From an uncultured Planctomycetaceae bacterium (lineage in GTDB: Bacteria > Planctomycetota > Planctomycetia > Planctomycetales > Planctomycetaceae), in NCBI GenBank assembly GCA_963813715.1, contig CAWFAK010000017.1, forward strand, positions 224,001 to 288,000: a DNA stretch of 64,000 nt, written 5' to 3'. The translations under genes and the position numbers were made by a program. Below, piece after piece: positions 1 through 64,000 of the stretch (positions are counted from its first letter, which is position 1; each line of letters opens with the position of its first letter). The notes below the pieces were generated by a model that saw only the letters and a program-made list of their open reading frames with translations, did no database searches and was not told the DNA's origin.

Positions 1-1355
1 GATCGCCCACTTTTTCCTCCACCTGCTGCGAGACCCGGTATCCGATGATGGATCACTCCCGCTTGGCCTTGGGGTGACTTGTTCGCGCGCGAGCCCTTGC
101 TCGATGGCCCGCAGCTGGCCCACAACGACTTGCGCCGTTGCGGGGCGGTCATCGGGCGATTTCGACAAGAGCTTGTCGACCAGGTCGGACAGCGCACGGG
201 GCACCTGCGGATTGAGCGTCCGCAAGGGAAGCGGTTCCTCACAGGCCAGCGCGCGTAGCACAGCGAGCAGATCGCTCCCCCCGAACGGAGCTCGGCCGGT
301 TGCCATCCGATACAGGACGCATCCCAGGCTGAATAAATCGGTCCGCGGATCAACGGCATCTCCGGCGACCTGTTCGGGGGCCATGTACCGCGGCGTGCCG
401 ATCAACATTCCCGCGTGGCTGGTTTCCGGTTCGGCAGCCCACAACTTCGCCAGGCCGAAGTCCAGGATCTTGACTCTTCCCGACGCAGACTCAACTTGCA
501 GAGAACTCTTGGACTCGCCGGGCGGAGCCACCGAGTCGCCCTGTCCGTCGTCTCGCAAGAGGCTCTTCACGGGATTCGGCGGCTGCGGTCCTTCCAGCCA
601 GACGTTGGTCGGTTTGATATCGCGATGCAGCAGGCCCTGTGCATGAGCCGCAGCCAGCCCCTCGGCGATCTCGCGGCCGATCCGGACAATTTGAGGGACA
701 CTCAATCGACCGGCGCGGACAAGACGGTCTTCGAGGGTTTCGCCGTGGAGCAATTCCAGGACAAGGAAGGGCGTCTCCCCTTGCGATCCCACTTGATGGA
801 TCGTCACGACGTGCTCGTGCTTGAGCGCTGCGGCGCTCTGCGCCTCACGCAGGAATCGTTCGGTCGATCCAGGCCTGGCAGCAATGGCTGGATGCAAAAT
901 CTTCAGAGCGACCCGCCGCTTAAGCTGAGTGTCCTCCGCCTCGAACACCGCTGCCATTCCGCCGATACCCAAAAGGCCCAGGACACGGAAATCGGCGATT
1001 CGACCGATTTCGTCTGCAGATTGCGGCGGGGACAGCACAGTTTTGAAATCGGCCAACGAGGGAGATAGCGCGTCGTGATCGGGACACGTATCATCACGGG
1101 TCACGAGCCACGTGGAGAGGGCATCTCGCACTCGCCCGAGCGGAAGGTACATCGTCCTTGTCGGCTCGCCAGCGGCGCGACCCGCCCGCGCGGCTTCGAC
1201 GATTTCGTCTGAGACGATCCATTGCCGCAACGCGTCCAAGCACGTCGCGCAGGTATCCACGTGTTGAGCGATCGTCTGCGCCGGGTGCCGCGAACTTTCC
1301 CCAAGACCATCTGGTGTAATTCGTCGCGCCACGGACAGCCGCTCAGGTCAGGCAT
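1..1355 (-). CDS. Ser/Thr protein kinase (Hanks type) with N-terminal HxxxCxxC zinc-finger-like motif; runs off the window start; frameshift near 1270
   Basis: Manual minus-strand translation gives LGIGGMAAVF, VALK, HRDIKPTN, VKILDFGLAK, GTPRYMAPE and DLFSLG; N-terminal HVDTCATC; ATG at 1355 with GAGGAGG RBS, overlapping the FHA gene stop. Missing from the ORF track. Confidence 0.93.
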
Positions 1356-1809
1356 CGCCATCCTCCTCTCGCTGGGGAGGGTGGACTGGATCCGAGCCGG
1401 GGGGAATGATTGCGGCATCGTCGGCCGGGATCGGTTCGTCGTCTAAGTTGGCGAACCCGCCCGTCCCGGTCGAGGAAGCTTCCGTGATGAGCGGCGAACT
1501 GGTGGGCTCTGTCGCGGGCGACAGATCAACCAAGAAGTTGATCTCACCGATGCAGACGTTGTCGTCGTGCAGCAGGACAATCGCATTCGTGCCGATCCGA
1601 CATCCGTTGACAAACGTCCCGTTTTTGCTCCCGAGCTCGCGGAGTCGAAGCGAGTGCTCGTCGCGCAACAGAATGCAGTGGTACCTGCTGACGAAGTCGC
1701 TGTCGATTCGGAGATCGCAGTCTTCCGCGCGCCCGATCAGGAGCTTTCGGGCAAGTCGGATGGACTGTCCCGATAAAGGGCCGCCAACTACCTTCAGCCT
1801 CGCGTCCAT
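1348..1809 (-). CDS. FHA domain protein
   Basis: IGR...CDL.I....VSRYH and GSKNGTFVNG FHA motifs. Confidence 0.92.
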   Translation of the reverse strand: MDARLKVVGGPLSGQSIRLARKLLIGRAEDCDLRIDSDFVSRYHCILLRDEHSLRLRELGSKNGTFVNGCRIGTNAIVLLHDDNVCIGEINFLVDLSPATEPTSSPLITEASSTGTGGFANLDDEPIPADDAAIIPPGSDPVHPPQREEDGDA

Positions 1810-2332
1810 TATCTCGTCAGTATAGTTAACTCGACCGAGCTCTGGGCGCGTTCTCGGCTAGGGATTTCTACCTAGCTCCCGTGCGGGAAATGCTCGCAGG
1901 CGATCCCGGCGTTGTCGCGATTCGAGTCCCCTCTTCCTTTCGTGATGACCGTAGGCGGCAATACACCCGAGTTTTGTCCGGTATCGGATGGCCACCCGGT
2001 CCGATTTGCAAAGTCCGAGTTCCGGAAACCCGTCGAATCCTATAATTCGCTTGCGGAGCGTTTTTCCAATGCTGCGCTGGTTGAATGTTCCTTGGATAAA
2101 CTGAGTTCGCCGTCGAAGTTGCGAGCAGAAAGAGCCTCGGGATTTTGGCTCCCCGGATTGCGGTGGCCCCCGTTCTGACGGGCGAACAACCACCGACCGG
2201 ATTTGGAGGTATGGAACCACTGAACTCGATGCTGACCGGTCATCGGAGACCACTGATCCGAAAACTGCCAACGCTCCCAATCGCTGCCCTTCATCGGGGT
2301 CGCTGATGCGGAATTCGTCCTCGGGACCAACC

Positions 2333-2941
2333 TCAAGGGAAATGCGGCTCCAAAAGCGAGCGAAGCGCCTGGCGAGCGCGGTGGAGTCGGGTCTTCACTG
2401 TTCCGGGAGTCGCGCGCAGTATTTCCGCCGTTTCCTGAGTACTCAGTTCCTCGATGTCGCGGAGGATCAGAACGGTTCGGTGATCGTCGGGGAGCATGTC
2501 GATGCAACGGCGGACGAGCTCCCGAGTCTCCTCGCGCAGCAGCCTATGGTCGGGAGCCGATTTCCATCGACGGACTGCCTGCCTGTGGCGCCCGGAAGTG
2601 TCGAAGGTTGGCAACAAAGCATCGATCGAAAGCGAAGGCTGAGGGGCTCGGCTGCGGAGTTTCATCAGGCAAACATTCACGACGATGCGGTGCAACCAGG
2701 TCCCGAGAGCCGAGTTTCCCTTGAATGTTCCGATCGACTGAACGGCAGAGAGAAAACTCTCCTGGACCGCGTCCTCGCAGTCGGAGTCGGATTGCAGAAA
2801 TCGCCGGGCGGTCGCGAATGCCGTTGAGCCGAACCTTCGCACAAACTCTTCGCCGGCGTTCGTTTCCCTGTCTTTGAGCGCGGCCGCCAAAGTCAGGTCA
2901 TCGGGATAAAGCGGAGAGAGCTGCGCCGTCTCACTGCTCAT
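2333..2941 (-). CDS. ECF RNA polymerase sigma-70 factor
   Basis: Region 2 (EDAVQESFL, TWLHRIVVN) and region 4 (LRDIEELSTQETAEIL...GTVKTRLHRAR). Confidence 0.95.
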   Translation of the reverse strand: MSSETAQLSPLYPDDLTLAAALKDRETNAGEEFVRRFGSTAFATARRFLQSDSDCEDAVQESFLSAVQSIGTFKGNSALGTWLHRIVVNVCLMKLRSRAPQPSLSIDALLPTFDTSGRHRQAVRRWKSAPDHRLLREETRELVRRCIDMLPDDHRTVLILRDIEELSTQETAEILRATPGTVKTRLHRARQALRSLLEPHFP

Positions 2942-3221
2942 CTGGACGCCGCACCTCCCGCTCGTCGTTCAGTCGCAAGAGCGTCGCGACGAAGGCAGAG
3001 CACGACTCGACCGCCACCCCCTCTCGCAGCAGGTTTTGCAACAGCTCGATTCCGGCCGCGTCGACGAACGTGAGTGCCGACAGGTCGAGTCGAGGAAGGA
3101 GTGGGGGCACTCGTTGCGAAAACAGGGCGCGAACCTCAGTCACCCAGGGCTCGAGTAATTTGCCCTCCAAGACCACGATCGTTCCCTCGACCGGCGTAAC
3201 TCTTTGCGTGATTTTCAGCAC
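2931..3221 (-). CDS. Small STAS-like (anti-anti-sigma type) protein
   Basis: LDLSALTFVDAAG STAS motif; GTG at 3221 with GAGGAAAG RBS; stop overlaps the sigma start. Confidence 0.8.
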   Translation of the reverse strand: MLKITQRVTPVEGTIVVLEGKLLEPWVTEVRALFSQRVPPLLPRLDLSALTFVDAAGIELLQNLLREGVAVESCSAFVATLLRLNDEREVRRPDEQ

Positions 3222-3255
3222 GATTGCTTCTTTCCTCGGAGACGCCACCAGACAA

Positions 3256-3272
3256 ATGCGAAGGACGTGCCG
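3256..3272 (-). promoter_or_regulatory. Sigma54 (-24/-12) promoter for the STAS-ECF operon
   Basis: Minus strand CGGCACGTCCTTCGCAT = GG-N10-GC, about 35 bp upstream of the STAS start; a sigma54 activator gene is adjacent. Confidence 0.7.
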
Positions 3273-3374
3273 CCTCTTTAGAAGACGACGCTGGAACATC
3301 GGAAGACCATGGGGGCTGAGCAGTTGCGTACGACGATTCAGTCGCGGTGCCCCCTCGATTGCTGCGCTGCCAAG

Positions 3375-3408
3375 CCTCGAAATGTCGTGGGTCCACGAGC
3401 TTTCGTGG
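3375..3408. promoter_or_regulatory. Tandem palindromic sites, probable upstream activator sequences for the sigma54 activator
   Basis: CCTCGA-AATG-TCGTGG (3375-3390) and CCACGA-GCTT-TCGTGG (3393-3408), about 105-135 bp upstream of the -24 element. Confidence 0.55.
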
Positions 3409-3451
3409 GCACGACCCCCTTCGAGATTCGGCGCGGCGAGCTGAGATTTCT

Positions 3452-3481
3452 GTAACTTCGGCGGCTGTTGCGTCATCCGAT
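3452..3481 (+). promoter_or_regulatory. Putative ECF promoter GTAAC-N16-TCATCCGAT upstream of the anti-sigma gene
   Basis: Same motif and spacing recur at 6094-6123. Confidence 0.65.
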
Positions 3482-3537
3482 ATTGGGGCAGCCACTTCAC
3501 GCGCACCGTCGCCGGCGCCTCAGAGACGGGACGAACG

Positions 3538-3804
3538 TTGAACTGTCGCGATGTAATCGAACGACTTGGCGACCTTGTCGACGGCGATCTGCATGTGATC
3601 CCGAGATTGCGCCTGAGGATTCATACCTGGTTGTGCCGGCATTGCCGCAATTACCTTCGGTCCTACGAAACCACGCTGAGGGCTGAGAAGGCTGCGATGT
3701 GCGATGTGCGAGGCGCGTCAGCCAATGGCCGACGTCTTCGTCGCAAAGATCGTTGGCACGGTGATGGGCGCTCGGCCGACGGACGATTCGAGCGATCGGA
3801 TTGA
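3538..3804 (+). CDS. Zinc-finger anti-sigma factor (zf-HC2/ZAS); C-terminus possibly frameshifted
   Basis: [18 protein letters not shown]...HTWLCRHC (Cys plus HxxxCxxC). Confidence 0.85.
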
Positions 3805-3944
3805 CGGACGGCCGTTTCCGCCTGGCGAACGAATCACATGCCGCTCTGCGGATCGTCTCTTCTCTTCCTGCGTGCCCGGTCTCGCCCGGGTATCATGAGA
3901 GTCACGGATCCCGCTGTGAAGATTCGCAACAGCATACGTGGAAT

Positions 3945-5909
3945 ATGATTGATCCGACCGACGCCCCGGACGAGGATCGCAGGTCGATCGCTTCGCGCCC
4001 GGACGAGACCGACTCCGAGGAGCGCGAGCGAGTAGATCTCGAAGAAATGCAGTCGCTGCGCGAGATCGCGCAAGGCACCGGGCACACCTCTGGGATCGCG
4101 TTCTTCCAAACCCTCGTTGAGCATCTGGCAAGGGCTCTCGACGCGAAATACGCCTTCGTCGCCGAGTTCGCCGGCTCGAACACCCGCGTGCACACAATTG
4201 CCTACTGGGGTGAGGGCCGGATTCTCGAAGACGAGGAATGGGATCTGCCCGGCACGCCCTGCGAAGACGTTGTGCGGGGGAACTTATGCCATCACCCAAC
4301 GGGCGTGCGCCTCAAGTTCCCCGGGGATGCGGCCCTGGTGAAGATGGGCGTCGAAAGCTATTTGGGTGTGCCGCTGCTTGCGCCCGATGGCGAGCACTTG
4401 GGGCACCTGGCTGTCTTCGATCCCCGACCAATGCCCGAGATGCCGCGGAAGCTGCTGATTTTCCGCATATTTGCGGCCCGCGCGGCAGCGGAGCTGGCGC
4501 GACTTCGCGTCGAGCGCGGCCTGATCGAGAGCGAAGAGCGTTTCCGCGACCTGTTTGAAGAGGCGCCGATCGCCTACGTCCATGAAGATCTCGATTCTCG
4601 CTTTGTCCGTGCGAACCGGGCCGCCGTGCGGATTCTGGGCCTCGACTCGGACGAGGTCGTCGGCACGGTTGGCATGTCGCTGGTGGCGGACACGCCCGAG
4701 AACAAACGCACAATCCAGCAGGCATTCGCAGCGGTCGGCCGGGGAACCGACACCGGCGGCATCGTGCTCGAGCTTCGACGGAAAGACAACGGCCAGCCGG
4801 TTTGGGTGCAGTGGTGGTCGAAGCCCGAGCCCAATGGGAAGTACACGCGCACGATGTTCGTCGACATCACCGAGCGCGTGCTCATGGAGCGCGAGCAGGC
4901 GCGGCTCAAGGCCGAAAATCTCTATTTGCAGGAAGAGATCAAAGCTGACCATAACTTCGAAGAGATCGTTGGACAGAGTCCGGTGATCTTGAAGACGTTG
5001 GACAACGTGCTCAAAGTCGCGCCCACGGATGCTTCGGTTCTAATTTCCGGGGAAACAGGAACCGGTAAGGAACTCATCGCCCGCGCGATTCACTCCAACA
5101 GTCGCCGCCGCGAAAAGCCGTTGATCAAGATTAACTGTGCCGCCCTGCCGACCGGCCTGGTCGAGAGCGAGCTGTTCGGCCATGAGAAAGGGGCATTCAC
5201 CGGGGCGATCGCGAAGCGCATTGGCCGATTCGAGCTGGCTGACGGCGGGACGATTTTCCTCGACGAGATCGGGGAAATCCCGCTCGAAGCACAGACGAAA
5301 CTGCTCCGGGTGCTTCAGGAGAAGGAGTTCGAACGAGTCGGCGGAAAATCGCCCATCCGCGTCGACGTGCGGGTAATCGCGGCGACGAACCGCGACTTGC
5401 TCGCGGCCGTGCGAGAGAAGACTTTCCGCGAGGATTTGTACTACCGGCTGAATGTCTTTCCGATCGTCGTTCCCCCCTTGCGAGACCGGACAGACGACAT
5501 TCCCCTGTTCGGCGCATTTCTTGACAAGAAAGTGCGGCCGGCAGATCGGCAAACTGATCGAAAGGATTGACAGCGACTCGCTAGAACGGCTCTGCGCTAC
5601 CACTGGCCGGGAAACGTGCGGGAGCTGGAGAACGTGATTGAGCGTGCCTTGATTCTTTCGACGGGGTCGGTGCTCGAGATCGACTCCGACCTGGTCCCCG
5701 CTGAGCCCGCGAGACTGACCGGGGGCTCACTGCTTGCCATCGAGCGAGACCATATTCAAAGAGTCCTCGAGCAAACCGGCGGCGTCATCGAAGGAGCCAA
5801 CGGTGCTGCGCGAATTCTCGACATGCATCCGAATACGCTTCGCAGCCGGATGAAAAAGCTGGGCATCCGCAGGACCGGCGACGACGCGCGACCAGGCCGG
5901 CTTTCTTGA
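3945..5909 (+). CDS. Sigma54-dependent enhancer-binding protein (GAF-PAS-AAA+-HTH, FhlA/NifA-like); frameshifted at about 5510-5600
   Basis: GETGTGKE Walker [42 protein letters not shown] and a Fis-type HTH ([22 protein letters not shown]) in later frames. Confidence 0.95.
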
Positions 5910-6093
5910 ACGCCGAGCGCACCGCTGTAACGCCCACCACTCGCCCCGCATCTAACCTTCGGGGTCCCCGTCGCGTCAGGCGGAACCTGAGCGACGCGAC
6001 GGGCCAACCCGATTCATCTCTGCGCTCAGCGGGTGGGACCGCGCAATTTCCCACCGCTGAACGCTCGCATTCGGGTTCGCTTCGCGAAATCCC

Positions 6094-6123
6094 GTAACCT
6101 GCGGGTATCTCAAATCATCCAAT
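6094..6123 (+). promoter_or_regulatory. Putative ECF promoter GTAAC-N16-TCATCCAAT upstream of the Met-rich lipoprotein operon
   Basis: Matches 3452-3481 in both boxes and in spacing. Confidence 0.65.
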
Positions 6124-6224
6124 CAGAGTGATCTGGAGCGGGAACGCCTCACCAAAGCCTCGTCGTTGAACTTTCCACCCCGCGGCAGTCGTCGAGTGGC
6201 CATCCATTTGATCGGGAGAGATTT

Positions 6225-6521
6225 ATGCGTCGCCTCGTTAACGGAGTCCCCTTAGTTGTCTTGGCCATTGGCCTGGGTCTGGGAATCGCCGGCTGTGGCT
6301 CCTCGGATGCCACGCCCAGCGGAAAATCATCCACCGGGAAGATGGGCGACAAGATGAGTTCGGACAAGATGGGCTCAGACAAAATGTCGTCCGACAAAAT
6401 GGGGTCTGACAAGATGAGTTCGGACAAGATGAGTTCGGACAAAATGGCCACCGACAAAATGGGCTCGGACAAAATGGGAACCGACAAGATGGGCTCCGAC
6501 AAAATGGGCGACGGGAAGTAG
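6225..6521 (+). CDS. Methionine-rich pentapeptide-repeat lipoprotein (MXKDX/MrpX-like)
   Basis: Signal peptide with lipobox IAG-C, then 12 KM units (DKMSS/DKMGS); RBS GGGAGA. Confidence 0.88.
   Translation: MRRLVNGVPLVVLAIGLGLGIAGCGSSDATPSGKSSTGKMGDKMSSDKMGSDKMSSDKMGSDKMSSDKMSSDKMATDKMGSDKMGTDKMGSDKMGDGK
6348..6512 (+). repeat. Coding tandem repeat, 11 x 15 bp (GACAARATGnnnnnn)
   Basis: Direct inspection. Confidence 0.95.
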
Positions 6522-6605
6522 TTTCCCTGAGCGGGCTCTGAACGCCGTGCTCAAGAAAAATCTGATTTCGCGTCGTCTTCTGCGCGGCAGTCGGGAGGTT
6601 GGTCC

Positions 6606-7340
6606 GTGAAGCGACTCGACCCCAAGCATCCCCGCGCGATTCGCTGGTTTCACTGGATCAATGTGCCCCTGCTGACCGGGATGGTCTGGAGTGGCCTGCT
6701 CATCTATTGGGCCAACGATATCTACCGGATCGGCTGGGGCGGCTTCACGTTATTTCATTTCTTTCCCGATTGGTTTTATCGCGCGCTCAATCTGAGGTTT
6801 CGCCTGGCCGAGGGGATGGCCTGGCACTTTTTTCTGATGTGGTTCTTCGCCATCAATGGCGTCCTCTACGTGTCCTATACCTGCCTTTCGGGCGAGTGGC
6901 GGGAACTCGTGCCGAACCGTCGGTCGTTTCGCGAGGCGATCCTGGTCGTCCTGCACGATCTGCGACTGATCAAGACGCCGCCGCCCCAAGGCAAATTCAA
7001 TGCTGCTCAGCGGTTCGCCTACACCGGTGTCGTGATGATGGGGGCTGGCTCGCTGACGACGGGGCTCGCGATTTACAAGCCGGTGCAACTCGCGTGGCTG
7101 ACTGGGCTGCTCGGCGGTTACGAGGCGGCTCGACTGGAACACTTCCTGCTTACGATCGGCTACTCGCTGTTTTTCGTGGTCCACATCTCGCAAGTCATCC
7201 GGGCCGGATGGAACAACTTCCGCGCGATGGTGACGGGATTCGAGGTTGCGGAGGGAAATCAACCTTCTCCCGCGACACCCCCAATTGGCCGTGCGGCAAT
7301 CGTAACCGGACCAGTAAGGTCGGCCTCCAAACCGACATGA
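6606..7340 (+). CDS. Cytochrome b/b6 membrane subunit (Ni-hydrogenase/thiosulfate reductase cytb type; functional MsrQ analogue)
   Basis: RWFHWIN, WHF, GKFNAAQR, H...H heme ligands in TM helices. Confidence 0.88.
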   Translation: MKRLDPKHPRAIRWFHWINVPLLTGMVWSGLLIYWANDIYRIGWGGFTLFHFFPDWFYRALNLRFRLAEGMAWHFFLMWFFAINGVLYVSYTCLSGEWRELVPNRRSFREAILVVLHDLRLIKTPPPQGKFNAAQRFAYTGVVMMGAGSLTTGLAIYKPVQLAWLTGLLGGYEAARLEHFLLTIGYSLFFVVHISQVIRAGWNNFRAMVTGFEVAEGNQPSPATPPIGRAAIVTGPVRSASKPT

Positions 7341-7376
7341 GCCCCCAAAGCGACATAAGCCATCGAGTGAACAACC

Positions 7377-8184
7377 GTGAGCGCGACTCCTCAACAAAAG
7401 GACAACCCGGAGGACGAGGTCGCGAGGCAAATTCGCCGCATCACGCGACGCTCCTTCGGCACAGGCGCGGTGGCTGCGACGGCAGGCTTGGCGGGGTGGC
7501 GTTGGCTACGAACGCGCGCCGACGTGGACGGCATTCCGTGGCCGTTGCGGCGGATGCTGGAGTGGAATCAGCGGCTTGCGCAAGCCTACTTCCGGCGGAC
7601 CCGGCTGTCGCCGACCTTTCCCGCCAGCGCTGCCCGCATGCCGCGAGCCAACGGCCACGTCGGTCTTGACGCTCGATTCGATCCGGCACACTGGTCGCTT
7701 CGCCTCGAAAACTCGGTCATCGGGAAGCCGCTGACAGTCACGCTTGATGACATCAAATCGTTGCCGCAGGTCGAGATGGTCACCGAGCTCCGCTGTATCG
7801 AAGGCTGGAGTGATCCCGTGCGTTGGACTGGCGCGCGCCTCGTCGACCTCGTGTCTCGATCCGGGATTGCGACTCGAAGCGGGGCAAAACCCGATCTCGA
7901 GCAAGCTGACGCGGACTTGCTGCCCTATGTGAAGTTGTCGACCCCAGACGAAGCGTATTACGTGGGCCTGGACATTCAGAGCGCGCTGCATCCGCAGACA
8001 TTGCTCTGCTACGAAATGGACGGCGCGCCGCTGACCCCTGGGCACGGCGCATCCGCTGCGGCTTGTGATTCCCGTCAAGTACGGCATTAAGAACATCAAG
8101 CGCATCGGAACAATCCGTTTCACTGACGAGCGTCCTGCCGATTACTGGGCCGAGCGCGGCTACGACTGGTACGCCGGACATTGA
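7377..8184 (+). CDS. Tat-exported molybdopterin oxidoreductase, sulfite oxidase family (MsrP/YedY-like); frameshift near 8050
   Basis: TRRSF Tat motif, RCIEGWS Mo-binding Cys; PLRLVIPVKYGIKNIK...YWAERGY in the shifted frame. Confidence 0.9.
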
Positions 8185-8261
8185 TCTGCGGCCCTTCGTG
8201 AATAACGGGGCCGTGACGCAATTGGCTCGACCCCTGACTAGCTCCAATTAAGGAGAACTCG

Positions 8262-9158
8262 ATGAACCATGAGCCCAAAATCTCTGACCGCACTGTGCGA
8301 AGCGAAGTCCTCGCTGTCGAGGGACTCGACATCTTCTATCGGGAAGCCGGCAATCCTGGTAGCCCTGTCATCGTCTTGCTGCATGGCTTTCCCGCCTCGT
8401 CGCATCAGTACCGCAACCTCATTCCGGCCCTGGCCGATCGGTTCCACGTCGTCGCGATGGACTACCCGGGGTTCGGCAACAGCTCGATGCCCGACCCGGC
8501 GAAGTATTCGTACACGTTCGATAAGACCGCCGAAGTCGTCGAAGCGTTCCTGACTAAGAAGGGTCTCAAGCGTTTCGGAGTCTTCATGCAGGACTACGGC
8601 GGGCCCGTCGGCTTTCGGATCCTTTGCCGTCATCCGGAGTGGCTCGAGTGGCTCATCATTCAGAACACGAACGCGTACGTGCAAGGTTTCACTCCCGTCT
8701 GGGACGGCTTCCGCAACGCCCTCTGGAAACGCAGGACCCCCGAGTCCGAAAAGCCCCTCTCTGGTTTCTTGGAGCTGGAAGCGATTAAGAGCGTCTATCT
8801 GCATGGACACAAACTGCCGGCTTTGATCAGCCCCGATAACTGGAACATGGATTTTCGGTACATGGACCGCCAGGGCGCTCGACAGATCCAGATGGATTTC
8901 TTTTATGATTACCGCACCAACGTCGAACTGTATCCGAAGTGGCAGGAGTTTTTACGCACGCAGAAACCTCAGACCCTCATCTTCTGGGGCCAGAACGACA
9001 TCTTCTTCACCCCGGAGGGCGGAGAAGCGTATCTGAAAGACCTGCCCCAAGCGGAGATTCACCGCCTCGACTCGGGCCACTTCGCCGTCGAGGATTGCCT
9101 GGAATACATCTCCAGCAACATCCATCGCTTTTTTGAGAAACGACTCGCTTCCAGATAG
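8262..9158 (+). CDS. Alpha/beta hydrolase (epoxide hydrolase/dehalogenase-like, Asp nucleophile)
   Basis: LLHGFP, QDYGG, GHF. Confidence 0.92.
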   Translation: MNHEPKISDRTVRSEVLAVEGLDIFYREAGNPGSPVIVLLHGFPASSHQYRNLIPALADRFHVVAMDYPGFGNSSMPDPAKYSYTFDKTAEVVEAFLTKKGLKRFGVFMQDYGGPVGFRILCRHPEWLEWLIIQNTNAYVQGFTPVWDGFRNALWKRRTPESEKPLSGFLELEAIKSVYLHGHKLPALISPDNWNMDFRYMDRQGARQIQMDFFYDYRTNVELYPKWQEFLRTQKPQTLIFWGQNDIFFTPEGGEAYLKDLPQAEIHRLDSGHFAVEDCLEYISSNIHRFFEKRLASR

Positions 9159-9225
9159 ACCTCGGCGGCTAGCGCAATTGCGCGGGCCGTACTGACACAC
9201 ATCTTTTTGAAACAAGGGGCATTAG

Positions 9226-9997
9226 ATGTCGACGTCAGTTGCCGTTGTCACGGGGGCCAGCCAGGGGATTGGTCAAGCGACGGCGATCCGTCTCGCCCGC
9301 GATTTTTCATCGCTGGTCCTGGTCGCGCGGAACCGTGCCAATCTGGAGCAGACGGCCGAAGCAGTGAAGGCGGCCGGCGCCCAAGCGTTGGTGATTGATA
9401 TCGATCTCGCCCAGCCTTCGGCCGCCCGAACGGTGGTCGATCAGACCGTGCAGGCCTTTGGCCGAATCGACGCGCTGCTCAATATCTCCGGTGCGGTCCC
9501 ACAGATCGATCTGTTCGAGATGACGGACGAGCAATGGGAGGCGGGCCTGGCGCTCAAGTTGCACGGCGCCCGGCGACTCACCATCGCCGCCTGGCCCGCG
9601 TTGAAGGAGGCCAACGGCTCGGTCGTGCTGATGTCGGGCAATTCGGCCCTCTTCCCGAAGGCGCCTTACGCGGCGGTCGGTACAATCAACGCGGCGATCA
9701 TCGCGCTGGCTAAAGCCTTTTCCGATCGCGGCATCACCGACGGCGTTCAGGTGAACAGCGTGCTGCCGGGACCCGTGCATGACCGGCCGCCGCCGCTCGT
9801 ATCTCGAGCACTGGGCGCCGCTGCACCAGATGACGGTTGAGGAGGCCACGGCCAAATTTCCGAAGGAGGCCGGCATCGCCCGCTACGGCAAGCCCGAAGA
9901 GATCGCCGAGCTGATGGCCTTTCTGGTGTCGCCGGGCGCCCGCTGGATGACCGGTTCGACGCTCCGGATGGATGGTGGGGAGGTGAAGTCGATCTGA
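9226..9997 (+). CDS. Short-chain dehydrogenase/reductase; frameshift near 9778
   Basis: TGASQGIG, VNSVLPG; C-terminal TGSTLRMDGG in the second frame. Confidence 0.92.
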
Positions 9998-10079
9998 CGG
10001 CAGCGGCCGCGTCGGGCCCACACGCGAAGACAACTTCGATTGATAGCCGGTTGCAATTCGTCCCGGTGGAAAGAGTGCG

Positions 10080-10778
10080 GTGATGTCCTCGTCTGACGTG
10101 AGTGTTGTGCTCGTGCATGGCGCTTGGGCGGACGGATCGAGTTGGGCAAAGGTGATCGCGCCACTGGCGGCCGACGGCGTCAAAGTCGTCGCCGCCCCGT
10201 TGCCCCTCACATCGTTTCGAGAGGATGTGGCGGCCCTCGATCGAACGCTGGAGCGCGTGACGGGGCCGATCGTTCTCGCCGGCCACGCCTATGCGGGCGC
10301 CGTCATCGCGGCGACGCGCGGCGAGAAGGTGAAGGCGCTCGTCTACGTCTCAGCCCTGGCTCCGGACGAGGGCGAAACTGTCGCGGATGTTTTCTACCGC
10401 ACTCAGCCGCACCCTCAGGCGCCCCTGTTGGCTCCCGACAAGCACGGGCTGATCTATCTGCCCGAGTCCGCCTTCGCCGCGGCCTTCGCCCAAAATGCGG
10501 TCCCGGCGGAACTGGCCGTGTTGGCAGCGGTTCAGCGACCGCTCTCGCCGGCATGCATCAACGTTGCCGTCGATCGACCGCTCTGGAAAGACCTTCCAAC
10601 CTGGTACCTCGTGGCCGAGCAGGACCGCATGATCGTCCACGAAAATCAGCGGTTCATGGCCGAACGGATGAAGGCTCGGGTGCGCGCGCATCCCGTCGAT
10701 CACACGGCAATCGTAACGGCGCCCTCCGTCGTCGTTGATACCCTCCGAGAGGCGATCGCCGAGGTTGTCGGATGCTGA
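10080..10778 (+). CDS. Alpha/beta hydrolase-fold protein (Abhydrolase_6) with Ala at the nucleophile position
   Basis: VLVHGAWADGSSW; GHAYAG in place of GHSYGG. Confidence 0.88.
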   Translation: MMSSSDVSVVLVHGAWADGSSWAKVIAPLAADGVKVVAAPLPLTSFREDVAALDRTLERVTGPIVLAGHAYAGAVIAATRGEKVKALVYVSALAPDEGETVADVFYRTQPHPQAPLLAPDKHGLIYLPESAFAAAFAQNAVPAELAVLAAVQRPLSPACINVAVDRPLWKDLPTWYLVAEQDRMIVHENQRFMAERMKARVRAHPVDHTAIVTAPSVVVDTLREAIAEVVGC

Positions 10779-10833
10779 ACGCGCGCGCCGGCATCTTTCT
10801 CAGCAAACCCCTCCTCGCATAGAGAGCATCAGT

Positions 10834-12282
10834 ATGACCGTCGAAAATTATCAAAACCTCGTGATCGGCAGTGGCGTGGGAGGAAAGCTCATCGCGTGGA
10901 CTCTTGCCAAGAGGGGCCAAAGAACGGTCGTGGTGGAACGATCGATGATTGGCGGCGCGTGTCCTAACGTGGCCTGCCTGCCCAGCAAGAACGTGATTTA
11001 CAGTGCCAAAGCGGTGACACTTGTCGATCCCAAGCGCGGTCTTGGTGTCACGAAAGGGCAACTTCAAGTCGATATGCCCGCGGTGGCTCGCCGCAAGCGA
11101 GAGATGGTCAACCGTCTGGTCGAGATCCACGTTGCCAACTACAAGGAGAGCGGTGCCGAGCTTGTAATGGGAGAAGCGCGTTTCACCGAGTCGAAGACAG
11201 TTGAGGTGACGCTGAATGTCGGAGGAACGCGGATGCTCCGCGGCGAACGCGTGTTTCTCAACCTGGGAACCCACGCCAACGTTCCGGACGTGCCGGGACT
11301 TGCCGCCGCCACGCCGCTGACGCATGTGGAAGCCCTGAACCTCGAGCGATTGCCGGAGCATCTGCTGGTCATTGGCGGTGGTTACGTCGGCCTGGAGTTC
11401 GCCCAGGCGATGCGGCGTTTCGGCAGCCGTATCACGATTATTCACCGAGGAACGCAACTACTAGATCGCGAAGATCCCGAAGTGGCCAGTGCGATGCTCG
11501 AGCTGATGAAGGATGAAGGCATTGAGGTCTTGTTGCAGGCGCAAGTGCTGAATGTCTCCGGCCGATCGGGCAGCGGCGTAACCATGCAGGTTCGATCCGG
11601 AGGGAAGGAAACGTCACTGGAAGGCTCCGACATCCTGGTGGCAGCCGGGCGAACGCCGAACACGGATCGAATCAACGCGCGCACAGCAGGCGTCGAAGTT
11701 GATTCGCACGGTTATATTCGCGTGAACGAGCGGCTGCAGGCCACAGCACCAAACGTCTGGGCCCTCGGCGAGTGCGCCGGAAGTCCGCAATTCACTCATG
11801 TGAGTGAGGATGATTTTCGCGTCGTGCTGAGCGATCTCGACGGCGGCAATCGAACCACCCGAGGTCGCGTGATCCCGTCTTGCTTGTTCACCGACCCCGA
11901 ACTGGCCCATGTTGGCATGAGTGAATCGGAGGCGATGAGCAAGAACGTTCCTTATCGACTGATCAAGCATCCAATGGCGGGCGTGCTTCGGATGTACACA
12001 ATTTCGGAGACGCGAGGATTTGCAAAGGCTCTGATCGGGTCCGATGACCGGATTCTCGGGTTTACAGCATTTGGAGCCGAAGCGAGCGAGATGATGGCGG
12101 TCGTGCAGACTGCGATGCTGGGCGGGCTGCCCTATACGGCGCTTCGCGATGCGATCTTCGCCCACCCAACCGCAGCCGAAGGTTTGGTCGCCATGTTCGG
12201 CAGTCCGCTTCTAGAGCCAGAAAGGACGAAAGGCCAAGGCCCTGCCTCGGCCGCATCCACAACTTCTCGCCGATCAATTTAA
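10834..12282 (+). CDS. Class I pyridine nucleotide-disulfide oxidoreductase, RclA/MerA-like
   Basis: GSGVGG, GGACPNVACLPSK redox disulfide, GGGYVGLE, HPTAAE; no MerA C-terminal Cys pair. Confidence 0.9.
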   Translation: MTVENYQNLVIGSGVGGKLIAWTLAKRGQRTVVVERSMIGGACPNVACLPSKNVIYSAKAVTLVDPKRGLGVTKGQLQVDMPAVARRKREMVNRLVEIHVANYKESGAELVMGEARFTESKTVEVTLNVGGTRMLRGERVFLNLGTHANVPDVPGLAAATPLTHVEALNLERLPEHLLVIGGGYVGLEFAQAMRRFGSRITIIHRGTQLLDREDPEVASAMLELMKDEGIEVLLQAQVLNVSGRSGSGVTMQVRSGGKETSLEGSDILVAAGRTPNTDRINARTAGVEVDSHGYIRVNERLQATAPNVWALGECAGSPQFTHVSEDDFRVVLSDLDGGNRTTRGRVIPSCLFTDPELAHVGMSESEAMSKNVPYRLIKHPMAGVLRMYTISETRGFAKALIGSDDRILGFTAFGAEASEMMAVVQTAMLGGLPYTALRDAIFAHPTAAEGLVAMFGSPLLEPERTKGQGPASAASTTSRRSI

Positions 12283-12538
12283 CCAGCGGAACGCCTCGGG
12301 TGGCTGGACTGTGCTCTAGTCGTGGTATCTCATCCGATTTTCGTGAAGCCCAGAAATGGACCGACCAGTGCTGCCCTGATAGGCACCGGAAACTCATGCA
12401 GCCTTGGGGCACCCCCCCGGAAGAACTTGACCGACGGCGATGGCTTCAATCCGAGACGAACTGTGATATGTTCATACGAGGCTGCGGGTCGCTTGTTCCG
12501 CAGCGATGGCTACACGCCGACGAAGAGGGGACGAGGCC

Positions 12539-13225
12539 ATGATCCGACGAGTTATTGCCATCCGGACCCTAATCATTGCGTTTCTGGTGCTGTTACTCGT
12601 TCCGGCGACAATGGCCTGCGCCGACGAACCCAGTCCAAACCTGACGGATGAGGAATTCGCCGAACTCATCAAATCGCACGATCACTCGCTGAACATGCTG
12701 CTCGGTCTCATCAGCGGCCTCAGCGACGAGCAATGGACCTTCAAGCAAAACGCCAAGCGCTGGTCCGTGGGCGAGTGTACGGAACACATTGTGCGATCCG
12801 AACGCGCTCTCTTCCAAAACGCGATGCAAGCGATGAAGAATCCGCCTGACCCGGACTGGTACGCGCGTACCAAAGGCAAAGCGGATTTCATTCGCAGGGT
12901 CATCCCAAACCGGAACCCGGGTGGCGTCGGCGGCGCGCAGGCACCGCTGGAAATCCAGCCGACGGAGAAATGGGGCCGCGCGAAGGCGATCGAAGAGTTC
13001 TACAAGATCCACGGCGAGGTGCGTGCGTATCTCGAAACCATGCCGCGCGAAATCAAAAACCATACCGTCCGGCATCCCTTCCCAATCTTCAACTGGCTGA
13101 ACGCACACGATTGGCTGCTGTACTTGCCTTTGCACACAGAACGTCACTGCAAGCAGATTATCGAAGTGCAGGCCGATCCAAGATATCCGAAAAAAGCGGC
13201 CTCGGTGGCGGCTGCGGCGAAATAA
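12539..13225 (+). CDS. Exported DinB/YfiT family protein
   Basis: Signal peptide; WSVGECTEH...HTERH metal-binding His triad. Confidence 0.85.
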   Translation: MIRRVIAIRTLIIAFLVLLLVPATMACADEPSPNLTDEEFAELIKSHDHSLNMLLGLISGLSDEQWTFKQNAKRWSVGECTEHIVRSERALFQNAMQAMKNPPDPDWYARTKGKADFIRRVIPNRNPGGVGGAQAPLEIQPTEKWGRAKAIEEFYKIHGEVRAYLETMPREIKNHTVRHPFPIFNWLNAHDWLLYLPLHTERHCKQIIEVQADPRYPKKAASVAAAAK

Positions 13226-13330
13226 TTAGCCTTGCTTGACCAACACGGTCAATTGGGGCGACACTGCACGAATCAGTCGGCTGGCGTTGGTTGACAACCA
13301 GTTCCTCCCCTAACGCTTTGAGGAGACATC

Positions 13331-13883
13331 ATGAGCATGCTTCGCGTAATCGTCTTGGCGACTGTGGTCGGCTTGTTGAGCACCGTTCCCGCTGACGCGC
13401 AACGAGCCCACGCGCAAGCGAGTCAGCCCTCACGAGACCGTGAGTGCCGTGATCGCAGGCAACGAGGTGAAGATCACCTACGGCCGGCCCTACTCCAAGA
13501 ATCCGCGCGGCACCGACATCCGAAAGATTTGGGGATCGCTGGTGCCCTACGGCAAAGCCTGGCGACTGGGCGCCGACGAGGCGACGACCATCGTGCTGCA
13601 AAAGGGGATCAAGATTGGCGACGCGGCGATTCCTGCCGGGACCTACACGCTGTACCTGATTCCCGAAGAGAATGGCGGCAAGCTGGCTTTCAGCAAGACC
13701 GTGGGTAAATGGGGGGTTCCCGTCGACCAGAAGAATGATCTGGTCCGTGTCGACGTCAAGAAAGAGCCGCTCTCGCCAGCGCTTGATCAATTGGCGATCG
13801 CCGTCCAGAAGGGCGACAATGGCGGCGTGCTGAAGTTCATGTGGGAAGACTCGCAGTACACTGTGAACTTCACCAACGAATAG
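13331..13883 (+). CDS. Secreted DUF2911 family protein; frameshift near 13405
   Basis: Signal peptide; ITYGRP...IWGSLVPYGKAWRLGADEAT...PAGTYTLY. Confidence 0.85.
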
Positions 13884-13944
13884 CGCGCCGATCTTGATCC
13901 GCCCAACCCCACCGACTCGTCGCAAGCAATCTGACAGTGCGCCT

Positions 13945-16473
13945 ATGCAATCCAGCTCTTCGACGACCGTCGGCATTCGCGCACGACTCCGGATTGCCGC
14001 TTGGACCGCCGTCGCGCTGATGCTTGTCGCGCTCGGCGCAGTCCAAGGCGGAATCGCCGCCCGCAAGCGCGGGAGCCGCGATCCTGGAAAAACTGCGTGC
14101 CTTTCAAGAGATGGGGAGCGTGCTGCACGTCGCCGCCCATCCCGACGATGAGAATACGCAGTTAATCACGTACTTGGCGCGGGGGCGGCGAGTCCGCACG
14201 GCCTATCTGTCGATTACGCGAGGCGACGGCGGGCAGAATGTGCTCGGCGGCGAATTCGGCCCGCAACTGGGGCTGATCCGTACGCACGAGCTTCTGGCCG
14301 CGCGGCGATTGGACGGGGGGAGACAGTTTTTTACGCGTGCGATCGACTTCGGTTTCTCAAAGGACCCCGAAGAGACGCTCAAGATCTGGGACGAGCAGGC
14401 GGTTCTGTCGGACGTCGTCCGCGTGATTCGCACATTCCGGCCCGATGTGATTGTGACTCGGTTCAGTCCGCAGGCCTCGCGCACGCATGGGCATCACACG
14501 GCCTCAGCGATTTTGGCCGTGGAGGCGTTCAAGCTCTCGGGCGACCGGACGGCGTTTCCCGATCAGCTCAAAGAACTGGAGCCTTGGCAGCCCAAGCGAA
14601 TACTGATGAACCGCGGCCTTGGTGGCGGTCGCGGCGGCGGAGAGGGCGCCGTGCAGCTCGACGTCGGCGGCACCGACGTGTTGCTGGGCGAGAGCTTCTC
14701 GACGATCGCATCGCGCAGTCGTGCGATGCACAAGAGCCAAGGGTTTGGCAATTTTGGAAGCGGCGGGCGCGGCGGCGGCAGCCGGCCGCGGACGGAGTCG
14801 TTTCAGCTCCTGGCCGGCGAACCGGCCAAAAAGGACATCTTCGACGGGATCGACGTGCAATGGACCCGCGTGCGCGGCGGTGCAGAGATCGGGAAACTGG
14901 TCAGCGAGGTGATCGCCAAGTTCAATCCGGCGCGATCCGGGCGCAAGCGTTCCCGATTTGTTGATTCTGCGCCGCAAGTTGACAGCTCTTGCGGACGAGC
15001 CGCTCGTTCGCGAAAAGCGTCGCGACTTCGACCAGATTCTACAGGCCTGCCTGGGCCTGGTCGTGGAGTCAACCTTGAGCACGGCCGAGGTCTCGCCTGG
15101 CGACTCCGTGACGATCGAGCATTCTGTCGTCCGCAAAGGCAAAGTGCCCGTCACTTGGCGGGGTGTTCGCTACCCGACTTTAAACAAGGAGCTGAAGCGG
15201 ACCGATCCGTTGACGTTAGACCAGGTCGTGAAGGTCACCGACCAGCAAACTTTGCCCGACGACATATCCGGTGAGCCAGCCCTATTGGCTTCGCGAGGTC
15301 CCAGGCGTCGGCGTGTATCGCGTGGCCGAGCCGAGCTTGATTGGCCAGCCCCTGGGGCCGCCTCCGCTTCTCGTGGAGCATGAATTTGAGGTCCAGGGGC
15401 AGACGTTCGTGGTGCCGATCGTGCCCACCGCCCGGGTGATCGAAAACGGAAAGCAGATCGAGCGTTCCCTCGAAGTGGTCCCGCCGGTGTTCCTCGGCTT
15501 CCCGTTCGAGGTAGCCCGTTTTGCACCGGGACAGAAGCGAAACGTGCAGGTCACCGTGTCCAGCAGTCGCCCCGGGGTTACCGGCGAGCTCACGTTGTCG
15601 GCACCAGCGGACTGGAAGGTGGCTCCCCGCTCGCAGAAGTTTCAGATCGACACGGGTTCCCAAGCCAGGTACACGTTCGAAGTGACGCCTCCGGCGCACG
15701 CCGCCTCGGCGTCGATCGTCGCCCAGGCCACGGTCGGCGGCCGCACCTACGACAACGGGCGCGTCGACATCCGTTATGATCACATCGGTCACCTCTTGTT
15801 GCAGCCGACCGCGCGGCTGACTGCCGCGTCTTTCGATCTGAACATTCGAGGGCGGAATGTCGGTTACGTCGAAGGCGCCGGCGATAGCGTCGCCGAATGT
15901 CTCGCGCAGATGGGTTACACGGTCAAGCCGCTCTCAGCCACGGATCTAACAAAAGAAGGTCTGCGCGGTCTGGATGCAGTCGTAATCGGCGTTCGCGCGT
16001 TCAACGTGCGCAAAGATCTGGGCAAGCACATGCCGGCCTTATTTGCGTTCGCCGAGGCGGGCGGAAATCTGATCGTGCAATACAACCGGCCCGAGGGCCT
16101 CAAGAGCGATCGATTCGCTCCGTACGACTTGGGTCTCTCGAGTCAGCGGGTGACCGACGAGCAGTCGCCGGTGACGTTTCTGGCTCCAGATCATCCGGCG
16201 CTCAACACGCCCAACAAAATCACGCGGGCCGATTTCGATGGGTGGGTGCAGGAGCGCGGGATCTATTTTCCGAATGAGTGGGATCAACACTTCAAGCCGA
16301 TCCTCGCGTTAAAAGACCCGAACGAACCGCCGCTCGAAGGCGGGATTCTGATCGCGGCACACGGCCGCGGCAACGTGATTTACACCAGCCTGGCCTGGTT
16401 TCGAGAGCTGCCGGCGGGTGTTCCCGGCGCTTACCGATTGTTTGCGAACCTTGTCTCGTTGGGCAAGGGCTGA
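13945..16473 (+). CDS. Secreted PIG-L/LmbE family deacetylase with NEW3-like Ig and C-terminal class I glutamine-amidotransferase-like domains; about 3 frameshifts
   Basis: AHPDDE, TRGDGGQN, HGHH; later frames give WVQERG and FRELPAGVPGAYRLFANL. Confidence 0.88.
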
Positions 16474-16498
16474 AAATCCTCCAGCGCGGACGGGCGCC

Positions 16499-16654
16499 AT
16501 GGCCGAACGGACTGCCGACTCGTCGGACTCCGCAGAGAACGAAGCGACCCGGCTGCCTGTCTTCCGCACCTGGCCCGCGGTTTATGCCTTCGTCGTGGCC
16601 ACGTTCGTCCTCTGGGTCACGCTCCTCGCAGTCTTGGCGAGGACGTTCTCGTGA
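16499..16654 (+). CDS. Small single-TM protein preceding the symporter (accessory subunit-like)
   Basis: Hydrophobic WPAVYAFVVATFVLWVTLL; GTGA overlap with the symporter start. Confidence 0.65.
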   Translation: MAERTADSSDSAENEATRLPVFRTWPAVYAFVVATFVLWVTLLAVLARTFS

Positions 16655-18368
16655 ACGGAATCGATTGGGCTGTCCTGCTCATCACGATTCTGGGCATTGC
16701 TGGCTACGGGATCTGGGGCACACGCGGCCAGCGCAGTCTTCGAACTTTTTTGCACGGCTCAGGCGAAACGAGCTGGATGGTGATTGGCCTCTCGGTGATG
16801 GCCACGCAGGCCAGCGCCATCACGTTTCTCTCCACTCCCGGGCAAGGATATGAGAGTGGACTGGGGTTCGTGCAGAACTACTTTGGAGCCCCGTTCGCGT
16901 TGATCATCATCTCTGTCGTGTTTTTGCCGATCTATCGCCGTCTGAATGTCGACACCGCGTATGAATTCCTGGGGAGCCGCTTTGATTCCAAGACGCGCCT
17001 GCTCGGGGCGGCCTTGTTTCTTCTGCAGCGCGGGCTGGGCGCCGGGATCACAATCTACGCTCCGGCCATCGTGCTCTCGACGGTCATGGGTTGGCGTCTG
17101 GACCTGACGATCATCGGCAGCGGATTGGTGGCGATCGCCTACACCGTTTCCGGGGGCAGCGCCGCGGTTAACCTGACGCAAAAGTACCAGATCGGCGTCA
17201 TCTTCATCGGCATGATCACGGCCTTTTTTGTTTTGGTGTCGAAGCTGCCCGGCGACGTTGGCTTCTCCGGTGCGCTGACCGTGGCCGGAGGTTTGAATAA
17301 GCTGGAAGGCGTCGACTTCTCGTTCGATGTCGGCAAGCGCTACACGTTCTGGTCTGGCCTGCTCGGTGGACTGTTTCTCGCTCTGTCGTACTTTGGCACG
17401 GACCAGTCGCAAGTGCAGCGTTATCTGTCGGGCGGATCACTGCGCGAAAGCCGCCTGGGCTTGATGTTCAACGCGGTCTGCAAGATTCCTATGCAGTTCT
17501 TCATCCTGCTGCTGGGGGTGATGCTGTTTGTTTTCTATCAGTTCGAGCCGCCGCCAATTTTTTTCAATCAAACGGCCTGGAACAACGCGATTGCGACTAA
17601 GTCGGGCGGCCAATTGCAATCACTGGCCCGGCAATACGAGTCCGAATGCGCTTCCACCAAGACCGCAATCACCCGCTGGCTGGCGCTGGGCCACAGCAGT
17701 AATCCCGCGGAGGCTGATGCTGCGCGAACCAACGCGCAAGCGGCTTACCAGCAGAGCCAAGCGACCCGAGCCGAGGCCAAACGCGCCCTGACAGCCGCCA
17801 CCCGCGCGCGTCTTCCAACGATGCCGACTACGTCTTCGTGACGTTTATTCTGCATCACTTGCCGCACGGCCTGATCGGCCTGCTGATTACCGTATTCTTG
17901 GCCGCGACGCTCTCGTCAAAGGCTGCCGAGCTGAATGCCCTGGGGTCGACGACAACCGTCGACCTGTATCGGCACATCATGACTCGCCAGGCCACGGAGG
18001 CGCACTACCTGAAGGCATCGCGATTTTTCACGGCCATGTGGGGGTTGATTGCGATTTGCTTTGCCCTGTTTGCAAACATGGCGGAAAACCTGATCCAGGC
18101 CGTGAACATCGTGGGCTCGATTTTCTACGGCGTGGTGCTGGGGATGTTTCTGGTCGCGTTCTTGATGCGATGGATTGGCGGGACAGCCGTCTTTTATGCG
18201 GCAATCGTGTCGCAGGTGGCGGTGCTCGTGCTCTACTTCACGATCCCCATCAGCTACCTTTGGTACAACGTGATTGGCTGTGCGATTTGTGTCGTTTTGA
18301 GCGCGTGCGTGCAGATTGGCCTCGGCCCGATTGATCGCGAGCCAACCCGCGGGGTTAACCCAACATGA
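16651..18368 (+). CDS. Sodium:solute symporter (SSS family); frameshift near 17805
   Basis: GLSVMATQASAITF, GTDQSQVQRYL, many TM helices. Confidence 0.92.
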
Positions 18369-19142
18369 GCGGGGAGCCCCTCATTTGCTTCGGCCAGCAA
18401 CCGTGCGGGTTCTTCCCACGCCGTTACCTCGTGGCGAAGATTCGGACCGCCCGGCGTTTGCAGGCGGAAATCGGGGGCAGAATTGTGTTTTTTTGTCACG
18501 ACTCCGATCACGATCCGCGCGAAACCAAGACCATCGTGCGCCACCGTCGCCTTGGCGAGCCGCTGCCCTTGAATTTCGCCTTCGCCAATAAGTGGCAGCG
18601 CAAATTCTCGCCGCTCTACGCCAAGCGAGTTCTGCCCGAGTGGCAAGCCAAAACGGCCATGACGCTGCATCCCTACGTGGAACCCTCTTTAGTCCAAGCG
18701 TTCGAGGAAACGCACGCCACGAACGTCGCCGATTTCTGCCTCGAGATGTACAAGCGGATGGGATTCTTGGAGGGAATGGACGATTGCGCGATCCAGCGAT
18801 CCGGCCTTCCGGGAAGCGGCCTGCGAAATCGACGACTACTATGTCGACGTGCCCTACGAGGGCGAAATTGTCCGCGCGCGTTACGTCAAAGGCGAACTGA
18901 TGCTCCACAAAGGGGGCGATGTCTATGAGACGTGCCCTCGTGTCCCTTTTGGCAAAAAGCAGATCAGCCCGGCGCGCGACACCCGCTTGAAATGGATGCA
19001 GTCGGTCGTGCAGTGCACGCACTATGTCGCGGGAGCAAGCGAACAGGACTATCTGCGTGTCGCGGACGCGCCCGAGGTAAACTTTGTACGCCGAGAGACG
19101 ATCGAGCGAGCAGATGAAGCCTATACCGACCTCCAACTCTGA
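18365..19142 (+). CDS. bshC: Short BshC-like protein (about 259 aa after repairing the frameshift near 18780)
   Basis: GQQ..K..A..L...VF...DHD..E and SP...R....Q....YVAG..E..Y match recalled BshC motifs; lies directly upstream of bshB1-bshA. Confidence 0.68.
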
Positions 19143-19850
19143 ACCGGGACCGCTCTTGGTCTTCGGTGCCCATCCGGACGATATCGAGTTCGGCTGCGGT
19201 GCCATCGTGGCCTTGGAGACCCGCGCTGGCCGCCGCGTTCACTTGGTCGTCTGTTCGAAAGGCGAAGCCGGCACGTATGGCAGCGCCGAACAGCGAGTGG
19301 CCGAAGCCCAGGCCGCGGCCAAAGTGTTGGGCGCGTCGCTCGAGTTCGTCGAGTTCGATGGCGACGCACATCTCGAGCTTCGCGCGGCTCACGCCATCAC
19401 GCTGGCCCGACGTGTGCGGGAGCACAAGCCCGACATCGTGTTGGCGCCGACAGTCGTCCAGAATCAGCACCCGGATCACTGGCGGCTGGGGACGCTGGTT
19501 CGCGATGCCGTGAGGTTGGCTCGCTACGGCGGCCTGGAAGAGCTGCGTGCGCTCGCGCCGCATCGAATCGAGCAATTGTTTTTCTACGCGCTCGGTGCCG
19601 AAGCCGAACCCCGCGATGCGATGCCAATCTTGGTCGATGTCTCGCCCCCGGAGGTCATCGCGACATGGACCGCCGCCATGCAGGCCCACGCCTCTCAGGT
19701 TCGAGGCGCGAGTACGTCGAGCTCCAATTGAGCCGAGCGCATTATCACGGGCTCCGAGCGGGTGTGAGCCACGCGATCCCGCTATTCCCAAACGATCCAA
19801 TCCTTTTGGATTCGTTGGCCGCAGTCGAGCGCGCCGCTCGTGTCTTTTGA
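19114..19850 (+). CDS. bshB1: Bacillithiol biosynthesis deacetylase BshB1 (PIG-L family); frameshift near 19710
   Basis: FGAHPDDIEFGCG, KGEAGTYGSAEQRVAEA, HPDH; adjacent to bshA. Confidence 0.85.
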
Positions 19851-19869
19851 TCAAGCAGAGCCAGCACAG

Positions 19870-21023
19870 ATGACACACCCGCGGCCGTTGAAAGTAGGCA
19901 TCGTCTGCTATCCGACTGTGGGCGGAAGCGGAATCTTGGCCGCAGCGCTCGGTGAAGAACTGGCCGCGCGCGGGCACGAAGTGCACTTCATTAGCTCAGA
20001 ACGGCCATTTCGATTTCCCGACCAGTCCGCACGTGTCCATTTCCATCCGGTTTCGGTCAATAAATACGAACTGTTTCGGTATCCCGACTACACGTTACCT
20101 CTGTCGGTGAAGATGGCCGAGGTTAGCCGAGACTACAGACTCGACGTGCTACACGCCCACTATGCCGTACCGCATGCCACGTCCGCGATTCTTGCTCGTT
20201 CAATGCTTCCACAGAATCTTCAGCCGCGTGTCGTGACCACTTTGCACGGCACGGACACTACGCTTTTGGGCGCGACGCGAACTACGGCCCGGCAATTCGA
20301 CACGCGCTCGACTGCTCGGACGCTGTTACGGCCGTTTCAGAGTTTCTCAAGCGGGAAACGCACCGACTGTTGGACGTGAGTCGCGAAGTCGAGGTGATCC
20401 ACAATTTCTATAAGCCTCGCCAACCAAGGCAATCTCGCGAGGCGGTCCGCAACGAATTAGGAATCGCGAATGGCCAGGCACTGTTGCTGCACAGTTCGAA
20501 CTTGCGAAGTCTTAAACGCGTCGACCTGTTACTTGCCGCTGTCGCCGCGATCCGCCCGCGCGAGTCGTTCAAGCTGATGATCTTGGCCGGCGAGGATTTT
20601 TCGCCCTTCACGAGCGAAGTACTGCGCCTGGGGCTGCAAGACCAGGTGATCGTGTTAGACAGAGTCAAGGACATCGAGGAATACCTCCAGGCCGCCGATC
20701 TGAATCTGGTCACATCGGAAAGCGAGAGTTTTTGTCTCAGTATTCTTGAGGCCATGTGTTTCGGGTGTCCGAGTGTGGCCATGCGCGTTGGCGGCATTCC
20801 TGAAGTCATCGACGACAATCGATCCGGCCAACTTGTCCCCTTTGGCGAAGTGGCGGAATTCGCCACAACGGTCGAGGCACTTATTCGCGACACGCAACGG
20901 CGATTGGAGTTCGGCCAAGCTGGCAAGGCGATCGCCCAGGAGCGATTCTCAGCAGAAAGGATCGTGCCGAAATACGAATCGCTCTATTACCGCATCTGTC
21001 CCGTGACGAAGAACAACGCATGA
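19870..21023 (+). CDS. bshA: N-acetyl-alpha-D-glucosaminyl L-malate synthase BshA (GT4); frameshift near 20275
   Basis: IVCYPTVGGSG, LHAHYAVPHA, VTTLHGTD, ESFCLSILEAM. Confidence 0.92.
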
Positions 21024-21458
21024 CCTCCGAGCAGGCAAATGTCATTGCTTCGTCGCTTTGCGAGCAGGCCAAGGATGTATGTCGCGCGGGCCGACGATGA
21101 GGTCCGCACGCTTATCCACAAGTGTTGACACGCCTCATCGGAAAAATGGCGCCGAATTTGGCTGACGTCGCTGGATGTTCGGCCGCGGACCGGGCCTGGG
21201 CCATCACGGCACTGGCTGTCGGCGGGCTGCTGTTTTCGCGCAGCCAATGACGAGGAGATCTCCGATCGCATCCTCGCCGTAGTCGCCCCAGTTCAAGAAC
21301 GAGGGACCTGGGCCGAACGCAGACTGAGAGACGAGCTTGTGGGGCTCGTCCTAGCGTTCGTCGCTGCTGCGTCCTCGCAGCCGCGACGTACGCGCTAGCT
21401 CCCATGTAACTCTGGAAGCCAAGCCGCCGAGTAAACCTGGCCGTCTAAGTGCGTCAAG

Positions 21459-21493
21459 TCCCCGCCGGTGTCCCCACCACGGCGGGGATTATT
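21459..21493. terminator. Hairpin between convergent genes, possible terminator
   Basis: Perfect 9-bp stem TCCCCGCCG/CGGCGGGGA, 12-nt loop, followed by TTATT. Confidence 0.45.
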
Positions 21494-21530
21494 CACAACG
21501 TCCGGTCGGGTGAAGGTGGCCTTCGCGTTT

Positions 21531-22885
21531 TCAATTCCTTAGCGACGCAATCAAATCGTGCGCGGCTTGGATTCCGCTTTCGATCGCTCCATGGACGGAG
21601 GCGACGTTGCCTGGCTTGTCTTTGACGCCAACGGCTTCGCCGGCGAAGAACAAGGTGTCGGCCACCGGCTTGCCGAGAGCTTCCCTGGCATCCGGGAACG
21701 TGTCGTCCGGGAGTGCAGAGTAGCCGCTGCGGCTGTAAGGATCGTCGTGCCACACGCGCCACTCGGCGCGCACGAAGAGATCACGGATCCGCTCGTTCCG
21801 GAACATGTGGACGAGTTGATTGATGATCGCTTGTGGCGGGTCGGGGTGGTGTCCGAAACGATCGGCCGCATCGCCACCCACAAGGTGTGTGAGCAGGTGC
21901 CGTCGCCCGCGGCGTCGCCAGAGAGAAGTCGGCCAGTGCAATTGTGAGTCGAGGGCGCTCGCCAGAAATGCCATCCCCTCGGGCCAGAACGACTTGCCGC
22001 GGTGCAGGGGCGAAAGCTCGTGACCATTTTGAACGCTTTGCCCGCACGCAACGCGTCGATCGCCTCAGCCTTCGACGAGGGGAGCGGATCGTCGAAGATC
22101 ACATCGCCTTGCTGGAGCACTCCTAGTGGCAACGTCACGAGGACCGCACGGGATTGGAGCTTCAGGTTGCGGGCGAACACGCTGGCGCTGCCGGGTTCCC
22201 ATTCAATTCGGTGAACGGGCCGGTTGAGACGGATGTCGAGGCTTGCCTCCTCCGAGGCGCGGTGAAGCAGGGCCGAGTAGCCTTGGTCCACGTGGAAGTT
22301 TGCTTCAAAACCGGTGACATCGGGTTCAAGCCAGCCTTCGAGTGTGAGTACCGTCGGTTCGACGGAATGATCGTTCTTGATGAGCTGCTCGATGTATCGG
22401 CGCGTGACGGCCGAACGAGCCAGAATCTCGGCGCCCTCAGGTGTGCCGAGAAACACGGGAAGGGGTGCGGCTCCCCCACCCGCGCGTCGGAAACGCTCCG
22501 CCAATCGGCGCAGTTCATGCAGCAACAGTTGTGGCGGCCGAGGCAATTCGGAGTCTGGGACAAGCTGGCCGTCAAACCAGGAGTAAGTCTCGCCCACGTG
22601 GGGAACCAAAGTCAGGCCGTATTCGACGCTGAGCTGATGAACGATGTTGCTTTCGCCGTGAACAAATTCAGCCCCGAGCTCGATGGGGTGACGGGCGAGG
22701 GAGCGCCGGGTGAAAATGCGGCCTCCGATACGATTGCGAGCCTCCACGCAGATCGCCGTAAGTCCGCAGCGTAGCAGCTCGCGCATGGCGAACACGCCGG
22801 CGGCTCCTGCGCCGATGACGATGACATCGGCACGAACCGGCAGTGCGCGTTGACGAGGTCGATCAGGCGTTGAAGATTGCTTCAT
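21531..22885 (-). CDS. Flavin monoamine oxidase family protein; frameshift near 22000
   Basis: IGAGAAG, EARNRIGGRI, ELGAEFVHG; second frame has W..DPYSRSGYS, LFFAGEA, VHGAIESG. Confidence 0.9.
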
Positions 22886-23179
22886 AACGAAACGGCTAAC
22901 GGTTTAATTCCATCAAGGAAGGACCACCATTTGCCATTGGCTTGTCGACTACCGCATACGGCCGCCCTAACGGCCAAGCTTGCTCGTGACCTGGCGAATT
23001 GCAACCCGGTTACCGGGCGAATTGGGCTGCGCTCAACAGGCAGCGCGAGTCCCCTTTGCCGGATCGGATTGGAGTCTGTCCAATGGTGCGTCTTCTCCGG
23101 AGACAAAACGGCAGCATCAGAAGTCCAGACTGAAGCCCCGCCTTTCATATCCCCCAACAGCGCCGTGAACACAGCGATC

Positions 23180-23580
23180 GCTCAGCGAGCCTGGCGGCTC
23201 TCATGTTGGGAGCTTTGAGGGTTGTATTCGGCGATATCGGCACGAGTCCCTTATACACGTTGAAGGAGTTTGATCGCTGCTGGAGGTGCCAAAGCAACCG
23301 TCGCCGATTTGTACGGCATCGTATCGCTCATGCTGCGGGCGCTCGTGATGCCGGTGACCGTCAAGTATCCTGCTTCGTGATGCGCGCCGACCACATGGCG
23401 AGGGGGGGGCATTTTCGCCTTGCTGGCCATCGTGCCCGAGCGGTTCCGCGCGCATAACACGCGCAAAGGGCGGATCACGGCAATGGCCATGCTGGCGGTC
23501 GTCGGAGCCTCGCTGCTGTCGCGCCAGCCAGCTCGAATTGCCCAACGTCTGTTTCATGGGCACGAACATCGTCAGCGGCA
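23180..23580 (+). pseudogene. kup: Degraded N-terminal fragment of a KUP/HAK/KT potassium transporter
   Basis: LGAL.VVFGDIGTSPLY.LKE, then KY...VMRAD and GGIFALL in shifting frames; truncated. Confidence 0.8.
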
Positions 23581-23796
23581 CGGCCGCTCGCCGCGGCACG
23601 CAACACTGATCGGTGCGCAGAGAGCAGGTCGACCGACTCTGCAGCGGGCGGTATAAAGGAACCCGTCAATCCGGGAGTCGGCAACACAACCACGGGCGAG
23701 CCAAATCCCGATTGGGACGGACTCCACGCACCATCTTCTCCCTGGCGAACGCGAACCTCCGGTCTTAATGGCCCTTTCTTGGTCGAGACGGAATTC

Positions 23797-25794
23797 TCAA
23801 TAAGCAACGTTCGGAAGTTCCGAGTCGGTCGAAGTCGATGTCGACGCGGCCTGGATCCGGGACCTCCTTTTGGAACGCACTGCTCCGACGACCAACGCCC
23901 CGATGAGACAGACATTTACGGTTGTCAAGATTACTGCACCGAGTGTTTCCGCTGAAAACCGGCCCACGAGCGGGGCCCACCACGGAGTCCGGTGAACTAA
24001 CCCTTCGGCCGCTGGAGCAATCTCGAAAAAGCCGGTCATCATCTCGTCGAATGTTTGCCCTCCCCACCCAACCGTGGCCTTTGGGTCTGGGTTATTGAGG
24101 TTGGCCCCGGAATTATCGTAGTGTGCTACGCAGTTGATGACGGTCCCGCGCGGCATAATCTTTGGCTCTCGGAGGCGATAAGTTGTTTGCCAGCCGAAGT
24201 CGTAGTGAGGCACTGACAACAACATTTCCCGATGGCCATCAGGGTAGGTGGCTTCGTAACAAAAATCCTTGCCGCGCAGGTGCATGTGAGGGAGCATTGA
24301 CAGCAGCAGTGAGTCACGCTGGAAAATATACTCAGAACGTACTTCTTGGTTGAAAACGCCAGGTGGAATTTGAAAGGCTTTGTTAAATGCGCACGAGACG
24401 GTCACCTCGCGGTCGACTGACCGCGGATCGGCGAACTTAATGCCCAGGTAGCTGCGGTCCTGCTGTGGCGAGCCGTTGGGGGTGTAGTGGACATTAAAGA
24501 GGAGCTTTGAACCCGCTGGGAAACGACGGGCGAATCCGGAAGACAACTGATCCGGCACCAAACCGGGAGCGAAGCCTGCGAAGTAGCTTTCGTCCTCACG
24601 CAATGGGTCGAATGAGTTTGCGTCCGCCGGCAGCGAGTAGACTAGAATGTGATGTACGACCGACCGGTTGCCCGGTCGCAGCTCAATGGCCGAAATCCAA
24701 CGATCCTCTTTCCAACCGGGGTCGACGACAAAGACTTTATAGGGAACTACGCCGTTCGCCGGAACGTTGAACGGCTCAGGTGACATATAAATGATTTGAT
24801 CCGGCTGGGGAATCATCCACTTGTCAGCAAAAGTTGGCGGTTCCGGCAAAGCCTTCGGATCTCCCTGCGGCGCCCCGGCGGTCGCCCATTCTGCGAGAAT
24901 GAGTTTTTCCTTGTCGCTGAGGCGCGAGTCGTTAAGGAATGATCCGTAATTGGGATCGGCATGCCAGGGCGGCATGCGGTTCAATTCGGTCACCTCGGCG
25001 ATCATGTCGGCCCATCCAGCGACTTCTTCATACGATGTCAAAGCGAAAGGGGCGATTTGCTGCGGTCGGTGGCAGGTTACGCATCGCTTATTGAGGATTG
25101 GCGCGACGTCTTTCGCATAGGTGAAAGACAGGTGCGCCGCCGGTTCGCGATCCCGACCGATCAGGCATCCGGCCGCCTGAGTTTCGGTGACGGAAACTGG
25201 CTTGCCGGCCAGCAACTCGTCGATCGCACATTGAAGGTCCCTCCGCTCCGGCTTGGGTTTGTGATAGCCGGCCGTCCGATTAGTTGGCATGAACCCAAAC
25301 TGGTCGTCAATGCGTCCCCGGTAGCGGATTCTGCGCTCGCGGTCTAGGACGACTATCTGCGGGGTCCTCGTCGCCCCAAGTCGGTTGGCAATTGTCTGCC
25401 GCAGGTCTTTGAGAATCTGGAATGTGATTTCATGCCGCCGTGCAAAAGCGCCGATTTCAGTTACCGAATCTTGTCGATTCGAGTCCACGGCAATGAAGAC
25501 GACACCGCTCGATTTGTATTTTCCGGCGAGTTCGACAAGTCGCGGCGAATACAACTTCGCAAGGGGGCAGTCGACACCCAGAAAAGCAAACACGATCAAC
25601 TTGTCGCGGCCGACCTGAGTCAACGAAAAAGTCGCCCCCAAGATGTCCTTGGCGGCCAGGTCTTTGACGACGTCGCCGATCGCTGCCTTGCCCGGTACTC
25701 CACCCTCCACCGACTGAACGGAGGTGAACACTAACCATCCGGCGATTAACACAAGAGATTGCCGGCGCACAACCAACTCCGACTCTGGTAGCAA
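23797..25794 (-). CDS. Exported redoxin + CxxCH + copper type II monooxygenase-like protein
   Basis: AhpC/TSA-like N-terminus (DCPL, ATRTP, YRGRIDDQ), CVTCH, MPPW, VHH, PHMHLRG, DEMM; C-terminal TM. Confidence 0.85.
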   Translation of the reverse strand: MLPESELVVRRQSLVLIAGWLVFTSVQSVEGGVPGKAAIGDVVKDLAAKDILGATFSLTQVGRDKLIVFAFLGVDCPLAKLYSPRLVELAGKYKSSGVVFIAVDSNRQDSVTEIGAFARRHEITFQILKDLRQTIANRLGATRTPQIVVLDRERRIRYRGRIDDQFGFMPTNRTAGYHKPKPERRDLQCAIDELLAGKPVSVTETQAAGCLIGRDREPAAHLSFTYAKDVAPILNKRCVTCHRPQQIAPFALTSYEEVAGWADMIAEVTELNRMPPWHADPNYGSFLNDSRLSDKEKLILAEWATAGAPQGDPKALPEPPTFADKWMIPQPDQIIYMSPEPFNVPANGVVPYKVFVVDPGWKEDRWISAIELRPGNRSVVHHILVYSLPADANSFDPLREDESYFAGFAPGLVPDQLSSGFARRFPAGSKLLFNVHYTPNGSPQQDRSYLGIKFADPRSVDREVTVSCAFNKAFQIPPGVFNQEVRSEYIFQRDSLLLSMLPHMHLRGKDFCYEATYPDGHREMLLSVPHYDFGWQTTYRLREPKIMPRGTVINCVAHYDNSGANLNNPDPKATVGWGGQTFDEMMTGFFEIAPAAEGLVHRTPWWAPLVGRFSAETLGAVILTTVNVCLIGALVVGAVRSKRRSRIQAASTSTSTDSELPNVAY

Positions 25795-25808
25795 CTCGGG
25801 TAACCGCT

Positions 25809-26948
25809 CTAATCAAACGGCAGAGCCGAATCTCCGCTGGTCAGATTGGAGTGCAAATCCTGCCAGACCTGCGGATCGATGTTGTCGCTGATGTAGTGAG
25901 CCGAACCGTCAAGCATCAAAATATGCACGCCCAGAGGATGCATGCTGCGGGAAGTGGCTTGAATTGAGACCTCGATTCCGTTGGCCTTGCTCACCTGACA
26001 TGGCATACCCATCTGCGTTAGCCGTGGCAATCCGTACTTCGCAATCAAGGCGGAGCAGCCAACGATGTCGTCGGCATTTGGAGACAGGTTATTCGGCGGG
26101 CCTGTGTTGCCCAGATTGTAAATCCCGTGGCAACAGGTGATGCTCGCACCGACCATGCCCAGCGCCCAAACGCCGCGCGGATCAAGGGGGTCGACGCCGG
26201 CACGAATTTCATCGATAGCCGTCATCCGGCTCGTTCCGCCGGGAAAATCTCGCAGACGAAACGATTTGTTGACGCCTCCTAGGCCGGTCCCCCACACGAC
26301 CATATTCTTATTTAGCAAATCGGGGTCGGCCACGTTGTAGCCGTTCGTGCACCCCGAAACGGACATGTAACACTGCCGATCGGGTCCGCCGTTGAACGCA
26401 TAATTTCCGCGTGCATAGGTGTGCCCGGTGGTCACGCCCGAAAACGTGGCCCGCTCATACGGCTTCGTATTATTGGGATCACTCGGGCAAAGCATGACTG
26501 AGAGAAATGTCGAGCGGACCTCAGCGTTGGCAGGATCGTCGATCGGCTTGCTCATGTCGAGCTTCGCATAAGCATTCTGTTGATCGAGCTGAGCCAGGAG
26601 CATAACCGCCCAGTTGGCGAGGACGCGATCGGGCCCCTTGGCAGGTGAATACCCGATCGCCACGCGGTCAATCGGCCCTACGGAGCAAACGCCGCCCCCC
26701 AACGGCTCCCCTGGCCCTCCGTTCCAAGTCACTGCTGGCGGCAGGCAGGAGTGTGATTCGTGATAGTTGTGCAGCGCGACGCCGATCTGGCGGAGGTTAT
26801 TGAAACACTGCGTCGCGCGCGCGGACTCACGCGCTGCCTGCACCGCCGGCAACAACAACGCCGCCAGCAGGCCGATGATACCAATCACGATTATCAGCTC
26901 GATTATCGTGAAACCGGATTTGGAACCGACTGGCGCGCATCGTTTCAT
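25809..26948 (-). CDS. DUF1559 prepilin-type N-terminal cleavage/methylation protein
   Basis: [43 protein letters not shown]-terminal SMHPLG....MLDGS. Confidence 0.95.
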
Positions 26949-27791
26949 CGGTATTGCCCCCGCGGATTCCCGATCGCCCCGGATCGGGGACAGCATCCGC
27001 TCGGAAGCCATGGGAGCTGGGGTGCGCCAATCAACTGCGTGGATCTTGCCAAGTGAACCAGAGCCATGTCGCCTCCTAGAGCAGTTCGTCAGTTCCCGGG
27101 AGGAAGCCTCGCTCCCAATTTGCAGGGCGGCTCTCGGAGCGAGGCAGCTTTGCGAGATGGATGTAAGCTAAGTTACGGCGAGCCCGGCAGAATTGCCAGT
27201 ACGTGTGCAAAGAAGCTCCTCGACAAATGAATCGATTCCCTTTCCGTGGCGACTCTCAACCGCTCAATACTGAAAGTACAAAAAGCTCTGCCAGTCGCTC
27301 GAATCGCCACGAGCATGAGAGCCAGCGCGATTGAGACGCTCCACCACGGCACGCGGATGGCGAGGGGCTCCAGCGGGGTGTTGCGGCAGCGAGTGAACGA
27401 CCAGCACAGCCGCGAAGAATGAATGCGAATGAGCTAAAAGGCATCGCGAGCGGCTACGGATGTCGCGGATTGGCCCGTCTGAACGTAGGGCAGAGGAGTT
27501 GAGTTGCGAACGGAATCCAGATTCTGAGAACATGCTTGTAAGGATCGAAATCGCTTGGAAAAACGGCGGCACAACGGCCCGTCGAATCCTCGAGCGACTC
27601 CGCGACGAGCACGGCTGTCCCAAAAAAAAGCGTGAGGGGCGCGGATCCCACACGTCCCGCCCGACCAAATGGCGCGACATATTGAGCAGGTCGAGAACAG
27701 CAATAGGTCGCCATGGATTGCGACGCTTGGACAATACTCGTCGAATTATTCGCAAAAAAGAACGGCAGCGCTGCGACATGGAGCGCGATGA

Positions 27792-29051
27792 ATGAACGGA
27801 AGCCGCCGAGAGGTTGTAGTGACGGGAATGGGGGCGGTTTCCCCGTTCGGGATCGGCATTGCACCTCTGTGGAACGGCGTGAGCGCGGGGCACAGCGGCA
27901 TCGATTGGATCAAATCTCTCGGCGAACTCGATCCCGAGAACTATCCAGTCCGCTACGCTGGGGAAGTCTCCGGCTTTGACGTCGACAAGCTTTTGGCCAA
28001 ACACTGCGAAGTGCGTCTCGAAAAGAGCGTGCAAATGGGGCTGGTGGCCGCGCATGAGGCACTTGAGCACGCCGGCCTCCTCAACGAGTCTCAAATCGCT
28101 CCGCCGGATGCCAATCCAATTGCCGTCATCGCGGGCAGCGGACATGGCGCCTGCCACGAGCCCGAGTCACAGTACGTTGCATACTTTTCCCGGGGACCAC
28201 GGGCGGTGCGTCCGACCGCGATTGCGAAAGGAATGTTTAACTCACTTTCGAGCAATGTTTCGATTCACTTCGGACTGACGGGCCCCAATCACGTGATCGC
28301 CTCGGCGTGTTCATCTGGGACAGCCGCGATCGGTCTGGCTTTGCTACTCATTCGTCAGGGGTGGGCAGATATCGTGCTTTGTGGCGGCGCGGATGCCCCT
28401 TTCACGCCAGTGATGTTTACCGGCTGGACTAGTATGCGTGTGATGGCACGGCACACGAATCCGCAAAAGGCTTCGCGCCCTTTCGACCGCCAGCGCAATG
28501 GACTTGTTCTTTCCGAAGGCGCGGCGATGGTAGTGCTCGAATCGCGAGCAAGCGCAGAGCGCCGACGCGTCGCAACGTTGGCGACAATCCTAGGTTATGG
28601 CACGTCCAGCGATGCGCACCACATTACGGCACCCACAGTGGCCGGGCAGGTCGCCGCTATGCGGTCGTGCCTTGCGGACGCCCAACTGGAGTGCGAACGC
28701 GTTGACTACTTGAATCTGCACGGCACGGCGACTCGGGCCAACGACGAGACCGAGGGCCACGGGGTCGCCGAAGTGTTCGGGCCGCGCGGCGCCTCCATGC
28801 CGGCCAGCTCGACCAAGTCGATGCTCGGCCATGCGCGAGGCGCAAGCGGAGCGCTCGAGTTCATCATCTGCGTCGAAGCCCTCCGCCACGGATTCGTGCC
28901 GCCGACGATCAACTGCGAGGAGCCCGATCCCGACGTCGGTCTCGACTATGTGCCGCTCGTGGGCCGACACCATCCCGTGCGGGTCGCAATGTCGAACTCG
29001 TTCGCCTTTGGCGGCAACAACGCGTGCATACTTTTGGGAAGGAACCAATGA
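27792..29051 (+). CDS. fabF: Beta-ketoacyl-ACP synthase II family
   Basis: ACSSG, HGT and KSMLGH catalytic Cys-His-His; SRPFD; SNSFAFGGNN. Confidence 0.92.
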   Translation: MNGSRREVVVTGMGAVSPFGIGIAPLWNGVSAGHSGIDWIKSLGELDPENYPVRYAGEVSGFDVDKLLAKHCEVRLEKSVQMGLVAAHEALEHAGLLNESQIAPPDANPIAVIAGSGHGACHEPESQYVAYFSRGPRAVRPTAIAKGMFNSLSSNVSIHFGLTGPNHVIASACSSGTAAIGLALLLIRQGWADIVLCGGADAPFTPVMFTGWTSMRVMARHTNPQKASRPFDRQRNGLVLSEGAAMVVLESRASAERRRVATLATILGYGTSSDAHHITAPTVAGQVAAMRSCLADAQLECERVDYLNLHGTATRANDETEGHGVAEVFGPRGASMPASSTKSMLGHARGASGALEFIICVEALRHGFVPPTINCEEPDPDVGLDYVPLVGRHHPVRVAMSNSFAFGGNNACILLGRNQ

Positions 29052-29317
29052 GCACGGAGGCCCGCGTCCACGTCATCGAGCAGCTGAAATCTACCTTCTC
29101 GAAAGTCTCGAACGGACGAGCCAAAGTGGATCAACTGCCGGAGGATGCTCGGATTATTGAAGACATTGGCCTCGCTTCACTCGACTTGTTGGAATTGCGC
29201 TTTGAACTCGAAGCGGTATGGAATGCGACGATCACGGACGAAGAAGCGATCTCGCTAAAAACGGTTTCCAATGTTGTCGATCTGGTCATCGAGAAGTCGA
29301 AGACAGCGAGACCGTGA
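29048..29317 (+). CDS. Acyl carrier protein
   Basis: DIGLASLDLLEL pantetheine-Ser motif; ATGA overlap with the ketosynthase. Confidence 0.88.
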   Translation: MSTEARVHVIEQLKSTFSKVSNGRAKVDQLPEDARIIEDIGLASLDLLELRFELEAVWNATITDEEAISLKTVSNVVDLVIEKSKTARP

Positions 29318-29503
29318 AGTTAAAACTGCCGGTCAGACGTTTGAAATTGTTGCGGCTAGAGCATCCCCTGGAATGAGGTCATTTATCGCGGACGAGGCAA
29401 TGAGGGATCGTCGGCGTTTTCACACGAGACCATTTTTCGAGACGTTTTGAGCGAGGTGGCTGGAATCACCTGCGTCCTCTGACCCTCGCATGTCGACCCC
29501 TAC

Positions 29504-31408
29504 GTGCGATTTTCGTCGATTAAGTATCGCCTAGCCCAAGGCCGAAGCGAACACGCGGGTGCGAGTCTCTCGGATTTCACCATGATTGCTGCGACCGGAG
29601 CTTCAGTCGGGAACGACGCTCGAGTCGGCCGCCGCATCGTGCGCGCGCTGGGAGTTTCCGGCCTGCTCTGTTGTCAGGCCGTCCTACTGGCTTGGAGCGC
29701 CAGTCTTCACTCGCCGACGATCGACGAGGCGCGGTGGCTTCCGGCTGGCATCCGGCACTGGCAGACGGGGACCTTCGATACGGCGATCGTCAACCCACCG
29801 ACTGTGCGAATGTTAGCGGCCGCGCCTGTGGCCTGGGCTCTGACCGGCGAGAGACGCGACGACGCCCACCTGAATGATGGGGGCGATCTGGTTCGGAGAT
29901 ACGGCGCTCGATCCTTTTGGTTGTTCACTCTCGGAAGGTGGGCCTGCATTCCGATCAGCCTCGTCGGCGGATTTGTCTGTTATTCGTGGGCGCGGCGACT
30001 TTACGGGGCGGCGTCTGGATTTGTCGCGCTGACTCTATGGTGCTTCTGCCCGAACATCCTGGCCCATGGACAGTTGATCTCAAACGATTGCGCCGCGGCC
30101 GCGTTTGGTATCGCCGCGACTTACACGTTCTGGCGCTGGCTAAGACAGCCAACGTGGGGCCTGACATTCGCCGCGGGACTCGTCTTGGGTGTCGCCGAAT
30201 TGGCCAAGATGAGCTTGTTAATCTTGATCTTTGCCTTTCCCATTATGTGGGTCGTTTGGCGGTTGACGGGTGAGAAGAAGGACGGCCAGGTTGGATGGGC
30301 TCTTTCGACTGCTCAACTCTGCTGTATTTTGCTTTTGGCGCTAGACGTGCTTAACGCCGGCTATCTGTTCGAGGGAACTTGCCGACCCCTGAAAGAATTC
30401 CGTTTTATGAGCAAGTTTCTTGGCGGTCCCGACGCGCAAAACCAAGGCGGCGGCTACCGCTTTGCCGGATCATTGCTCGGGGAAGTGCCTGTTCCATTGC
30501 CGGAGAACTATGTTCGCGGTTTCGATGAAACAAAGCATCAATTGGAAGTCGGCAACCGCGTCCAGTTCTCTTATCTACGCGGCCAATGGGCGACCCGCGG
30601 GTGGTGGTACTTTTACCTCTACGCCCTCGCGATCAAGGTGCCCCTGGGGACTTGGTGCCTGCTGGCATTCTCAGCCGCGATGAGGTTCTCGAAGGTCGAC
30701 TCAATTGTCGCGTGGCGAGACGAGATGCTGCTTGTCGTTCCCCCCGTGCTCTTGCTGACGGTCGCAAGTTCGCAGCTAGGATTCACCGATCATTTTCGCT
30801 ACCTGCTCCCCATGCTGCCGTTCGCATTCGTCTGGATCAGTCGCATCGCCGCCATCGCCATCGTTCGTCCGCGGACGCTGGGCATCGCGGCAGCAGCGGC
30901 GTTAGCCTGGTCGGTGGGGAGCAGTCTGGCGATTTATCCGCACAGCCTGTCGTACTTCAACGAGCTCGTCGGTGGACCGAGCCGCGGACATTTTCATCTG
31001 CTAGGCAGCAACATCGACTACGGACAGGATCTTTTGTTCCTGAAGGATTGGTTAGACAAGCACCCCCAAGCCCGGCCCATGAAACTCGCGATCTGGAACA
31101 TGAGGACTGTCGATCCGGCAGTGGCTGGAATTGAGTACACCGTTGCACCTTCGGGACCTCCTCCCAACACGCCCCTAACCCCGGACTTGTCAACGAAGTT
31201 TGGCCCGCAGCCAGGCTGGTTTGCCGTGAACGTCAACGTGCTTCACGGTGACGACTGGCCGGGACGAGCAAGCGAGACGACCACCGGATACTATGGGTAC
31301 TTTCTGCAATTCACGCCCGTGGCCCGCGCGGGCTATTCAATTTACATCTACCACATCAATGCGACCGATACCGAGCGCTATTGGCATGACTCCACGATCG
31401 CACGTTGA
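29504..31408 (+). CDS. GT-C membrane glycosyltransferase (ArnT/PMT_2-like); start uncertain
   Basis: SPTIDE, NPP, PNILAHG.L, RYLLP, LSYFNELVGG, SNIDYGQDL; multiple TM. Confidence 0.85.
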   Translation: MRFSSIKYRLAQGRSEHAGASLSDFTMIAATGASVGNDARVGRRIVRALGVSGLLCCQAVLLAWSASLHSPTIDEARWLPAGIRHWQTGTFDTAIVNPPTVRMLAAAPVAWALTGERRDDAHLNDGGDLVRRYGARSFWLFTLGRWACIPISLVGGFVCYSWARRLYGAASGFVALTLWCFCPNILAHGQLISNDCAAAAFGIAATYTFWRWLRQPTWGLTFAAGLVLGVAELAKMSLLILIFAFPIMWVVWRLTGEKKDGQVGWALSTAQLCCILLLALDVLNAGYLFEGTCRPLKEFRFMSKFLGGPDAQNQGGGYRFAGSLLGEVPVPLPENYVRGFDETKHQLEVGNRVQFSYLRGQWATRGWWYFYLYALAIKVPLGTWCLLAFSAAMRFSKVDSIVAWRDEMLLVVPPVLLLTVASSQLGFTDHFRYLLPMLPFAFVWISRIAAIAIVRPRTLGIAAAAALAWSVGSSLAIYPHSLSYFNELVGGPSRGHFHLLGSNIDYGQDLLFLKDWLDKHPQARPMKLAIWNMRTVDPAVAGIEYTVAPSGPPPNTPLTPDLSTKFGPQPGWFAVNVNVLHGDDWPGRASETTTGYYGYFLQFTPVARAGYSIYIYHINATDTERYWHDSTIAR

Positions 31409-31830
31409 ATAGCGTCATCGGTGTGACAGCATCGGTTCGGCTTATTGCGAGATTCAACACGATCAAATGCTCATCGTGATCAGAATCATCCGCTTCTCAG
31501 TGATGTTTAGTTTACCCGCTTGCGAAGCTGTATACACCGCGACTCGTCGAGCTTGCGCTCAGATATCGCCCGAATGGCCTCGTCTTCTAGGGTGGACGCG
31601 AGCGTCGGCCCGGTCGCTACGTCGGTGCCACCATTTCAAAGCGAGCGTCTTTTTGACTGAGTGGTTGATCGCCATGACGACCGCGAACCTCCACATCGGT
31701 CGGCGTCTTTACCGACATTGGCGGTTCGCGAAAGGACGTGGCCTTGTTGACGCGCTGATCTCGTTGCCGTAAAGGTACTGTAGCGGTCTCGGACCGCGTC
31801 TCGTCCAGTTTCCGGGGGCCTCTGGAGAGG

Positions 31831-33114
31831 ATGGACGAAATGGATGCTCCGCGGTTGTCGATCGTGATTCCGGCGCTCAACGAGGAAGAGGCAATCGGTG
31901 ATACGATCCGACGTTGTCTCGCCGCACGGAACTACATTTGCGAATGCGCGGGACTGAGCGATGTCGAAGTGTTAGTCGTCAGCGACGGGTCGACCGATCG
32001 CACGGTTGAAATCGCCCACGGCTTTGACGAAATCAGCGTGATCGAATTCCCACAGAACCGGGGATACGGCGCGGCGATCAAAGAGGGCTGGCGCCAAAGT
32101 TCCGGATCGCTCTTGGCGTTTCTCGACGCCGATGGAACTTGTGATCCGCGCCATTTTGGGGAGATGTGCCGACTGGCGATCGCCGACTCGGCCGATGTCG
32201 TGCTCGGTTCGCGACTGGTACCCGGTTCGAAGATGCCTCGCATCCGGCGGATTGGCAACCATTTTTACGCTTTTGTGCTGGGGTTTCTATGCGGACGTCA
32301 TGTTACGGATACGGCCAGCGGTATGCGCGTCGTGCGGCGAAAGTCGCTACGACGGCTCTATCCGCTCCCCGACGGGTTGCACTTCACCCCCTCGATGAGC
32401 GCGCGGGCCCTACTCAACGACCTGCGCGTGATCGAAACGCCGATCAGTTATGACGAGCGCACCGGCGAAAGCAAATTGAGTGTCGTGCGGGACGGCGTTC
32501 GATTTCTTCAAACGATCTTCGATGGCGTGCTCTGTTATCGCCCAGAGCGTCTGCTGCTTTGCGGCGTGACCGCCTCGCTGATGTTGGTCTTGCTAATGGC
32601 GCTGCACCCGGTCGAACATTATGTTTCGACGCGACGAGTTGAGGAATGGATGATTTATCGATTCGTAGTGTGCCATTTTCTCGGGTCATTCGCGTTGTTG
32701 CTGCTTTTGGCAACCGCACTCACAAACGAGATGGCCAGCTTCGGACCGCGGCGACGTGAAGCCACTCCCTTCTGGCCGGCCTTGGTCTCGGCGCTGCTCC
32801 GCTGGCCGTCAGTGGCCGTGCTGATGGGCACGTTGAGCGCGGCCTCGCTCGTCCTGCTTTGCCCCGGCTTCGTGGAGTTCGTCGGGACTGGAAAAGTGCA
32901 CATGCACTGGTCGCGGCTGATTGCCGGAGCCTTCACAGTCTTCTCGGCGGCACAGACGGCCGTCTTTGCGCTCTTGATGAAAGTGATTTCGATCTGGCAA
33001 CGCGAGCGGGGCAACAGTCGCCAATCCGATTGCGATCTGTCGGTTCCACGGGGCCACCGTGCAACACGGCGAACGTTCGATCGCGCCCTGACGGCTTCAC
33101 GCAACGCTCCTTGA
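31831..33114 (+). CDS. GT2 polyprenol-phosphate glycosyltransferase-like protein with C-terminal TM region
   Basis: IPALNEE, DGSTD, GYGAA, DADG, GSR, DTASG. Confidence 0.9.
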   Translation: MDEMDAPRLSIVIPALNEEEAIGDTIRRCLAARNYICECAGLSDVEVLVVSDGSTDRTVEIAHGFDEISVIEFPQNRGYGAAIKEGWRQSSGSLLAFLDADGTCDPRHFGEMCRLAIADSADVVLGSRLVPGSKMPRIRRIGNHFYAFVLGFLCGRHVTDTASGMRVVRRKSLRRLYPLPDGLHFTPSMSARALLNDLRVIETPISYDERTGESKLSVVRDGVRFLQTIFDGVLCYRPERLLLCGVTASLMLVLLMALHPVEHYVSTRRVEEWMIYRFVVCHFLGSFALLLLLATALTNEMASFGPRRREATPFWPALVSALLRWPSVAVLMGTLSAASLVLLCPGFVEFVGTGKVHMHWSRLIAGAFTVFSAAQTAVFALLMKVISIWQRERGNSRQSDCDLSVPRGHRATRRTFDRALTASRNAP

Positions 33115-33163
33115 AAAGTCGACGAATGCTCACGCCATTTGGCACGGTTCGAGCGCCAGCCCC

Positions 33164-33958
33164 GTGAACGATCGGTCAAATAATTCGAAGCCCCAAAGCG
33201 CTGTGGGTGAGCGGACCTCCGTTGTGCACTGGGAGTCCGGCAAGGTTTGCGAAGAGGAAGCGTGGGAGGCCGCCTACAAGCGGTTCGAGACGCCCGAGGA
33301 AGAAATTCGGAAATTTGTGCGGCGTTATCGTCGACTTGGGCTCGAATCGCTTTCTCGATCATCGCAAGTGGTCGAGCTGTTTTGCGGTCGCGGCAACGGA
33401 CTCGTTGCACTCGAGCAGTTGGGCTTTCGCTCGATCGAAGGAGTTGACCTTTCGCCCGGATTGGCGGCCCGTTATCGCGGGTCGGCCCAGCTCTATGTCG
33501 GCGATTGCCGCCAACTCCACTTCGAGGAGGCCAGCAAGGATCTGGTCATTGTCCAAGGGGGATTGCACCACTTGCCGTCGCTGGCCGGCGACGTCGAACG
33601 CGTCTTCTGGCAGATCAATCGAATTCTCCGACCGACCGGACAAGTCGCGATCGTCGAGCCCTGGCTGACCCCCTTCTTGCGATTCGTTCACGCCGTCTCG
33701 AGCAATCAAATGGCACGGCGACTCTGGCCCAAGCTCGACGCGCTGGCGAGCATGAACGAGCGGGAACAGGTGACTTACGATGCCTGGCTCTCGCAGTCGC
33801 AGCTGATCCGCCGATTGTTACTCGATGCGTTTGTCCCCGAGCGGCAATTCGAGCGATTCGGTAAAATCTTTTTTCTCGGCCGGCCCCGGATCGGCTGGCT
33901 AAGATCAAGCGGGAACTCGACGTGTTCGACCGATCGCACGATGAAACGGCGGAGTTAG
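33164..33958 (+). CDS. Class I SAM-dependent methyltransferase
   Basis: VELFCGRG motif I, GVDLS, GGLHH, RILRPTG. Confidence 0.88.
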   Translation: MNDRSNNSKPQSAVGERTSVVHWESGKVCEEEAWEAAYKRFETPEEEIRKFVRRYRRLGLESLSRSSQVVELFCGRGNGLVALEQLGFRSIEGVDLSPGLAARYRGSAQLYVGDCRQLHFEEASKDLVIVQGGLHHLPSLAGDVERVFWQINRILRPTGQVAIVEPWLTPFLRFVHAVSSNQMARRLWPKLDALASMNEREQVTYDAWLSQSQLIRRLLLDAFVPERQFERFGKIFFLGRPRIGWLRSSGNSTCSTDRTMKRRS

Positions 33959-34158
33959 CGCCGAATGATTTTGACCCTTCTCAAACACTTCGCCAGCAGT
34001 GGCTTACGGCTGATTACGCGGCAAAGCGTCGAATTCTCGAAATCGTGTTTTTGAACTGCCGCCTGGACGACACAAATCTCGTCCCGACAATAAGAAAGCC
34101 CTTCGACGTTTTGGCCGAAGGGCTGATTTCTAAAAACAGTCGGGGCGACAGGATTTGA
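33889..34158 (+). mobile_element. C-terminal remnant of a large serine recombinase (integrase) abutting tRNA-Pro
   Basis: DRLAKIKRELDVFDRSHDETAELA...QWLTADYAAKRRILEIV.LNC.LD...RKPFDVLAEG resembles planctomycete recombinase-family C-termini (recalled, not searched); last codons lie within the tRNA 3' end. Confidence 0.65.
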
Positions 34159-34214
34159 ACCTGCGACCTCTTGGTCCCGAACCAAGCGCTCTAGCCAGGC
34201 TGAGCCACGCCCCG
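34140..34214 (-). tRNA. tRNA-Pro, anticodon CGG (CCA not encoded)
   Basis: CGGGGCG acceptor stem, CTTGG-TTCGGGA-CCAAG anticodon arm, GGTTCAAATCC T-arm. Confidence 0.97.
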
Positions 34215-34488
34215 TGGGAATCGTGCCGTTTTTGCTCGCTCGAGCGGCTGCCTTAGCCGGCGGCACGGTCGGGCGACGGCGCGCATTCTAGCAGGATGAC
34301 CGGTCGGGTCAATGTGGTCGCAAATTGTGGCCTCCGACCGATTGTCTGACCGGCAAAAGCCGCCGCTGTCGGCCGACCGAAGTTCGAAGCGCAAACGAGT
34401 GCGATCGGAGGCCTTCTCGCGGGATTCGACCCTTTTCCTATAATGGAAATGAATGTGGGTCAGCGAGTGTCCTCATGGGAGCGCATTT

Positions 34489-34860
34489 GTGAGTGAGTTT
34501 GTCGAACCCGTCGGTAAGCGGGTCCTGGTTCGTAAGGATGAAGCTCGGCAAAAGACGCGGGGAGGGATCGTGCTTCCCGATGCGGCGGAAATTCCCACCA
34601 TCACCGGACGGGTCGTGGAAGTCAGCGTGCAAGTTGCTCGCGACGAGGATTTTCCCATTCGCAAGTACGACAAAATCCTCTTCCACCCGAAGAACGCCAT
34701 TCCGGTCGATTTCGAGCCGGATAATCTGCTCTTTGTCGTTCCCATCGACGATGTTGTGGCCGTCTTTCGGCCGACGCGAAACAAGGAGCCGAAGGGGAAA
34801 AATGGGGACTCGCTCGGCGACGATGAGATTCCCGAAACCGACGGCCTCGAGCACGATTGA
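34489..34860 (+). CDS. groES: Co-chaperonin GroES (Cpn10) family, no adjacent groEL
   Basis: EPVGKRVLV...KTRGGIVLPDAA...GRVVEV. Confidence 0.85.
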   Translation: MSEFVEPVGKRVLVRKDEARQKTRGGIVLPDAAEIPTITGRVVEVSVQVARDEDFPIRKYDKILFHPKNAIPVDFEPDNLLFVVPIDDVVAVFRPTRNKEPKGKNGDSLGDDEIPETDGLEHD

Positions 34861-34945
34861 GCGACGCTCACGCGCGAACGACGCGGGGGCGCTTGGCGGG
34901 AATATGGCCGACCATGCCAACAGCCGGCGGCTGCCGGTCGACGCG

Positions 34946-35891
34946 CTAGGTTAGCTTGAGCAGCTTTTCGGCGTTCCCGCGAAAGACTTTTTGCTGCGCC
35001 TGTTCGGGCAGATTGAACGAGTCGAGCAACTGGAACTGCGGCACAGGCTGTCCGGGTTGCAGGTAGTCCGTGCCAAACAGCAGGCGGTCCTGGCGGCGAA
35101 TTAAGAACTCGCGGCCGAACGCAGGGTCGCGGCCGATGGCCTCGGCTCCCGATCCGGCGGATAGATCGCCCCAAAGATTGGGGTACGTGTCCATCAGCTT
35201 GTCGATCGCGCCTCCGGGGGTTACAGGGCGTGGCCGATAGCTCATGAAGTCGGCCGCTTTTGCATCTCCCGAGATTGAAGCCCACCATCCTGGTCCGTGG
35301 CCGATGAACGTCAGCTTGGGGAACGTCGCCAACGCGTGCGCCAGGCGAGGCAAGCCGGGCTGGTCCTTGCCGCGCAGGGTGTCCATGTGAAAGAGCAGCG
35401 GGATGCCGATCTTCTCGCACACCTCATAGATCTGCATCATCAGCGGATCGTCGAAGTCGAGTCCGACCTTGTGTTCGCCGAATCCCTTAGCTCCCAGGTC
35501 GACGTAACGGCGAATGATGCTCTCGAAGCCGCGGACCCCTCCGACGACCGACGTGCGCGGGTCGATCGAGCAGAACGGAATCAGCCGATCTGGGAATTCC
35601 TTGGCGGCCTGAAGCGCTCCCTCGGTCAGACAGAGGAAACTCGAAGACTCGGGCGAGGTTAGCGGGAGCACGACCGCCTTGGCGACGTCGTGCTCATCCA
35701 TCCAACGGACGAGGAGCGATGCAGTCAGTTCCTTGTTGCCGTTCCAAATGGTGCCGACGTGCGTGTGCACATCGATGTATTTGGACGCCTTTTTGCCTGG
35801 CGGAGCGGCCGTCGCGGTCAGGTGTTGGGCGGCGGCACAATGCGCTGACGCCCGTCGCCAGGCGGCGGTGAAATTCACGTCGATTCATCAT
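34946..35891 (-). CDS. Amidohydrolase_2 family protein with Tat signal (frameshift in the signal region)
   Basis: MNRREF, IDVHTH, GFGEHK, LLFGTDY. Confidence 0.88.
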
Positions 35892-36027
35892 GCGGGACTT
35901 TTTGGGACGTTGGCGAGCTCGCCTCGAGATCTCAAGCGCAGGCGCCAACCCGACCCGCTGACCCCGCTGCGGATCTCGAATCCGCGCTGCGGACGAGGAC
36001 GGGTTGCGTCCTCGCGGCTCGGGCCGC

Positions 36028-36274
36028 TTATTTGGTCGACTTGTCGGGCACTGATTTGGGCGGCTTCACCCCCAGCGTGCCGGTGGTCGAGCCGCTTTCG
36101 TCTGCGCCGTCCCTTCTTTTTGGCCGGTTTGGCGTCGCCCTTCTTGCCGAGGTCCACCGTGGGCTCGGCTACGGGTTTGGCCGGAGGCTGTTCGGTACAG
36201 CCGACGCCAATGACCGGAACGACTGCCAGCGACAGGATTGCCAGCAGGGTCACAAACTCTCGCACAAACCTCAT
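36028..36274 (-). CDS. Small Lys/Pro-rich putative lipoprotein (frameshifted; end uncertain)
   Basis: MRFVREFVTLLAILSLAVVPVIGVG-C signal/lipobox. Confidence 0.5.
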
Positions 36275-36457
36275 TCGGGACGCCCTTTCAATCGATTCGA
36301 GTGAACGGGGGTGCCGGAATAGTCCACCCCCCGTCCGTCTATTTAATTCGGCCTGCGCGGTTGTGCAACCAATCTGCAAACTGACCTGAGCTGGTATCGT
36401 TTTCGTTGTCGCCCGGTATGCTGGAAAACGGCGAAAGCTCATCAAGTGGGTCGATCC

Positions 36458-37973
36458 GTGATGCCAAAACGTGTGCTGTTGGCCGGGCTGTTCCACGAGA
36501 CGCATACGTTTCTCGACGGGACGACGCCGCTGTCGGAATTCTCGATCCGCGGCGGAGACGAACTGCTGGCTGCGGCTGGCGACGGTTCCCCCCTGTCCGG
36601 CGTTCTCGAAGTGGCCGCCACATGTCGGTGGGACGTGCGTCCGGTTGTCGATCTGCGGGCGACGCCGAGCGCGACGGTCGAGGACGCCGTCTTCGAGTTC
36701 TTCTGGCAGCAATTCGCGACCGCCTACGAACGGGAACGAGCAGCCGGACTGGACGGGATTTTTCTCGTCCTGCACGGAGCGATGGCGTGTGCGAGCGTCC
36801 GCGACGTGGAAGGGGAACTGATCGACCGGATTCGTGCGCTGCCGGGCGCTCGCGAGCTGCCGGTCTGCGGCGTTCTCGATCTGCACGGCAATTTGTCGCG
36901 CCGCACCATCGAGCAATCTCAGGGGTTGATCGCCTACCGCATGAACCCGCATACCGACGCCCGGCAGGCCGCCGTCGACGCAGCACGGCTCTTGGATCGG
37001 ATTCTGACTACGGGACGGCAGCCCTTAAGTCTCTTCGAGCCGTGTTCGCTCCTGCTGCCGCCGACCGCAACAGGCACGGCCGACGAACCGATGAAGACAC
37101 TCGAGGAGCTGGCCCGTCAGGCCGAACGGGACGATCCGGATCTGGCCGCGGTCAACGTCTTCGCCGGCTACTCCTTCGCAGACACTTTCGACACCGGACT
37201 CAGCTTTTCGGCCATCACCTTTGGCGATCCGACAAAAGCCCGGCGTCGGCTGCGCGAGCTTTGCGACGTTGCGATTGCCAATCGACGGCTGGCGCACGTC
37301 GTCGACTTGCCGCTCGCCGAGTGTTTGCCGCGAATCCTGCGCGTGCATTGAACGCGGGCAAACGCCGATAGCACTGGTCGAACCGGCGGACAACATCGGC
37401 GGCGGCGCGCCGGGCGATGCGCCAACCTTGCTGCGGACGTTGATCGAGCAACGTATGACTGGTGCGGCCGTCGTGTTGAACGATCCGGAGGCTGTCGCGG
37501 CCCTCGCGGGCGTCGCGATTGGCGGCGCGACGCGGCTGCGGATTGGTGGCAAGGTCAGCCGTCTCACCGATCCGCCGCTCGACCTGGAGTTGACCATCGT
37601 TTCGCGGAGCAACGGCCGTTTTGAACTGGAGGATCGTGAAAGTCATCTGGCGTCGATGTGTGGCGTGCGAATCGACATGGGGCCATGCGCCGTGGTGCGA
37701 GCCGCGGGCGTCACGATCTTGTTGACGAGCAAGAAGACGCCGCCATTCGACTTGGGCCAGTTGCGCAGCCAGGGAATCGAACCGGAGAAACTGTCGGTCA
37801 TCGGCGTCAAGGCGGCGGTGGCGCACCGTCGCGCGTACGATCGCGTCGTCAAGGCGAGCTTTACGGTCGCAACGCCCGGCCCCTGTAGCAGCGACCTGCG
37901 GAGCTTTCCGTATCAGCACCTTCGTCGGCCGATCGAGCCGCTGGACGATCTCGCCGAGACGGGCGTCGATTAG
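36458..37973 (+). CDS. M81 family metallopeptidase (MlrC-like); frameshift near 37340
   Basis: HETHTF, LHGAM, DLHGN, PHTD, DNIGGGAPGD. Confidence 0.9.
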
Positions 37974-38017
37974 GCGGCAACGATCACCGACAACGGGCGC
38001 GGAAGGCTCGTGCCGGC

Positions 38018-39142
38018 CTACTTGGGAGCAGCGGAAGTCAGTCGGGCCGTCCAGGGGCTGCGCGGATAATGCTCCTGCAAGCGGGCGGCGGCGTCGGCGG
38101 CTCGGTCCGGCTTGCCGTCCTGCGAGAAGAGCCGCGACAGATAATAGAGCGCCTCGGCGTGCTGCTTCTTTTCCTTGGGGAACAGGATGTCGACGCGGAG
38201 ATAGGCCAGGATGGCTTCTTTCGTGCGGCCGCCGGCCTGGTAACAGTCCCCCAGCCGAATGCAGGTCTCCGCGAGCGTTTTGGTGTCGTCGTCGGAGGCT
38301 TCATCGAGGATGCCGGTGAGCAAGTCGGTCGCCGGTTGGAATTTCGACTGCTTTTGCAAGCAGGAGGCCTTGGTCAACAGAGCCTCGTAGCGACGCGATT
38401 TCTCCGCCGGCGTGGAGGGGGCCACGGCGATCACGCCGTCGAGTGCTTTGAGCGCCGCGCCGACGTCGTCGTGGGCAAGTGCCACTTTGGCCTTGAGAAT
38501 ATCGGTCTCCATCTTGAAATCGGTCCAGGGAGCGTCGGACATTGCTTGCAGAGCGGCATTTCCTTTTTCGACATCGCCCTTATTCATGTAGAGCTGGGCC
38601 AAGAGACGCATCGCCTCGTAATAGCGAAAGCTCGCAGAATGATTGGTGCGAAACTTTTCCAGGAGCCCGATCGCGCTGTCGTACTGGTCCTCGTCCTTGA
38701 GGGCTTTGGCCGCCGTCGCCCGGGCGATGTCAAATTCCAGGTCGGTCCGCAGGTTTTCGTTTGTGGCAAGCTTGAGCGCGGTGTCATAGCCGGCGATGGC
38801 CTTATCGTACTGCCCGTTGCGCTCTTCGATGCGGTTCTGGCTGACCTGCGGACTCTCCGCCTCCCAGCGAATCCGCTCAACTTCGTTGGCCGGGATGCGA
38901 TAGTCCTTTTTGTTAGTGCGTCCCGTCAGCACCACTTCCGTGCGGGTCACCGACGTGATATCGCCATGAAGCGGCGTCGTCGACCCTCGGCGATAGACCG
39001 CGTCATCCGCGGAGAGGCGCGCGCCGGCGGTTAGCCATAGGCACAACAGTGCGGCCGCAAGAAGCCGCGAGAGCGAACGGAGGTCGATTCGAATGATTTG
39101 TCGGCGAGGCACAGGCCAGTTCCTCTCTCGCGGGTCTTTCAT
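38018..39142 (-). CDS. Exported tetratricopeptide repeat protein
   Basis: Signal peptide; TPR helices (LGDCY...EAILAYLRVDILFP, YPRSPW). Confidence 0.8.
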   Translation of the reverse strand: MKDPRERNWPVPRRQIIRIDLRSLSRLLAAALLCLWLTAGARLSADDAVYRRGSTTPLHGDITSVTRTEVVLTGRTNKKDYRIPANEVERIRWEAESPQVSQNRIEERNGQYDKAIAGYDTALKLATNENLRTDLEFDIARATAAKALKDEDQYDSAIGLLEKFRTNHSASFRYYEAMRLLAQLYMNKGDVEKGNAALQAMSDAPWTDFKMETDILKAKVALAHDDVGAALKALDGVIAVAPSTPAEKSRRYEALLTKASCLQKQSKFQPATDLLTGILDEASDDDTKTLAETCIRLGDCYQAGGRTKEAILAYLRVDILFPKEKKQHAEALYYLSRLFSQDGKPDRAADAAARLQEHYPRSPWTARLTSAAPK

Positions 39143-42100
39143 TGGTCTTTCGCCTTTGGCCGGGGCGGACGCGGAGCGGTGGCTTTGACCGGCGCCGCGC
39201 CCGGCTTTTCCGTGCGGACCGGAGCCGTTCCCGGAGCGGCGGTGCGGGTCGGGCGAGCGGCCGAGGGCGCACCGGCCGGGCGGGCAGGACGCGAAGGCAA
39301 ATCGACATCGTCGTCAGCCGCGAACGAAGGCAAAGTCTTGCGATGCGTCTTCTGACGTCCGAGTCCCCACCACATGCCTCCGGCGGAAACGGTGGCGAGC
39401 GCTAGAAATCCCAGCAGCAGCCAGAATGGCGACGTGCCGCTTGGGGCCGGGGCGCTCGCCGTTTTGACGGCTGGCGGCGGCGCGGTAGCGGTGGTTGTGC
39501 CGGTAGCCGTTGGTGCGACTTCCGGTGACCCGGAAGCGGCCGCGGGGGTCGCGCCTGGAGTCGCCGCCACCGCCGTCGCACGCAGGTCGGGTCGGGCAAG
39601 CGGCGTCGGCTGTCGTCCGAGGTCAGTTTCAATTTGCTGATAGAGGCTGTCCAAGCGCTTCCAGGAATCCTCGCCGACGTCGGAAGAAACGAGCGAGAAG
39701 GCCCGGATTTCGCCCAGAGCTACTTCGAGGATTTTGGACCGCATCGCACGGTCCTTGTCGACGAGAGCGCATTGCCGTCGGCACGCGGGGATGTTGTAGC
39801 GGGCCTCGAAATACTTTTCGCGGAGGTCGTTGTCGGCTTTGCCACCGGCGAGCACGCGCTGAATCCGCGCGGCGATCTCGGCCCAGCCCCAAACCACGCC
39901 GCTGCCGCCTTCCCCATCGTGCAGGCCGCGGATCGCCTCGAGCGAGCGGCGCTCGGCGTCAGCACTTTGGGACGCACCCCAGTCCTGCAGAATACCGGCC
40001 GCCGTGATTTGCACCTCGAGCGTTTTTGGCCGTTGGGCGATGACCGAGCGCACGGTTTCGAGCGCGTGCTCGTAATCGCCCTGACGCCGCCGGGAGTTCG
40101 CGAGTCGTAGCTGGAAGCTTAGAGCCCGCTCCTTGGCGGCCGGCGACGGATCGGACGCGGTCTTGGCGAGGATCTGTTCGTAGGTGGCGGCGGCTTTGCC
40201 GAAATATTCATGAGCCGCCGATTCGTCGTCGGAAATCCCCTCCCCGAGCCCGGTGTAGGTTTCGGCAATCCACAGCAAGGAACCGTACGACATCGTCTGG
40301 CTGCGCTTCGTCAGTTCCTCGAGAAATCGGTCAAACGATTTGCGGACTTCGATCAGTCTCTGGCGATGCATTGGAGGCGATCAGTCGGGCGATCTCCTTT
40401 TCGATCTCTTTGCCCAGCGACACATAGATCGCCGTGACCCCCTCGACCCCGCTAGCGCCCGCGATCTTCTCGAGTTGCTGCATGGCGCCAATTGCCGCGT
40501 CAACCTGGTGCCGGCCGATCTGGGCGCGCAGCAAAGACTGATAGACGAAGCTGGCGAAGGTCTTGTTCTTGACTCCTGCAGACGGGCGGGCCGTCTCGTC
40601 GTTGACGGCAATCGATGCTGTGACGGAATGTGCGCCTTCGGTCAGCAGCCGCACCGCTTCGTCGTAATTGCCCTGCCCGATCTCGAGGTTGGCAAGCACC
40701 GTCTTCCCGGAAACGAGCCACGCGGGCGGATTGCCGGCCGAGTCAGCCGGATCGCCGGCCTTGCCGATGCCGTTTTGCAGGTGTTTTTCGGCCGAGGCCG
40801 TCCACTCCTTAATCTGCGCCTCGCGCGAGGGGCCGCCGGCCACGGTTTTCGGCGCCGACAGGGCCGCGCTCCAATACTCGCGGCCCGCGCCGATCTGCGC
40901 CTCGGCATATCCGTCTGAACCAGGCGTTACGCTCGCATACCACTGCGCGGCCTCGAGCGGCTGCTTGGACTGATCGTAGAGCTCCGCCATGATCGCGCGG
41001 GCATCGTTCGCGCGGTCCTGATCGGGCCAGTTGTGAATCAGAAATTCGGCCGTCGGCCGGGCGATGCGGGCCAGGACGGGCCGCTGCGATTCCGGGCACG
41101 TCTTAAATTCCTGGTCCAGTGCGGCCAGGGACACGTGCGCCGCGTCGCGGGCCCATTCGGAGTCGATCGTCTTCAAACGCCGGGCGGCGTAGTCGCCCAA
41201 GACGGCGGCCGCGTCGTAGTCCTTCAATTCGTATTCGACGAAGGCCAGGTAATAGCGCGCGCGGTTCAGATCCTTCGGGTCGCGACGCAAGTCGGCCGTC
41301 GACATCACGTTCATCAGCTTCTGGCGGGCGTCACGCAACTGCGCTTGCAGCTCGCGTTCGATTTTCGGTTTGTCGTCGGCGCTGGCCGATTCCAGCCGCT
41401 CGTGCAGGCCCTGGATGGCCTCGACGCTTTTGGCGGCGAGGGCGAAACCGGAGACGAAGTCACGCGCCTCCGCCCGCTTACTGACGGTGTCAGTCCGTAG
41501 CCGGCCCAGCATCGCCACCGCCGGCGTCTGGAACTCGCCGGTCACCCGGCTGACCTCCCGCGCATCGTCGGCCGCCGAGTGGAGTAGACGATCGCGATCG
41601 GCCGGACTGCTGTCCTTCGCCGCAGCGAGGTGTTCGGAAGCGACGGCACGCTGCCAGCGGATCGCCAGCCCTACTGGAGTTCGAAGGCGGTCCTTGGCGG
41701 CGGCCAGCCAGTTGGTCGCCTCGTTGACGACGATAAAGTCGTTCTTGCCGGGCTTCGAGTTCAAGCACGACAGGTGAGCCAGCGTGGCGTCGTCGCGGAG
41801 TTGCTTGATGAAATTGCTCGTTCCCTGCTTTTGCGAGAGCTGGCTGTAGATCCCGAGGGCCTCGGTCGTTTTGCCCATCTCCTCGAAGCAGCGCCCCTCC
41901 CAGAACTGGGCGCGGAGGCCGGCTCCCTGAGTACGATAGGTGACCATGATCTGGTCGAACTGTTTGACTGCCTGGTCGAGAGTCTTTTTGAAGTCGTCGG
42001 ACTTGGGATCGTAAGTCCGCCCCTCCTCGTAGCTGCAGACGCCCAGCATGATCTGCGCGCCCATGTAGCTCGATTCGGCCTGGCTGCGGGCCTCGCTGGC

Positions 42101-42691
42101 CTTGGGGTCGTCGAGATGGGTCTTGGGAAACTTTTCGTACTCGGCCTTCGAGCGGTCAAACACCGTCTGAAAGATGGCCCGCGATTCGTCGATCAGCTTG
42201 CGGGCTTTTTTCTGCGCGGTCTCGCGCTTGAATTGCGGGTCCTGCGACGTGACGCCGGCAAGCGCCGCCCGTGCCTCGTCAAGGTGCAGGTTGGCCCGCT
42301 CGAAATCGGCCGTGGCGCACTGTGGGCTGTTGGGATGCGCCTTCGCGAATTTCTCCAATTCGGCGGCCGCTCGTTGCAGCTCCCGCGCTTGCGAGGTTGC
42401 GTTTACGAGGGTCCGCGCCGCCTGCAACTGCGTGACGGCTCGCTCAAAATCGAGCGTGGCAGCCATCTCCGGCGAGAGATGTGGTTGCGCTTTGAGCCGA
42501 TCGATCTCGACCAGAGCGTAATCGTATAGCCCGTGCTCCCGCAGGCCGCGGAGGAACGCCATTTCCAGCGACGAGGCCCGGAGCGGCTGGCCGCTCGCGA
42601 CAAGCAGGACGATCGCGGTCAGTACGATCCGCGCGGGGCAACGGCGGCAGTGAACGACACCCGTGTACAATCCGTGCCGGCCTGGCTGCAT
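39139..42691 (-). CDS. Large exported TPR-like helical protein with C-terminal TM anchor; frameshift near 40350
   Basis: Signal peptide, FLRGLREHG.YD, helical repeats; the two ORFs overlap and continue each other. Confidence 0.75.
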
Positions 42692-42850
42692 GAGGCTTCC
42701 GTTGGATCGCGATCGCGGCGAAGTGGAAAGGCGATGCGTTCGGCTGGTCGGACAAAGCGGGAAGGCTTGTGATCAGCCGAATCACTCAGCGGCAATAATG
42801 CCGTGGCAATTATACCCGAATTGGTCGCGGCCGAGACAGGCGCGAGCCGC

Positions 42851-43249
42851 TTAGAGCCCGCTGCGATGGCCAACCGGCCCGTCCGCCGATTCGGACGAGC
42901 GGTAGAGTTCTTCGCCCAGCGAGCCGCTTGACCCGGGGTGGTGCGGCGCGGCGGCCGGCGTTGCCGGAGCCCCCACGGTCGTCGCCTCGACGGAAGTCGG
43001 GCTGGCCGTCGGCGTGTTCTCAGGAACGGCCGGACGCGATGTGGCCACCGCCCGGATGAGTAGAATTCCCATCCCCAGCACGAGGATCGATGCGGAGCCG
43101 GCGGCAATCATCCGGTGCGAGACCTTCTGACGAACGGTCGCCTGGACGGCGCTCTTCAGCACCTGTTCCCGATGCCGTTTGCAGGGGGAGGGATGAAAGA
43201 CCGACTCTTCAACCAGTTCTTCGACTTGCTCCAGCGGCAACTCAGGCAT
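42851..43249 (-). CDS. Putative single-TM anti-sigma factor
   Basis: Overlaps the ECF stop; one TM helix. Confidence 0.55.
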   Translation of the reverse strand: MPELPLEQVEELVEESVFHPSPCKRHREQVLKSAVQATVRQKVSHRMIAAGSASILVLGMGILLIRAVATSRPAVPENTPTASPTSVEATTVGAPATPAAAPHHPGSSGSLGEELYRSSESADGPVGHRSGL

Positions 43250-43859
43250 GCCGCACCTCTTGAACCACGGAATGGAGGTGCTGCGAAAGCTTTTGCAGGG
43301 CATAGCGATAACGGCTGGCTGCCGTATTCGGAGACTGGCCGAGAATTTCTCCGATCTCCGCAAACGTCATTTCTTCCCAGATCTTGAGGACCACCACTTC
43401 GGCCTGGGTGGAGGGAAGTTTTCGCAGCGCCAGCCGGACCAGCTGATGGATTTCTTCCTCCCCGTGCGGAGGAGCATCGGACCAGATCCGGGCGTCGGGT
43501 CGGGTGAGCGACCGCATCGGCCGTCGGCGACGGACGATGTTGAGGGCCTCGTTGCGGGTGATCTTCAGCAGGTAGGCCCAGGGATAGCGAGCTCGCGCGA
43601 GCAGGCCAGGCCGCAGAGCGATCCGCACCAGCGCGGCCTGCACGGCGTCTTCGGCGTCGTCCCGTTGCCGGGTCAGCGTGCTGGCGTAACGAACGAGCCG
43701 CGAAGCAGTTGCGTCATACAGCCCACCAAGGGCACTGACCCCCTGCTCTGCCAGCCGTTCGGCACAGAACCGGACGCGGTCGGCAAATTCGCTTGAATCG
43801 TGGGTGTCCACGATCGTCTTGACGCTGTCCGGGGTCGGCTTTGTCTTAAAAAACTTCAT
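43242..43859 (-). CDS. ECF RNA polymerase sigma factor
   Basis: DAEDAVQ, AYLLKITRNEA, EMTFAEIGEILG.S.NTAASRYRYAL; ATGA overlap with the permease. Confidence 0.92.
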   Translation of the reverse strand: MKFFKTKPTPDSVKTIVDTHDSSEFADRVRFCAERLAEQGVSALGGLYDATASRLVRYASTLTRQRDDAEDAVQAALVRIALRPGLLARARYPWAYLLKITRNEALNIVRRRRPMRSLTRPDARIWSDAPPHGEEEIHQLVRLALRKLPSTQAEVVVLKIWEEMTFAEIGEILGQSPNTAASRYRYALQKLSQHLHSVVQEVRHA

Positions 43860-44962
43860 TGCCAGCGGAAAATCTTGAGTGCGACGGCGAACGACACGAC
43901 ACTCCAGACCGCCATGATTGCGATTTGGCCCCCCTGCGAAGCCAGGGAAGACCCCTCCAGCATGACCGAACGCAAGGCGTTGATCAAGGGGGTTAACGGC
44001 AGGACCTGGATGAAGGGCTGGGCGGCCGCCGGAAACCGGTCCGACGAGAAGAAGATGCCCGAAAGCATCCACATCGGCAGCATGACGACGTTCATCAATC
44101 CTGAGACTGCCTCGACCGTCTTTGCCCGGCTGGCCACCAACAGGCCAAGGCCGGAGAACATCGTCGCCCCCAGCACCACCAGGACGGCCACCGTCCCGTA
44201 CGAGCCATAGTAGTAGACGCCGAAGACGTAGCGGGCAAAGAGCAACAGCACCAGCACTTCCGGGATCATGAACAGCATGCGGCTGAGCATGATCGCCGCC
44301 AGGAAGTCCCCCTTCTTCATCGGCGTGGCCAGAAATCGCTTGAGCAGTTTGCGAATCCGCATGTCGACCGTCACAAAGCCGACACCCCACAGGCCGCCCC
44401 CCATCAGGCTCATCCCCAGCAATCCGGGGACGAGAAAATCGACATAGCGGCCGCCCGGCTCTTCGAACTTCTGCTCGGTCGATTTGACCGGGTCGACACG
44501 GCCGGCCGCCTGTTGCAGGGTATTGTTCACCGACTCGCGGGCGACGACGTTTTCTGGCCGCGACGGATCGAATTCGTATTGGTAGGTCACCGGGCTGCCG
44601 GTCGCCGAGACGACCAGTTGCGTCTTGCCGGTTCGTAAACGAACGCGGCACTCGGTGGCATCGCACGTCCTGACCTGGAATCGCGCGTCGGCCGACAGCG
44701 CTTTGACGATGGTAACCGACTGCGGCCCCGATTCGACGTCGACGATCACGTGCTCCGCCGGCTGGTTACGAAAGGCGATACCCAGCCCCACGATCATCAG
44801 GATCGGGAAGACATACACCCAGAAGACGGCCTCGGGCTCGCGAAAGAATTCCTTTAGGCGCGCCAGCACGAGCTGAGCGATCGGACGATCGAAGAATCCG
44901 CGCGGCCGTGCGGCCGCCGACTCGATCTGTTGCGCAGGAGGTGGAGTCTCGGCGATGGTCAT
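43856..44962 (-). CDS. ABC-2 type exporter permease
   Basis: YVDFLVPG, LKRFLATP, SGIFF, LPLT. Confidence 0.92.
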   Translation of the reverse strand: MTIAETPPPAQQIESAAARPRGFFDRPIAQLVLARLKEFFREPEAVFWVYVFPILMIVGLGIAFRNQPAEHVIVDVESGPQSVTIVKALSADARFQVRTCDATECRVRLRTGKTQLVVSATGSPVTYQYEFDPSRPENVVARESVNNTLQQAAGRVDPVKSTEQKFEEPGGRYVDFLVPGLLGMSLMGGGLWGVGFVTVDMRIRKLLKRFLATPMKKGDFLAAIMLSRMLFMIPEVLVLLLFARYVFGVYYYGSYGTVAVLVVLGATMFSGLGLLVASRAKTVEAVSGLMNVVMLPMWMLSGIFFSSDRFPAAAQPFIQVLPLTPLINALRSVMLEGSSLASQGGQIAIMAVWSVVSFAVALKIFRWQ

Positions 44963-45930
44963 GGGGTCGAAACGTCCTCTTCCTCCAAGTGGCGGCCGGC
45001 CAGCTTGACGAAAACGTCCTCCAGGCTGGCGTGGCGCGTCGACAGGCTTGCCAGCGGCCAGCGTTTTCCTTCGAGCGTCGTGAGCAATGCCGGCAGCGTG
45101 CGGTGCGGCTCGGCGACCGACAGACAAATCCGTCCGTGATCGACGTAGGCCGACTGCACTGTGGGCAGGCGCGAGAAGAGATCGAGGTCGCCGGAGATTT
45201 CGTTCGCGGCACCGTTCGAGTCGCTTCCTAGCGTGAACTCGATCACGTGTTCGCCCCCCAGGCTGACGATTAACTCACGCGGCGTTCCCTGCGCGATAAC
45301 TTTACCGCGGTCGACAATCGCGACGCGATCGCAGAGCCGCTCAGCCTCGTCAAGATAATGCGTGGTGAGCAGGACCGTTCGTCCCCGGCGGCGATAGTCG
45401 CGAATGATCTCCCACAGCTGCCGTCGCGATTTCGGATCGAGGCCCGTCGTGGGCTCGTCGAGAAATAACAGCTCTGGATTGCCGACGAGTGCGCAGGCGA
45501 CGGCCAGCCGTTGCTTCTGACCGCCCGAAAGCTTGCCGACCCAGGTCTTGGCTTTCTCCGTGAGTTCGACCTGCTCCATCACTTTGGCCGGTTCGGTCCC
45601 CTGCTTGTAGAAACTGCGAAACAGGTCCAACGTTTCCCGGACGGACAGCTTCTCGGACAGTTTTGTTTCTTGAAACGAAATGCCGATCCGTTGGCGGATG
45701 GCGTCCTCGTGCTGGCCCCATCGACGACCGAGCACTTCGACGTCGCCTGACGTCGGCGCGAGCAGGCCTTCCATGATCTCAATCGTGGTGGTCTTGCCCG
45801 CTCCGTTGGGGCCGAGCAATCCGAAGCACTCGCCCTCGACGACTTCTAAATCGAGACCGCGGACCGCCTCCACCGGGGGGCGGCCTTCGTAGGTCTTCAC
45901 GAGATTTTGACAGTGGATGACGGAGCGCAT
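44959..45930 (-). CDS. ABC transporter ATP-binding protein
   Basis: GPNGAGKT, LSGGQ, LDEPT, TTH. Confidence 0.96.
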   Translation of the reverse strand: MRSVIHCQNLVKTYEGRPPVEAVRGLDLEVVEGECFGLLGPNGAGKTTTIEIMEGLLAPTSGDVEVLGRRWGQHEDAIRQRIGISFQETKLSEKLSVRETLDLFRSFYKQGTEPAKVMEQVELTEKAKTWVGKLSGGQKQRLAVACALVGNPELLFLDEPTTGLDPKSRRQLWEIIRDYRRRGRTVLLTTHYLDEAERLCDRVAIVDRGKVIAQGTPRELIVSLGGEHVIEFTLGSDSNGAANEISGDLDLFSRLPTVQSAYVDHGRICLSVAEPHRTLPALLTTLEGKRWPLASLSTRHASLEDVFVKLAGRHLEEEDVSTP

Positions 45931-47367
45931 ACCTAACGCAAGGACAAGCGGGGCTATGTGGACGTTCGCTCATTATTGAGAAGCAAGCGCAATCCGTCCA
46001 TTGCCGCCAGTCGCGCGTGTAGTTCGTCGCCGATGCGCCGTTCTTGCGTGATTGCGGAAGGATTTGCGGCGCCCACGCCTGCATTTTGCTCGCCCATCGA
46101 ACGGCGGCTGTCAGCGGTTGGCGGAAATTCGGACGTATTTTTGGATCAGTCGTGGATTCTCTTACGCGTTTTGCGTTTATTAGCGCCGTGCTGCGGCGCC
46201 ACGATTCGGCTCAGCGCATTCGTCGCCAGGACGACGGAGGCTTAGCCGCAACCGCCGCGGCACGTCAATGTTAGAGCACGGCCGGATCGCGTGCCGTTCC
46301 ATGGGAGGGCAGCCCAGCGGGACTGTCACCGCGCTTTGCGTGTGCATACGTCATTTCAGTGTTGAACCGTACACTGAGCGCGCGGGCCTCGATGGAACTG
46401 TTTTGGTAAATCTTTCCACGCACCCGCTGCGCCCGGCGGCGGCCCCCCTCTGGGACCGACGCAAAAGTCGCCGTCCGGAAAAATTCCGGTGGTCTCGCGA
46501 CTTGAGTTCCGCGGACGCGACGCCGGCCCCCCGAAGTTCTTATTCGTCGTCGTGTTGCGAGCGTCCGAGCCGCATCCGGCGATCGATGCATGTTGGATGG
46601 TTTCTTGCCATCCGTTTCGCGGCGAAACCGCGGGGTCCGCCGTCGAGCAGTCCATTGGTATGCAGTTTCCTCTCTGGGGACCGCTCGGGCCTGCCAGAAC
46701 ATCCTGTCGAACAATTGAGCCGCCACAAACTCTGTCCTTCACGAGTGCCGGCAAATTCCCGGGGCCAATCCGTTTTGAAATCGGCGATGAGCCGCGCCGG
46801 GTAGTGTGCGCGCCGAGCGCGACACGGTGCCGCCGCGGTCCAACGTCTCGCAACCCACGTCACCAGCCGGGCCGCGAAAGAGAACCCACGATGAATCGCA
46901 ATCGCCGACGAGCGCGGCTCCGCGCGTACCGTGCGATCCCGTTCGCTTCGTTCAGCATCCGGCCGACGTTTGCGAGCAACGAGTCCTGGCCTTGGTCACG
47001 TCGGGCGCCGCGACGGCTTCGGATTCTGATGACGGGAGACGCGCCGGCTGCACTCCCAGGTGTGGCGCACCCGAGCAACATTCCGGGGCGCGCCCCGCTC
47101 GAGTAGTTGGCAGCACTCACACGACCGGGCCGTGGGGTCCGATGGTTTAGGCGAACGATTGGGATCGCCGTATCGAGCGAGTCGTTGCCGCGAACCGGTC
47201 GGCCCGTCTGGCCAAATCACTCGGGTCAAACGACGCGGGCCATCGAGTCAGGGCCTGTATCCTGGCCGGGTCAGTCGGCGTGCGGCGGACGACCGTCGCG
47301 TGACTGAGCCCTTCGTACCTGAACACCGAAAGAGGAACCGGGCCAATTTCCAAAAAGGGGAACCACG

Positions 47368-49902
47368 ATGAAACGCAGTTGGAAACGGAACCGGAGTCGA
47401 GCCCTACGACGCAATCCGCAAAAATTCACGCAACATGCCGCCGACGTGCTCGAGCCGCGAGTGCTGTTGTCGGCGACGACGGCCGCTCCGGCGGCGAAAA
47501 CCCCGGCGCCAACCGCGTCGAGCGTCGAATCCTTCAACGGTGCCGGCAACAACATCGCCAACCCGACTTGGGGTCAGGCGGGCACCGACTTGCTGCGGCT
47601 CACTCCCGCGCAATATGCCAACGGCATCAATTCGCCGTCGTTGCCGCAAGATCCGAGCGCCCGGCTCATTTCCAATATCGTCAACAACCAGGCCGATCCG
47701 GCCGATCCGTCGCAGGACATCGCGACGGTCGATCAGAATTCCCTGTCCGATTTTGGCTACGCCTTCGGTCAGTTCATCGATCATGACCTCGATCTGACGC
47801 AAGGGACGGGCGCGTCCGATCCGATTCAGGTGCCGGTGGGTGATCCGATCGGCGGGCCCAACGACACGCCTCTGGCCTTCCAGCGTTCGGCAACCGATCC
47901 GGCAACGGGGACGAGCACCAGCAACCCGCTGCAGAATCCGACGTCGGTGACTTCGTATCTCGACCTGTCGCAGGTCTACGGTTCGGACCTGGCGACCGAC
48001 AACGCCTTGCGGACCTTTGTCGGCGGGCAGATGAAAACCAGCGCGGGTGGATTGCTTCCGCTCGACAACAGCACCTATTTCACCCCAACCCAGCTGGCGC
48101 AAATCAACGCCTCGGTCGGCGGAATGGCCGACGATGGGCCGCTGCCCGAGTCGCAGATGTTCGTCACGGGCGACACCCGCGGCAACGAGAACCTCGAGCT
48201 GACCGCTTTGCAGACGCTGTTTCTCGACAACCACAACCGCATTGCGGCGGAGCTGCAGAAGGAGAATCCGACTTGGACCGACCAGCAGCTCTTCGATGAG
48301 GCCCGCAAACTTAACATCGCGGAGTATCAGTCGATCATTTACAACGAGTGGATTCCGGCCGTGCTGGGCCAGAATGCCCTGCCCGCCTACACGGGCTACA
48401 ATCCGAACGTCAACGCCACGATCGCGGACGAGTTCTCAACCGTGGCCTTCCGCTTCGGCCACAGCCTCCTAAGCGGACAGATTGAACGGCAGGGAAATGA
48501 CGGTCAGGCAGTCGCCGGCGACGTACCGCTCGAACAAGACTTCTTCGACCCGAACTTGCTCAGTGGCCAAGGCCAGCCGACCACGGTCGACCCGCTCACG
48601 GGTCTCACGAGCACGAGCATCGGCGCCATTCTCAAAGGCGATGCCGACGGCAATTCCCAGGCCTCCGACGTCGAGACGATCAACGAAGTCCGCGACGAGC
48701 TCTTCAACGAGGTCGTGCCCGGCGTCGGTTACGGCCAGGACCTGATTGCCCTCGATATCCAACGGGGCCGCGACCAGGGAATCGGCTCGTACAACGAAGT
48801 CCGCCAGGCGCTGGGGCTGGCGCCCGTTACCAGCTTCGCGCAGATCACGTCGAATGTGACGGTCCAGAAGGAGCTGCAAGAAGCATACGGCAACGTCAAT
48901 AACATCGACGCGTTCGAGGGGGGGCTGGCCGAAGACCATGTCCCCGGGTCGGACGTCGGCCAGCTATTCCAGACGATTCTGGTCAATCAGTTTACACGGT
49001 TGAGGGACGGAGATCGCTTCTTCTATCTCAACGAAACGTTCACGCCGGCCGAGCAGGCGATTCTGAACCAGGGAAACACGTTGGCGAAGGTCATCGAGTC
49101 CAACACCAACATCACCAACCTGCAAAGCGACGTGTTCCTGTTCAAGGCTTCGATCAGCGGGACGGTCAACCTGAATCTGTTCGGCGGAAACCGCGGCGGA
49201 ATCGGGCTACCCGGACTCACGGTGCAACTGCAGGACACGAGCGGCGACATTTTGGCCACAACCACGACCGGTCGCGGCGGCAGTTACAGCTTCAACCAGC
49301 TCAGCACCGGCAACACAAACCTGGCGCTGACTCCCGGCGTGAGCGGGACGGGGACCTATCAGATCGTCGTCGTCTTGCCGTCGTTCCTCGAGCAGATCGG
49401 CCAAGGTCCCGGAACCATCACCGTGACTCGCGGCGGCCAGAACTTTCCGAACGTCAATTTCGAGGTGGGACTCAATTTCAGCGGCACGAGCCCGCAATCG
49501 TTCCAGGCCGATTTGTCATCATTGCAGTCGATCCTGACCGGATCAGGAGCCCAGTCGACCGTGGGTGATAACGGCGGAACAACCGAGGGCAACACCGGCG
49601 CTACGACGCGCGTCACGGCAAGGGGTGGCACCGCGACGACGAATCCGTCGGCATTACTCAGCGAGTTGGAAAGCGAACTGTCGTCCCTGCAAACGAGCTG
49701 GTCTGGCACGGGCACGACGAGCGCCAATGCGGGCGGCTCGGCGGCTGCGTCCTCGTCCTCGGGGGCGAACAGCGGCGTGGTTGATTCGGCCGACTCGAGC
49801 GACTCCGGCTCCAGCGGCGCCGGAGGCTCCGCGAACCCGCCGACACAGTCGCTCGATGCGGCGTTCGAGGAGTTCTCGAAGATCGCCGACAGTTTGAAGT
49901 AG
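47368..49902 (+). CDS. Secreted animal-type heme peroxidase (peroxidase-cyclooxygenase superfamily) with SdrD-B-like domain and Ser/Gly-rich tail
   Basis: LEPRVLLS export motif; GQFIDHD, TSYLDLSQVYGS, GDTRGNE, AFRFGHS, DIQRGRDQG, RLRDGDRF. Confidence 0.93.
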   Translation: MKRSWKRNRSRALRRNPQKFTQHAADVLEPRVLLSATTAAPAAKTPAPTASSVESFNGAGNNIANPTWGQAGTDLLRLTPAQYANGINSPSLPQDPSARLISNIVNNQADPADPSQDIATVDQNSLSDFGYAFGQFIDHDLDLTQGTGASDPIQVPVGDPIGGPNDTPLAFQRSATDPATGTSTSNPLQNPTSVTSYLDLSQVYGSDLATDNALRTFVGGQMKTSAGGLLPLDNSTYFTPTQLAQINASVGGMADDGPLPESQMFVTGDTRGNENLELTALQTLFLDNHNRIAAELQKENPTWTDQQLFDEARKLNIAEYQSIIYNEWIPAVLGQNALPAYTGYNPNVNATIADEFSTVAFRFGHSLLSGQIERQGNDGQAVAGDVPLEQDFFDPNLLSGQGQPTTVDPLTGLTSTSIGAILKGDADGNSQASDVETINEVRDELFNEVVPGVGYGQDLIALDIQRGRDQGIGSYNEVRQALGLAPVTSFAQITSNVTVQKELQEAYGNVNNIDAFEGGLAEDHVPGSDVGQLFQTILVNQFTRLRDGDRFFYLNETFTPAEQAILNQGNTLAKVIESNTNITNLQSDVFLFKASISGTVNLNLFGGNRGGIGLPGLTVQLQDTSGDILATTTTGRGGSYSFNQLSTGNTNLALTPGVSGTGTYQIVVVLPSFLEQIGQGPGTITVTRGGQNFPNVNFEVGLNFSGTSPQSFQADLSSLQSILTGSGAQSTVGDNGGTTEGNTGATTRVTARGGTATTNPSALLSELESELSSLQTSWSGTGTTSANAGGSAAASSSSGANSGVVDSADSSDSGSSGAGGSANPPTQSLDAAFEEFSKIADSLK

Positions 49903-49943
49903 CTCTCCGGCAGTTCGAGCGAGATCCCAGCGCTCGAGGCCGT

Positions 49944-49992
49944 TGCGAGCCGGCCGGTTTCTGCCCCCGAACCGACCGGCTCGCATTTTTTT
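49944..49992 (+). terminator. Rho-independent terminator after the peroxidase gene
   Basis: 16-bp stem with one mismatch followed by T7. Confidence 0.85.
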
Positions 49993-50066
49993 GCCGGGGC
50001 CGGTCCGTCTCCGCCGCGGACGAAGCCTGCTAAGATACAAAGCATCCCCGCGAATCGGAGTGATCC

Positions 50067-50363
50067 ATGCCCGAAGTCCCCAAGTCCGGCGGAGTTGAAG
50101 AGCGGCTTTACGTGCCCGACCATGCCGGCTGGAAGGCAGCCATCAAGCAGGACTGGAACAAGGAATACTGTTACATCCAGCGTGCGGGCGAGGAGTTTTA
50201 TCACTTGCTCGTCACGGGCGAGATTTACCTGCAGCGCGGCACCGAGAAATACTGCTTGAGCTGCGCCCTGCGCCACGGATACATCACACACGAGCGAGCG
50301 TTCTGGCTACGGCGGCCCAGTTCCGTTGCCGCAGAACAAACGATCGAGCCGTCTGAGACCTAG
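50067..50363 (+). CDS. Small hypothetical protein with Cys/His cluster (YC...H...CLSC)
   Basis: Protein-like composition; possible zinc-binding residues. Confidence 0.65.
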   Translation: MPEVPKSGGVEERLYVPDHAGWKAAIKQDWNKEYCYIQRAGEEFYHLLVTGEIYLQRGTEKYCLSCALRHGYITHERAFWLRRPSSVAAEQTIEPSET

Positions 50364-50382
50364 CGGTCACCGAGCCGGTCGG

Positions 50383-51450
50383 CTACGACTCGTATTCGGA
50401 CAGCTCGGACAGATCGATGCCCGACGTTCCAGTCACGTTGCGTAGGGGAGCGGTTTCGGCCGCACGCGCGGCGGGTCCGCCCACGGCCTGGCTACGATGC
50501 GCGAGGTGCGTCATCATTTCGACCGCCAGCAGGTCGGCTCGCGACATCACGTGACGCGCGCTGCGGTTGCCCAGGCCCTTCACCAGGCTCTCGACGCAGC
50601 CCAAATGCAACTGCAGGGCCTCGTGCGGCGGCATCCGTGCGGCGAGCAGTCGATCGGTCATTTCCGAAATCTCGGCCGCCAGGCTGCCGGAACCCATCAG
50701 CACGTAAGAACGCAGCAGCGAGGCATAGTCGGCCGCGAACTGATGCGTAGCATCCTCTTCGGTTTCGACAGCGGCGGATTCGACCGACACGTCCTGGTGG
50801 AAGCGTTCGGCACGCGGGTTGGTCGGTTGACGCAAAGGATGCGGCAACGCTTCCAACTCGGCGATCAATTGTCGTTGGTGCGCGAGCAATTGCTCGGATT
50901 CGTCGCGCTCACGCACGAGGCGGCGATGGTTGGCTGTGGTCAACGTGCGGTTCTCTCGCTGTAACACTCCGCGGATCAGCGATCGCTTGACGACTCCGCC
51001 AAGCGAGGCAGATTCCCAACCGCGCGGCGAGACGAAGACATCGCAATCACAGTTGCAGGCTTCGTTCCACTCGGCATCCGTCAGCAGGCGGCCGACGACA
51101 ACCACCGGCTCCAGACAGCCGGCGGTCCGGGCGGCGCGGATCAGCCCGAACGGCCCATTATCGTCCGAGGGAGCCGCGAGCGAGGCGGGCACATCGACGA
51201 GCAGACAGTCAAACTGCTCTTCGCGGAGACGCGAAAGCGCAGCTCGCGGCGACGAGACCCAAACCAGCCGCGGCGGCGCTAACCCCACGGCGTTCAGTCC
51301 GACGGTGAGCAACACCCAAGAGGGCTCGCGCTCGCAAACGCACAACAAGCGCGGGGCTCCGCCCTGGTACCGGGCGGATGGGCTCGGTTCGGCCACGTCT
51401 TCCGCTGGCTTGGGCGCGGACTTCAGAATGCTGCCAAAAGGTTCGGGCAT
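50383..51450 (-). CDS. Atypical receiver domain + coiled coil + RsbU_N-like helical domain protein
   Basis: FDCLLVD receiver strand; YASLLRSYV...PHEALQLH. Confidence 0.6.
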   Translation of the reverse strand: MPEPFGSILKSAPKPAEDVAEPSPSARYQGGAPRLLCVCEREPSWVLLTVGLNAVGLAPPRLVWVSSPRAALSRLREEQFDCLLVDVPASLAAPSDDNGPFGLIRAARTAGCLEPVVVVGRLLTDAEWNEACNCDCDVFVSPRGWESASLGGVVKRSLIRGVLQRENRTLTTANHRRLVRERDESEQLLAHQRQLIAELEALPHPLRQPTNPRAERFHQDVSVESAAVETEEDATHQFAADYASLLRSYVLMGSGSLAAEISEMTDRLLAARMPPHEALQLHLGCVESLVKGLGNRSARHVMSRADLLAVEMMTHLAHRSQAVGGPAARAAETAPLRNVTGTSGIDLSELSEYES

Positions 51451-51734
51451 GCGACAGTCGCTCGAGGCTCAGCGCGAATCCTGGCGAAGAGGATTACTTC
51501 GAGCCCTGGACGATCAGGATTTTTTGTAGGAGAGCGAATCGCGAACGCCGCGTTGCGCCGGAATTCAGCACTGCGCGGACAACGAGACGGGAGAAAGGGC
51601 CGTCTTTTAGGCCCGGAGAGGCACCGCTGTCAAGACCGGGATGACGCGGCAGTTCAGGTGGTCTGGGCGTTCTCGATCGGCATGTGCCTGATCCGCCGCC
51701 CGCCTAATGCGACGATGATCGCAGAAAACCGATT

Positions 51735-51974
51735 TTAGATTGCACCGACCGGCTGGGAGCACTGGCGTACGACGAGATGGTTTAGCACTTCGTCGACGCC
51801 GGCCACGCTACGGGCCAGGTTGCAGATGTCGTGGTCGGTTTCGCCTTCCAGCACGCCTTCGAGGCACACCCCGTTGGGAATTCGGCGGATCACCAGCGAG
51901 GCAATCTGCAGCCCCGGCTGGGAGCGCAGCCGGCGATGCACGGCTTGCTCGAGTCCGTGCGGTGCTCCGATCAA
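51735..51974 (-). CDS. Small BON-like domain protein (start uncertain)
   Basis: VCLEG...ARSVAGVDEVLNHLVV. Confidence 0.6.
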   Translation of the reverse strand: MIGAPHGLEQAVHRRLRSQPGLQIASLVIRRIPNGVCLEGVLEGETDHDICNLARSVAGVDEVLNHLVVRQCSQPVGAI

Positions 51975-52300
51975 ATGGAGCGCCTCGGACTGACCAGCCG
52001 GCTCGAAAAAGCGCGTGACGAGCCAACTTCAGGGCGGCGGTTCCGCATCCTCGATTCCTTTCTGGGCAATACCGGCTGACGCTCGGCGTCAGTTCGAGCG
52101 AGACTCGAACATCAAGATTCTAAACCGCTCCCATTCAGTCTGCGAGCGTGCGGAACAAAAATCCACATCCTCGCGACGGATTTTGGCGATGGTTCCGCGC
52201 AACCCTTTTCTTAGTGATGCCCTTCCAAGGCCGCAGCTTAAGCGTGTCTCGCAGGGCCACCGGGACGGCCGCGTATGGGCACTGACCAAGAACGCGATTC

Positions 52301-53004
52301 TCAGTAGGCCCCGCGTCCGGTGACGACGGCCGGAATGGTCAACATCAGCAGCTTCAGATCCAGCAGCAAACTGCGGTTCTGGATGTAGTCCAGATCGAGC
52401 TGCACCTGCTCAGAAAACGGAAGGTCGCCGCGGCCGCTCACCTGCCAGATGCAGGTGATACCGGGCTGGACGTGCAAGCGGCGACGGTCGCGATCAGAAT
52501 AAAGGTTCACCTCGGAGGGGACCGGCGGGCGCGGACCAACGAGCGACATATCGCCCACCACAACGTTCCAGAGCTGGGGCAATTCGTCGATGCTCGTCTT
52601 GCGGATGATCCGGCCGATCCAGGTGATCCGGGGATCGCGGGGATCTTGAACGTCCGCGGATCGGCGTGATGGTTCAGCGCCTGCAGCTCTTCTTTCAGCC
52701 GCTCCGCGTGCGGGACCATCGAGCGGAACTTGTAGCACGTGAACTCCGCGCCGTCTTTGCCGACGCGCGTCTGCGTAAAGAACACCGGTCCATGATCCCA
52801 AAGCTTGATCGACAGTGCGACCAATGCCAAGAGGGGTGAGATCAGAACCAGAATCGGCAACGTGACGGCCAAGTCGAGGACGCGCTTGGCGATCAGGTAG
52901 CCCCGCAGGCTGACGTGAGCGGCCTCGGTCGTGTCGACAAACGTCTGCCAGGTGCGAAACTGAGAAGCATCGATCGCAGCATCCGAAGGATACTCGTGAG
53001 TCAT
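52301..53004 (-). CDS. Priming sugar transferase (Bac_transf family); frameshift near 52640
   Basis: KRVLDL, YKFRSM, DPRIT..G...RKTSIDELPQL.NV..GDMSLVGPRP. Confidence 0.93.
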
Positions 53005-53620
53005 TGGACTGCTCGACTCCTACTGTAAAAACCTGAACTCCGTCCAAGTCGCTACGGCGGAACAGGCAAAATCATTTTGCTGAACGTCTTCGAGCAAGCA
53101 GCAGAGACCTTGATCGCGCCCCGTACCACGAACAATTCCCTTGCTCGTGTGTATGTTTTGGCCCACTGCGGGTACGGAGGGATAAGCTAGGCGCTCTGCG
53201 GGAATACAGCTCCGGTAAAATTGGACTCTTGAGAAAAGTGTCTCCACACCCCGCAGTTTGACAAGCACGGACTTTACCAATCTACAATCACGCAGTTCAA
53301 GCGTTGGGGCGCGAACTCACCGGTTTTTTTCCAAGCCCTCACCATCGATTCACGCGATGGAGTTCATTTTTCACAGACGACCCGCTAGCGTTTGAACACT
53401 CCGGGCCGCAGAGACTGACAGCTGGCACGCACCGTTCTGGGGAGAAAGAGGCTGGAAAAGCTCAGGCTTGCGGCCGTCTGACTCGTGGCATTCTCAGGAT
53501 GCAGATCGAAGTCAGGCCCCCCTCGCGCGGACCGCAGTCCGCCATTCATCCGCTCGCCAGCTGCGCGGCTCGAGGGCAGCGTCGCCGCGAAATCCGCTCA
53601 CCTTCAGGACGGGCTCGGGA

Positions 53621-54613
53621 CATGAGCAAGTGACGTTCCCAAAAATCGCCGCCATCATCATCAACTACAAAACCCCCGTTTTGACTCTGGATTGTCTGGC
53701 CTCGCTCCAGCCGGAGTTGGCGGACCTTCCTAATTCTCGGGCATTTGTGGTGGACAATGCGTCAAACGACGACTCCGTTTCCATTATGGAACGCGAGATA
53801 AAATCGCGGTCCTGGGAAAGTTGGGTGGAAATCGTCAGATCGGAGCAAAACGCCGGCTTCTCAGCGGGCAACAACCTCGGGATCGCCGCCGCCCGTCAGC
53901 TGGGAGAGCTTGATGGTTACTTATTGACTAACAGCGACACGATCATCCATCGCGGCGCCGTCAAAGCGCTCGCCGTGGCACTGACGCGCTCGCCGAAGAC
54001 TGGACTGGTCGGTCCGCGGCTCGAATGGCCCTCCGGTGAGGTCCAAGCCAGCTGCTTCCGCGCGATCAGTCCGGTGCGTGAGCTGGCGGCCGCAGCCAAG
54101 ACAGGCGTGCTGTCCCGACTCCTTCGCGGCGACCTGCCGATTCCCATGGATCCGCGCGACGGTGCCCAGTCCGAAACCGTGGAGTGGATCAGCTTCGCCT
54201 GCGTCCTGGTGCGGGCGGAAGCCTTCGCCGCCATCGGCCCGATGGATGAGGGCTTTTTCATGTATTACGAGGATGTCGACTACTCCTGCCGCGCTCGCGC
54301 GGCCGGCTGGCAAATTGCTTATGCTCCGGAAGCCCGGGTCGTACATCTGCGCGGCGATCGCACCCCTCAGGAGTTTGCCCAGGAAGAGCGAAAACGCCGT
54401 CCGCGGTTTTACTACGAGGCGCGGTCGCGATACCTGGCCAAGCACTACGGACGCACCGGTCCGCTACGGGCCAATTTGTGCTGGACGCTGGGGCGGGGGA
54501 TTTCTCTCTTACGCGAACTGACGTCGGGAAAGCTTCCGCATACTGTCGCCAACGAAGCTCGCGACATTTGGACCGGCGCGCTTTGCGGATTCTCCGGACA
54601 ATTGACTAACTAA
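53621..54613 (+). CDS. GT2 family glycosyltransferase (start region frameshifted or uncertain)
   Basis: IINY, VDNAS.D, GFSAGNN, NSDT, FFMYYEDVD. Confidence 0.9.
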   Translation, partial: HEQVTFPKIAAIIINYKTPVLTLDCLASLQPELADLPNSRAFVVDNASNDDSVSIMEREIKSRSWESWVEIVRSEQNAGFSAGNNLGIAAARQLGELDGYLLTNSDTIIHRGAVKALAVALTRSPKTGLVGPRLEWPSGEVQASCFRAISPVRELAAAAKTGVLSRLLRGDLPIPMDPRDGAQSETVEWISFACVLVRAEAFAAIGPMDEGFFMYYEDVDYSCRARAAGWQIAYAPEARVVHLRGDRTPQEFAQEERKRRPRFYYEARSRYLAKHYGRTGPLRANLCWTLGRGISLLRELTSGKLPHTVANEARDIWTGALCGFSGQLTN

Positions 54614-54615
54614 CC

Positions 54616-55731
54616 TTGCGTACAGGCCTAATCGGAACTCAGGTGACGTCGAGCCAATCAAGCGACCGCGAAATTAAGCCCGTGGTTCGCGTCGGTTGCT
54701 GTGCCGAAGTGACCGATCCGGCCTGGCGTTGGCTGGGCGACGACCTAGGGCCGCCCCTGGCTCAGTGGACGGTGGTGCTGACCCGCCCCCGCAATCAGTG
54801 GGAACGGGTGATCAAGCGGCCCGCGCTCGCCCGTTATCGGGCCTGTCGCGAATTGGCCCGCGGGGCGGCTACTGGCAAGTTCGATCTGATCTTCACGCAC
54901 TTACCCCTCATGACCTGTTGGACGGAGCTCTTTAGCTTGGGGCGTCGTCGCTGTCCACACATAGCGTTCGCCTTCAATTTCACCGATCTGCCGGGCGGCC
55001 GGCGGCTGGCCCTGATGAGGCGGGCCTTTCGCACGGTCGATCAGTTCATCGTCTTCTCGAGTTTCGAGCGCAATCTCTATAGCGAGTACTTCGGCATCCC
55101 CGAGGATCGCATCGACGTGATCCCGTGGCGCATCCGCGACCCCCGCGCCTCGACCGCGTTGAATCGCGACGCGACGTCAGCGACTGCATCCGGAGTCGCG
55201 GATCGGCTGAACGCCATCTGTGCCGTCGGCAGCCAGGGGCGCGACTATGCCACGCTATTTGAGGCGATGCGACTGGTGCCGCACATCCCGCTCGTTCTGG
55301 TGGCGGGAGCCAAGAATCTGGAGGGGCTCAGCCCGCCCCCCAACGTCGAGGTCCGCCAAAACATCCCCCTGGCTGAGGCCGAGTCCGTGATGCGGCGTTC
55401 GCGATTTGTCGTCGTGCCTCTGCGGGATGAGCGGACGGCCTGCGGGCACGTGACGATCATTTACTCGATGTTTCAGGAGCGGGCCGTCGTGGCGACCAAT
55501 TCGGCGGCGCTCGCAGAATACGTCGTTCCCGGCGGCACGGGCGTTTTCGTTCCCCCTCAAGACGCAAGTGCTTTGGCCCGCGCCATCGAGGACTTGTGGA
55601 GCAGGCCTGACGAAGCCGCCCGCCTCGGCGCCACCGGCCGTGAGTTTGCCTTGGCCAATTGCCTGGAATCGCAAACCGTGGCTTACATCGGCCGACTGAT
55701 CGAACGGGTCAAAACGACGGGCCAGGTTTAA
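54616..55731 (+). CDS. GT4 family glycosyltransferase
   Basis: RDYATL, FVVVPL, AVVAT, G..VPPQD...LARAI. Confidence 0.85.
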   Translation: MRTGLIGTQVTSSQSSDREIKPVVRVGCCAEVTDPAWRWLGDDLGPPLAQWTVVLTRPRNQWERVIKRPALARYRACRELARGAATGKFDLIFTHLPLMTCWTELFSLGRRRCPHIAFAFNFTDLPGGRRLALMRRAFRTVDQFIVFSSFERNLYSEYFGIPEDRIDVIPWRIRDPRASTALNRDATSATASGVADRLNAICAVGSQGRDYATLFEAMRLVPHIPLVLVAGAKNLEGLSPPPNVEVRQNIPLAEAESVMRRSRFVVVPLRDERTACGHVTIIYSMFQERAVVATNSAALAEYVVPGGTGVFVPPQDASALARAIEDLWSRPDEAARLGATGREFALANCLESQTVAYIGRLIERVKTTGQV

Positions 55732-55792
55732 TTCGATCCGATGGCGGGCTCACAACCGCGTTCTGCGTCGCTCACGGTCTTCGATCGCCCTA

Positions 55793-57214
55793 TCACACCG
55801 AAGTGGTCGCGCCGCTCCGCGCGCCAGCGGGTTGCGGCGGCCAAAGCGCCCGCCGCGGGCCGGTCTTTTGCAGCGGCAGCGCGGCCTCGAAGGCCTCCAT
55901 GGGCTCAGGCTTCGCGAAGACCGGGCGCAGCACGGCCCCGCTCACTCCGCCGATTACCGCCGTGATCACGGGGTTGAGCATGGCGTTCAGAATGTTGTCG
56001 ATCGAATACAGAGTCAGAATCACGGCAAACGCGCAGATTGCCGCAAAGGAGGGATCGCTCCACAAAGGCCCCTTCAGCCGCCACCAGAGGCGGATCGGCG
56101 GAAGTATGTAGATCATCGTCACAGCCGCCAGGCCGATGACCCCCGATTCGCCGAGCGCGATAATCCACTCGCCGTCGGTCGTCGAGATGTCCTTACCGTA
56201 CTCGTTGAGCACGCGGCTGCGGCCGAAGCGGCCCCAGCCCCACCAATACCGCTGCAGGGCCTTGGTGGAGAGGATGTCTTCGTTTTGCAGTCGAAACTCT
56301 AATGACTGGGCCCGCTCTCGGCCGACCGTGCTCTCGGCGATGTGGACCATTTGCATCCCGTCCCAATAGGAGCCGGCCCGCAGCATCGGATACACCACGG
56401 CCGGCACACAGAGGAACACAATGGGCGTCGCCCGGCCCAATTTGCGAATCGCGAACAGACAGCCGAGTCCGGCCATCATAAGGACTATTGCACCCGTCGA
56501 CTTGCAAAAGATGGTCGTGACGAACAGCGCGAAGATCATCCAGCCCGAGTCGCGCTTGCCGATCTTCTTGAGAGCGCCCGTGAACCACATCCAAATCCCC
56601 AGGATCGACGCGCTCGTCATCCACATGCCGAGCATCAATCCGCTGGCCATCAAACCCTGAGGCCGCCAGCCGCCGAGCCGGGTGCCGGAAAAGCCCCCCT
56701 CGACGCCGTAAAGGAACTTCGAAATCTGCGGGCTCATGCGGATTTCAAACCAGCAAATCGGAATGTAGATGAGCGCTCCAATGACGAAGCCGAAGGCCAG
56801 TTCCTTTAGGGCCTCGGCATCAGTGAAGTAGACGCGGCCGATGAAGTACGGCATGCCCCAGGTGATGCACCGGTTGACCGACCACGACAACGAGTCGTAC
56901 ATGTCGATCCCTTCGACGCTGTTCGTGACGAAGGGCATGAAACACCAGATAACGATCGGCAGGTCGATCCAGCGCGGGCGAATCGAGAGCAGCGCGTCGA
57001 TATCGAACACCATGGCCGCCAAGAGAATGCCTGCGCAGGTCGCTGCCATCTTCGAATAGTCGGGCAGGCCCGGCAGGTCGAAGGTTGCTGCGGGCAGAAA
57101 CAGCCAGCCGGCCATGAACGCGGTGACAACGGCGCGCCGCGGCGGCAGCCACATGAACAGTAGCAACACGCAGGGTACCCAGCCGAACAGGGTAATCGGA
57201 ACCAGAATCGTCAT
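55793..57214 (-). CDS. O-antigen ligase/Wzy-like polymerase membrane protein
   Basis: Multi-TM; KSTGA, SLEFRL, GWG, E.G..G. Confidence 0.8.
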   Translation of the reverse strand: MTILVPITLFGWVPCVLLLFMWLPPRRAVVTAFMAGWLFLPAATFDLPGLPDYSKMAATCAGILLAAMVFDIDALLSIRPRWIDLPIVIWCFMPFVTNSVEGIDMYDSLSWSVNRCITWGMPYFIGRVYFTDAEALKELAFGFVIGALIYIPICWFEIRMSPQISKFLYGVEGGFSGTRLGGWRPQGLMASGLMLGMWMTSASILGIWMWFTGALKKIGKRDSGWMIFALFVTTIFCKSTGAIVLMMAGLGCLFAIRKLGRATPIVFLCVPAVVYPMLRAGSYWDGMQMVHIAESTVGRERAQSLEFRLQNEDILSTKALQRYWWGWGRFGRSRVLNEYGKDISTTDGEWIIALGESGVIGLAAVTMIYILPPIRLWWRLKGPLWSDPSFAAICAFAVILTLYSIDNILNAMLNPVITAVIGGVSGAVLRPVFAKPEPMEAFEAALPLQKTGPRRALWPPQPAGARSGATTSV

Positions 57215-58524
57215 GCGTTCGTTCTCGGCCGATTCGTTGCGCGGGTGGCCCGACCCCGGCGGCGCTCGACCACTGCAGCGTAGGTTTCGACCGTCTGTTC
57301 CGCAATCGACCGCGGAGCGTACCGTCGGGCCACGTCGGACCGAGCGGCCTCGCCCAGCTGCGCGCCCCATTCCGGCGCGTCGAGCAAGCGGGCGATCTGG
57401 TTTGCGAGCGACCGCGGATCGCCGGAAGCGAACAACAAGCCCGTTTCCAGGTCGCGGACGATTTCGGCGAGGCCGCCGGAGTTGGCGACGATCACCGGGC
57501 AGCCGAGACTCAACGCCTCGACGGCCGTGTAGCCAAAGGTCTCATAACGCGAGGGGACGATAGTGACCAGTCCACGCCGTCGAAACGCGTCGATCGCGCC
57601 GGGCGGCTGCTGTCCATGGACGACGATCCGTTTGCGGACGTTCGTATCGGGAACACGCCGGTTGAGGTACGCGTCGACGTGAACCAGCTCGCCCGTCTCG
57701 TCGAGCAGGCCACGATCGGGCCCGACAAAATCGAGCGTGAGAGTCGGGCGAGCGGCCGCCAGGAGCGCGAACGCGTCGATCATCACGTCGCCTCCCTTAT
57801 GACGATCAAAGCGGCCAACGAACACGATGCGGTTTCGATCGCAGTCGGGGAGATTCCAAGCCGGGCCGCGCAGTCGGCAATCGATGGGGGGCGGGATCAC
57901 CGCCGCGTGCTCGAGCGCCAGTCCATAGTGCGCACGCGTTTGTTCCAGCGTGTCGCGCGATGGTGACGTGACTGCGTCGGCGCGGGCGATGACCTCGCGC
58001 TCCAATCGGTCTCGGCGGGCAAAAGCAGCGTCTTCCTTCACGCCCAGTGCGCGGCCGTTCAAAAACCACGGGCCGTGCAAGCGAACCACGACCGGCACTC
58101 GTCCCAGCTTGATGACGGGCAGCGCCAAGCCCAGCGCCTCCTCGATCTCGATCAAATCGAGCGGAAACCGTTCGACCGCAACGCGCGCGGCACGTGCCAT
58201 CATGGTTAGCCGTGTGTTGAGCAGAATGTCGGCTCCGAACAAGCGGCTGGCCTTATTGGCCACTCGGCTCCAAAGTGTGCTTCGCGGCTGGAACTGCGAG
58301 ATGTCGAGAATGTCGCCGGAGTCGGACGCGGTTTGCGGCTGCTGGTCAGTGCTCGGCGCGACGTGCCAGGTCAAGATCACCGGGCGGACGCCCAGTTCGC
58401 GAAGTGCTGCCTCAAGCTCGACCGTGTGCGTGACGATGCCGTTGGGCGAGGCGCCGCGCGGCCAGTCCGGGGTCGACAACCCCACACAGAGCGGGCCACG
58501 TCGCGTGGAGGTTTCCGCACTCAT
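57211..58524 (-). CDS. GT4 family glycosyltransferase
   Basis: FVGRFDRHKG, PSRYETFGYTAVEA, GGLAEIV. Confidence 0.92.
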   Translation of the reverse strand: MSAETSTRRGPLCVGLSTPDWPRGASPNGIVTHTVELEAALRELGVRPVILTWHVAPSTDQQPQTASDSGDILDISQFQPRSTLWSRVANKASRLFGADILLNTRLTMMARAARVAVERFPLDLIEIEEALGLALPVIKLGRVPVVVRLHGPWFLNGRALGVKEDAAFARRDRLEREVIARADAVTSPSRDTLEQTRAHYGLALEHAAVIPPPIDCRLRGPAWNLPDCDRNRIVFVGRFDRHKGGDVMIDAFALLAAARPTLTLDFVGPDRGLLDETGELVHVDAYLNRRVPDTNVRKRIVVHGQQPPGAIDAFRRRGLVTIVPSRYETFGYTAVEALSLGCPVIVANSGGLAEIVRDLETGLLFASGDPRSLANQIARLLDAPEWGAQLGEAARSDVARRYAPRSIAEQTVETYAAVVERRRGRATRATNRPRTNA

Positions 58525-58542
58525 GCGTTGAGAATGAACAAA

Positions 58543-59997
58543 TCAGGGAACGAATCGCATGAAGACCAGACCGACGGCACAACCCGCCAGCGTCATGGCC
58601 ACAGGCCAGAGCTCCCGTCCGAACCGCAAGAGCCCGGCCCGGTATAAGGTCGCATATAGGATGACCAGCACCGGAGTCTCCGACAGCGCCACCGCCCACA
58701 CGACCCCCGGTAGCCCCCACTGGTAATAGGACAGCGGAACCGAGATCACGACCCAGACCGTGCGGACGGCCAGGCTAAACGCGATCGCCCGCGTCGCGTC
58801 GATGGCGATGCAGCATGCCGAAAGCGGGTTGAACAGGCACTTCATTGCCGAGCGAATGCAAAGGATCTGAAAGATCCAACCGGCTTCCCAGAATTTGTCC
58901 GACAAAAGGAGCTTCACGATCCCGGTGCCGGCCGTCATGCAAAATCCGAGCGCGGGCATGTGCAACAGCTCCATGACCCCGCGCAGTCGGTAAAACGAGC
59001 GGATCAGGTCGCTCTTGGCAGTGCGGAAGGCCGAGCTGTACGCCGGAAACAGGACTTGTCGCGACAGCCGCTGATTGAGCGAAACCAATGGGTCGGCCAG
59101 CTTGATCGCCAGTCCGTAAACGCCGACCTGACCGATCGAGATGTAGCGCCCCAAGAGTAGCACGTCGAGCTGCCGGGCCGTGAAGTCGAGCGCGCTATTC
59201 ACAAAGATCCATTTGCCGAAATGAAACTGCGTGCGTGCCGCGTCGCGCTCGAAGTGAAACCGACTGGGCGGGCCCGGCAGCGCCAGGTGCGAGAGCACGA
59301 GCACCAGCACGCAGCCCACGGTCGTGCCGCCGGTGAAGGCCCACACCGATGGCCACATCCACGCCCAGGCGACGGTGACGAGAAAGCCCGAGAGCTGCCT
59401 TAGAAATTCCAGCACCGTCACCCGCTCGAGCTTCATGTGCCGCACGCACCAATGCAGCGCCGAAGCGTCGAAACTGTCGATCAACACGGTCAGCCCGACG
59501 ACGGGAATCAAGATTCCGAGAATCGGCTGCTTATAAAACCAGGCGTACGGAAAGCCCAGGGCGCAGGCCAGGAGCCACAGCCCGACTCCTCGCACCGCTT
59601 GCAGCGTCCACGCAGTGTTGAGGAACGCCGGATCGTCGCCGCGCTGATCGCGAATAATGGCCGGCCCGGAACCGGTCGCGGTGAAGTTCGCGAGCCCTTC
59701 GAGAAAAACGTTCGCCAGGCGATAGAGTCCGTACGCTTCGCGATCGAGCAGTCGCGTGAGGACGACGCTGCTCACCAGACTCAGCGCCTGCCCGCCGCCA
59801 AAGCCGATCATCGTGACGGCGGAGCCGCGGAGGATTTGGGGCCGCCCAATCGACTGACGAGCGTCGGCGGCAATGGTGCCAACGGTCGCGGTCGCGTCGC
59901 CTGCGTTGGGCGCCGCGGCGGAACTGCTGGCTGATCCCTCGAGGCTGTCGGTCGGTGGCTCAACGACAACGGGGATGGACGGAGAAGATGCAGGCAT
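58543..59997 (-). CDS. wzx: Wzx-type oligosaccharide flippase
   Basis: LTRLL...YG, LNTAWT, D.LLLG......GVY; about 12 TM. Confidence 0.88.
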   Translation of the reverse strand: MPASSPSIPVVVEPPTDSLEGSASSSAAAPNAGDATATVGTIAADARQSIGRPQILRGSAVTMIGFGGGQALSLVSSVVLTRLLDREAYGLYRLANVFLEGLANFTATGSGPAIIRDQRGDDPAFLNTAWTLQAVRGVGLWLLACALGFPYAWFYKQPILGILIPVVGLTVLIDSFDASALHWCVRHMKLERVTVLEFLRQLSGFLVTVAWAWMWPSVWAFTGGTTVGCVLVLVLSHLALPGPPSRFHFERDAARTQFHFGKWIFVNSALDFTARQLDVLLLGRYISIGQVGVYGLAIKLADPLVSLNQRLSRQVLFPAYSSAFRTAKSDLIRSFYRLRGVMELLHMPALGFCMTAGTGIVKLLLSDKFWEAGWIFQILCIRSAMKCLFNPLSACCIAIDATRAIAFSLAVRTVWVVISVPLSYYQWGLPGVVWAVALSETPVLVILYATLYRAGLLRFGRELWPVAMTLAGCAVGLVFMRFVP

Positions 59998-60358
59998 CGA
60001 AGTGCGAAATTACCGGTCAGCGCGTTTAGAGTCTAGGGTGCTTGTCTCAAATCAACGATCGCCTTCGCGACATTCGAATTCAGACAAGCGCTCCGTTCTG
60101 GCACGAGTTTCGCGTGTCACGCACAAATTCGCGCAGTCTTGATCTTGATTGTTTACGCGCGCGGCGCGTGATGTATTCTCAGCGTCGCGCATCGCTTTTG
60201 GGTGCGGGCGGCGAAGTCTGGACGGCTTCCGCGTGGAGACGGCGGGCAATTCGATGCAGCAGGGACGCGACTGACATTGATGCAACTGAGGTTGTTGCAA
60301 CTGGCACTGTCGGCATTGTAATTTCGTCCGCTGATTGAAATGTGAGAGCGAACTTCGC

Positions 60359-61161
60359 ATGTCCCCCAGTGATCTTTTGAATCCCATCGACCAGGACGCT
60401 TTGCGCCGCACGTCCGGAAGTCAAAACCTGTCCCCAATTTCGTCATCGACAATTTTCTGAAGCCCGACTTTGCCCAGCGCGTTGCCGAGGCATTTCCGCC
60501 TTACCAGCAGGCACTGGCGGTGGGGCGATCGTTTCAGGCGGTGAACGAAAAAGGAAAAGTTCAGGTCACGGATTCTGCACAATTCCCCGAGCCGATCCGC
60601 CAACTGAACGAGCTGCTGGCAGCGCCCGAGTTGCTCGGTCTGCTCTCGTATGCACTTGATATTCCCGAATTACTGGCCGACTCCCAATTGGTCGGGGGCG
60701 GCATGCATCAGACGGCGGCCCGCGGCCACCTGGACGTCCACGTCGATTTCAATTTTCTCGAAGAGCGGCAGTGGCACCGCCGCGCCAACCTGCTGATCTT
60801 TTTCAATCGCGAATGGCCGGCCGAATGGGGCGGCGAGTTCGAGCTGTGGGATGCGGAGGTGAAGGTCCGGCATCACGCCCACTTGCCGATCTTCAATCGT
60901 TGCGTGGTGTTCGAGACCAACGAAATCAGTTTCCACGGCGTGTCGGCCGTCAAATGCCCGCCCGGCCAGGCGCGGAAGTCGTTCGCCGCCTATTACTACA
61001 CGACGGCGGCGCCCGCGCACTGGGGCGGCCAGTCGCACTCCACGATCTTTCGCGCCCGCCCCGACGAATTTCTCAAGGGCACGGTGGCGATGCCCGCCGA
61101 AAAGGCCAAGCGTTGGTTTCACGGCGCCCTGCGGCGGATGAAGCAGCGAACCTTGGGCTAA
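60359..61161 (+). CDS. 2OG-Fe(II) oxygenase; frameshift near 60415
   Basis: HVD, GGEFELW, HGV, RKS facial triad and 2OG-binding motifs. Confidence 0.88.
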
Positions 61162-61221
61162 CCGGCGACTGCGACCAATTAGGGAGCGGCCAACGGTAGA
61201 GAGCGGGCGAAGTAGGGAGTT

Positions 61222-62118
61222 ATGAAGCCAAATTATCTGGTGATCGGTGCGGCCAAATGCGCCACGACCACGATCCGCGTGCTTCTTGGACGCCATCCGG
61301 ACATCTTCATGGTGCGTCCGGAGCCTCAGTTCTTTAACGACGATTGGGTCTTCAAGCGCGGTCACAAGTGGTACGAGTCGCTCTTCGACGAAGCGGGCGA
61401 TCGCCCGTGGCGCGGCGAAGGCTCGAATTCGTACACGATGCACGAGCGGTTTCCGCAGGCCTTCGAGCGGCTGACCAGCTTTCTGCCCAAGCTCAAGCTG
61501 TTCTATGTCGTCCGCGAGCCCTTTTCGCGGATCGAGTCGTTCTGGCTCGAGCTCCGCTCGCATCATCCCGACTACGCTCATCCCGATTTCAATAAGGCCG
61601 TCTTTGCCAACCGGGCCGATTTAACCGATGCGTCCAACTACCTGCGGCAGCTCGAGCCGTATCGAAAGTTTTATGGCGACGACTCGATTCACGTCGTCTT
61701 CTACGAGGACTTTCGCCGCGATCCGGCCCTGGTGCTGAAGCGGTGCTTCGAGTTCCTGGGCGTCGATGCGAACGTCGACGTGTCGGCGGGCAAGACGCGG
61801 CTCAACGAATCGGACGGCAAAACGATCGCCGCTCCCTTTCTCTCGCAGCTTCGCTCGATCCGCGTTTACCGGCGGGCCGTTGACCGCGTCCCCTTTTTCC
61901 TGCGCGACACGGTGGCCCGCACGTTCTTCTATCAAAAGGTCACAGAGCGTCCGCAGTGGCGACCCGAAACGCGAGCCTGGGTGTCGCACCTGCTGCGGGA
62001 CGATCTGCGGTCGTTCCTCACGCAATATGGGAAGCCGGCCGATTTCTGGAATCTCGAGCCGGCGCTCCCCGAAGAACGTCCACGCGTCGCCGCCCCGGCC
62101 GAGGTCGCGGCGACCTAA
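61222..62118 (+). CDS. PAPS-dependent sulfotransferase
   Basis: IGAAKCATT 5'-PSB loop, REP..R..S 3'-PB motif. Confidence 0.9.
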   Translation: MKPNYLVIGAAKCATTTIRVLLGRHPDIFMVRPEPQFFNDDWVFKRGHKWYESLFDEAGDRPWRGEGSNSYTMHERFPQAFERLTSFLPKLKLFYVVREPFSRIESFWLELRSHHPDYAHPDFNKAVFANRADLTDASNYLRQLEPYRKFYGDDSIHVVFYEDFRRDPALVLKRCFEFLGVDANVDVSAGKTRLNESDGKTIAAPFLSQLRSIRVYRRAVDRVPFFLRDTVARTFFYQKVTERPQWRPETRAWVSHLLRDDLRSFLTQYGKPADFWNLEPALPEERPRVAAPAEVAAT

Positions 62119-62176
62119 CGGACGGAAATCGTCGCACCGCGATACGGAACGTGCGGCTGGCGAGTCGCACCCACTC

Positions 62177-63346
62177 TTAGTGGAACGCGCTGTATTCCTT
62201 GCCCAGCACCGACTGCGCCACTTTGAGCTTGAGGATTTCGTCCGTCCCCTCGTAAATGCGGCACACGCGGACGTCTTTCCAGTGGCGGCCCGGGCGATAC
62301 AGTTCCGAGTAGCCCCGCCCGCCGAGCACCTGGATTGCCCGATCAGCCGCCTCGCAGGCCGCGTTGCTGGCGAAGTATTTCGCGTGCGCGGCCAGCATGT
62401 CGGCCTTCTCTCGCAATTGCGCGTTTTTGCGGTCGGCGTTGGAGGCCTGTTTGGCGGCGACGGCCGTGAACAACAGGCTGTCGGCCGCTTGTCGGCTGAT
62501 CTCGATCTGCGCGATGTGGTCCTGCACGAGTTGATGCTTGGCGATGGGCTTGCCGTGCTGGTGCCGTTCTTTCGCGTAGGCGATGGCCTCGATCAGGCAA
62601 TCCTCGATCACGCCGACGCAGCCGGCCGCCACGCTCAGCCGGCCGCTGATCAGCGTGGTCATCGCGATCCGGAAACCGTTTCCCTCCTCGCCCAGCAGGT
62701 TGTGGGCTGGCACCGCATGGTCCACGAGCTCGAACATGGCCGTGTTGGAGGTCGGCAGGCCGAGCTTGGCGGTCAAATCCTCGCAATGGAAACCGGGCCC
62801 GTCGGTGTCGACGATAAACGCGCTCACCCGTTCCTTTTTTCCCTCGGGGTAGGCAAACACGATGATCGTCTGGGCAATGCCCCCGTTGGAGATCAGATAT
62901 TTCACGCCGTTCAGGAGGAAGTGGTCCCCTTCGCGGCGATAGGTGGACGTCATCTCGAGCGGATTTGAGCCGGCGTCCGGCTCGGTGAGGCCGAACGCCA
63001 TGATCTTGTCGCCCTTGGCCGCGGCGGGGAGATAGCGCCGCTTCTGCTCATCATTGCCCCAGTCCATGATGGGCATCTGGCCGATCGAGATGTGGCCGGA
63101 AAACAGCGTGCGCAGCCCGGTTCCCTCGCGTCCGATGCGGATCAGCGCCTTGGCATACGTCGACAGGTCACAGCCCCGTCCGCCGTACTCGGTCGGCGTG
63201 AGCATGCCGAACAGGTTGTACTTTTTCGCCAGCTCGATCGACTCCGCGTTGAAGCGGTGTTCGAGATAGCAGATTTCCTCGGTCGGTCGAACTTCCTGAC
63301 AAAAGGCTTCGACGTCGGCCAACAGGGCGGCATTGGAAGTGGTCAT
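62177..63346 (-). CDS. Acyl-CoA dehydrogenase
   Basis: FGLTEPDAGS, NGVKYLISNG, QVLGGRGY, IYEGTDEI. Confidence 0.95.
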   Translation of the reverse strand: MTTSNAALLADVEAFCQEVRPTEEICYLEHRFNAESIELAKKYNLFGMLTPTEYGGRGCDLSTYAKALIRIGREGTGLRTLFSGHISIGQMPIMDWGNDEQKRRYLPAAAKGDKIMAFGLTEPDAGSNPLEMTSTYRREGDHFLLNGVKYLISNGGIAQTIIVFAYPEGKKERVSAFIVDTDGPGFHCEDLTAKLGLPTSNTAMFELVDHAVPAHNLLGEEGNGFRIAMTTLISGRLSVAAGCVGVIEDCLIEAIAYAKERHQHGKPIAKHQLVQDHIAQIEISRQAADSLLFTAVAAKQASNADRKNAQLREKADMLAAHAKYFASNAACEAADRAIQVLGGRGYSELYRPGRHWKDVRVCRIYEGTDEILKLKVAQSVLGKEYSAFH

Positions 63347-63527
63347 AAGAGGTGCCGTTGCTGAGTGCGCGTGCGGAAAAGAATTGGTTTGAGAACCGCT
63401 GTATGATACGAAGACAGGCACATGATACGAAGAGGACTCCGCGGGGGCTATTGCAGCTGATCAAGTGCAGCCGCGCCAGCCGTGAGGTCCGCTGGCTGTC
63501 TCTGCCTTATCTTCGAGTTGTCGAACT

Positions 63528-64000
63528 ATGTCGCTCAATCTTGCGTCGCTCCTCAGGAATTCGGCCGCCGCCACGCCGAACTTGACCGCCACGATCGACG
63601 ATGCGGGGCAGCTGACGTTCGCCGAGCTCGACGAAGCCGCGCGACGGTTTGCCGGCGAACTCCGGGCGAGCGGCGTCAAACCGGGCGACCGCGTGGCGCT
63701 GATGGTGCCGAACCTCCCCGGCTTCACGATCGCCTATTTCGGAACGCTTTACGCCGGCTGCGTCGTCGTGCCGCTCAACACGTTGCTCGTTGCGAATGAG
63801 GTCGCCTTTCAACTGGAGGACAGCGAGGCCCGCGCTCTGGTAGTGCATCCGCAAACCGCGGCCGTTGCGATTGAGGCAGCCGAGCGCGTTCCCGGCTGCG
63901 GACAGATTTACACGATTGGCTTCAGCCCCGCCGCTGCGCTGCCCGCCGACGCGAAACGATTTGAAGAAGTGATTCACTCGGCCCCCGTGTGCGACCTGGC
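63528..64000 (+). CDS. Long-chain fatty acid-CoA ligase (AMP-binding), N-terminal part; runs off the window
   Basis: Manual translation: LTFAELD...GVKPGDRVALMVPN...AG.VVVPLN. Confidence 0.88.
   Translation, partial: MSLNLASLLRNSAAATPNLTATIDDAGQLTFAELDEAARRFAGELRASGVKPGDRVALMVPNLPGFTIAYFGTLYAGCVVVPLNTLLVANEVAFQLEDSEARALVVHPQTAAVAIEAAERVPGCGQIYTIGFSPAAALPADAKRFEEVIHSAPVCDL

Follow-up and report, generated by a model that had tools for sequence, protein, structure and literature searches.

Can a protein of half the usual length complete the synthesis of bacillithiol? The question is raised by a gene of 258 codons in a 64,000-nucleotide stretch of DNA from an uncultured Planctomycetaceae bacterium (hereafter the window, to which the coordinates of the locus refer; source genome G000, 83% complete). 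The usual last enzyme, BshC, is required in vivo for bacillithiol, and GlcN-Mal accumulates without it. The canonical protein is a dimer in solution and has a second, non-canonical ADP pocket. The first-pass annotation had regarded the short gene as a half-size BshC in a bshC-bshB1-bshA operon. The locus contains the following features:

12506..13225, forward strand: DinB_2/S-transferase-like protein (PF12867, E 1e-16; MST, E 9e-4) with a signal-peptide-like N-terminus
13331..13883, forward strand: DUF2911 protein (PF11138; signal-peptide-like start in a relative; indel near 13407)
13894..16473, forward strand: large PIG-L/LmbE-type hydrolase (PF02585; indels near 14031, 14933 and 15270)
16418..16654, forward strand: small ORF, C-terminus hydrophobic, immediately preceding the symporter gene (from the ORF list only)
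16651..18368, forward strand: sodium:solute symporter (PF00474/TIGR00813; stop overlapping the start of the short gene, ATGA; indel near 17800)
18365..19142, forward strand: short BshC-like gene (258 aa; one extra base near 18780-18783)
19114..19850, forward strand: BshB1-like PIG-L deacetylase (PF02585; start within the tail of the short gene; indel near 19705)
19870..21023, forward strand: BshA glycosyltransferase (both halves best match TIGR03999; indel near 20267-20270)
21551-22885, reverse strand: flavin amine oxidase gene, converging on the end of the operon

The short gene extends from an ATG at 18365 to a TGA ending at 19142, according to the ORF list and its translations. Its first frame, up to about 18781, carries GQQ, K and DSDHD..E, and its second, from 18783, carries ISP.R...R..WMQ and YV.G..E..Y. 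All the motifs quoted in the first-pass annotation are present in these frames. Its repair of one frameshift also stands, except that the joined protein has 258 residues and not about 259. The overlap with bshB1 is 29 nt long. Scans of Pfam and NCBIfam gave no significant match for the gene or its family, and a sequence search of the PDB with the family profile gave nothing meaningful.

We first asked how the homologs of this gene look. A search with the N-terminal 138 residues matched 5,773 of 5,782 candidate clusters (102-328 aa). The top 120 clusters listed are mostly 253-262 aa long and are nameless or labelled 'hypothetical protein', which is the label that had been expected from automated annotation. 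An exhaustive profile search retrieved 256 family representatives at 50% identity, and none of the 150 listed has the length of canonical BshC (the longest listed has 475 aa). Among longer proteins we found 13 matches (seven with a symporter, four PIG-L, one GT4 and one domainless), none of them with a BshC domain, although blanks among long proteins are weak evidence with the search used. The eight that were inspected resemble read-through or fusion with neighbour genes. Hence, the possibility raised at the outset, that the homologs would be full length and this copy just truncated, is contradicted by homologs of natively about 258 aa. We also rejected a truncated or split bshC on the native frame lengths, the lack of a BshC domain in these 13 longer matches and the lack of a separate coil gene in five genomes (see below). 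The closest GTDB relatives (90-92% identical) are labelled Planctomycetaceae. Tree labels are available for 78 of the best 80 GTDB loci, with 54 Verrucomicrobiota, 15 Planctomycetota and few others, and one family homolog comes from an Aenigmatarchaeota MAG.

The predicted fold is that of BshC. We used the AF2 model of a relative, P0001, which is 94% identical to the window protein over the first 138 residues (pLDDT 95.4, pTM 0.92). Foldseek gave B. subtilis BshC (4WBD) as the top match (E 8e-10), and 4WBD also ranked first among 48,161 PDB representatives in VIA (Z 20.2, rmsd 2.8, 241 of 258 residues aligned), followed by class I LysRS (Z 14.4) and TyrRS (Z 9.8). The predicted model has a Rossmann core with connecting-peptide insertions as in 4WBD. 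This agrees with the earlier description of a stripped-down Rossmann-core BshC, and the lack of a structural match that would have spoken against it was not observed. Profiles point in the same direction. The alignment of the family with 19 canonical planctomycete BshCs by hhalign is collinear (probability 94, E 1e-7, 223 columns). Against a score of 63.5 for this alignment, none of 60 column shuffles went beyond 21.8 and none of 40 block shuffles beyond 32.5, and the reversed profile gave 18.1. The match exceeds chance. In the ESM Atlas, the nearest named clusters are those of PF10079 BshC (0.91). Yet the identity to BshC is only 14-15% and no HMM cut-off is reached. The best E-value is 0.0073 for TIGR03998 (weak matches in 8 of 58 members) and 0.022 for PF10079 (weak matches in 4 of 58), and the two halves of the window gene match neither model. 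Since it fails the HMM cut-offs and lacks the coiled coil that is part of known BshC (TIGR03998; PF10079 + PF24850), the short family is a new BshC-like variant and not a formal member of BshC.

What is missing is more than the coiled coil. The long helix that follows the core in BshC is absent from the P0001 model, and the frames have 253-268 aa against about 540 aa in BshC. The short protein also lacks the first ~80 residues of BshC, its connecting peptide is shorter and the QER motif is not recognisable. The position of the coil gap can be deduced from the aligned ranges of models of two different relatives. The whole P0001 model overlays residues 81-517 of 4WBD (241 residues), while a model of residues 1-244 of the close relative L001 overlays only 81-378 (227 residues). 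The last 14 residues thus reach, at least in part, the BshC segment beyond the coiled coil. The short protein therefore lacks the coil from its interior (in BshC, the part from residue 378 up to the final segment) and is not cut off at its C-terminus. The coiled coil PF24850 was not found elsewhere in the five genomes tested. The same tail moves the end of the LysRS overlay from residue 269 to 295, a stretch that we take to be the KMSKS region. This suggests that the BshC coil is possibly an insertion before the KMSKS-region loop.

The resemblance to BshC extends to individual residues. Of the 21 columns invariant in the 19 canonical sequences, 13 are kept in the short family, with the motifs in order (GQQ..K, DHD..E, R, G..E..Y and a final R): G10, Q12, K25, F43, D48, E53, G133, R170, R207, G223, E226, Y229 and R243. 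They correspond to G90, Q92, K105, F128, D134, E139, G226, R292, R334, G350, E353, Y356 and R377 of B. subtilis, as counted by hand from the 4WBD alignment with a two-residue offset consistent with the VIA ranges. The polar invariants are kept in nine of 11 cases (Q12, K25, D48, E53, R170, R207, E226, Y229, R243). Five invariants are replaced (Leu by R20, Pro by V41, Trp by C/Y44, Gln by M211 with Q212 adjacent, and Pro at position 216), and these replacements could mark a changed substrate. The other three fall in absent segments, including the glutamine of the C-terminal QER. The family has conserved positions of its own, namely C14, R20, H45, D46, the Q78-K87 segment, C125, D205, W210 and H219. 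Neither HIGH nor KMSKS appears in the consensus of 109 family sequences, and canonical BshC lacks both too. A catalytic role of Cys14 is disfavoured, as it is Asn or Ser in all five divergent homologs. Nor does bulk charge argue for a strongly basic tRNA-binding surface, with a median pI of 7.7 against 5.7 for the canonical core and a net charge of +1 against -6.

The genomic context is that of bacillithiol synthesis. Among the 80 GTDB loci, counting only those with sufficient flank, the short gene is followed by a bshB1-like gene in 73 of 76 and by bshA in 68 of 70. The similar-length homologs beside bshA and bshB1 that the operon reading had called for are therefore found. Upstream are the symporter (73/77), the large PIG-L (64/69) and the DUF2911 gene (59/63). 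The DinB_2/S-transferase-like gene is at the same place in the close planctomycete relatives L001, L004 and L005 (6-kb flanks hide others). Hydropathy of relatives indicates signal-like N-termini in the DinB-type, DUF2911 and large PIG-L proteins and none in the three bsh proteins. The conserved operon around the short gene extends beyond the bsh genes and also encodes exported proteins and the sodium:solute symporter. The genes are tightly joined, with the ATGA overlap between symporter and short gene in 65 of 73 loci and the ATG of bshB1 within the D250-E251 codons of the short gene (window 19113-19118) in 60 of 76. The Asp250 codon is GAT in 64 of 76 loci, against 439 of 1206 at other Asp codons. 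A catalytic role of D250/E251 is doubtful, since these codons hold the bshB1 start and the residues are not conserved in divergent homologs. Two RNA libraries yielded contigs across the operon, which does not prove that it is transcribed, and a scan for promoters and terminators gave no signal clearly exceeding shuffled controls.

Among the neighbours, the BshA assignment is backed by its HMM: intact relatives score 396 and 414 bits (TIGR03999 cut-off 273.7) and match BshA in the PDB with E ~1e-94, the cut-off is passed by all ten Verrucomicrobiota BshAs linked to the short gene, and the BshA family motifs are conserved in these operons. The BshB1-like protein scores 127 bits against TIGR04001, under the cut-off of 182.5 (111-133 bits for the window and its relatives), with BcZBP/BshB1 as best PDB matches. 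The linked BshB keeps the zinc-ligand motifs and Arg53, and it has Gln at the site of Arg109 of B. cereus BshB, which is important for substrate binding; BshBs linked to canonical planctomycete BshC also vary there. The large PIG-L resembles the Mca/Bca thiol S-conjugate amidases in its PIG-L domain, in its best NCBIfam match (Mca, TIGR03446) and in co-occurring with bacillithiol genes in both phyla tested. It differs from them in its length (~845 aa in relatives), signal-peptide-like start, extra C-terminal domains and score far under the Mca cut-off, and it has look-alikes in Bacteroidota and Acidobacteriota. DUF2911 is scarcely mentioned in the literature searched.

More distant loci show other arrangements. 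A divergent profile retrieved 80 metagenome loci. As next gene, 48 of them have bshA and 25 have bshB; six are too short and one has neither. In the P0333 subfamily (1123 members; loci L149-L198, e.g. L157:4992-6886), bshA directly follows the short gene and no bshB1 is present in the locus. One of the 80 loci lies on a contig that is archaeal by its Alba, RNase P protein, GatB and geranylgeranyl reductase genes and carries a 41%-identical homolog convergent with a BshB1-like gene of 155 bits (L148:5001-6513). There, a GNAT acetyltransferase gene lies upstream of the homolog, and bshA was not seen in the locus. This locus hints at a bacillithiol-type pathway in archaea. In planctomycetes with the canonical gene, bshC and bshA often share a strand, with bshC ~0.8 kb upstream, as in G102.

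We then analysed the distribution of the short gene against the other thiol genes. These genomes are related and incomplete MAGs, and the co-occurrence counts that follow overstate independence. Canonical BshC was found in none of 50 genomes with the short gene (from 50 of the 80 GTDB loci) and not in G000. Among 201 Verrucomicrobiota genomes, BshA occurs in 11, of which ten encode the short gene (one being the centre genome, picked for carrying it) and the eleventh encodes canonical BshC. None of the 201 has the short gene without BshA, and the large PIG-L is present in the same ten. In 200 other Planctomycetota (G092-G286) the short gene is absent, and BshA is found in 105, all with a canonical BshC match, which indicates that the pathway is common there too, in its ordinary form. 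The large PIG-L follows the pathway also in these bacteria: the planctomycetes other than G000 that encode it have a BshC match in 22 of 22 cases, against 0/84 without. Among relatives of G000, the short gene occurs in six of 11 genomes of the same genus and in none of 29 others. This patchy distribution is compatible with transfer, the direction of which the quick-mode tree does not establish. G002, of the same genus as G000, has two copies (C1:3038-3805 and C1:91259-92025), one of them frameshifted.

Fold, motifs, gene slot and distribution converge on one function: the short protein is probably a BshC-like enzyme without the coil, with the role of attaching cysteine to GlcN-malate. It would act in the cytoplasm, in the last step of bacillithiol synthesis. 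By family assignment, BshA would produce GlcNAc-malate and the overlapping BshB1-like deacetylase would free the amine to give GlcN-malate. The short protein would then join cysteine to this amine, yielding bacillithiol (Cys-GlcN-Mal) or a later-modified derivative. We favour amide formation at the Rossmann site with cysteine activated elsewhere, as Cys-tRNA(Cys) or a CysRS adenylate, because HIGH and KMSKS are lacking, as in BshC, while the nine shared polar residues are kept. We give this route about an even chance, a non-canonical ATP-dependent adenylation by the protein itself a somewhat smaller one, and any other route a small one. Passages of a review likewise assume, for BshC, an activated cysteine of unidentified nature (PMC5790435). 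The upstream genes suggest, more tentatively, an arm for conjugation, cleavage and re-uptake in the envelope. The exported S-transferase-like, DUF2911 and Mca-like PIG-L proteins, with the symporter, might serve detoxification and salvage by re-importing GlcN-malate. A bolder extension, which we consider rather unlikely, is that the family synthesises a novel aminoacyl-GlcN-malate, either a variant of bacillithiol or an analogue without a thiol, or that it feeds a product cycle in the envelope. In such a cycle, the secreted S-transferase-like and Mca-like proteins would conjugate and cleave the product after its export, and the symporter would bring it back.

The alternative that survives best, though clearly improbable, is that the protein occupies the same pathway slot but uses another acyl donor, placing a different amino acid or acyl group on GlcN-malate. 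The product would be a bacillithiol variant or a non-thiol metabolite, e.g. a solute or chelator for the co-encoded symporter and exported hydrolase. The replaced BshC invariants and the many family-specific conserved residues are in line with this, as is the Gln at BshB Arg109, but nine of the 11 polar invariants of BshC are kept. Of the two ideas in the first-pass annotation, that the protein could define the catalytic minimum or could ligate something other than Cys, the latter gained no positive evidence in our analysis. The second-closest fold, LysRS rather than CysRS, does fit a different donor. We also found no recognised bacillithiol redox partners: no YpdA in the ten Verrucomicrobiota genomes with the short gene, and no BrxA/B or BrxC in the five genomes tested. 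However, YpdA is missing in 37 of 40 canonical-BshC planctomycetes as well. Its absence therefore weighs little, and we dropped it as a sign of a non-thiol product given this control (present in 3/40). An alternative thiol pathway was not found in five genomes, with neither GshB nor MshC over cut-off. The large PIG-L also accompanies canonical BshC, and in the genus of G000 a thiol-S-transferase-like gene heads the operon. Both speak against a different donor.

It is less probable still that the protein is half an enzyme, i.e. a core needing a partner (BshB1, CysRS or an unrecognised substitute for the coil), or that it serves only salvage with the symporter module. The tight translational coupling on both sides of the gene fits a partnership. 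So do the few database proteins that fuse it to BshB, although these are possibly read-through errors, and passages of reviews suggest that BshC requires a missing protein or cofactor. But the modelled fold is that of an entire domain, with its tail lying over the post-coil segment of BshC, and no coiled-coil gene was detected elsewhere in five genomes. BshB1 as partner is at odds with short genes lacking an adjacent bshB1, and salvage alone is at odds with the archaeal homolog, which has no symporter module, and with the presence of BshA, the entry enzyme of de novo synthesis, in 10/10 Verrucomicrobiota genomes with the short gene.

The weakest reading is that assembly created the short gene or that it is a bshC pseudogene, truncated or in decay. 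This draws on the frameshift of the window copy and on two other broken MAG copies, is very improbable and is already refuted at the family level by the thousands of similar-length homologs, strong conservation and the intact frames described here. Among the best 80 of at least 525 GTDB loci, the frame is complete in 75 (74 with 253-268 aa and one with 344). The other five are L004 and L005, frameshifted at another site, and three without a complete frame. In the window, the extra base is missing from the short-read contigs of runs X1, X4 and X11 (a fourth run, X9, has zero depth at this site) and from the seven close-relative loci compared, and the frameshift is most likely an assembly error. 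All the long neighbouring genes carry similar single-base indels. Six of these interrupt bshA, bshB1, the symporter gene and the large PIG-L gene and are corrected by the same short-read contigs, which argues for assembly errors and not decay. The other broken genes of the window are probably assembly errors too. Over the 8.5 kb from 12506 to 21023, the short-read contigs correct no fewer than seven single-base indels in coding sequence. A search for a plasmid copy of the short gene found none.

Two other known enzymes help to place the cysteine-adding enzyme that we propose. The class I LysRS catalytic domain (1IRX) overlays it over 208-211 residues (Z 14.4-14.7; chain range 18-295 of 507), but the short protein lacks the anticodon-binding domain, HIGH and KMSKS, has 13-14% identity and occurs in a thiol-pathway context. 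The family occurs from Verrucomicrobia to archaea, and it may have kept an ancestral form, in which the catalytic domain of class I LysRS type stood bare and the coil of BshC had yet to be inserted. MshC, the CysRS-derived mycothiol ligase, catalyses an analogous step, the addition of cysteine to a glucosamine glycoside, with a class I synthetase-like fold, and adenylates cysteine itself. In contrast to MshC, none of 58 short-family members matches TIGR03447 (E up to 10) and the CysRS fold reaches only Z 8.0-8.3.

In the literature searched, which leaves most subscription journals outside its scope, we found no description of a short BshC and no later mechanistic paper on BshC. Passages of the 2015 and 2018 reviews describe the BshC reaction as unreconstituted and its dimer as formed by the coiled coil (PMC5790435, PMC4360819). 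The short family would offer a stripped-down enzyme with which to study this reaction. It permits a direct test of whether coil and dimer matter. Because it is naturally coil-less, it also reduces the candidates for catalytic residues to the roughly nine polar positions that it has in common with BshC at 15% identity. It also predicts a thiol in many soil Verrucomicrobia and possibly some archaea, and suggests that many soil Verrucomicrobia and some planctomycetes with the short gene make bacillithiol. According to the consulted parts of Hiras et al. 2018, a survey of finished genomes, no low-molecular-weight thiol is documented or predicted in Verrucomicrobia and Planctomycetes (PMC6282198). 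As far as their consulted parts tell, this survey and one of 2025 (PMC12719100) demanded BshC-like length and at least 25-30% identity, which would make the short family invisible to both. The canonical BshA and BshC in 105 of 200 Planctomycetota genomes also contrast with that listing, as consulted (PMC6282198). Some of these genomes contain a second TIGR03998 match in frames of 430-460 aa (G137:C2:109090-109575, and likewise in G115, G156, G173, G189, G204, G218 and G243). It is partial, spanning model positions ~365-528 only, and may be a divergent paralog of BshC or just a look-alike of the coiled coil.
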